Of a stretch of DNA of 30,628 bases, positions 1 through 30,628 are shown piece by piece (positions within the stretch are counted from its first letter, which is position 1; each line of letters begins with the position of its first letter). A program made the position numbers and the translations under genes. The stretch lies in contig DASXTZ010000018.1 of assembly GCA_036505135.1 (NCBI GenBank), positions 1 to 30,628 on the forward strand, written 5' to 3'. The stretch is from Ignavibacteria bacterium (GTDB lineage: Bacteria; Bacteroidota; Ignavibacteria; Tepidaquicellales; OLB5). The notes beneath the pieces were generated by a model that was given only the letters and a program-made list of their open reading frames with translations, was not told the origin of the DNA and did no database searches.

Positions 1-99
1 ATCAAGATAAAACTTCTCACCCGTTTTTAAGTTCGGGAAGTTATTATAAACAGCATCATAAAATCTGGTTACTGTTTCGTTATAATAATATTCGTTCAT
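1..99 (-). CDS. N-terminal fragment of a gene running off the window, possibly a class I SAM-dependent methyltransferase
   Basis: Not in the ORF track. ATG at 97-99, open for 33 codons to the window edge: MNEYYYNETVTRFYDAVYNNFPNLKTGEKFYLD. The RFYDxxY...FYL pattern resembles methyltransferase N-termini, but no SAM-binding motif lies inside the window. Confidence 0.45.
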   Translation of the reverse strand, partial: MNEYYYNETVTRFYDAVYNNFPNLKTGEKFYLD

Positions 100-115
100 T
101 TTTTGTCCTTTCAGC

Positions 116-144
116 TGCGAGGAGCGAAGCCGTGAAGCAGCCTC
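116..144 (+). repeat. REP-like element, family B (TTGCGA-core-GAAGCAATC)
   Basis: TGCGAGGAGCGAAGCCGTGAAGCAGCCTC, next to the ABC stop codon; similar to 13407-13430 and 13450-13480. Confidence 0.7.
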
Positions 145-145
145 A

Positions 146-2002
146 TTAAAGCGGGATTGCTTCACTTACTCTTCCAATTTTTTCTTCTATTGCTTCTTTT
201 TCCCTTTGTGCGCGAAGCTGCCTTGTATATAAATTGTAATATATTCCTTTTGCTTTCATCAGTTCATAATGATTGCCATCTTCAAGTATCTTTCCCTTTT
301 TTATCACAAGAATTCTATCGCAATGCTTTATTGTGGATAGCCTGTGTGCAATAATAATAGATGTTCTGCCTTCCATTATTCCGACTATGCCGTGCTGGAT
401 CCGCGCTTCAGTTAAGGTATCAACCGATGAAGTAGCCTCGTCCATTATAAATATTCGGGGATCAGCAAGGATAGCGCGGGCAAACGAAACAAGCTGTTTT
501 TCACCCATTGAAAGATTTTCGCCGCCTTCGCCTACCTGTTCATCAAGTCTTGTTATGAAATCATCCGCCCCGGCTATTTTTAAGGCATTTATTACTTCCA
601 TATCCTCTGCCTCTTCCCTGCCATATTTAATATTTTCCTTAACAGTACCTGAAAACAAATGCGGAGTCTGCAGCACAACACCCAGCTGGCTCCTTAAGCT
701 AAACATCGTCTTATCTTTGTAATCAATTCCGTCAATTTTAATTCTTCCGCCGGTTGGTTCATAAAAACGGCAGATAAGATTAATAATTGTTGATTTACCG
801 CTTCCGGTTTCTCCAACAAGTGCAATACTCTCTCCGGCCTTAATATCCAGATTCATGTTTTCTATAACGGGCTTGCCCTGCTCATACTGAAATGATATGT
901 TTTCAAATTCTATATTCCCATCGATTCTTTCGTAATCTTCTGCGCCATATTTATCTACTATTTGAGCTTTCGTATCTACTAGTGAAAATATTCTCTCCCC
1001 TGCCGAGATGCTATTCTGTGCTTGTGAATAGAATCTTGATATATCAAGTATGGGCTCGAATATCATAGTAGCATACCCAAAAAATGCGGCAAGCGTTCCG
1101 ACCGTAATCTCGGCAGGTATTGCAACAGCCATAGAACCGCCATAATACACAACAAATGCAGCAGCAGTTGAGCCGCCGAATATTATAAGCGGCATAAAGA
1201 TTGCAGAAAAATATGCCGATTTATATGAAGAAATCCTCATTTTTTCACTTAGAATGTCGAAATCTTCACTTACCCGTTTCTCCTGGACAAGGCTTTTGTT
1301 AACCTCAACTCCGTTAATGTGCTCATTAAACCTTGCAGTAATTTCGCTGTTATATTTTCTTGCCTCTCGTGAATATTTTAATATCAGCATTCTTAATTTT
1401 ATAGATACCAGCATCAATACAGGAATAGCTGTGGTTACAATAATTGCAAGCTTCCAGTTGTAAATAAACATTACAGTTACGCAGAATATTATCATGCCAA
1501 CTCCCCAGATTATTTCTATCATGTTCCATGAGATGAGCTCTGTAACTTTTATTGTGTCTGAAGATATCCTTGAAAGCAGCCATCCAACAGCAGACCTGTC
1601 ATAAAACGAAAACGAAAGTTCCTGCAGTTTTATAAACAGCTGCTGTCTTATATCATACATTACATATTCCTGTATCCTGCCTGCAAAATTAATAAAGCCA
1701 AATACTCCTCCGGCCAGAGTTAATCCCAATCCCAGGAAAATTAATCCATAGTATATAACTGCGGTTTGGTCAACATTGTATGTTCCCGTAGTTTTGAGTG
1801 ACTCGACAGCGGGAACAATAATATTGTCGATCAGGCTTTTCCATACAAGCGGGTAAATTGCTTCAATAAGAGCAACAAGCAATACGAAGCCGGTAAAGCC
1901 CGCTACCCACTTTGGATATTTAAAGCTGTATGTTAACAGTCTCCTTAAAAAAGGATACAACGACCCCTTAGTTTTAAATTGCTTATCCTTTAATTTTGAC
2001 AT
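146..2002 (-). CDS. Heterodimeric ABC exporter subunit (TMD-NBD), chain with consensus Walker B and degenerate signature (TM288/BmrD-like)
   Basis: N-terminal TM helices; Walker A GETGSGKST; degenerate signature LSMGEKQ; Walker B IFIMDE; H-switch IAHR. Confidence 0.93.
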   Translation of the reverse strand: MSKLKDKQFKTKGSLYPFLRRLLTYSFKYPKWVAGFTGFVLLVALIEAIYPLVWKSLIDNIIVPAVESLKTTGTYNVDQTAVIYYGLIFLGLGLTLAGGVFGFINFAGRIQEYVMYDIRQQLFIKLQELSFSFYDRSAVGWLLSRISSDTIKVTELISWNMIEIIWGVGMIIFCVTVMFIYNWKLAIIVTTAIPVLMLVSIKLRMLILKYSREARKYNSEITARFNEHINGVEVNKSLVQEKRVSEDFDILSEKMRISSYKSAYFSAIFMPLIIFGGSTAAAFVVYYGGSMAVAIPAEITVGTLAAFFGYATMIFEPILDISRFYSQAQNSISAGERIFSLVDTKAQIVDKYGAEDYERIDGNIEFENISFQYEQGKPVIENMNLDIKAGESIALVGETGSGKSTIINLICRFYEPTGGRIKIDGIDYKDKTMFSLRSQLGVVLQTPHLFSGTVKENIKYGREEAEDMEVINALKIAGADDFITRLDEQVGEGGENLSMGEKQLVSFARAILADPRIFIMDEATSSVDTLTEARIQHGIVGIMEGRTSIIIAHRLSTIKHCDRILVIKKGKILEDGNHYELMKAKGIYYNLYTRQLRAQREKEAIEEKIGRVSEAIPL

Positions 2003-2080
2003 TCCTTTCCTTTCTCTCTTTTTTTTGTCTTTTCACTTTTCATTCTTCATGTTTTTCGTTACATTTTACATTTCAAGTGA

Positions 2081-3277
2081 TCAATCTTTATATGGATCAT
2101 ACACATCTTCTCCCGCCATTGCCACACCTATGGGTTTCAATCTGCTAAGTATCTTAATTGTATTTTGATGATAATTTAGAACCTCGTTCAAATTTTTATA
2201 CACTTCAGGTGCTTCATCTGCGCCGCCGCCGCGAAGCTCGATACCCTTTTGTTTTAATTCTTCTTTCACTCTTTTAAAATTGATCTCACCCCTTGTGACA
2301 TGTATCATTTTTCCATGCTTCCACTTTCTTTTACCGGCAGCTTTGGTTCTGGACATTACTCTTCCCGCTCCATGAACTGTTGAATACAGTGAGTTCTTCG
2401 ATTCGTCCGAATCCACACCTTCTATTATGTAAGATGTCCCGCCCATTGTTGAGCCTATAAACGACTGCTGGCCGGGGAACGCAGGCGTGCAGCCTTTCCT
2501 TACTACCCAGTATTTTCTCCCGAAGTGTTCTTCAAGCCAGGCAAAATTATGATGATTATGAACTTCAAAAATGGATTTTGCACCGAGTATTTCAAGAACT
2601 TTTTTAACCACCAGGTCGCGTCCCGCATAGGCATATTCACCCGCAAGCTTCATTGCCTGTATATAATCCTTCCCAAGCTCGCTTTTTATATCAAGCAAAG
2701 TTGGCGGCGCGTCCATACTGTTAGCATCACGGGGCTTCTCTTCAAATTTAAGTCCCTTTGCAAGTGCCAGGAAACCCATTGCCGTTTTGTGCCCGAACCC
2801 GCGTGAGCCGAAGTGTACTCCAACCCATAAAACGTCATCTTTATCTTCAAAAAGATCAACGTAGTGATTGCCGCTGCCTACAGTCCCAAGCTGCCCGCTT
2901 GCCAGCTTAGCCATATTCTTTTGCGGTTTAAAATCGGTTCCCGCTATTTCATCAATTACAGGATGGTCAGCAGGCTCATTGTTTACTCTGCCAATGCCAA
3001 AGCTAATTCTGCGCGCTATCTCATCCATTATTCTTTTCTTATCTATATCTTTAGCCATTATATCCGTTTTAACCGCCTTGTTGCCGCATGCAATATCGAA
3101 ACCAACACCGGATGGACTGATGTAATCTTTATAAGCAACGGCTCCGCCAATTGGCATGCTGTAGCCAACGTGGTTATCCGCACAAAGAACGGCATAATCA
3201 CCATCTGTTGAACAGCGCTCAATTTGAGCTACCGCCCTTTCGTCAACTTCCCCGAATATTTTGATCTTTGATTTCAT
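2081..3277 (-). CDS. rtcB: RtcB family RNA ligase (RNA repair)
   Basis: All RtcB catalytic motifs are present: ADNHVGYSMPIGG, VGFDIACG, GTVGSGNH, HFGSRG, HHN, RKG, HGAGRVMSR, DEAPEVYK. Confidence 0.95.
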   Translation of the reverse strand: MKSKIKIFGEVDERAVAQIERCSTDGDYAVLCADNHVGYSMPIGGAVAYKDYISPSGVGFDIACGNKAVKTDIMAKDIDKKRIMDEIARRISFGIGRVNNEPADHPVIDEIAGTDFKPQKNMAKLASGQLGTVGSGNHYVDLFEDKDDVLWVGVHFGSRGFGHKTAMGFLALAKGLKFEEKPRDANSMDAPPTLLDIKSELGKDYIQAMKLAGEYAYAGRDLVVKKVLEILGAKSIFEVHNHHNFAWLEEHFGRKYWVVRKGCTPAFPGQQSFIGSTMGGTSYIIEGVDSDESKNSLYSTVHGAGRVMSRTKAAGKRKWKHGKMIHVTRGEINFKRVKEELKQKGIELRGGGADEAPEVYKNLNEVLNYHQNTIKILSRLKPIGVAMAGEDVYDPYKD

Positions 3278-3280
3278 TAT

Positions 3281-3311
3281 TAACCCTGAACCCTTATGGG
3301 ACGAAGGTCTC
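3281..3311 (+). repeat. REP-like element, family A (CCCTGA-core-CGAAGGNTCTC)
   Basis: TAACCCTGAACCCTTATGGGACGAAGGTCTC fills most of the 39-nt ABC/rtcB spacer; arms match the reverse complement of 21395-21420. Confidence 0.7.
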
Positions 3312-3316
3312 TTTTT

Positions 3317-5221
3317 TTAATTTGCGTAAATACCTTTACTTTTCATTCCTCTTTTCAAGTTTGACGCTTCACCTTTCACATTCATTACATCATTTTCGAT
3401 TTCTTCTTCAATTGATACCTGGATATCAAATATCTTCTTATAGAACCCGTCATTGCTTATTAGCTCCTCATGCGAACCCTGTTCTATAACCTTTCCCTTA
3501 TCAAGTACTATTATTCTATCGCAATCCTGCACGGAAGTTATCCTATGAGCAATAACAATGGTGGTTTTTCCATCAGTTATATTGCGCAATGCCTTCTGAA
3601 TTTCAAATTCGGTTTCCGTATCAACCGATGAGGTTGAGTCATCAAGAACAAGAACATCCGGATCTTTCAGCAAAGTCCGAGCCAGTGTTACACGCTGTTT
3701 CTGGCCGCCTGAGAGCGTTACCCCTTTTTCCCCAACAACCGTATCGTAAGCATTGGGGAAAATATCCATAATAATATCATGAATATTGGCAACCTTAGCA
3801 GACTCAACCACCTCATCTATATGCGTATCAGGGTCTGCGTAAGCAATATTCTCCATTATCGAAGTAGAGAACAAGAATGGCTTTTGCAGGACAACTCCAA
3901 TTCTACTTCTCAGGTATCCGCGCGAAAATTCGTTAATATTTTTTCCATCTATTCTTATTTCTCCTGAGTCCGGCTGGTAGAACCTCATCAGCAAAGAAAT
4001 AATTGTTGATTTACCCGAACCTGTGGGGCCAAGCAGCGCAATCTTCTCGCCCGGATTTATCTTAAAACTAATTCCGCTTAAGACATGATTTTTTTCTTGT
4101 TCAGAATATTTGAAATACACATTATCGAATTCAATGCTTCCCGCAAGCCCTCTGCCCCTGTTACCAAAACCCGAGTAATTTTCCTGCTCTGTATTTAAAA
4201 TGGAATAAATCCTTTGTATTGCAACAGAGGTCATACCCATTTCGCTTACAAGCTGGGCTAACCTTCTCATTGGCCAGGTAACAAAAGACGCATATGAAAA
4301 GAACGCAACATATTCGCCCACAGTAATACTGTTACTTACTACAAAATAAACTCCTGCAAAGATTGAAATAGCAAGCTGAAGATAAACCATAACATCAGAG
4401 CCCGGCCAGTAAATCGAATGAAGCTTCATCAGTCTTATGCCCCATCTGCGTTTTAGCTCGTTCTGGCTTGTAAACCTGGTGATCTCATATTTTTCCTTGG
4501 CAAATGCCTTAACAACCCTGATACCGGATAGATTTTCCTGAACCAAAGCCGTCAGCTTATCCTGTTCAGCCTCATGTTTTGTCCATATTTCTCCTTCTTT
4601 TTTGAAGAAGTAAAACGAACCCAGCAAAACCAGCGGAACGGTGCCTATTGCAATCAGCGCATAAGTAGAATTTATCATCAGCATCATTATTGAAGCGCCT
4701 GTGAAAATTGAAGTCAGCCTGACAGTTTCAATGACCTGCATGTATGCAAACTTGCGGACAGTTTCTACATCACCTGTGCAGCGCTGAATAAGTTCACCCG
4801 TGGGGGTTTTACTGTAATAATCCATCGGCAAATGCTGCAGGTGCAGAAACAGCCTGTCTCGGAGCTTCTTTATGGCCTTTTCAGTTGCAGATGCGCTTAT
4901 GGCGCTTGATGAAAAACCTGTTGCTCCTCTTAGCAAAGAAATAGAAACAAACATAGCGCCTAATGATAACAATATTATCCCAGCATTTTCTATTTTGATT
5001 TGCGGCAATAAGCTGTATAAAAAGCGCGTGATAAAATCATCACCGGCAATCTGGGTATTCCCTTTTGCAACGAAGAAGGAAATAATTTTATCAACCGTTA
5101 TCTGCAGTACCCTTGGCTCAAGCATCCTGAATCCCATAGATACAACAAGCAGTATTGCCGCGCCGGAATACTGGTATTTCCACTTATCTAATATTTCAAA
5201 TAATTTGTAAAAACTCTTCAT
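3317..5221 (-). CDS. Heterodimeric ABC exporter subunit (TMD-NBD), chain with degenerate Walker B (TM287/BmrC-like)
   Basis: Walker A GPTGSGKST; consensus signature LSGGQKQR; Walker B VLVLDD (catalytic Glu replaced by Asp). Start reassigned from 5266 to ATG 5221 (MKSFYKLF) because the extra 15 codons are mostly a palindromic repeat. Confidence 0.92.
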   Translation of the reverse strand: MKSFYKLFEILDKWKYQYSGAAILLVVSMGFRMLEPRVLQITVDKIISFFVAKGNTQIAGDDFITRFLYSLLPQIKIENAGIILLSLGAMFVSISLLRGATGFSSSAISASATEKAIKKLRDRLFLHLQHLPMDYYSKTPTGELIQRCTGDVETVRKFAYMQVIETVRLTSIFTGASIMMLMINSTYALIAIGTVPLVLLGSFYFFKKEGEIWTKHEAEQDKLTALVQENLSGIRVVKAFAKEKYEITRFTSQNELKRRWGIRLMKLHSIYWPGSDVMVYLQLAISIFAGVYFVVSNSITVGEYVAFFSYASFVTWPMRRLAQLVSEMGMTSVAIQRIYSILNTEQENYSGFGNRGRGLAGSIEFDNVYFKYSEQEKNHVLSGISFKINPGEKIALLGPTGSGKSTIISLLMRFYQPDSGEIRIDGKNINEFSRGYLRSRIGVVLQKPFLFSTSIMENIAYADPDTHIDEVVESAKVANIHDIIMDIFPNAYDTVVGEKGVTLSGGQKQRVTLARTLLKDPDVLVLDDSTSSVDTETEFEIQKALRNITDGKTTIVIAHRITSVQDCDRIIVLDKGKVIEQGSHEELISNDGFYKKIFDIQVSIEEEIENDVMNVKGEASNLKRGMKSKGIYAN

Positions 5222-5229
5222 ATTTTTAA

Positions 5230-5264
5230 TTGCGAATCCTGCTTTAGCAGGATGAAGCAATCCC
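5230..5264 (+). repeat. REP-like element, family B with an 8-bp-stem hairpin core
   Basis: TTGCGA + ATCCTGCT-TT-AGCAGGAT + GAAGCAATCCC. Confidence 0.75.
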
Positions 5265-5288
5265 ATTTAATTTATTATTTTACTGCAT

Positions 5289-5323
5289 AAAAAAACCGCG
5301 AACCCTTTACGTCCGCGGTTTTT
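5289..5323 (-). terminator. Intrinsic terminator (attenuator) between the leader ORF and the ABC operon
   Basis: Minus-strand RNA AAAAACCGCGGA-CGUAAAGGG-UUCGCGGUUUUUUU: GC-rich stem followed by U7. Confidence 0.85.
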
Positions 5324-5382
5324 AAAACTTATTTGTATATAAATTGGTGTTATCTCATATACCCCCGTTTAAACCACGGACG
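5310..5382 (-). promoter_or_regulatory. Antiterminator pairing between the leader coding sequence and the terminator 5' arm
   Basis: RNA CGUCCGUGGUUU (5382-5371) is complementary to AAACCGCGGACG (5321-5310): 12 of 12 pairs including one G-U wobble. Confidence 0.75.
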
Positions 5383-5454
5383 GACTACTCCCATGACTGG
5401 AATTGTAAGAACTGTGTCAATGTGCCCGTTATATTTTATGATAGAATTGTTCAC
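5350..5454 (-). CDS. Putative 34-aa leader (attenuator) peptide MNNSIIKYNGHIDTVLTIPVMGVVRPWFKRGYMR
   Basis: Not in the ORF track. GTG start with AAGGA 7 nt upstream, 35 codons ending in TAA, placed between a clear promoter and a terminator. Confidence 0.7.
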   Translation of the reverse strand: MNNSIIKYNGHIDTVLTIPVMGVVRPWFKRGYMR

Positions 5455-5494
5455 CTTATAATCCTTTTTTATATGTCTGTGATTTAACGTTTTA

Positions 5495-5525
5495 CAAAAT
5501 TAAGAAAAAATAGCCGAAGTGTCAA
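5495..5525 (-). promoter_or_regulatory. Housekeeping promoter for the leader/ABC/rtcB transcript
   Basis: TTGACA (5525-5520), 17-nt spacer, TAATTTTG (5502-5495). Confidence 0.75.
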
Positions 5526-5580
5526 GAAGAAATTATTAATTTCTTATGAAAAAAAATATTACTGTAAACACCCAAAAAAA

Positions 5581-5691
5581 TCAAAAAAATATCTTCTTTG
5601 GATAGGTTACTTTTATATATTTCCATTTATAGTGAGATAAAACTCTAAGCGGTATAAGGATAAAAAAAAAGAATAAAGCAAATGCTTCCAT
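5581..5691 (-). CDS. Putative 36-aa small hydrophobic protein MEAFALFFFFILIPLRVLSHYKWKYIKVTYPKKIFF
   Basis: Not in the ORF track. AGGAGG 4 nt before the ATG; hydrophobic N-terminal stretch then a basic tail; candidate promoter upstream. Confidence 0.5.
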   Translation of the reverse strand: MEAFALFFFFILIPLRVLSHYKWKYIKVTYPKKIFF

Positions 5692-5722
5692 TTTTCCTCC
5701 TGATTGCTTTCCCCTTGTTGTA

Positions 5723-5750
5723 AATATAATGAAAAATGTTCTTAAGGCAA
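5723..5750 (-). promoter_or_regulatory. Candidate promoter for the 36-aa ORF
   Basis: TTGCCT, 16-nt spacer, TATATT. Confidence 0.4.
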
Positions 5751-5920
5751 AAAAAAATTGTTAATAACTTATTATTAAACTTTTTTAGAAACTAAACTAA
5801 TACTTTATAAACTTTGTGAAGCTTATAAATTTTTAATTTACTTATCCCATACCAGTGCCATAGAAAAAGGGAGTAAAAAATTATTTTATTAAACTTGCTT
5901 TGCTTTCAAATCCGAAATAG

Positions 5921-6715
5921 CTAAATATTTATTTCACCCTTAATAACTGTTACAGCCTTGCCGGAAAGGAATACGCGGTCGCCTTCAACTCTGACTCCGA
6001 CTCTCCCGCCTCTTGCAGATGCCTGGTAAGCGGTAAATTCTTTTTTGCCAAGCCTCTTCTGCCAGTATGGCCCTAAAGCGCAATGGGCAGAACCTGTAAC
6101 AGGGTCTTCCGGCACGCCTTTTTCAGGTGCAAAAAATCTTGAGACGAAGTCATACTCACCCGGATCAGCTTTAGCCGTTATAATTGTTCCCCATCCGGGA
6201 AGGTCAAGCAATAATTCAAAATCGGGCTGAACTGCGCGGACGGCCTGTTCATTTTCAAGCTCAACAACGTAATTCCACCTGGTCATGCCTACATATTTGG
6301 GGCTGACACCTCCAAGCGCTTGAATAAGTTCAACCGGGTACGATATTTCCTTTTCGGGAATTGCCGGGAAATCCATTTCAATCTCATCACCTTTTTTATA
6401 TGTAATAAGAGCGCCGCTTCGTGTTTTAAAATTAATTTGCTTATTAGTATCATGTAATCCCTGCTCCCATAAAATATGCGCACTTGCTAAAGTTGCATGG
6501 CCGCAAAGATCAACCTCGGCAGCGGGTGTGAACCAGCGAAGATCGTAAACATCATCTTCTTTTAAGACAAATGCTGTTTCAGAAAGATTCATTTCAAAGG
6601 CAATGTTCTGCATGGCGGAATCATAAATAGCTTCGTTTAATACGCAAACCGCCGCAGGATTACCGCTGAATGGCTTATCTGCGAATGCATCAACTGTATA
6701 AATTGGTAGTTTCAT
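5921..6715 (-). CDS. PhzF family isomerase/epimerase
   Basis: Motifs FSGNPAAV, EMNLSETAF, LRWFTPAAEVDLCGHATLA and EDPVTGSA. Confidence 0.92.
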   Translation of the reverse strand: MKLPIYTVDAFADKPFSGNPAAVCVLNEAIYDSAMQNIAFEMNLSETAFVLKEDDVYDLRWFTPAAEVDLCGHATLASAHILWEQGLHDTNKQINFKTRSGALITYKKGDEIEMDFPAIPEKEISYPVELIQALGGVSPKYVGMTRWNYVVELENEQAVRAVQPDFELLLDLPGWGTIITAKADPGEYDFVSRFFAPEKGVPEDPVTGSAHCALGPYWQKRLGKKEFTAYQASARGGRVGVRVEGDRVFLSGKAVTVIKGEINI

Positions 6716-6900
6716 GGTTACATCCCTGTGGGATAAGGTTCAAAGATTATAATTCAATTGTAAAAAATCAAACCCATATAAATTTCTCGGGTAAAAATAC
6801 GGGGCGTCAGTAACCAAACCAGAGGTTCCGGTGTTATATCGGAACGGGATTGAACCTTTAGTATGCAAAGCATTCCAAGAATCTCACAGAAACTAGCATC

Positions 6901-6955
6901 CCCTCCTTAGATAAGGAGGGAACATCGAAGCGAGGAGCTATAAAGGGGGTGGTTT
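6901..6955 (+). repeat. REP-like element, family C (CCCTC hairpin with GGGGTG tail)
   Basis: CCCTCCTTA-GA-TAAGGAGGG (9-bp stem), then GGGGGTGGTTT at 6945-6955. Confidence 0.7.
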
Positions 6956-6973
6956 GAAAATACCTTTATATCT

Positions 6974-7030
6974 GGATTCCCGCTCTACGAGTCTGGGACT
7001 CGAAGAGTCGTAGACCTACGCGGGAATGGC
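6974..7030 (-). repeat. REP-like element, family D (CATTCCCGC/GCGGGAATCC) containing a nested hairpin
   Basis: ATTCCCGC (6976-6983) pairs with GCGGGAAT (7020-7027); inside, TCTACGA (6984-6990) pairs with TCGTAGA (7008-7014). Confidence 0.7.
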
Positions 7031-7042
7031 AATGTGATAAAC

Positions 7043-7073
7043 AAAAAAAGGCGTCCCGAATTGGAACGCCTTT
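7043..7073 (-). terminator. Intrinsic terminator of the 8452/8041 unit
   Basis: RNA AAAGGCGUUCC-AAUUC-GGGACGCCUUUUUUU. Confidence 0.85.
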
Positions 7074-7083
7074 AAAAAATCTA

Positions 7084-7116
7084 ATCCTTCCCCCGAGCAC
7101 TGGGGGTCAGGATGAC
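7084..7116 (-). repeat. REP-like element, family A
   Basis: Reverse complement GTCATCCTGA-CCCCCAGTGCTCGGGGG-AAGGAT. Confidence 0.7.
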
Positions 7117-7120
7117 TTCG

Positions 7121-8041
7121 TCATTTAGCAAAAACCATTTTCCTTACTTCAACCTTCTCCGGGGTCTTTATCCTGTAAAAATAAACTCCTGATGGCAGGT
7201 TTGAAGCATTAAAAGTAACTTCATGCTCGCCCTCGTTCTGGCTTTCATCAACTAAAACCACAACTTCCCTTCCCAGCCTGTCATAAACCGTTATCTTAAC
7301 GCTGGTGGCCTGTTTTAATGTGTAGTTGATCTTTGTTTCGGGATTAAACGGATTGGGATAGTTTTTTGTGCTGAAGTATGATTCGCCGGCTGAGGTATTA
7401 TCCTGTGCAATTTCCATCTTAACTTCTTTATTGAAGCGCTCTGCAACCATTGCAACACCGGTTTCAATTGTACCTGATTTAAAATCTTTTCCCGCAGCGT
7501 ATGAAATCTGAATCCCAATAGCCTCATTTTCAAGAACCGAAAAATCTTCATCTTTCAGCTTTGAAACAACCTTAAACTCGCTCTGGTTAATGTTAAAATG
7601 CACTTCTTTCCATCCGGAAAAATTAAGCGAAACCGGCTTGGATTCAAGGCGTGTGTCATTAGTTTCATCATATTTGCCGTCGTTATTCCTGTCATAGAGA
7701 ACCTGTATGGTTACTGACAAATCGTTATTCACACCCTGAAGCATTAAAGAAAGAATGTTATCTTCCGATACCTGAAGCTTTTCTTCTTTTCTTATCAAAC
7801 CCAAAAAAGAATTAGGTGAAATATTAATTGTTGAGGTTGAAACTATACCATAACCGTTTTCTAGGTTATCCTGGGAATGTGAATATTTCATGGTAAGGTT
7901 TCCGCCCCAGTACCATCCAGGGAGAGTGTGGTCTCCAAAGCTATCGATAACAACCAGATTATTTGTTTGTGAGAGTGCCTGTGTTGCTAAAAGTATTAAA
8001 ACAAAAAATGTAAACACTAAGCGCGTAATGATCTTTATCAT
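7121..8041 (-). CDS. Secreted T9SS cargo with a possible carbohydrate-binding-like (CBM11/CIA30-like) domain
   Basis: Signal peptide ending ALS/Q; LNFSGWKEVHF resembles galactose-binding-like folds; C-terminal KNYPNPFNPETKI...SGVYFYRI...RKMVFAK CTD. Confidence 0.7.
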   Translation of the reverse strand: MIKIITRLVFTFFVLILLATQALSQTNNLVVIDSFGDHTLPGWYWGGNLTMKYSHSQDNLENGYGIVSTSTINISPNSFLGLIRKEEKLQVSEDNILSLMLQGVNNDLSVTIQVLYDRNNDGKYDETNDTRLESKPVSLNFSGWKEVHFNINQSEFKVVSKLKDEDFSVLENEAIGIQISYAAGKDFKSGTIETGVAMVAERFNKEVKMEIAQDNTSAGESYFSTKNYPNPFNPETKINYTLKQATSVKITVYDRLGREVVVLVDESQNEGEHEVTFNASNLPSGVYFYRIKTPEKVEVRKMVFAK

Positions 8042-8083
8042 TAAGAATTATCCCCCTTAAGAAATATTTTAGGTTATAAAGAA

Positions 8084-8452
8084 CTACTTAACCAGAGTCA
8101 TCCTCTTTACCGAGGAATATGCTCCGAACTGTAGTTTATAGAGGTAAATACCTGCGGGGAGATCCTGTGCATCGAACGTGATTTCATATTCGCCTGCGGA
8201 CTGGTATGCATCCACAAGAACCTGCACGGACTGACCGACGAGATTAAAGACTGTTAGCTTAACCTCTCCATCGGTTTTGAGTGTGTATGAAAGTATAGTT
8301 GAAGGATTGAACGGATTGGGATAATTCTGATTAAGTACAAATTTATCGGGATTACCCTTGAAATCCGTAAGCTGTCCTTTATTAACGGCGCTTGCTGTCA
8401 GAGTGCCGAAGATAAAGAATAGGATTATTGTTAATTTGTATACTTTCCGCAT
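8084..8452 (-). CDS. Stand-alone T9SS C-terminal sorting domain protein
   Basis: Signal peptide, about 15-aa linker, then LNQNYPNPFNPST...AGIYLYKL...KRMTLVK; no passenger domain. Confidence 0.85.
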   Translation of the reverse strand: MRKVYKLTIILFFIFGTLTASAVNKGQLTDFKGNPDKFVLNQNYPNPFNPSTILSYTLKTDGEVKLTVFNLVGQSVQVLVDAYQSAGEYEITFDAQDLPAGIYLYKLQFGAYSSVKRMTLVK

Positions 8453-8471
8453 AATACCTCTAAAACTTATA

Positions 8472-8502
8472 CAAATTTAGCATTTATTGTTTTTAATGTC
8501 AA
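8472..8502 (-). promoter_or_regulatory. Promoter for the CTD-only gene and the 7121-8041 gene
   Basis: TTGACA (8502-8497), 17-nt spacer, TAAATTTG (8479-8472). Confidence 0.75.
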
Positions 8503-8614
8503 TATACGAAATACTGGAAAGACGTGATGCCCGTAAAAATATATAAAAGAAAAACAATATCTTAACAAATTTTTACACCTTTAACGTTATTCAAGATTGC
8601 GTTTTGAATTTAAT

Positions 8615-9601
8615 TCATCTATTTATTGAACTCATTGCCCTCTCCGGATACCGAGGACCGGCTGTAAAGCCTATCGGAGCTATTTCATGTATTCTTCTTA
8701 AATCTTCACCGCTTAAGGTTATATTTACTGCCCCGATGTTTTCCTCAAGATATTTAACTTTTTTAGTTCCGGGAATGGGGACAATAAAATCACGCTGCGC
8801 CATAACCCATGCTAATGCAAGCTGCGCTTTTGTGCAGCCTTTTTCCTTTGCAATTTCTTCAAGCCTCCTAACTATTTCATAATTGTGCTCGATGTTCCCC
8901 TGCTGAAATCTCGGGTGATTCCTTCTGAAATCATCTTCGGGAAGTTCATCTGTTGATTTAAACCTTCCTGTTAAAAATCCCCTTCCTATAGGCGAATAAG
9001 CAACAAAGCTTATACCAAGCTCACTGCATAAATCAAGATGCTCTTTTTCCGGGTCTCTTGTCCATAACGAATATTCCGTTTGCAAAGCAGTTATCGGATG
9101 AACTTTATTTGCACGCTTTATTGTTTCCGGTGCTGCTTCAGATAAGCCGATATATCTTACCTTTCCCTCATTTACCAGATCAGACATCGCTTTAACCGTA
9201 TCTTCGATGGGGGTATTTACATCAACCCGGTGCTGGTAATATAAATCTATAACATCTATACCCAGACGTTTTAAGCTTGCATCGCAAGCCTGTTTTACAT
9301 ATTCAGGTTTACCATTTATTCCAAGGAAGCTCCCGTCTTTGCCTCTTACATTCCCAAATTTTGTCGCAATAATTACTTTGTCTCTTTTATCTTCTACTGC
9401 TTTTCCAAGGAGCTCTTCGTTATGGCCCACTCCATACATATCGGCCGTATCAAAGAAATTTATTCCTAGCTCAATAGCCCGGTGAATTGTTTTAACGGAT
9501 TCATCATCATTTCTTCCTGAGTAGAATTCAGACATACCCATACAGCCCAATCCCATTTGTGAAACCCGCAGCTCGCTTTTACCTAATTGTTTATAGTTCA
9601 T
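8615..9601 (-). CDS. Aldo/keto reductase
   Basis: [52 protein letters not shown]. Start reassigned from 9649 to ATG 9601 (MNYKQLG), which has AAGG/GGA directly upstream. Confidence 0.93.
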
Positions 9602-9615
9602 TTCCTTTCCCTTAT

Positions 9616-9644
9616 CCGTCAGTCCGCTCAAAGCGGACAGACGG
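9616..9644. repeat. Palindromic mini-element
   Basis: CCGTCAGTCCGCT-CAA-AGCGGACAGACGG, 12 of 13 pairs. Confidence 0.65.
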
Positions 9645-9721
9645 TTCAATGGTTTTTTATATTAAACAAACAATAATATCAAACAGGTTTAATTATAAGT
9701 AGATAAAAATCCGGCATCGTA

Positions 9722-9743
9722 ACTCGAATCGCCCGATTCGAGT
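9722..9743. repeat. Perfect 10-bp inverted repeat
   Basis: ACTCGAATCG-CC-CGATTCGAGT, followed by the imperfect GTCGAAAC-AGC-GTTTCAAC. Confidence 0.6.
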
Positions 9744-9773
9744 AGTCGAAACAGCGTTTCAACATACATAAAT

Positions 9774-9807
9774 AAAAAAGCCGCCTGATACTTCTACCAG
9801 GCGGCTT
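9774..9807 (-). terminator. Intrinsic terminator after degP
   Basis: AAGCCGCCTG/CAGGCGGCTT 10-bp stem with a T-run on the minus strand. Confidence 0.88.
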
Positions 9808-9855
9808 AATTAGGCTTTGCTTTTATTTTGCCTTTTCATTTTTTATTTTTCACTT

Positions 9856-11361
9856 TTATTGCAGCTTAACTGCCACTATTCTTTCCTGGCCGTTTTTATC
9901 CAATACTTTAAGTAAAACAGAGTCACCTGAGCTTTTACTGCTTATTGCATCGGATAGATCACCCGGTGAGTTTACTTTTTTCTTATTAGCTTCAATTATA
10001 ACAAATCCCTCTTGTATCCCGCGCATGAATGCATCCGAAAACTTATCAACACTTGTAACAACTGCTCCGCCCGTAATATTATATTTATCTTTGACTTGCG
10101 ATGAAACATCCGACACTGCAATTCCAAGAGCTTTAACTGTTTCAGAAGAAGTGCCTTTATTGCCGATATCTCCTTTTTTCTCATTTAAGGTTGTCTGGTT
10201 GTTGTCATCCATTCTTGGCTTTAATGTAACTTCTTTATCCATTGTCTTTCCGTCTCGGAATATTATAACTTTAACTACATCACCGGGGCGCTTGCTGTTT
10301 ATGTAAACCTGCAGCTCGTTAGAAGCGTTAACTTCTTTACCGTCAACCGTAAAGATAACATCACCTGACTGCAACCCTGCTTCATCGCCGCCGCCACCCT
10401 TTTGAACGCTTTGAACGAGAACGCCTTTAGCTTTATCAAGCCCTATTGCTTTTGCCATAGTCTCATCAACAGTCTGAATCTGAACGCCAATATATCCTCT
10501 TGTTACTTTACCGCTTTTTATAAGCTCTGTTGTAACGCTTTTAACAATATTAACGGGAATGGCAAAACCATAGCCCTGATAAAAACCTGTATTTGTTTTA
10601 ATTGCAGAGTTTATCCCAACAAGCTGGCCGTTAATATCAACAAGTGCGCCACCCGAGTTACCGGGGTTAATTGCAGCATCGGTTTGAATAAAATTCTCTA
10701 TTGCATAACCGCCGCCATTAATACCGATATTTCTGCCCATTGCGCTTACTATACCGGCTGTAACTGTGTTGTTTAAGCCAAGCGGGTTTCCTATTGCAAG
10801 AACCCATTGCCCAACCTGAACATTATCGGAGTTACCCATTGAAATTTCAGGAAGGTCATTTCCATCAATTTTAATTACAGCAAGATCGGTATTTTCATCA
10901 AGGCCAATAACCCTGGCATCATATTCCCGTTTATCGGTAAGTGTAACCCTTATCCCATGCTCACCTGCGCCGCGGACAACATGATTATTGGTAACAATAT
11001 AACCATCCTTTGAGATAATCACACCGGAACCGCTGCCCATTTCAGGCTGTTCATCGGGCATTTGGAAATCCGGTCCAAAAAAGAACTTAAATGGCTGCTC
11101 TTCTTTGTTATCGTTCTTTTTGGGCTCGGTTTTCACAACGATGTAAACAACAGCGGGAGTAACCGCTTTGCTGATCTCAACAAAGGCATCGTTCATGCTC
11201 TTTAAGTCGGTATTAGCAGTAATTGGCGGTGTTGTGTTAAATTCCACCTGTGAATCAGAATGGACAACCTTAACGCCGCTGAAGTTTGCAATCAGCACTG
11301 CCCCGAAAATTATCGAAAGCAGAATAACTAAACCTGCCGCAATAATTGATTTTCTTGACAT
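9856..11361 (-). CDS. degP: HtrA/DegP family serine protease with two PDZ domains
   Basis: GSGSGVII, TNNHVV (His), DLAVIK (Asp), IQTDAAINPGNSGG (Ser), two PDZ domains, N-terminal hydrophobic signal or anchor. Confidence 0.93.
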   Translation of the reverse strand: MSRKSIIAAGLVILLSIIFGAVLIANFSGVKVVHSDSQVEFNTTPPITANTDLKSMNDAFVEISKAVTPAVVYIVVKTEPKKNDNKEEQPFKFFFGPDFQMPDEQPEMGSGSGVIISKDGYIVTNNHVVRGAGEHGIRVTLTDKREYDARVIGLDENTDLAVIKIDGNDLPEISMGNSDNVQVGQWVLAIGNPLGLNNTVTAGIVSAMGRNIGINGGGYAIENFIQTDAAINPGNSGGALVDINGQLVGINSAIKTNTGFYQGYGFAIPVNIVKSVTTELIKSGKVTRGYIGVQIQTVDETMAKAIGLDKAKGVLVQSVQKGGGGDEAGLQSGDVIFTVDGKEVNASNELQVYINSKRPGDVVKVIIFRDGKTMDKEVTLKPRMDDNNQTTLNEKKGDIGNKGTSSETVKALGIAVSDVSSQVKDKYNITGGAVVTSVDKFSDAFMRGIQEGFVIIEANKKKVNSPGDLSDAISSKSSGDSVLLKVLDKNGQERIVAVKLQ

Positions 11362-11427
11362 TTTTATTTCTCCTTAATAATTAAAATTTCTTTCCTCTTT
11401 CACCAGCGCCTTTATTGGCTCAATTGA

Positions 11428-11454
11428 CCCTCTCCCTTTTGAGAGGGTGAGGGT
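11428..11454 (+). repeat. REP-like element, family C
   Basis: CCCTCTC-CCTTTT-GAGAGGG followed by TGAGGGT. Confidence 0.65.
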
Positions 11455-11487
11455 TTCCCAATTGTAAAAAAATGTAAATAGTACAGT

Positions 11488-12189
11488 TTATCCCGTTAAG
11501 TGTGCCTCCTGCGATTTAAAAACTTTACCGGACTTTGAATTGTTTATATGCTCTAAATGATTTTTGTAATAATTTTCGAAGAATTTTTCCAGGCCTCTGG
11601 AGGCCATTCTTGATATATTAAGATTTAACAGGTCATTAAAGTTCCCGGCCTGGCTGCACGCTGCCATAAATTCGATGCTTTTTAACTCACCCGGGTTTAA
11701 TTTTGGTAATCCATCCCTGTGGGAAAATTTCAGCGGGCTTATTCCAAACCCAAGCAATTCGCATAATTTAAATTCAAAATAAAATAACAAATTGTTATAG
11801 TTTTTTGTTGCATCGTCAAGATTTTCTAGTGTAAATCTTAGCAAATTAAAAATCTCCTTATTTTGCTCATGGTCTGCAGTGGTTCTGTTCACCAGCTCAA
11901 TTATTCTGAATCCAGCCTGCATTTTATCATAATCACCGTAAATTGACTTAAAAGATTTAGCATATTCTGCATTAGAAATAAGATGGAGGTCTTTATTTTC
12001 CTTAAAATAAAAAAACAGGTTTAAATATGCCATAGACTGCAGCACTCCGCCCCATTTAGTCCTGGCGCTTCTTACAGCCTTAGCTATCCCGCGGATTTTA
12101 CCATGTGATTTTGAGTAAAACGTGACGATTTTGCTCGTTTCGCGGTAATTACTGCATTTTAAAATTATTGCTTCTGTTCTTATTATCAA
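11488..12189 (-). CDS. recO: DNA repair protein RecO
   Basis: TTG start; N-terminal OB-fold signature TEAIIL..NYRETSKIVTFYS...GKIRGIAKAVR; YFEFKLCELLGF; no 4-Cys zinc finger. Confidence 0.9.
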   Translation of the reverse strand: MIIRTEAIILKCSNYRETSKIVTFYSKSHGKIRGIAKAVRSARTKWGGVLQSMAYLNLFFYFKENKDLHLISNAEYAKSFKSIYGDYDKMQAGFRIIELVNRTTADHEQNKEIFNLLRFTLENLDDATKNYNNLLFYFEFKLCELLGFGISPLKFSHRDGLPKLNPGELKSIEFMAACSQAGNFNDLLNLNISRMASRGLEKFFENYYKNHLEHINNSKSGKVFKSQEAHLTG

Positions 12190-12286
12190 TTTAATAATCC
12201 ATTAATCACCTGATTTATAAACCACCGACTTGGATTTACGCACCTCAAACATAATGATAAAAAGTAATTAATATATTCTTCGCAAA

Positions 12287-12305
12287 TCCCCCTTGTCAAA
12301 GGGGA
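12287..12305. repeat. Short hairpin, truncated family C-like
   Basis: CCCCTT-GTCA-AAGGGG just after the mtnA stop codon. Confidence 0.5.
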
Positions 12306-12323
12306 CAAGCTCTGGCGGGTGTT

Positions 12324-13400
12324 TTAACTTTCTATTTCACGTTTCGCAGTTTGTATCCAGCTCGAAAACATTTGCTTTATCACGCCAAAATTATACGGAG
12401 GAAAGTGAACTTTATATTCAGTTATAATAGCTGTAACCAGGTTATTAGGGACAAGGTCAAATGCCGGGTTCATAACCATTACATCATTGTTAACAATTCT
12501 TTCATTTCCTATAGTTCGTATCTCATCAGGATCGCGTTCTTCAATTTTAATTTGCTCCCCGTTTTCAATTTCAAAATCAATTGTTGAGCCCGGGGCAGCA
12601 ACATAGAATGGTATCTTGTGGAATGCACAGTTAACAGCAAGTGAATAGCTGCCTACTTTATTTACAACATCACCGTTTGAAGCAATTCTATCAGCTCCAA
12701 TAATCACGCAATTTATCTGCCCTTCCTTCATCAGGTTGGCCGCCATTGAATCCACAATCAGGTCATATTCAATATCAAGCTTATCCAGCTCATACGTTGT
12801 TAACCTTGTGCCCTGCATCAGCGGACGGGTCTCATCTACATAAACAAAGATATCTTTACCAAGCTTCTTTGCCGTTGAAATAATGCCAAGGGCTGTTCCT
12901 ATTCCGCCTGCAGCAAGCTCACCTGTATTACAGTGTGTTAAAATATTCGACTTCTGGCCTATTAGTTCGGCGCCGTTAACACCAATCCTGCTGCACATTT
13001 CAATATCCTCATCAAAAATTGCGTCTGCCTCTCTCAAAAGCATATCTTCGATCTGCTCAAACTCTTTTTCTTTATATTCTTCAAAAGCCTTTTCCATCCT
13101 ATCTAGTGCATAAAATAAATTCCTAGCAGTAGGCCTTGAGCTTCGGAAGCTTTCGAGAATTTTATAGAAGTGGATCTCAAAATTCTTTCGCTTGGCTGAA
13201 TTAGAATAATGAACACCAAGAACCACGCCATATGCTGCGGTTATACCAATCAGCGGAGCGCCGCGTATCTTCAGCTCTTTTATTGCTCCAACTACATCCT
13301 TATAGTCTTTTGTCTTTACATACTTTTCTTTAAGGGGAAGCAGTGTCTGGTCTAAGAATATTAACTCGTGTTTATTTGTGTATTCTAGTTTGTTAATCAT
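12324..13400 (-). CDS. mtnA: S-methyl-5-thioribose-1-phosphate isomerase
   Basis: LDQTLLP, IRGAPLIG, RPTARNL, LTHCNTGELA..GIGTALG, ETRPLMQGTRLT, GADRIASNGDVVNKVG, NPAFD. Confidence 0.93.
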   Translation of the reverse strand: MINKLEYTNKHELIFLDQTLLPLKEKYVKTKDYKDVVGAIKELKIRGAPLIGITAAYGVVLGVHYSNSAKRKNFEIHFYKILESFRSSRPTARNLFYALDRMEKAFEEYKEKEFEQIEDMLLREADAIFDEDIEMCSRIGVNGAELIGQKSNILTHCNTGELAAGGIGTALGIISTAKKLGKDIFVYVDETRPLMQGTRLTTYELDKLDIEYDLIVDSMAANLMKEGQINCVIIGADRIASNGDVVNKVGSYSLAVNCAFHKIPFYVAAPGSTIDFEIENGEQIKIEERDPDEIRTIGNERIVNNDVMVMNPAFDLVPNNLVTAIITEYKVHFPPYNFGVIKQMFSSWIQTAKREIES

Positions 13401-13406
13401 TTAAAA

Positions 13407-13480
13407 TTGCGAGCGAAGCGAAGCAATCTCAATATTATAAAAATAACTTGAGTTGCTTCGTCGCTCCGCTCCTCGCAATG
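13407..13480. repeat. Inverted pair of family B REP-like elements
   Basis: TTGCGAGCGAAGCGAAGCAATCTC (+, 13407-13430) and CATTGCGAGGAGCGGAGCGACGAAGCAACTC (-, 13480-13450) around an AT-rich spacer. Confidence 0.85.
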
Positions 13481-13484
13481 AAAA

Positions 13485-14405
13485 TTATAATTCAACTGCC
13501 TCAAATGCAGAAAAACGTTTGAACTCGTTAAACCGGTCTTTTATCTCGAAATGTGAAAGATCTCTTAAGCCTTCAATCGAAAATTTTTCCACGCAGAAGG
13601 ATGCAACGGTGCTTCCATAAACAACCGCACGTTTCATATTTTCGTAAGAAAGATCATCTGTTTTTGAAATATAACCAATAAAACCGCCGGCAAAGCTATC
13701 ACCTGCACCAGTAGGGTCATAAATAGACTCTAGGGGATATGCAGGGGCAGTAAATAACTCATTCTCATAAAAAAGCAGTGCGCCATGCTCACCCTTTTTT
13801 ATAATAACAATCTTTGGGCCCATATTTTGTATCTTCCGTGCTGCTTTGAAAAGATTGAATTCTTTTGACAGCTCGCGGGCCTCGGAATCATTTAATATGA
13901 AAACGTTGATATACTGAAGAACATCAAGCAATGCTTCGTTTTTGCCTTCTATCCAGAAGTTCATTGTATCTGCGATAACCAGCTTCGGGTTTTCGAGCTG
14001 GAAATAAACTTTCTTTTGCAGTTCCGGATTTATATTTCCAAGGCAAATGTACTGGCTTTTTTTAAACTGCTCGGGAATTACAGGGTCAAAATCAGCAAAT
14101 ACATTAAGCTGTGTGGTAATAGAATCTCTTGTATTCAGGTCATAATTATATCTGCCGTGCCAGTGAAAAGTTTTGCCCTCTTCAATTATCTGCAAACCTT
14201 CAAGATCTATTTCTCTTTCTTCAAGAAAGTTCAACTCTTCCTTAGGAAAGTCACCTCCTACTACACCCACAAGCCTTACAGGCTGTATAAAATATGAAGC
14301 AGCAACAGAAATAAATGTGGCTGAACCGCCTACTTTTCTTTCAGCTTTTCCAAAAGGTGTTTCAATTGTATCAAGTGCTAATGAACCGACTACAAGTAAT
14401 GACAT
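13485..14405 (-). CDS. PfkB/ribokinase family sugar or nucleoside kinase
   Basis: VGGSATFIS N-terminal signature, LNDSEA, IIKKGEHGA, and the DPTGAGDSFAGG anion-hole motif. Confidence 0.92.
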   Translation of the reverse strand: MSLLVVGSLALDTIETPFGKAERKVGGSATFISVAASYFIQPVRLVGVVGGDFPKEELNFLEEREIDLEGLQIIEEGKTFHWHGRYNYDLNTRDSITTQLNVFADFDPVIPEQFKKSQYICLGNINPELQKKVYFQLENPKLVIADTMNFWIEGKNEALLDVLQYINVFILNDSEARELSKEFNLFKAARKIQNMGPKIVIIKKGEHGALLFYENELFTAPAYPLESIYDPTGAGDSFAGGFIGYISKTDDLSYENMKRAVVYGSTVASFCVEKFSIEGLRDLSHFEIKDRFNEFKRFSAFEAVEL

Positions 14406-14435
14406 GTGCTTATGTTATTCGTTTTGGTTTTGAAA

Positions 14436-14525
14436 CCTCACCTTTTTAATCAATCCTCTGAAAGGTTAGTAAGAATTTTTTCGATGCTTCCCCCTCTCCT
14501 TTGGAGAGGGGATTGAGGAGTGAGG
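14436..14525. repeat. Family C element (14491-14525) with a degenerate inverted partner (14436-14459)
   Basis: CCCCTCTCC-TTT-GGAGAGGGG then ATTGAGGAGTGAGG; upstream CCTCACC...TCAATCCTCT approximates its reverse complement. Confidence 0.7.
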
Positions 14526-14654
14526 CAAAACCCAAAATTAGCTAAGAAATGCAAGAAATGAAAGGTAATCTGATGCCAAGGGAGTCTTTCTTACTGCAGT
14601 TTTAAAAATCATTTTAATTAGTAAATTTCGTTAAATAAATGATATTTTTATTAA

Positions 14655-14683
14655 TTGATTTTGCACCATAAATATCCTATTAT
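14655..14683 (+). promoter_or_regulatory. Candidate promoter for 14722-16710
   Basis: TTGATT, 17-nt spacer, TATTAT. Confidence 0.45.
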
Positions 14684-14721
14684 TACAAACAATTAACTAA
14701 TCTTAAACAAACATTAACAAA

Positions 14722-16710
14722 ATGAAGACAAAAAGACTATTTTTACTTTTTGTATCAGTTATAATTTGCTTTTGGAGCCTTAACTTGTTTGCACAGGTAG
14801 ATCCAAATGTACCACGGGTAAATTATACATATGATATGAAGCTCCTTATGCCAAAAGCATACAATATAGACCCATACGGTATTGATGTTTTAATTGCAGT
14901 AGGCCCATTTGATAATTATCAGGTATCAGGAACAAATGGATTTGCAGAAACCGATATTGCGGTAAATCCCCGAAATACGCTAAATTTTGTCGGATCTGAT
15001 AACAGGGTCACGGGTTTTGTTGGAACTCCTTATATATATTATACTACTGATGGCGGTGTAACCTGGGGACAATCAGTTATATCTGCCAACCAGGGAGACC
15101 CGGTATTCTGCGCAGATAGCTTAGGTAACTTTTATTGCGCAGTGCTTTCCAGCGGAGTGAGAATTCTTAAATCGACCGATGGCGGAGTAACATGGACAAA
15201 TTTGGGTAATGCAGTAAGCAACTCGCAGGCAGATAAAGAATGGATCGCTGCAGATAGAACTGCAGGTCCTTTCCAAAACAATGTTTACTTTGCTTATGTT
15301 AACTTTGCAACCGGTGCCAGCGTTGATTTCCACAGGAGCACAAATAACGGTTCAAGCTGGACTTTTGTGGGTAACATGGGTTCAGGAACGCCAAATCCTG
15401 GACCAAACATTACTGTTGGACCGGGCGGAAGAGTTTATCTTGCATGGTATAACGGCGGCGGAACATCTGTTAGAGTTTCAACAGATGGCGGTGCAACATT
15501 TGGATCCGCAGTTACTGCATCATCACACTCTAATCCCGGAGCTTTGAACTCAGCTGGAAGATATGTGCTTAAAGCTGATATCAGGGTTAACGGAATGCCG
15601 CAGCTTGCTGTTGATATGTCAAACGGAGCAAGAAGAGGGTATGTATATGATGTTTATGCCGGAAATCCTCCCGGACCGGATGCTTCAAGTATTTTCTGCA
15701 CACGCTCTACAGACGGCGGAGCCACCTGGAGCTGGGGAACACCCGTGCAGGTTAACAATGATGCCACATTTTTTGACCAGTGGATGACTGATGTATGTGT
15801 TGATAACTTTGGAAGAGTTTGGGTTTACTGGTGGGATTCAAGAAATGATCCTGCAAATATCCTCACTGAGACCTGGGGAGCAGTTTCAACTGATGGAGGC
15901 TTAACATTCACAAACTTCATGGTCTCCAACCAGAATTTTAATCCAAACAGTGTTAGAATCTTCCAGGGTACAAACCATTACTACCTTGGCGATTATCAGG
16001 GAATGGATGGAAGAACTGTGGTATTTCCTTTTTACACCGGACAAAATAATACATTGCAGGATTTTACTGCTTATTTACCTGATTGGGGAACCTTTTTCCG
16101 TAAGACAATTGACAGTGTAAACCCCGGTTCAACTTCATTTGTAAGGATGGTTAATCCTGTAGTAGGTCCTTATACGGGCACGGTAACTTATTCAACAATC
16201 ATTTCTCCCTCCCCTTCGCCCGGAACTATGAATGTTACCTACACTCCCGGCAATGTTAGAACTTTTAACGGTAATGCAGATAGCGTTACTATAAATGTTG
16301 CTGTTTCAAGTAATGTTCCGCAGAATCTTTATACTGTCAATGTTACAGGAACAGAATCCGGAGGTCCCAGAACACATTCACGCAGCTACCAGATTCGCGT
16401 GGGTAATTTCTCAGGTATAACAAATTTGAATAGTGAGGTTCCAAAAACATTTTCATTGGAGCAAAACTATCCGAATCCGTTCAATCCTACCACAAATATT
16501 AAATTTGCATTGCCTGTTGCATCAGTTGTGAGCCTTAAAATTTATGATGCACTTGGCCGTGAAGTAGAATCATTAATTAATAATCATCCTCTAACTGCAG
16601 GGAATTATGTTTATGACTTCAGCGCAGTAAGTATGACAAGCGGAATTTATTTCTACAAACTAACCGCAGGGGATTTTGTAGATATCAAAAAGATGGTATT
16701 GGTGAAGTAA
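14722..16710 (+). CDS. T9SS-secreted Asp-box (BNR) beta-propeller protein, sialidase-like, with a probable Ig-like domain
   Basis: Signal peptide LFA/Q; six [ST]xDGGxT[WF]-type boxes; QGDP, DKEW and GDY motifs; QNYPNPFNPT CTD. Confidence 0.85.
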   Translation: MKTKRLFLLFVSVIICFWSLNLFAQVDPNVPRVNYTYDMKLLMPKAYNIDPYGIDVLIAVGPFDNYQVSGTNGFAETDIAVNPRNTLNFVGSDNRVTGFVGTPYIYYTTDGGVTWGQSVISANQGDPVFCADSLGNFYCAVLSSGVRILKSTDGGVTWTNLGNAVSNSQADKEWIAADRTAGPFQNNVYFAYVNFATGASVDFHRSTNNGSSWTFVGNMGSGTPNPGPNITVGPGGRVYLAWYNGGGTSVRVSTDGGATFGSAVTASSHSNPGALNSAGRYVLKADIRVNGMPQLAVDMSNGARRGYVYDVYAGNPPGPDASSIFCTRSTDGGATWSWGTPVQVNNDATFFDQWMTDVCVDNFGRVWVYWWDSRNDPANILTETWGAVSTDGGLTFTNFMVSNQNFNPNSVRIFQGTNHYYLGDYQGMDGRTVVFPFYTGQNNTLQDFTAYLPDWGTFFRKTIDSVNPGSTSFVRMVNPVVGPYTGTVTYSTIISPSPSPGTMNVTYTPGNVRTFNGNADSVTINVAVSSNVPQNLYTVNVTGTESGGPRTHSRSYQIRVGNFSGITNLNSEVPKTFSLEQNYPNPFNPTTNIKFALPVASVVSLKIYDALGREVESLINNHPLTAGNYVYDFSAVSMTSGIYFYKLTAGDFVDIKKMVLVK

Positions 16711-16716
16711 CAACTC

Positions 16717-16743
16717 TCCTGAGCTCGAATGGCGAAGGATCTC
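16717..16743 (+). repeat. REP-like element, family A
   Basis: TCCTGAGCTCGAATGGCGAAGGATCTC, 6 nt after the stop codon. Confidence 0.65.
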
Positions 16744-16757
16744 GTAACAAAATTTCT

Positions 16758-16785
16758 AAAACCCGGTGCGGAGCCGGGTTTTTTT
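16758..16785 (+). terminator. Intrinsic terminator
   Basis: AAAACCCGG-TGCGGAG-CCGGGTTTTTTT. Confidence 0.85.
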
Positions 16786-16909
16786 ATTTCCTAACCTGAA
16801 TACTAAAACTTATTCTGGAGCCTAAATTTAATTTATTAGCCCTGTGAAGGTGGGAGAGAACGATTTTCCGATGTCACAATCTAAACAAACGTATTATTTT
16901 TTCATTTAT

Positions 16910-16935
16910 GAGACCCTTCGCTGCGCTCAGGGGTA
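16910..16935 (-). repeat. REP-like element, family A
   Basis: GAGACCCTTCGCTGCGCTCAGGGGTA, nearly identical to 21395-21420. Confidence 0.8.
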
Positions 16936-16943
16936 AAAAAACA

Positions 16944-17450
16944 TCACATTCCTTTCAAATATTCAATTATCTCTTTATAATTCTCGTTAACGTCAACATT
17001 TGGATATATTTTCTTTATAATTCCGTTTTTATCTATGATGAATGTAACCCTGTTAGCCAAACCGCTTTCTCTTAAGCCGCTATATTGGGTTGAAACAATT
17101 TTTGAAGGGTCAGCAAGTAAGGTATAGTTTAAATTATATTCTTCTTTAAACTTTTTATGAGAATCAGCGTCATCTACACTAACACCAAGCACAACAGCAT
17201 TATTCTGCTGTATTTCCGATATATTATCTCTGAAATTACATGCCTGCTTTGTACAACCCGAGGTAAAATCTTTGGGATAGAAATACAGCACTACATTTGA
17301 CCCGTTTTTGTAATCCGAAAGATTAATCCACTTACCCTCATCCGATTGCAGCGAAAAATCGGGCGCTTTATCACCTTCTTTCAATTCTGTTTGAGAATTC
17401 GCCATGTTCATCGTTATTAATAATAAAGTTAAAAAAAATATTTTTTTCAT
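16944..17450 (-). CDS. bcp: Peroxiredoxin Bcp/PrxQ with a predicted signal peptide
   Basis: YFYPKDFTSGCTKQAC (peroxidatic and resolving Cys), GVSVD, RVTFIID; N-terminal MKKIFFLTLLLITMNMANS/Q. Confidence 0.92.
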   Translation of the reverse strand: MKKIFFLTLLLITMNMANSQTELKEGDKAPDFSLQSDEGKWINLSDYKNGSNVVLYFYPKDFTSGCTKQACNFRDNISEIQQNNAVVLGVSVDDADSHKKFKEEYNLNYTLLADPSKIVSTQYSGLRESGLANRVTFIIDKNGIIKKIYPNVDVNENYKEIIEYLKGM

Positions 17451-17522
17451 TACTATTTATTAAATATTTTTTAAGAAGTTATATATTTATATTGAGCTTA
17501 TACAAATCTAAACCTCAGGCAT

Positions 17523-20030
17523 ATGAAAAAAAATCCACTTCCTGCAATATTACTTATTATATACATAACACATAATATATACTCTCAGGATTTCAACCTA
17601 TTCAATCCATCAAATGAAATGTATTTATTTTCTGCATATGATGAAGGGGCAAATGGTTTCAGATATAATCCGGCTGTATTGGGACTAAGGCACAGGCTTA
17701 ATATTACGATAAGTACATTTTTAGAAAATTATAGAGGTGGTGTTTATACTAATGAAGGAGATATTAGCCTCAATACCGGAATGTTAGGTGTGGCTTACCG
17801 GTATTCTCATCCTAATTTTAATCTGGACCTGAACTCATTTTTTATTGGGTTAGGTATTGGCAATAAAACTTTATGCGGGGGGCTTCTTTTTGAAACTAAT
17901 ACTTTACCTGATTATGGAGCTTATTCGAATTTTCAGCGCGAAACGAAAGCAAAAAATCGGTTTACATTTGGAATTCTATTAAGACCATTTGATTTTTTAT
18001 CAACTGCATTGGTTGTAAAAACTCCTGCGGCATTACGTCCTGACCAGAAAACAGCTGTTAAGTATACTTTTGGTTCTGCAATCAGGCTGTTAAGGAATGA
18101 CCTTCTTACTTTGCTTTTAGATTTCAGCGTTCTGCCATTTTATTCTGAAATCTTTGATCGAAACCAGTTAAAAATGGGAATAGATGTAAAAGTACGGAAC
18201 GGAATATATTTGAATGGGAACTATACATTACTTAATGCACCGCAAAACAGTACATTTATTAATTTTGGGTTGAAATTTGATTTGCCCCATACATCCATAA
18301 GGTATAATAACACATTTACAAGATTTGGACCAAACGGTTTTTATAATGAGAATCTTCCTTATAAGTCGCAGGGGAACCATATTTCTCTCTCATATTCACT
18401 TGAAAAAAAAGAGAGCCTTGTTCCTGAACCAAAAAAAATAGTTGAAATAACGCTTTCCGGTTCGCTGCAGGATTTTAATACCGAAGATGTTTTCTTCGGA
18501 CTATTAGGAAGCGGCAAACGAAGCGTTCACGAAGTTATTGCAGATATTGATTATGCCGCAGCAGACCCGTCCGTCAGGGGATTGCTTCTTAAAATTTATC
18601 CTCTTTCAACAGGAAGATTTGAAGTGAGCGCAGCAGTAGAAGAGCTTACAGCGGCATTAGAACGCTTTAAGAAAAAAGGAAAACACATAACTGCCTACAT
18701 TGCTCAGGATGCAGGTCCGGGAGAATATTACGTTGCTACTTTTGCTAATGATATAGTTCTTCCCGCTGATGCCCTGTTCTTTTATGGACTAAGTATTGAA
18801 ATATTCAACTACAAACAGTTCCTGCAGAAATATGGTATCGAGCTTCAGAACTTTTATGCAGGTGAATACAAGCTTGTATTCCAGGGAATCCTTGATTCAA
18901 CAACTGAAAAGGGAAAAGAAGTGATAAACAGAATTCTCGATGTTGTATATGATAAAATGATGAGCCGCATAGTCACATCAAGAAATTTAACACTTGATGA
19001 CTATCTGCGTGATAAGCTCTCCAAACCGCTTACCGGAAAAGAGGCCGAAAGGCTTCGGCTTGTTGATATAAACGGCTGGTACGAAGACGCGAAAGAAATA
19101 GCCCAGAAAAATGGAAAAACTGAAAATATAGTAAAATCATTGAATAGAAGCGCATGGGATAACAGCTGGGGCGAACCGGAACAAATCGCAATAATTGGAG
19201 TATACGGAACTATAAAACCGGGTGAAAGCGAAGCGCCATCTCCAATTATTCTGCCGATACCGTATATAAGTGGAGGTAGGTCAACTGGGTCGGAAACCGT
19301 GATAAGACAATTGGAAAATGCTTTTTCAAATGCCCATGTAAAAGCAGTTATATTAAGAGTTGATTCAGGCGGAGGCTCAGCACTCGCCTCATCGGAGATC
19401 AATGACGCAATAATTAGATTGAAGAAAAAGTATAAGAAACCACTGATTGTTTCAATGGGAAATTATGCAGCATCAGGCGGCTACGAAGTTTCTGTAAATG
19501 CCGATAAAATTTTCGCTGATGATCTTACCGTTACAGGAAGTATAGGTGTATGGGCTTCAAGGCCAAATGTAGATAGCTTAATGAAAGATCAGAAAATCGA
19601 AGTAGAAATTTTCAAAAGAGGCGAAGATTCAGATATTGGTTCTTTTTTCCGCAAGCTTGATACAGAAGATGTTGAAACAATTCAGGGTATAATAGATTTT
19701 TATTATGATAGGTTTATTGAAGCAGTTGCCGATGGCAGAAAGCTTTCAAAACAAGAGGCTGAAGAAGTGGCCAAAGGAAGAGTTTGGCTAGGAACGGACG
19801 CCTTCAATAAAAAACTGGTTGATGAAATAGGGGGTTTATATCAGGCGATTATTTATGCAAAGAAAAAAACTAATATGGGTAAAAGATATAAGCTGGTTTA
19901 TTACGCTGTTCCCGGCGGAAACACTATTAATGAATTAGTTTCCAAATCAATTGTGCAGTATATTCAAACAAATCTGCTGGAGCTCATTGGGTTTGATGAA
20001 GAAAATCAGGATTTAGAAATTAAATATTGA
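17523..20030 (+). CDS. sppA: Signal peptide peptidase SppA (tandem S49 domains) with a large extra N-terminal domain
   Basis: AGEYK (Lys), LRVDSGGGS, YAASGGY (Ser), VTGSIGV, GRVWLG, LVDEIGGL; about 300 extra N-terminal residues. Confidence 0.88.
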   Translation: MKKNPLPAILLIIYITHNIYSQDFNLFNPSNEMYLFSAYDEGANGFRYNPAVLGLRHRLNITISTFLENYRGGVYTNEGDISLNTGMLGVAYRYSHPNFNLDLNSFFIGLGIGNKTLCGGLLFETNTLPDYGAYSNFQRETKAKNRFTFGILLRPFDFLSTALVVKTPAALRPDQKTAVKYTFGSAIRLLRNDLLTLLLDFSVLPFYSEIFDRNQLKMGIDVKVRNGIYLNGNYTLLNAPQNSTFINFGLKFDLPHTSIRYNNTFTRFGPNGFYNENLPYKSQGNHISLSYSLEKKESLVPEPKKIVEITLSGSLQDFNTEDVFFGLLGSGKRSVHEVIADIDYAAADPSVRGLLLKIYPLSTGRFEVSAAVEELTAALERFKKKGKHITAYIAQDAGPGEYYVATFANDIVLPADALFFYGLSIEIFNYKQFLQKYGIELQNFYAGEYKLVFQGILDSTTEKGKEVINRILDVVYDKMMSRIVTSRNLTLDDYLRDKLSKPLTGKEAERLRLVDINGWYEDAKEIAQKNGKTENIVKSLNRSAWDNSWGEPEQIAIIGVYGTIKPGESEAPSPIILPIPYISGGRSTGSETVIRQLENAFSNAHVKAVILRVDSGGGSALASSEINDAIIRLKKKYKKPLIVSMGNYAASGGYEVSVNADKIFADDLTVTGSIGVWASRPNVDSLMKDQKIEVEIFKRGEDSDIGSFFRKLDTEDVETIQGIIDFYYDRFIEAVADGRKLSKQEAEEVAKGRVWLGTDAFNKKLVDEIGGLYQAIIYAKKKTNMGKRYKLVYYAVPGGNTINELVSKSIVQYIQTNLLELIGFDEENQDLEIKY

Positions 20031-20033
20031 ATA

Positions 20034-21335
20034 TTGTTAAAACAAATTTTTTATAGTATAATTTTTTTAGCCTTAAGCATTTCAGTATTCTCCCAAACGA
20101 AATACAAAAATGTATTGATAAGCGATATTGATGAGCCTAATGAAGTTATCATCGCAGTAAATCCACATGATAATGACCACCTTGTTGCGGCAGCAAATCT
20201 TGACGGATTTTATTACTCACTTGATAAAGGCACAAACTGGCAAACAAGACGGTTAGTCAGCTCAGAATATGGCGTATGGGGCGATCCATGCCTGGTATTT
20301 GATGCGCGCGGCTGGTTATACTATTTCCATCTTGCAAGCAACACTAAGTACTGGTATGATAGAATTGTATGCCAGAAATCTTATGATGGGGGAATCAGCT
20401 GGGAAGAAAACGGCTCCTCTATTGGTAATAATCCTCCCCACCTTCAGGATAAAGAATGGGCTGCATGCGATATTACATATTCTCCATTCAGAAATAACTT
20501 ATATGTTGTTTGGACACAATGCGGACAGGAATATTATAATAATGATCTTGCCTCGCGTAATCCTGATGATTCATACGGTTCAAATATATTGTTCTCACAT
20601 TCAACCGATGGGGGGTATTCGTGGAGTAATATGAAAAGGCTAAATGATAAAAGCGGATCATTCTGTACAAATGTAGATAGCACAGTTCTTGGAGCAACAG
20701 TTTGTGTAGATGTTAATGCCGAAGTATATGTAACATGGGCAGGTCCTTTCGGGCTGATGTTTGACCGTTCAACCGATGCAGGAACAACCTGGCTAAATAA
20801 TGATGTAACCGCAGCCGACTTGCCTTCGTTTAAGCTTAATGTTCCGGGAATCTACAGGTGCTTCGGATTTCCTTCTATGGCTTGCGACCATAGTTACAGT
20901 GCCAGCCATGGGGCTATTTATCTAAGCTGGACAGATCAGAGAAACGGGTTAGAAAATACAGATGTATGGATTGTCAAATCTGTAAATGACGGCTTTACGT
21001 GGAGCGCACCCAAGCGTGTTAACGATGATATGACAAAAAAACATCAGTTTTTCAGCTGGATGACCGTTGACCAGTCAAACGGAAATATTTACGTTGTGTT
21101 TTATGACCGGAGAAATTATGACGGTTTAGAAACTGATGTTTATCTTGCAAAATCAACCGATGGAGGAGAAACATTTGTTAATGAGCGCATAAGCCAGTCG
21201 TCTTTCGTTCCGGACCAGTCTATATTTTTTGGCGATTACATAAACATTGTCGCATCGGGCGGCATGGTGAGGCCTATATGGACTAGGCTTGAAAATTCAA
21301 AGCTTAGCATATGGACTGCAATAATTGATGAATAA
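20034..21335 (+). CDS. Asp-box beta-propeller protein (sialidase-like) without a T9SS CTD
   Basis: TTG start 3 nt after sppA; signal peptide VFS/Q; six Asp boxes; WGDPC, DKEW, FGDY; ends WTAIIDE. Confidence 0.85.
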   Translation: MLKQIFYSIIFLALSISVFSQTKYKNVLISDIDEPNEVIIAVNPHDNDHLVAAANLDGFYYSLDKGTNWQTRRLVSSEYGVWGDPCLVFDARGWLYYFHLASNTKYWYDRIVCQKSYDGGISWEENGSSIGNNPPHLQDKEWAACDITYSPFRNNLYVVWTQCGQEYYNNDLASRNPDDSYGSNILFSHSTDGGYSWSNMKRLNDKSGSFCTNVDSTVLGATVCVDVNAEVYVTWAGPFGLMFDRSTDAGTTWLNNDVTAADLPSFKLNVPGIYRCFGFPSMACDHSYSASHGAIYLSWTDQRNGLENTDVWIVKSVNDGFTWSAPKRVNDDMTKKHQFFSWMTVDQSNGNIYVVFYDRRNYDGLETDVYLAKSTDGGETFVNERISQSSFVPDQSIFFGDYINIVASGGMVRPIWTRLENSKLSIWTAIIDE

Positions 21336-21341
21336 AACCTA

Positions 21342-21376
21342 TTGCGGGACTCAGTCGACAGAATCGAAGCAATCCC
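21342..21376 (+). repeat. REP-like element, family B with a GTCGAC-centred palindromic core
   Basis: TTGCGG-GACTCAGTCGACAGAATC-GAAGCAATCCC. Confidence 0.65.
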
Positions 21377-21394
21377 ATTTTAACTTGCCTTAAT

Positions 21395-21420
21395 GAGACC
21401 CTTCGCTGTGCTCAGGGTTA
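21395..21420 (-). repeat. REP-like element, family A
   Basis: GAGACCCTTCGCTGTGCTCAGGGTTA. Confidence 0.8.
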
Positions 21421-21429
21421 AAAATTATC

Positions 21430-21458
21430 TTGAATACACATTTCTTTTAAAGTATTTT
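21430..21458 (+). promoter_or_regulatory. Candidate promoter for 21493-23145
   Basis: TTGAAT, 17-nt spacer, TATTTT. Confidence 0.4.
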
Positions 21459-21492
21459 TAAATACTTTATTGTTCATTTTAATGATTAATTT

Positions 21493-23145
21493 ATGAAAAC
21501 GTATATTATTGCAGCAGTAATTTTGATCTGCTCTTTTACACTATCTCAGTCACCCTACACAAATATCCAAATCAGCAATCAGTTTAGTCCCAATGAAGTA
21601 TCAATTTCTATCAACCCTAAAAACATCAACCAGCTTGTTGGCGGCGCTAACCTTGAAAGTTATTATTATTCAACTAATGGAGGTACAAACTGGACACGGG
21701 GGACCATGACAAACTCCTCCTGGGGCGTTTGGGGCGATCCTTGTATTATTGCGGATACCAATAATAATTTTTATTATTTCCATTTATCAAATACTCCCGG
21801 CCAGTGGATAGATAGAATTGTGTGCCAAAAATCGACTAACGGTGGAATGACATGGTCAAATCCGGGCAGTTACACATATGTGAACTGGCCGAGACAACAA
21901 GATAAGGAATGGGCCATTGTTGATTGGTCAAGGGGCTCAAGAGGAAATTGGATTTATTGTACCTGGACTCAATTTGACGATTATGGAAGCACTTTAACCA
22001 CTGATAGTTCTAACATTTTCTTTGCCCGTTCTACTGATGCCGGCATAACATGGACGGGGGTAACAAGAATAAATAAATTAGGAGGAAACTGCATTGATGA
22101 AGATTACACTGTTGAAGGTGCAGTTCCTGCTGTCGGGCCTGCCGGCCAGGTTTATGTTGCATGGGCCGGCCCGCAGGGCGTAAATAGTTTTAAAATTTTC
22201 TTTGATAAATCCACCGATGGCGGTAATACCTGGCTTGCTAACGATATCATTGCTGCAAATAATCCCGGCGGATGGGACCTTGGCTCCGGAAGTCCTTCAG
22301 GTTTGGGTGTATACGGCATTTATAGAGCAAACGGGATGCCCATTACCTGTTGTGACCTTAGCAATGGACCTTACAGAGGATATATTTATATAAACTACCT
22401 TGATAGTGCTGGAAATCATGATAGAGATGTAAAAATTGTTAAATCAACCGATGGCGGTAATACATGGAGCGCACCCATAAGAGTAAATAATGACCCTCCG
22501 GGCAAAGAACAATTTTTCACATGGATGACCATTGATATGGCTACCGGATATCTATATGTCGTTTTCTATGATAGAAGAAACTACGCCGATAACCAAACAG
22601 ACGTATTTATGGCTGTCTCTACAAACGGTGGAACAACATGGACTAATGAAAGAATCAGCGCCAGTGTATTTACTCCAGTTTATAGTCAATTTTTTGGGGA
22701 TTACATCTGCATTACGGCACATAACGGAAGAGTAAGACCTATATGGATGAGACGTGATAGCGGCGGAGGATTAAGTGTGTGGACTGCATTAATCGATTTC
22801 CCTGTTGGAATCCAGCAAACAAGTAATGAAATTCCTGAATCATTCCAGTTATATCAAAATTATCCCAACCCGTTTAATCCTTCAACACGAATCAAATTCG
22901 ACATTCCCCTCTCGAGAGGGATGTCCGAAGGACGGGGTGTGTATGTTGATTTAAAAATTTATAATCTGCTAGGCAAAGAAGTTGCTGCAATAGTTAATGA
23001 TGAATTAGCTCCAGGCACTTATGAATATGAATGGGATGCTTCAAACCTTTCCAGCGGTGTTTACTTTTATAAACTTGTAGTTAGCGAAGCGAATCTATCT
23101 GCTATTAGCTTTACCGATACAAAAAAACTTGTGTTAAGCAAGTAA
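21493..23145 (+). CDS. T9SS-secreted Asp-box beta-propeller protein (sialidase-like)
   Basis: Signal peptide TLS/Q; six Asp boxes; WGDPC, DKEW, FGDY; CTD QNYPNPFNPS carrying two insertions. Confidence 0.87.
   Translation: MKTYIIAAVILICSFTLSQSPYTNIQISNQFSPNEVSISINPKNINQLVGGANLESYYYSTNGGTNWTRGTMTNSSWGVWGDPCIIADTNNNFYYFHLSNTPGQWIDRIVCQKSTNGGMTWSNPGSYTYVNWPRQQDKEWAIVDWSRGSRGNWIYCTWTQFDDYGSTLTTDSSNIFFARSTDAGITWTGVTRINKLGGNCIDEDYTVEGAVPAVGPAGQVYVAWAGPQGVNSFKIFFDKSTDGGNTWLANDIIAANNPGGWDLGSGSPSGLGVYGIYRANGMPITCCDLSNGPYRGYIYINYLDSAGNHDRDVKIVKSTDGGNTWSAPIRVNNDPPGKEQFFTWMTIDMATGYLYVVFYDRRNYADNQTDVFMAVSTNGGTTWTNERISASVFTPVYSQFFGDYICITAHNGRVRPIWMRRDSGGGLSVWTALIDFPVGIQQTSNEIPESFQLYQNYPNPFNPSTRIKFDIPLSRGMSEGRGVYVDLKIYNLLGKEVAAIVNDELAPGTYEYEWDASNLSSGVYFYKLVVSEANLSAISFTDTKKLVLSK
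22906..22942 (+). repeat. Family C palindromic element in frame inside the T9SS CTD
   Basis: CCCCTCTCGAGAGGG-ATGTCCGAAGGAC-GGGGTGTGT, encoding PLSRGMSEGRGV. Confidence 0.8.
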
Positions 23146-23202
23146 CGTTAAAGTAACTCAAAAAAAAGAGGTCTTTGAGACTTCTATTTTCTGTTTTTAG
23201 TT

Positions 23203-23227
23203 AAGGGGAGCATAACTCCCCTTTTTT
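23203..23227 (+). terminator. Intrinsic terminator
   Basis: AAGGGGAG-CATAA-CTCCCCTT-TTTT. Confidence 0.85.
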
Positions 23228-23255
23228 GTCACCCGTGAGCGAAGCCAAGAGGCTC
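23228..23255 (+). repeat. Degenerate REP-like element, family A
   Basis: GTCACCCGTGAGCGAAGCCAAGAGGCTC. Confidence 0.55.
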
Positions 23256-23279
23256 ATACTTTGATATGCAGCGTGTATC

Positions 23280-23310
23280 TTTCTAATTTGGAATCGAATT
23301 ATTATCTTTG
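23280..23310 (+). promoter_or_regulatory. Candidate promoter for 23320-24603
   Basis: TTTCTA, 17-nt spacer, TATCTTTG; the TTG used as start by the ORF track is part of this box. Confidence 0.45.
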
Positions 23311-23319
23311 CAGGCACAA

Positions 23320-24603
23320 ATGATAAATCTTAAATTTCTTGTTGCCCTCCTTTTTATTCCATTAGTTTTTTTTGGGCAGTTTAAAAATATTAAGGTTAAC
23401 ACTTCGCAAAGCCAGGCCAATGAAGTTACTATTTTTATTAATCCTGCAAATCCGAATAATATAATTGGAGCAGCCAATCTCAACTTTTATTATTGGAGTA
23501 TTGATAAAGGATTAACCTGGACAGAAGGAAAGCTTGAATCAGAAACCTATGGCGTATGGGGAGACCCCTGCCTGGTTTTTGATCTTCAGGGAAATGCTTA
23601 CTATTTTCATTTATCTCGGCCATCTAAACAGCAGTGGATTGATAGAATAGTCTGCCAGAAATCAACCGATGGCGGCATGTCTTGGTCATCTCCGGGAACT
23701 TATACCGGCTTGAATCTCCCTAAGAAACAGGATAAGCAATGGGCATGTGTTGATTATACCGGCGGCCCGAAGAAAAATAATATTTATGCAACATGGACAC
23801 AGTTTGACGCTTACGGAAGCGCCGACCCTCTTGATAGCTCAAATATCATGTTCTCACTTTCAAGTGACGAAGGCTTAAACTGGTCAACCGCAAAAAGAAT
23901 TAATCAATTTGGGGGTGATTGCCGGGACTCTGATAACACAACAGAGGGCGCAGTGCCATGCGTTGGGCCAAACGGGGAAATATATGTCAGCTGGTCAGGG
24001 CCGCGCGGTATAATATTTGACCGCTCAACAGACGGCGGCAAGACATGGCTTGATAATGATATTTCTGTCAGCCCGCATATAATAGGCTGGGCTTATGATA
24101 TAGAGGGCATCTACAGATGCAATGGGATGCCTGTTACAGGATGTGATATCAGCAGCTCACAATACAAAGGAAATGTTTACATTAATTATTCCGATTCACG
24201 AATAGGAGATGAGGAAGATGTTGATGTTTTCGTCGTTAGGTCTACTGACGGCGGCACTTCGTGGAATGATCCTGTAAGAGTTAACAAAGATGCACAGGGG
24301 AATAAAAAACAGCAGTTCATGAACTGGATGTCTGTTGACCCGGTTACGGGCGCGGTAAATGTTTTATATTATGACAGGCGTGATTATAACGACACCAAAA
24401 CCGATGTATGCCTTGCCCGCTCAACAGATGGAGGCATATCTTTTACTGAATATAAAATTTCCGAAAAGCCATTTACTCCTTCCCAAAATGTTTTCTTTGG
24501 TGATTACATTAATGTTTGCTCATATAACAACCAGGTTGCCTGTATTTGGCAAAGAATGGATGAGGGGATTTTAAGCATTATATATTGCGGTATAGAGTTT
24601 TAA
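23320..24603 (+). CDS. Asp-box beta-propeller protein (sialidase-like) without a T9SS CTD
   Basis: ATG 23320 preferred over TTG 23308; signal peptide FFG/Q; six Asp boxes; WGDPC, DKQW, FGDY. Confidence 0.85.
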   Translation: MINLKFLVALLFIPLVFFGQFKNIKVNTSQSQANEVTIFINPANPNNIIGAANLNFYYWSIDKGLTWTEGKLESETYGVWGDPCLVFDLQGNAYYFHLSRPSKQQWIDRIVCQKSTDGGMSWSSPGTYTGLNLPKKQDKQWACVDYTGGPKKNNIYATWTQFDAYGSADPLDSSNIMFSLSSDEGLNWSTAKRINQFGGDCRDSDNTTEGAVPCVGPNGEIYVSWSGPRGIIFDRSTDGGKTWLDNDISVSPHIIGWAYDIEGIYRCNGMPVTGCDISSSQYKGNVYINYSDSRIGDEEDVDVFVVRSTDGGTSWNDPVRVNKDAQGNKKQQFMNWMSVDPVTGAVNVLYYDRRDYNDTKTDVCLARSTDGGISFTEYKISEKPFTPSQNVFFGDYINVCSYNNQVACIWQRMDEGILSIIYCGIEF

Positions 24604-24626
24604 GGTCAAAGAAATCCTTTTGACCT
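24603..24626 (+). terminator. Hairpin after the stop codon without a U-tail (weak terminator, stabiliser or operator)
   Basis: AGGTCAAA-GAAATCCT-TTTGACCT. Confidence 0.4.
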
Positions 24627-24688
24627 GTAATTAGAATATATATTTTTAAATAGAACCTTTACCGAAAATTTACTAAATTCGTATACAC

Positions 24689-26443
24689 ATGCCAAAAGAG
24701 AAAAATCAACCCGAAGAAAATTATACGGTTTCGGCGCGTAAGTATCGCCCCAAAACTTTCGAAGACGTTACAGCCCAGGATTATATCACAAAAACCCTCC
24801 TGAATGCAATAAAAATCAACAGAGTGTCGCATGCATACCTTTTTTGCGGCCCCCGCGGAGTCGGAAAAACAACTATAGCAAGGCTTATGGCAAAATCGCT
24901 TAACTGCAAAAACCGCAAGCCAAATGGCGAGCCCTGCAATGAGTGTGATAGCTGCAAAGAAATAAATAACGATAACCGCAACCATCCCGATGTATTCGAA
25001 ATAGACGGTGCCTCAAACAGAAATATTGAAGATGTAAGAGAGCTGAAGGAAAAAGTTAAATACGGCCCTGTAAGGTCCCGCTATAAAATTTTCATTATCG
25101 ATGAAGTCCACATGCTTACCGGAGCATCTTTCAATGCGCTATTGAAAACCCTTGAAGAGCCGCCATCCTATGTTATATTTATATTTGCAACAACCGCCCC
25201 CGAAAAAGTGCCTTTAACGATTCTTGGCCGCTGCCAGAAATTTGATTTCAAGCGTTTTACTATAGAGGAAATAATATCACGTCTTAAATTTATCGCTAAA
25301 AAAGAAAATATTAAGATCGATGAGGAGTCATTATTTTTTATAGCAAAAAAAGGCGATGGTTCTATGCGTGATGCGCAGGGGCTCTTCGATATGGCTTCGG
25401 CTTACTCAGACAGCAATATTACTTTTGATAACCTGAAATCATTTTTCAATCTCGCAGAAAGCGACGTATATTTTAATATTACCACTTTTATTAAGGCAAA
25501 AGACGGACAGGGCGTTTTGAATTATTTTGATGAGCTTATCAATAAAGGCTATGATATGCAAACCTTTCTTGACGGCTTGACCGAGCATTATAGAAACCTG
25601 CTTATAGCATGCTCAACAGGCTCATCTGCTCTTGTGGTTGAATCTGAGGCGATAAAACAAAAATATGAGGAGAGCATCCAAAAATTTACACAAATAGAGC
25701 TGTTAAACTCCCTGAAGCTTATCCTCCAAACGGAATATTCATTTAAATATTCGGCAAATCAGCGGACATTAATAGAAGCGCTCTTGATAGAGCTAATGAA
25801 ATTTACCGATACAAGAGAGATATCAGCTATACTGGAAGAGCTAAAAGATCTCAAATCCGGTTCCGAAAGTACTTTTGAGCAAGTGACTGGGCCCAAAAAA
25901 ACACAGCCAAAATTAGCGTCTGAGGAAAAAGTTACCTTTACTGCTGTTTATTCAAGTCCTGATAAATCAGTCAATGAATCCGTTCAGTCATTCAAAGAGC
26001 CCGATTCGGCTCCTGCCGGAGAGGATCAGGTTAAAGCTGAAAAACCTGCAGCAAAATTATCGCAGGCGCTCGGAACAGTTGTTGATATTTCAACAGCGTT
26101 AAATGATTTAAATTCTCACTGGACAACTATTAAAGACCATATAAAAACCGAACGTAAATGGGTTCACAGCATATTAAAGGATACAACATTTGAGCTTGAC
26201 GGGAAAAGTAACTATTGCATAAAAGTTGATGATAACCGCTATGATCTTTTAGACAGCTATAAAGATTATTTAACGGGCGTAATTTCAAATTATTTCGGCC
26301 AGCCGCTTCCAATAAATGTAGTTAAAAACTCTGATTTCATTTCTTCACGCTCAAATGATGAACTTGCAAAGGAAGAAATAGATAATTTCGAACAAATAAA
26401 ATCGATATTAATAAAAGAGTTTAACGCCAGAGAAGTAAAATAA
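24689..26443 (+). CDS. dnaX: DNA polymerase III subunit gamma/tau
   Basis: ARKYRPKTF, CGPRGVGKTT, C..C..C zinc module, EIDGASN, IIDEVHML, NALLKTLEEP, RCQ, GSMRDA. Confidence 0.96.
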   Translation: MPKEKNQPEENYTVSARKYRPKTFEDVTAQDYITKTLLNAIKINRVSHAYLFCGPRGVGKTTIARLMAKSLNCKNRKPNGEPCNECDSCKEINNDNRNHPDVFEIDGASNRNIEDVRELKEKVKYGPVRSRYKIFIIDEVHMLTGASFNALLKTLEEPPSYVIFIFATTAPEKVPLTILGRCQKFDFKRFTIEEIISRLKFIAKKENIKIDEESLFFIAKKGDGSMRDAQGLFDMASAYSDSNITFDNLKSFFNLAESDVYFNITTFIKAKDGQGVLNYFDELINKGYDMQTFLDGLTEHYRNLLIACSTGSSALVVESEAIKQKYEESIQKFTQIELLNSLKLILQTEYSFKYSANQRTLIEALLIELMKFTDTREISAILEELKDLKSGSESTFEQVTGPKKTQPKLASEEKVTFTAVYSSPDKSVNESVQSFKEPDSAPAGEDQVKAEKPAAKLSQALGTVVDISTALNDLNSHWTTIKDHIKTERKWVHSILKDTTFELDGKSNYCIKVDDNRYDLLDSYKDYLTGVISNYFGQPLPINVVKNSDFISSRSNDELAKEEIDNFEQIKSILIKEFNAREVK

Positions 26444-27336
26444 TGAGTGCGAAATTCAGCTCTCTTGGTATTAAAGATAATTTCTTAGCGATAGATAAAA
26501 AATACTCTGGCTTTAATAATTCTAAGATAGCAATTCTTTCTGTCCCCTACGAAAAAACCACATCATACGGAAAAGGAACGGCAAAAGGGCCTGCAGCAAT
26601 ATTAAATGCATCGCATTATGTTGAATTTTTTGACGAAGAAACCGAGAAGGAAGTATGTTTCGAGCAGGGTATAGTAACCTTAAAGCCCCTTAAGTTTAAA
26701 AAGCTATCCGGTAAAAAGGCACTCGATTTAATTTACAAAAATGTAAAAAGCCTCATTGATTTAAATAAGTTTGTGGTTACTTTAGGAGGTGAGCATTCCA
26801 TTTCAACCGCTCCTATTAAGGCTCATTTCGATTCATTCAAAGACCTCTCCATCCTCCATTTTGATGCGCATTCTGACCTTCGGGATGAATATGAAGGTTC
26901 AAAGTATTCACATGCTTCATTTGCAGCAAGAGTGGCCGAGTTTACAACCAATATAACACAAGTTGGGATACGTGCGCAATGCAAAGAAGAATTTCAGTTT
27001 ATAAAAAGAGCTGGCATATCGGCTTTTTATGCCTATGAATTAAGAGATGAGGGTTTTAGCTGGCAGATGATGGATACGATAATCAACACACTTGATAAAA
27101 ATGTATACATTACCTTCGATGTCGATTATTTTGACCCCTCAATTATGCCTTCAACCGGAACTCCCGAACCAAACGGGTTTTATTGGAGCGAAACAATGAC
27201 ATTATTGAAGAGAATTTGTTCAGAACGAAATCTCGTTGGTTTTGATATTGTTGAGCTTGCTCCAAGAAAGGATTTTACATTTCCTGATTTTTTAACTGCT
27301 AAATTAATTTATAAAATTTTAAATTATAAATTTTGA
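26443..27336 (+). CDS. speB: Agmatinase (ureohydrolase family)
   Basis: GGEHS, HFDAHSDLR, TFDVDYFDPS, PSTGTPEPNG, VELAP; start overlaps the dnaX stop (TAATG). Confidence 0.9.
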   Translation: MSAKFSSLGIKDNFLAIDKKYSGFNNSKIAILSVPYEKTTSYGKGTAKGPAAILNASHYVEFFDEETEKEVCFEQGIVTLKPLKFKKLSGKKALDLIYKNVKSLIDLNKFVVTLGGEHSISTAPIKAHFDSFKDLSILHFDAHSDLRDEYEGSKYSHASFAARVAEFTTNITQVGIRAQCKEEFQFIKRAGISAFYAYELRDEGFSWQMMDTIINTLDKNVYITFDVDYFDPSIMPSTGTPEPNGFYWSETMTLLKRICSERNLVGFDIVELAPRKDFTFPDFLTAKLIYKILNYKF

Positions 27337-27340
27337 GCCC

Positions 27341-27718
27341 ATGTTTGAACTGGAACGCATTGACCACGTTGCAATTACAGTTAGCAGCCTGGAAAATTCA
27401 GTAAAATGGTATATGGAAATACTGGGTTTAGAGCGTTATTACGAAGGCGAATGGGATGGCGTCCCTATCATGATTGGAAAAGGTGGAACTTGTATCGCAT
27501 TGTTTAAAGTGAAGGGTGATAATCCGAAGCCTGACCGGGGCACACCTGCAATGATGCACCTTGCGTTCAGAACAGACAGAAAAAATTTCATGAAAGCGCA
27601 GGAAGAATTAAGTGCAAAGGCAATAAAGTTCAGCTTTGCAGACCATGATATCTCTCATTCAATATATTTTAAAGACCCTGACGGACATGAAATCGAAATT
27701 ACAACTTATGAATTATAG
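27341..27718 (+). CDS. VOC/glyoxalase family protein
   Basis: IDHVAITVS...WYMEILGL, HLAF, SIYFKDPDGHEIEI. Confidence 0.9.
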   Translation: MFELERIDHVAITVSSLENSVKWYMEILGLERYYEGEWDGVPIMIGKGGTCIALFKVKGDNPKPDRGTPAMMHLAFRTDRKNFMKAQEELSAKAIKFSFADHDISHSIYFKDPDGHEIEITTYEL

Positions 27719-27720
27719 TG

Positions 27721-28902
27721 CTACCAGCTGTACCCGTTTGATTTAAGCCAATCCTGTGAATCCGTATCACCCAGCCTTGCAGCCATTTGAAAGCTTTCTA
27801 CTGTTTTTGGTTTATTACCAAGGCTGTAGTAAGCTATTCCCATATTGTAAAAACCAATTATTGAATTTGGATTTATCTCCACGCCTCTTTTAAAATCACT
27901 GATAGCTTTTTCAAACTCTTTAGTTTCATTGTAAATGAACCCGCGGTTTATATATGCCTTTTCATGGTTTGGATTCAGCTCTATGGTTTTGGTATATTCA
28001 TTTATAGCTGATGTATAATCATTCAGCTCAGTATATGCTCTTCCTCTGTGATAATATGCTTCGGCAAAATCAGTAGAAATCTCAACTGCTTTGTTATATT
28101 CATTTAAAGCGCTTACGAAATCTTTATTCTCATAAAAAGCCAGTCCCTTCAGAATAAAATCCTGTGCATCAAGTTTAACTTCAACAACAGGCTCGCTTTC
28201 TTTAATTACATCTGTAGTTTTAACTATTTCTTCTTCTTTTTTTACTTCAGTATTTTCTACTATGGTCTTATTCTCTTCCTCTTTTTTAACTTCAGTATTT
28301 TCTACTATGGGTTTACTTTCTTCTTTCTTTACCTCTTCCTTTTTTATTTCCTCTTTCTTAACTTCGGCAATTTCAGTTATTTTATTTTCAGCCTTCAGCT
28401 TATCAAGCTTATCTCTTGCGTCAGAATAATCAGGCTGCAAGTTAAGGGCTTTAGCATAATCCTCGGCCGCTTTTTCAAACTCATTATTTTTATTGTATGC
28501 ATTCCCTCTGTAGTAAAAAAGAGTTGCATCTTCACCCCTGGTCTCTATTGCCTTTGTAAAATTACTGGCAGCATCTTTATAATAGCCTAACTCATAATTC
28601 ATAATACCAAGGTTGATCATAACATTAGTATTCCCTGAATTTATATTAACCACCCATATATAATCCTGTTTTGCTTTACCATAATTTTTAAGTCTCCTGT
28701 AAACATCGCCGCGTTTTTCATATGCCTGCTCATATTTAGAATCCATATCTATTGCCATTGAGTAATAGAATATTGCCTCGGTGTAATTACTGGTTCGTTC
28801 AGCTTCCACGCCTGAATTGAACATTTTTACTGCATCTGATTTTTGCGAAAGGATACTGTAAGAAAAAGTTAAAAAAATTATTACACTAAACTTCCAAGTC
28901 AT
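27721..28902 (-). CDS. Secreted tetratricopeptide repeat protein
   Basis: Signal peptide ILS/Q; two TPR clusters (for example AYYHRGRAYTELNDYTSAINEYTKTIELNP) separated by a Glu/Lys-rich linker. Confidence 0.9.
   Translation of the reverse strand: MTWKFSVIIFLTFSYSILSQKSDAVKMFNSGVEAERTSNYTEAIFYYSMAIDMDSKYEQAYEKRGDVYRRLKNYGKAKQDYIWVVNINSGNTNVMINLGIMNYELGYYKDAASNFTKAIETRGEDATLFYYRGNAYNKNNEFEKAAEDYAKALNLQPDYSDARDKLDKLKAENKITEIAEVKKEEIKKEEVKKEESKPIVENTEVKKEEENKTIVENTEVKKEEEIVKTTDVIKESEPVVEVKLDAQDFILKGLAFYENKDFVSALNEYNKAVEISTDFAEAYYHRGRAYTELNDYTSAINEYTKTIELNPNHEKAYINRGFIYNETKEFEKAISDFKRGVEINPNSIIGFYNMGIAYYSLGNKPKTVESFQMAARLGDTDSQDWLKSNGYSW
28244..28310 (-). repeat. 45-bp (15-aa) tandem duplication in the TPR linker
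   Basis: Identical 22-mer ACTTCAGTATTTTCTACTATGG at 28244 and 28289; encodes IVENTEVKKEEE twice. Confidence 0.85.
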
Positions 28903-29087
28903 ACTGCCCCCGTCATTTTATAGTTTTAAAGATAACGAATAGAAAGCAAGATTTTCAGGAAAAAAATATATCCAAATAGGCTATAATTTCTTATTTTTAG
29001 CATGTAAAATAAAGAACGGTTCTTATTATTTTTGCTTTTCTATACTAAATTTCATTATTATAAGGATCTTATAACATAAAATTTAAT

Positions 29088-29122
29088 AAAAAAACCGGAG
29101 TAGTTTTCTTACTCCGGCTTTT
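29088..29122 (-). terminator. Intrinsic terminator of 29174-29653
   Basis: CCGGAGTA/TACTCCGG stem with a T8 run on the minus strand. Confidence 0.85.
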
Positions 29123-29173
29123 AATTGGAACCCCCCCATGAGCCCCGATTATGGATATAAAGGCTTACTTGCT

Positions 29174-29653
29174 TTAATCACTGCTCCAAACAGGTCTTAT
29201 ATCTCTGATTGGACGATTGTTCTTAACAGTGTGATCTAAATTTGAGGCTGTACTTTTAACGCTATAATTATAGTTCGAAACCGGGTTATTCTTATAATAT
29301 CTGAAGTCTCTGATAGGTTCGTTATTTTGAGCCTTATAATATTGAGAATTAGGACTGAAGGTTTTTACTTTGTAAGACCTAAAATCCCTTATCGGTTCAT
29401 TAGAACTAGCTCGATAAAAATATTCTTTATTATATTGAACCGGATAATATGGCTGTGGAGCTGCGCTTATTCCAACCGTTGATGCTTCAACAGTAATCTG
29501 AGCCCTTGCCGGCTCACCAGCAACTGCAGTTGAAGAACCAGAACTATGATGCGCAGCCCATGCCATATAATAAGAAACCATTGGCCAACTATATAAAGAT
29601 GATGCAAATAGCGTTAAAACTATAAACCCTGACAAGAATCTCTTCTTAAACAT
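29174..29653 (-). CDS. Hypothetical secreted protein with three PIRDxR repeats
   Basis: GGAGG before the ATG; signal-like N-terminus; NEPIRDFR twice and NRPIRDIR once; own terminator. Confidence 0.75.
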   Translation of the reverse strand: MFKKRFLSGFIVLTLFASSLYSWPMVSYYMAWAAHHSSGSSTAVAGEPARAQITVEASTVGISAAPQPYYPVQYNKEYFYRASSNEPIRDFRSYKVKTFSPNSQYYKAQNNEPIRDFRYYKNNPVSNYNYSVKSTASNLDHTVKNNRPIRDIRPVWSSD

Positions 29654-29813
29654 AATGACCTCCTTTATATATATTAAAACGAATCACTTTTTAAAGATGT
29701 TCCTATTTACATAACTGTAAAACCAGAATTTAGCAAATTAATTTTCGCCCAAAACATCAAAAAAATCAAAATTTTAAGCACTGTTTTAAAGGAAGTTATA
29801 GTCCAAATAAAAT

Positions 29814-29837
29814 AAAAAGACAGCTATTTGCTGTCTT
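29814..29837 (-). terminator. Intrinsic terminator after tRNA-Ser
   Basis: AAGACAGC-AAATA-GCTGTCTT followed by TTT on the minus strand. Confidence 0.8.
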
Positions 29838-29842
29838 CTATG

Positions 29843-29933
29843 CGGAGAGGGAGGGATTCGAACCCTCGATAGAGGTTTAAGCCCCTATGACGGTTTAGCA
29901 AACCGTTGATTTCAGCCACTCATCCACCTCTCC
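29843..29933 (-). tRNA. tRNA-Ser (anticodon GCT), CCA not encoded
   Basis: Acceptor GGAGAGG/CCTCTCC with G discriminator; anticodon arm ACGGT-TTGCTAA-ACCGT; long variable arm ATAGGGG-CTTAAA-CCTCTAT; T-loop GGTTCGAATCC. Confidence 0.97.
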
Positions 29934-29984
29934 GGAGTTGGTTCTAGTTTACTAAAATGAACTTTAGAAGCCTTTAAACAGTTA

Positions 29985-30015
29985 CAAAGATATACTAATA
30001 GGCATAATTATGAAA
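29985..30015 (-). promoter_or_regulatory. Candidate tRNA promoter
   Basis: TTTCAT, 17-nt spacer, TATCTTTG. Confidence 0.45.
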
Positions 30016-30102
30016 GCCATTTGTAATTCATTTTAAATTATTGGTTTATTATTTTATATCAAATAATGGAATTTTAGGGTTCAGGAGAACTTAACTTTAT
30101 TT

Positions 30103-30627
30103 ATGAAATATATTTATTTAGTGATCTTATTTTTATCAACGTCTATAAGCTTTTCACAGGATTCTAACTATCGTACATTACAAAACAACGCCTTTTCTTA
30201 CAGCGAAAGGCTTACTTATGAAATTGGCTATGGATTTATTACAGCTGCTGAAGCTTTCATGAATATTTCTCCCTCACCGGTTATAATTAACGGAAGGGAA
30301 ACATATGAGGTTAATTTTGACGTTAACTCGCGCTCCAGCTTTGATCTTGTTTACAAAGTAAGGGATAACTACAAAACTTACATCGATTCAAGAGGACTAT
30401 TTCCATGGAAATTTGAGCAGCACATCAGAGAACAAAATTACAGACGCGATTTTGAGGCATTTTTTCTGCCCGATAGCAGCAAAGTTAATACGGTTGTTAA
30501 TTATAATGAACGAAGAGAGTTCCAGGCGCCCTCATATGTGCAGGATATTTTTTCCTCCCTTTATTATGTTCGCTCGCTAAATTTGCGCAGCTACAAGGAC
30601 GGCGAAGTAATCACACTGGAAACTTTT
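30103..30627 (+). CDS. Secreted protein, probably DUF3108 family (partial, runs off the window)
   Basis: Not in the ORF track because it has no stop in the window. MKYIYLVILFLSTSISFS/QDSNYR...ERLTYEIGYGFITAAEA...FDLVYKVRDNYKTYID...PWKF...QDIFSSLYYVRS matches the DUF3108 pattern as recalled. Confidence 0.75.
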   Translation, partial: MKYIYLVILFLSTSISFSQDSNYRTLQNNAFSYSERLTYEIGYGFITAAEAFMNISPSPVIINGRETYEVNFDVNSRSSFDLVYKVRDNYKTYIDSRGLFPWKFEQHIREQNYRRDFEAFFLPDSSKVNTVVNYNERREFQAPSYVQDIFSSLYYVRSLNLRSYKDGEVITLETF

Positions 30628-30628
30628 A

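Follow-up and report, generated by a model that had tools for sequence, protein, structure and literature searches.

The window analysed here, 30,628 nt of DNA from uncultured Ignavibacteria, is a complete contig (C18). Two sequencing runs were found to match this DNA, both of them soil metagenome DNA and neither an RNA run. On the minus strand the order is ABC half 1, 39 nt, rtcB, 78 nt, ABC half 2, 46 nt, and the start of a methyltransferase gene, preceded by a leader ORF and a terminator:

5350..5454, minus strand: leader ORF of 34 codons with a GTG start, ending ...RPWFKRGYMR
5289..5318, minus strand: intrinsic terminator hairpin, CCGCGGAC...TTCGCGG followed by a T-run, 67 nt upstream of the ABC1 start
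3317..5221, minus strand: ABC exporter half 1 (TMD plus NBD), from the ORF, Pfam, motifs, and orthologue alignment
3278..3316, minus strand: ABC1-rtcB spacer of 39 nt, with a short hairpin and no terminator on the mRNA strand
2081..3277, minus strand: rtcB, 398 aa, RtcB-family 3'-phosphate/5'-OH RNA ligase, from Pfam and residue alignment
2003..2080, minus strand: rtcB-ABC2 spacer of 78 nt, purine-rich, without a terminator
146..2002, minus strand: ABC exporter half 2 (TMD plus NBD), from the ORF, Pfam, and motifs
100..145, minus strand: ABC2-methyltransferase spacer of 46 nt
1..99, minus strand: first 33 codons of a class I SAM-dependent methyltransferase, truncated at the contig end, from orthology

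The ORF coordinates match to the base the gene order and the three spacings given in the initial annotation. Although the open frame of ABC half 1 reaches 5266, homologues and orthologues align only from residue 16 onwards, which makes 5221 the probable start. The fourth ORF, which begins at 99, is the orthologue of a class I SAM methyltransferase found after ABC half 2 in relatives, where an RsgA-type GTPase gene comes next; this supports the possible methyltransferase proposed earlier. No terminator-like site was found on the minus strand in any of the three spacers, confirming the reported lack of intrinsic terminators between the genes, and the region as a whole holds 5 such sites versus 4.7 expected from shuffling. 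The short hairpin in the 39-nt spacer occurs once in the window and once in the genome and is thus not the REP that had been placed beside rtcB.

Both exporter halves contain ABC_membrane and ABC_tran domains (Pfam) and are about 32 to 35% identical to one another. As read from the translations, half 1 combines an LSGGQ signature with the Walker B sequence VLVLDDSTSS, in which Asp replaces the catalytic Glu, so that it would supply the Walker motifs of the degenerate site. Half 2 combines a canonical Walker B (IFIMDEATSS) with the degenerate signature LSMGE and would therefore supply those of the consensus ATP site. The same complementary motifs are found in the orthologues of another genome, G009. 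The matched pair that had been suggested is thereby confirmed in its complementary degeneracy, and from their motifs the two halves are predicted to form a type IV ABC exporter that is heterodimeric and has a single degenerate ATP site. Among solved structures, the closest bacterial ones were TM287/288 and TmrAB (E values of 1e-100 to 1e-105), which show the same split between a half with the Walker B Asp and a half with the degenerate signature. However, the genes for TM287/288 and TmrAB are adjacent, whereas the exporter genes here are separated by rtcB.

The product of rtcB matches the RtcB profile (PF01139) with 220.6 bits against a cut-off of 27. Alignment to Pyrococcus horikoshii PH1602 and E. 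coli RtcB, with which it shares 28% identity, showed that the metal ligands and the GMP-accepting His are complete (D61, C64, N137, H138, H155, H243, and H302; in PH1602, D95, C98, N202, H203, H234, H329, and H404). The equivalog models NF007153 (PRK09588; 123.6 bits versus 407) and TIGR03073 (prfH-linked RtcB; 97.6 bits versus 271.8) were not reached, and this type of RtcB constitutes a separate, widely distributed clade of proteins of 395 to 405 aa. We did not find RtcA (PF01137) or RtcR (PF06956) by profile search in the genome that carries the present locus (80% complete) or in the carriers G005, G006, G008, G403, and G274 (87 to 98% complete); in an E. coli control, the same searches recovered both families. 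Hence, the absence of rtcA and rtcR near rtcB noted in the initial annotation extends to this genome and to the five other carriers searched. Archease was likewise not found in the genome or in the five other carriers, and no prfH gene lies beside rtcB. Judged from its residues and its surroundings, rtcB stands alone and is predicted to encode an RNA ligase with intact catalytic function.

The upstream attenuator claimed earlier is supported by its layout: ahead of the operon lies a leader peptide with a terminator, an element conserved in relatives. A terminator lies upstream of ABC half 1 in all 29 related loci checked (a first set of 26, of which 25 have the strict pattern and one a variant, plus three further loci), with stem sequences that differ and irrespective of the presence of rtcB. 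A PWF-type leader ORF, also independent of rtcB, was found in half of the 26 screened loci (13), its stop located 27 to 32 nt before the terminator. Rfam gave zero matches on positions 1 to 7000 at E<=1, so this leader is not a described RNA family. A short ORF followed by a terminator and conserved in relatives is, as far as its layout can tell, the architecture of ribosome-mediated attenuation of the bmrB type.

The order ABC1-rtcB-ABC2 is present in nine genomes or contigs from six GTDB genera and two families of the order, among them G005, G006, and G008 (family f1), G274 and G403 (family f2), and the metagenome contigs L048, L144, and L145. The orthologous halves lie side by side in 26 relatives; 25 of them lack any rtcB, and G328 carries it at another site. 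Whether or not rtcB is present, the flanking synteny is equal, running from T9SS proteins and PhzF through the operon to the methyltransferase and RsgA. Among the seven genera that possess both rtcB and the exporter pair, six have rtcB in the slot between the halves. In four genera rtcB is found outside this slot, and no attenuator was found upstream of rtcB in these other genomic contexts. The slot also takes other DNA: in G009 it is occupied by an unrelated 381-aa ORF without a family match, which suggests that the slot is simply permissive, and several genomes have inserts of 200 to 450 nt there. The gaps of the 26 operons without rtcB contained no rtcB remnants (tblastn, E<=1e-3), so any losses were clean or old.

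Outside the order, 80 loci of this RtcB clade were surveyed, and linkage to an exporter was seen in just one, an Ignavibacteriaceae locus; none of those in other phyla has rtcB between exporter halves. The association of ligase and exporter recurs in six genera but was not found in the 26 relatives with adjacent halves or, among the loci surveyed, in other phyla. No conserved neighbours of the clade emerged across phyla, in a comparison where antisense frames polluted the ORF calls of high-GC loci. A Vicinamibacterales locus (L129) with a single ABC-ATPase protein upstream of rtcB was judged coincidental. A shared 871-aa protein raised the idea of residual synteny linking the exporter locus to the g15 and g26 rtcB loci; this was also rejected, as the protein is a multi-copy BNR/T9SS protein in differing orientation. 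Among the papers searched, none joins RtcB, an ABC transporter, and gene neighborhood.

The arrangement is old. Synonymous sites are saturated between the genera that carry it, which makes dN/dS between genera impossible to estimate. In the closest pair, dN/dS is 0.046 for RtcB versus 0.043 and 0.058 for the ABC halves; rtcB is under strong purifying selection (dN/dS about 0.05). Ligase and exporter have descended together: in an AU test, the exporter topology was not rejected by the RtcB alignment (p=0.129), and the only difference between the two trees is one weakly supported node. Carriers with the exporter context are scattered over an order-level clade of the RtcB tree, with other contexts branching among them. 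Judged by these alignments, the presence of rtcB in the slot predates the divergence of several genera of uncultured Ignavibacteria. All occurrences fit one ancestral event and therefore count as one observation rather than many. Such an event would imply at least four or five lineages in which the slot lost rtcB, and the gene has been cleanly dropped in most relatives. A recent insertion, with a REP on one side of rtcB and a low-complexity spacer on the other, had been considered earlier. It might draw on the purine-rich spacer downstream of rtcB and on the slightly raised GC content of the rtcB kilobase (0.43 versus 0.38 to 0.41), but it is contradicted by the saturated dS, by trees that cannot be told apart, and by the same arrangement in six genera and two families. 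In addition, the hairpin of the spacer occurs nowhere else in the genome, and neither a transposase nor a flanking repeat is present. We regard this explanation as refuted.

Given the tiny spacers, the single strand, and the lack of an intervening terminator, rtcB would be transcribed on the exporter mRNA. Of seven loci, six have ABC1-rtcB spacers of 0, 11, 12, 20, 39, and 60 nt; the spacer of G006 is 224 nt, and that of L144 contains about 700 nt of extra DNA with a called 229-aa ORF. The rtcB-ABC2 spacers range from 16 to 86 nt across carriers. Alternatively, a promoter in or after ABC half 1 might drive rtcB, or one within rtcB might drive ABC half 2. The long spacers of G006 and L144 could house a promoter, and rtcB does contain weak sigma-70-like hexamer pairs at 2452-2424 and 2125-2096 as candidate internal promoters for ABC half 2. 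Yet promoter-like matches are at chance level (18 found versus 16.7 expected), and several carriers have spacers of 0 to 21 nt, too short to hold a promoter, making such independent expression improbable.

Three known systems help to place the locus. bmrB-bmrCD of Bacillus subtilis also has two half-transporters with one degenerate site and a short ORF and terminator upstream (PMC4191407), and its translated leader mediates induction by antibiotics that target protein synthesis (PMC4191407). It differs in that our locus belongs to another phylum, has an unrelated leader sequence (the PWF motif), carries the terminator after rather than inside the leader ORF, and holds an unrelated third gene, rtcB, between the halves. 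The Rtc system of E. coli and Salmonella has an RtcB-family ligase with a full active site, as here, and shares with the present locus RNA repair that is probably induced upon translation impairment (PMC5175333, PMC7790460, PMC12606134). Agents that impair translation induce E. coli rtcBA, and cells that lack a functional Rtc system survive a tetracycline challenge less well (PMC5175333, PMC12606134). That system, however, has RtcA and the RtcR/sigma-54 activator, neither of which was found here, where control would instead be exerted by the cis-acting leader-peptide attenuator of another operon. The RtcB2-PrfH ribosome-repair module is similar in that a stand-alone RtcB paralogue is tied to a translation-related function (PMC9223846, PMC13166195). 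In contrast, the RtcB described here scores below the cut-off of the prfH-linked model and has no adjoining prfH.

We favour, with moderate confidence, a scenario in which rtcB, through a single ancient insertion, became a passenger that is co-transcribed with a BmrCD-like exporter operon sensing ribosome stalling. Early in this Ignavibacteria order, rtcB would have inserted once between the cistrons of a heterodimeric ABC exporter resembling TM287/288 or BmrCD, and the ligase and the two halves would have been inherited together since then. The exporter mRNA, which may begin upstream of the leader-peptide/terminator attenuator, would carry rtcB, and the ligase would be made in response to the signal that controls the pump, in all likelihood the slowing or stalling of ribosomes on the leader. 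Thus, rtcB is probably switched on together with the pump upon ribosome stalling, and the attenuator may stand in for the RtcR/sigma-54 control and the RtcA partner of E. coli. Co-transcription of rtcB, stall sensing by the leader, and a benefit of coupling religation to export are what we infer from this anatomy. Since each component occurs without the other, the coupling would be accessory rather than obligatory.

What has kept rtcB in place is a separate matter. An adaptive coupling of rtcB to translation stress is plausible. The single origin of the arrangement, the loss of rtcB from the slot in most relatives, its occurrence without the attenuator in four genera, the different gene in the slot of G009, and the missing linkage in other phyla nevertheless leave the translation-stress module put forward in the initial annotation only partly supported. 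More specifically, selection may have kept a two-pronged tolerance operon over family-level time, in which one attenuator, its leader peptide sensing stalled ribosomes, governs both removal of the offending compound and religation of broken tRNA or rRNA, independently of RtcR; this we put forward tentatively, as a possibility. Conceivably, rtcB instead landed by chance in a permissive spacer and stays because moving it would break an operon that needs both halves co-expressed, its co-regulation having no adaptive meaning. Such trapping would fit the other contents of the slot (the ORF in G009, the extra DNA in L144, and the 200- to 450-nt inserts), the many clean losses of rtcB, its retention elsewhere with its own upstream region, and the missing linkage in other phyla. 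It sits less well with persistence over family-level divergence under strong purifying selection and with the retention of rtcB in the slot in six of the seven genera where ligase and exporter pair coexist. A translation-stress signal, moreover, agrees with known Rtc biology (PMC5175333). On balance, purely neutral trapping seems to us rather unlikely.

To our knowledge, most bacterial rtcB genes stand alone, with a regulator that is not known. The present locus bears on the purpose and control of bacterial RtcB outside the RtcR paradigm, since it places the likely regulatory input of the ligase in cis, where it can be read: the attenuator of an exporter similar to BmrCD, which antibiotics induce. 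An adaptive coupling, if there is one, would lend independent evolutionary support to a role of RtcB in surviving ribosome-targeting stress, hitherto based on E. coli. The locus also illustrates cleanly how a foreign gene can become fixed between two cistrons that together encode an obligate heterodimer, and the orthologous operons that differ only by rtcB constitute natural comparisons with and without the ligase.

The rtcB gene of the window, which is the entire contig C18 of a MAG that is 80% complete, is very likely a member of the exporter operon, judging by the strand it shares with its neighbors, the spacer lengths, the absence of terminators, and co-descent. The features concerned are as follows.

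5454..5350, minus strand, leader ORF of 34 codons ending in RPWFKRGYMR, upstream of ABC1
5318..5289, minus strand, terminator with a CCGCGG stem and T-run, 31 nt past the leader ORF and 67 nt before the ABC1 start
5266..3317, minus strand, ABC half 1 (ABC1), 649-codon frame
3277..2081, minus strand, rtcB, 398-codon frame
2002..146, minus strand, ABC half 2 (ABC2), 618-codon frame
starting at 99 and running off the contig end, minus strand, fourth gene, class I methyltransferase

Half 1 probably starts at 5221, since its orthologues begin aligning at residue 16. Remeasurement returned the spacers of the initial annotation (39, 78, and 46 nt), and no terminator-like site was present on the coding strand of any of them, as it had stated. 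Its possible methyltransferase proved to be the class I enzyme whose gene comes after ABC2 in relatives. The REP that it had placed beside rtcB was not borne out: this spacer hairpin occurs once in the window and in the genome.

Both outer proteins are full half-transporters of the MsbA, SmdAB, and ABCB kind, with ABC_membrane and ABC_tran domains (Pfam, NCBIfam), and the closest solved bacterial structures are TM288, TmrAB, BmrD, and Sav1866. Half 1 carries LSGGQ and ...VLVLDDSTSS and half 2 carries LSMGE and ...IFIMDEATSS, complementary motifs that agree with the proposed matched pair. Thus, one composite ATP site is predicted to be degenerate and the other consensus, as in TM287/288 and BmrCD.

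The middle protein is RtcB (Pfam, NCBIfam). Alignments to the Pyrococcus horikoshii and E. coli enzymes, the latter 28% identical, show that all catalytic residues are kept; the protein scores under the curated cutoffs of both NCBI RtcB equivalog models. It belongs to a well-conserved clade of 395 to 405 residues with members in Ignavibacteriota, Bacteroidota, Armatimonadota, Chloroflexota, Actinomycetota, and other phyla. The RtcB homologues identify the relatives of the MAG as Ignavibacteria. Identity within this clade is 54 to 70% over at least seven phyla, yet RtcB was detected in just 20 of the 401 genomes sampled across the window's class, a distribution that suggests frequent horizontal transfer and loss.

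The upstream attenuator that had been proposed is supported by the leader ORF and terminator 5' of ABC1. A terminator occupies this position in each of the 26 loci of the first screen and in three checked later, its stem varying in sequence while the hairpin is kept; a PWF-type leader ORF, ending 27 to 32 nt before the terminator, is found in 13 of the 26. Since the element occurs both with and without rtcB in the operon and is absent upstream of rtcB in the other contexts checked, it belongs to the exporter. Searches of the window's genome and of five other carriers found no RtcA, RtcR, or archease, consistent with the reported absence of the usual RtcB partners, and the host operon is therefore the sole visible regulatory input for rtcB. 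Upstream of the leader, the motif CTTGACACTT(T)CGG is present in the window (5520-5525, minus strand) and in locus L022 of a genome from one other genus (G007), making it a candidate for the -35 box of the operon's promoter (in the window, TTGACA-17-TAATTT). Between phzF and this leader there is also a 36-codon ORF (5581-5691, minus strand; MEAFALFFFF...) with GGAGG ahead of it, some 130 nt 5' of the leader ORF.

Orthologues of both halves (61 to 83% identity) were detected in about 30 of 40 relatives and RtcB in 7. The orthologous halves enclose rtcB in three further genera of the window's family (genomes G005, G006, and G008), in two genomes of a second family (G274 and G403), and on three metagenome contigs. 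The flanks are alike with or without rtcB, with T9SS proteins and PhzF upstream and a methyltransferase and RsgA GTPase downstream. Among carriers, six of the seven loci measured have an ABC1-rtcB spacer of 0, 11, 12, 20, 39, or 60 nt, and the rtcB-ABC2 spacer is 16 to 86 nt long. In G006 (locus L013) the former is 224 nt long and folds into several hairpins. On the Logan contig L144, whose RtcB is 79% identical, the operon is the same except that about 700 nt (4292-5001) separate ABC1 from rtcB; an ORF of 229 aa called in this stretch matches no family.

The halves are directly adjacent in 26 relatives (gaps of 9 to 454 nt); RtcB was not found in the genomes of 25 of these, nor any rtcB remnant in the gaps, and the 26th, G328, has rtcB at a different site. 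In genome G009 (genus g2), an unrelated 381-aa ORF without a Pfam or other family match sits exactly where rtcB would (locus L023, 3986-5131). Its sister genome G001 has adjacent halves 86 nt apart, which makes the spacer a site of recurrent insertion. Genera g10, g15, and g26 have rtcB, and no orthologue of the exporter pair was found in them. Among 80 loci of the RtcB clade from other lineages, exporter halves flank rtcB only in the Ignavibacteriaceae one, and no other conserved neighbor was found. In all, the arrangement has nine instances, spread over six GTDB genera and two families. The only locus outside Ignavibacteria where an ABC protein adjoins a clade member is L129 (2904-6200, a Vicinamibacterales MAG); this 603-aa protein has an ABC ATPase domain and no recognized ABC_membrane domain, and its reading frame stops about 240 nt before rtcB, in the same orientation.

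As to the age of the arrangement, dS is saturated between carrier genera. The closest carrier pair has a dN/dS of 0.046 for RtcB and of 0.043 and 0.058 for the two halves; constraint on all three genes is strong and similar. The RtcB and exporter trees of seven taxa disagree at a single node of weak support, and the exporter topology is not rejected by the RtcB alignment (AU p=0.129). A recent insertion of rtcB, offered in the initial annotation as the alternative, is excluded by the saturated dS and this co-descent, together with the spread over six genera, and we give it practically no credence. In a larger RtcB tree, carriers of the exporter arrangement are spread over the order-level clade with other contexts branching among them, and in the exporter tree they are interspersed with noncarriers. 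The simplest account is a single early insertion followed by co-descent and by a minimum of four or five clean losses, with relocation or reacquisition of rtcB added for G328.

We consider it fairly likely that rtcB is an ancient passenger, co-transcribed with the exporter under a stall-sensing attenuator. Given the position of rtcB in the operon, the ligase is probably made under the attenuator's signal, which, by likeness to bmrB-bmrCD (PMC4191407), may be impaired translation. In E. coli, agents impairing the translation apparatus induce rtcBA, and cells that lack a functional Rtc system survive tetracycline challenge less well (PMC5175333, PMC12606134); with the bmrB-bmrCD analogy, these data give such wiring biological sense. 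That the arrangement is moreover an adaptive, two-pronged module, combining export and an RNA ligase under the attenuator, is a tentative proposal, and the data do not establish selection for the linkage. A single event may lie behind every instance, other DNA is accepted in the slot, rtcB is often lost, and each of the two partners functions in the absence of its counterpart. A gene lodged between cistrons whose co-expression is required can also hardly be moved other than by deletion, and this immobility alone could explain its long retention. A less likely alternative is that rtcB is a purely neutral passenger trapped in the slot. Expression from independent internal promoters seems improbable.

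No paper among those searched combines RtcB, an ABC transporter, and gene neighborhood. Both the components and this type of control are already known; the novelty lies in an RNA ligase gene embedded between the two halves of a heterodimeric exporter, and in the RtcR-free control of rtcB that this implies. In the exporter tree, most rtcB-carrying operons sit on long branches (about 0.5 substitutions per site for G008, G006, and G403 with metagenome contig L048, versus 0.06 to 0.36 for most others), and carrier genomes tend to be smaller (2.0 to 2.9 Mb versus 3.3 to 4.8 Mb), G403 with 3.5 Mb being the exception. Both features may reflect either a lineage rate effect or a tie to rtcB.

Follow-up and report, generated by a model that had tools for sequence, protein, structure and literature searches.

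A candidate ribosome-sensing attenuator ahead of a heterodimeric ABC exporter operon in Ignavibacteria

The stretch of DNA analysed here (30,628 nt, referred to below as the window) comes from an uncultured soil Ignavibacteria bacterium and encodes, on its minus strand, a leader RNA of ∼205 nt ahead of an operon for a heterodimeric ABC exporter. On balance, this leader is probably a ribosome-sensing (leader-peptide) transcription attenuator that controls the exporter operon i.e. a switch that is off by default and is turned on by a ribosome that stalls early in a short leader ORF. In this bacterium the switch would most likely let the pump genes, and the rtcB gene that lies between them, be transcribed only when ribosomes slow. 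The features expected of an attenuator were found together: an ORF under selection, a terminator ahead of a gene that has no other promoter, and a covarying antiterminator that overlaps the ORF. This type of control is known; the leader family is undescribed, and it adds a well-supported, unannotated regulatory RNA family to the Ignavibacteria, a lineage related to the Bacteroidota.

The leader RNA and its competing helices

The elements of the leader are listed in Table 1. A preliminary description of this DNA had proposed a promoter (TTGACA-17-TAATTTTG), a Shine-Dalgarno-led ORF for 34 amino acids, a terminator with a U7 tail and a 12-nt stretch in the codons V-R-P-W-F complementary to the 5′ arm of that terminator. 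Each of these elements was found in place: the promoter occupies 5525-5495, the ORF (5454-5350) is preceded by AAGGA, the terminator (5323-5289) is also present in the minimum-energy fold of the leader, and nucleotides 5382-5371 are complementary to 5321-5310 with one G-U pair.

Table 1. Coordinates of the leader elements and of the regulated operon in the window.
Feature	Position	Strand	Details
Promoter	5495-5525	−	TTGACA at 5525-5520, 17-nt spacer, TAATTTTG at 5502-5495
Region 1	5475-5489	−	First bases of the transcript; 5′ strand of helix P1 (anti-antiterminator); predicted with RNAfold
Shine-Dalgarno-like purine tract	5462-5466	−	AAGGA, 7 nt before the GTG start
Leader ORF	5350-5454	−	34 codons; GTG at 5454, TAA stop at 5352-5350
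Region 2 (shared strand)	5366-5382	−	In codons V-R-P-W-F-K-R; pairs with region 1 or region 3
Apical hairpin of antiterminator	5335-5362	−	5362-5354 pairs with 5343-5335; stop codon in loop
Region 3	5328-5325 and 5321-5311	−	3′ strand of antiterminator and 5′ arm of terminator
Terminator	5′ arm 5323-5311, loop 5310-5304, 3′ arm 5303-5291	−	3′ arm is region 4
U7 tract	5295-5289	−	Terminator end at 5289
Spacer, terminator to exporter ATG		−	67 nt; 5221-5281 mostly a multi-copy palindromic repeat
Regulated operon	146-5221	−	Exporter half 1 5221-3317, rtcB 3277-2081, exporter half 2 2002-146

The transcript probably starts near position 5490. The promoter layout (TTGACA or TTGCa, 17 nt, TAnnTTTG) recurs at nearly all of the orthologous loci, where it lies 202-289 nt before the end of the terminator. 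In the window and in ∼45 relatives this promoter joins a sigma-70-like −35 element to a Bacteroidota-type TAnnTTTG box across a 17-nt spacer, which suggests that Ignavibacteria promoters combine sigma-70-like and Bacteroidota-type elements. The relatives also have a purine tract comparable to that of the window, 17-25 nt ahead of the ATG start of their leader ORFs. Genome-wide, Shine-Dalgarno use is weak (the G+C content is 37%). Just upstream of the leader promoter lies a separate ORF of 36 codons (5581-5691, minus strand), whose ATG is preceded at a distance of 5 nt by a strong AGGAGG, in contrast with the otherwise sparse Shine-Dalgarno use of the genome; the N-terminus of its product is hydrophobic and the C-terminus basic.

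Folding of the leader (5490-5280), which the preliminary description had proposed as a check, gave an energy of −47.7 kcal/mol (z = −3.3 against shuffles; RNAfold). The minimum-energy fold contained the terminator together with helix P1, which is formed by 5489-5475 with 5381-5366. In the antiterminator fold, nucleotides 5381-5367 pair instead with 5328-5325 and 5321-5311, giving a long hairpin that is capped by the stop-codon hairpin. Of the earlier claim that two hairpins exclude each other, the competition between terminator and antiterminator therefore stands, whereas the number of helices does not: three compete, and P1 had been missed. The stop-codon hairpin (5362-5354/5343-5335) had been overlooked as well, leaving the original list of elements incomplete. 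A consensus terminator scan of the window did not return the terminator, likely because its A-run pairs with the U-run, which extends the stem and leaves too few T residues after it.

Every structure described here is a prediction, and the relatives used in the comparisons are not independent samples. RNAalifold, applied to a MAFFT alignment of the leaders, recovered the terminator alone because the other helices were misaligned between clades, and the pairings were therefore tested sequence by sequence. In this test the antiterminator duplex had a mean energy of −17.6 kcal/mol (z = −3.9) and the P1 duplex a mean energy of −14.9 kcal/mol (z = −2.3), and a helix equivalent to P1 was predicted in nearly all of the relatives. 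The P1 strands vary by clade and fit their own partners better than those of other clades, the mean for regions 1 and 2 of the same leader being −16.6 kcal/mol compared with −12.2 kcal/mol for cross-clade pairs. For the antiterminator, 86.8% of the cells were paired in a MAFFT alignment that had not been fitted to any structure, against 26-49% when the partner strand was slid, and at one antiterminator pair in this alignment 11 sequences have AU and 10 have GC. Two terminator pairs are changed on both sides, and a hairpin followed by a tract of U6-U10 is present in every leader. The comparison among relatives that had been proposed at the outset thus found the ORF, antiterminator, terminator and promoter conserved and covarying in all of the orthologous loci examined.

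Regions 2, 3 and 4 co-vary as a set. At one set of positions one family has G, C, G where the other has A, U, A or A, U, G; at another, four genomes have C, G, C in place of the U, A, U of most leaders. Genome G008 shows a third three-strand change (C-to-U, G-to-A, C-to-U), in which the Pro codon itself has been lost. Since each of these changes runs through all three strands, antiterminator and terminator have both been preserved. A helix encloses the stop codon in 33/34 leaders, and its stem sequence differs between clades. The 5′ arm of this apical hairpin holds a G-rich motif (5359-5366; GGAGG in most leaders and GGGGG in the window) that lies 3-4 codons before the stop. The motif is conserved as nucleotides, being read as R-R, W-R or R-G, yet its conservation exceeds what the stem requires, and the conserved GGAGG is unaccounted for by the attenuator model.

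We compared the energies of the alternative states. The full-length minimum-energy fold contained the terminator in 34/34 leaders and P1 in 27/34. When the leaders were folded as they would be before region 4 is transcribed, minimum energy chose the antiterminator in 29 of the 34. Little energy separates the P1 state (−38.8 kcal/mol) from the antiterminator state (−37.7 kcal/mol), so that timing would decide which of them forms; as modeled, the leader is a balanced three-way switch whose outcome is set by timing. No conserved alternative partner was found that could take up region 1 while the antiterminator is formed.

The leader ORF, its distribution and the operon it precedes

The ORF was open in all 47 leaders (47/47), at lengths of 32-43 codons, and starts with ATG everywhere but in the window, where the start is GTG. 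Across 34 leaders (1230 codons) there were no stops in the frame of the ORF and 91 and 91 in the other two frames. Differences in length between clades keep the frame, e.g. one genus has two extra codons and another has seven. Within clades the variable columns number 22, 23 and 38 at codon positions 1, 2 and 3 respectively, a weak third-position excess. As judged from these sequence comparisons, the open frame is under selection. The geometry of the leader is also held within narrow bounds: the start codon is 23-28 codons (mostly 25) from the shared strand, the shared strand is 8-16 codons from the stop codon, and the stop codon is 29-36 nt from the terminator 5′ arm.

The peptide itself is poorly conserved overall, with partial conservation of I-x-x-Y near the N-terminus and R-R near the C-terminus, and it has no Pfam match. 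P-W-F was considered as a conserved peptide motif and rejected, as one genus has P-[ALQTV]-V-S in its place, a single genome P-C-S and G008 L-S-A, with the RNA pairing intact. Because the peptide varies here and the pairing is kept, the constraint at the shared strand acts on the RNA rather than on the peptide. None of the leader peptides contains a run of codons for one amino acid, as an amino-acid-sensing attenuator would. Stalling at rare codons was rejected as well, since CGG alone is rare (3.1 per 1000 codons) and is present once, next to AGG. Reading of the sequences also led us to discard a mini-ORF in the sister family (f2) that would start from a GTG inside an AAGGTGA motif, as it was inconsistent across genomes.

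We searched 61 genomes i.e. 60 relatives and the window's own genome. An ortholog of the exporter is present in 44/61, and when all of the upstream regions were read the leader was found directly upstream of it in 44/44. In a DNA search of the 60 relatives the 3′ half of the leader was 71-77% identical in two families, and all of the matches were directly upstream of the orthologous exporter. This DNA search did not detect the leader in the 17 genomes without the exporter; a covariance model gave no match in the five of these 17 that it covered, and no leader match was obtained in the five genera that lack the exporter. The leader is single-copy in each genome that matches the covariance model. 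In total, the whole arrangement was found in 46 other genomes.

The covariance model (R1) describes the 3′ half of the leader and misses diverged members, e.g. G006 and G008, so the true range may be wider than its matches suggest. Applied to 150 further genomes of the class, it matched 10/10 of those sampled in the window's family (f1) and one in f2, and it gave no convincing match outside f1 and this single f2 genome in the 150-genome sample. Matches in other Bacteroidota were rejected, as their scores were carried by the terminator alone. A pattern scan of genome contigs with the terminator motif gave at least four true Ignavibacteria records, the matches listed being mostly unrelated terminators. 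Those four public records have the same leader and an exporter half 1 that is 62-74% identical; all are labelled as Ignavibacteria or Ignavibacteriaceae metagenome-assembled genomes, and one is the same contig as G026. The sequencing runs that hold the leader sequence were soil-metagenome DNA only, with no RNA run among the matches listed.

Downstream of the leader, both exporter halves have the Pfam domains ABC_membrane and ABC_tran, and the gene between them matches RtcB. The closest solved bacterial relatives of the exporter are TM287/288 and TmrAB; it has no peptidase domain (Pfam), and no NCBIfam equivalog reaches the cut-off for it. A type IX secretion sorting domain is encoded nearby (Pfam), a sign of Bacteroidota in the broad sense. 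One genome, G028, carries four exporter copies on separate contigs (C9, C217, C333 and C431) and has a contamination figure of 6%; these copies may be a strain mix rather than true paralogues.

The spacer between the terminator and the exporter ATG was described earlier as 67 nt long and in part a repeat, and this was the case: 5281-5221 is a repeat of which the window's genome and relatives contain several further copies. Among the relatives the spacer ranges from 13 to 253 nt and, when long, holds unrelated GC-rich palindromic repeats. In many of them the terminator ends just 13-37 nt ahead of the exporter ATG, which leaves no room for a separate exporter promoter and agrees with the original view that such a promoter is unlikely.

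The name ABC-rtcB operon, under which this locus was first described, is correct for the window and does not extend to the family as a general trait. An rtcB gene separates the exporter halves in five genera only, from two families: the window's own family (the window, G005, G006 and G008) and the sister family (G048). With the query used here rtcB was not found in 49/61 genomes, among them most of the other exporter carriers and 21/21 sampled from the largest genus. The leader is primarily an exporter leader, and its link with rtcB is recurrent, not general.

Proposed mechanism and alternative readings

We infer that the leader ORF is translated, that a ribosome inside the P1-closed loop prevents P1 from closing, and that an early stall leads to read-through. 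With no ribosome on the leader, P1 would form first and the terminator after it, and transcription would stop at 5289; as the strands of P1 are made first, an untranslated leader should fold as P1 plus terminator. A ribosome moving at normal speed would cover the shared strand while the terminator is made. It would then stand at the stop codon in the antiterminator loop, with P1 reclosing behind it, and transcription would again stop; this reclosure is possible because the stop codon lies at least 8 codons past the shared strand. A ribosome held in the first ∼20 codons would instead sit inside the P1-closed loop, keeping P1 open and the shared strand free. In this case the antiterminator would form once the terminator 5′ arm emerges, and the polymerase would read into the exporter genes and, here, rtcB. 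The inducer would be anything that slows early elongation, e.g. ribosome-targeting antibiotics, ribotoxins or a shortage of tRNA.

We placed a ribosome at successive positions on 34 leaders, under the rule that no base pair may span it, so that the failure of P1 to close around a ribosome is built into the result. With the P-site at codons 0 to ∼20 the antiterminator was predicted, a ribosome on the next ∼10 codons masked the shared strand, and with the ribosome on the last 2-4 codons P1 re-formed in most of the leaders (not in five). Plain thermodynamics with the spanning rule removed ended in P1 plus terminator at all ribosome positions. In most leaders the 5′ strand of P1 is 12-52 nt upstream of the start codon, which means that a stalled ribosome cannot mask it directly, and the P1 loop, at roughly 95-115 nt, would in principle be large enough to enclose one ribosome. 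In the predicted fold of G008 the 5′ strand of P1 overlaps the start codon and codons 1-7, and an early ribosome would there mask this strand directly, as in classic attenuators. With one competing helix enclosing the first two thirds of the ORF and the other enclosing the stop codon, the layout is a clean system for testing whether a ribosome in a loop decides between RNA folds.

A rather unlikely alternative is that the switch runs in the opposite direction. Translation of the leader would open P1, and fast passage followed by release would give read-through, as the local antiterminator would form before the long-range P1 returns; slow or absent translation would give termination. The operon would then report translational capacity, not stress. 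Such a switch is consistent with P1 holding the shared strand whenever no ribosome has passed, with the antiterminator being favoured in 29/34 leaders once region 3 is out, and with an ORF that ends far enough past the shared strand (at least 8 codons) to leave it free when the ribosome is at the stop. It is also consistent with the drop in bmrB read-through when leader translation is lost (PMC4191407). However, a ribosome at the stop codon in the apical loop should block the antiterminator and leave P1 free to re-form, there is no obvious reason for efficient translation to switch on an exporter and rtcB, and known exporter leaders respond to stalling (PMC4191407).

It is improbable that the leader encodes a specific arrest peptide, in which a small molecule in the exit tunnel (a drug or pump substrate) stalls the ribosome at a defined codon and so sets the fold. 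The partial conservation of I-x-x-Y and R-R could reflect a specific nascent-chain effect. The constant distance from start to shared strand (23-28 codons), the I-x-x-Y that recurs around residues 5-9, a first Pro 11-12 residues ahead of the second, and the R-R near the C-terminus all fit this reading. Against it, P-W-F has been replaced in one genus and in G008 with the RNA pairing kept, the third-position excess is weak, and a stall on P-W-F would mask the shared strand and lead to termination. In addition, the first Pro and the V-D/V-G residues appear, as we read the sequences and folds, to be encoded by opposite arms of a small RNA hairpin.

A more elaborate version of the early-stall switch, which we consider quite improbable, is that the leader detects when the translation machinery has been damaged and couples this to RNA repair. 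Ribosomes that slow because of drugs, or because tRNAs or rRNA have been cleaved by ribotoxins, would stall in the P1-closed loop. If this were true, the pump could expel the agent and, in the five genera concerned, the RNA ligase RtcB could reseal the cut RNA; through the GGAGG and the purine tract ahead of the start codon, the switch might also monitor the condition of the 16S rRNA 3′ end. That rtcB has repeatedly been inserted in the regulated operon hints at a connection between translation stress and RNA repair.

The leader could also be read as a switch that works independently of the ribosome, with a metabolite, protein or small RNA binding the P1-closed multiloop or region 1 and the ORF being incidental. 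A closing helix whose 3′ strand overlaps the antiterminator, as in P1, is the standard layout of a riboswitch. This reading is nevertheless very improbable, given an ORF that is open in every leader, free of stops against 91 and 91 in the other frames and kept in frame across indels, a multiloop interior that is poorly conserved in sequence, and the lack of an Rfam family match. That the ORF is simply the gene for an exported or modified peptide handled by the exporter, with the hairpin as its terminator, is scarcely credible: small peptide genes often precede ABC exporters, but this exporter has no peptidase domain, the peptide is poorly conserved, the 13-37 nt spacer leaves no promoter room so that the exporter is transcribed by read-through alone, and the alternative pairings covary.

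Comparison with known attenuators

In the trpL and hisL attenuators four strands pair as 1:2, 2:3 and 3:4; transcription terminates both when the leader is untranslated and when it is fully translated, and an early stall gives read-through. The four-strand logic that we propose for the Ignavibacteria leader is the same. Unlike trpL and hisL, the leader lacks a run of regulatory codons, most members have strand 1 outside the ORF, and the downstream genes encode an exporter rather than a biosynthetic pathway. No Rfam family reaches its gathering threshold with the leader, the best being His_leader (RF00514) at 23.9 bits against a threshold of 49. Our search of the full-text literature returned nothing on leader peptides or attenuation in Ignavibacteria, nor on the exporter-rtcB arrangement. 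As predicted here the layout is unusual, in that the anti-antiterminator begins in the 5′ untranslated region and the stop codon is in the antiterminator loop.

The closest parallel in working is the bmrB-bmrCD system of Bacillus subtilis, in which lincomycin, erythromycin and chloramphenicol induce only if the leader is translated (Reilman et al. 2014, PMC4191407); the comparison with bmrBCD drawn in the preliminary description agrees with that paper. Both systems have a short ORF and an intrinsic terminator ahead of a heterodimeric ABC exporter, and in both a terminator, an antiterminator and an anti-antiterminator are predicted (PMC4191407). The bmrB ORF is translated, and its read-through is translation-dependent and raised by ribosome-targeting antibiotics (PMC4191407), whereas the Ignavibacteria leader is known from its sequence. 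The two also differ in layout: the bmrB terminator lies inside a 53-codon ORF, whereas the Ignavibacteria ORF ends 29-36 nt before the terminator, in the antiterminator loop, and the 5′ strand of its anti-antiterminator is in the 5′ untranslated region. By eye there is no sequence resemblance between the two leaders, which come from different phyla. With its terminator outside the ORF and a peptide that has no Pfam match, the Ignavibacteria leader is bmrB-like in its working and not a member of the bmrB family. A translation-sensing leader placed ahead of a heterodimeric ABC exporter, in the style of bmrBCD, would thus have arisen far from the Firmicutes.
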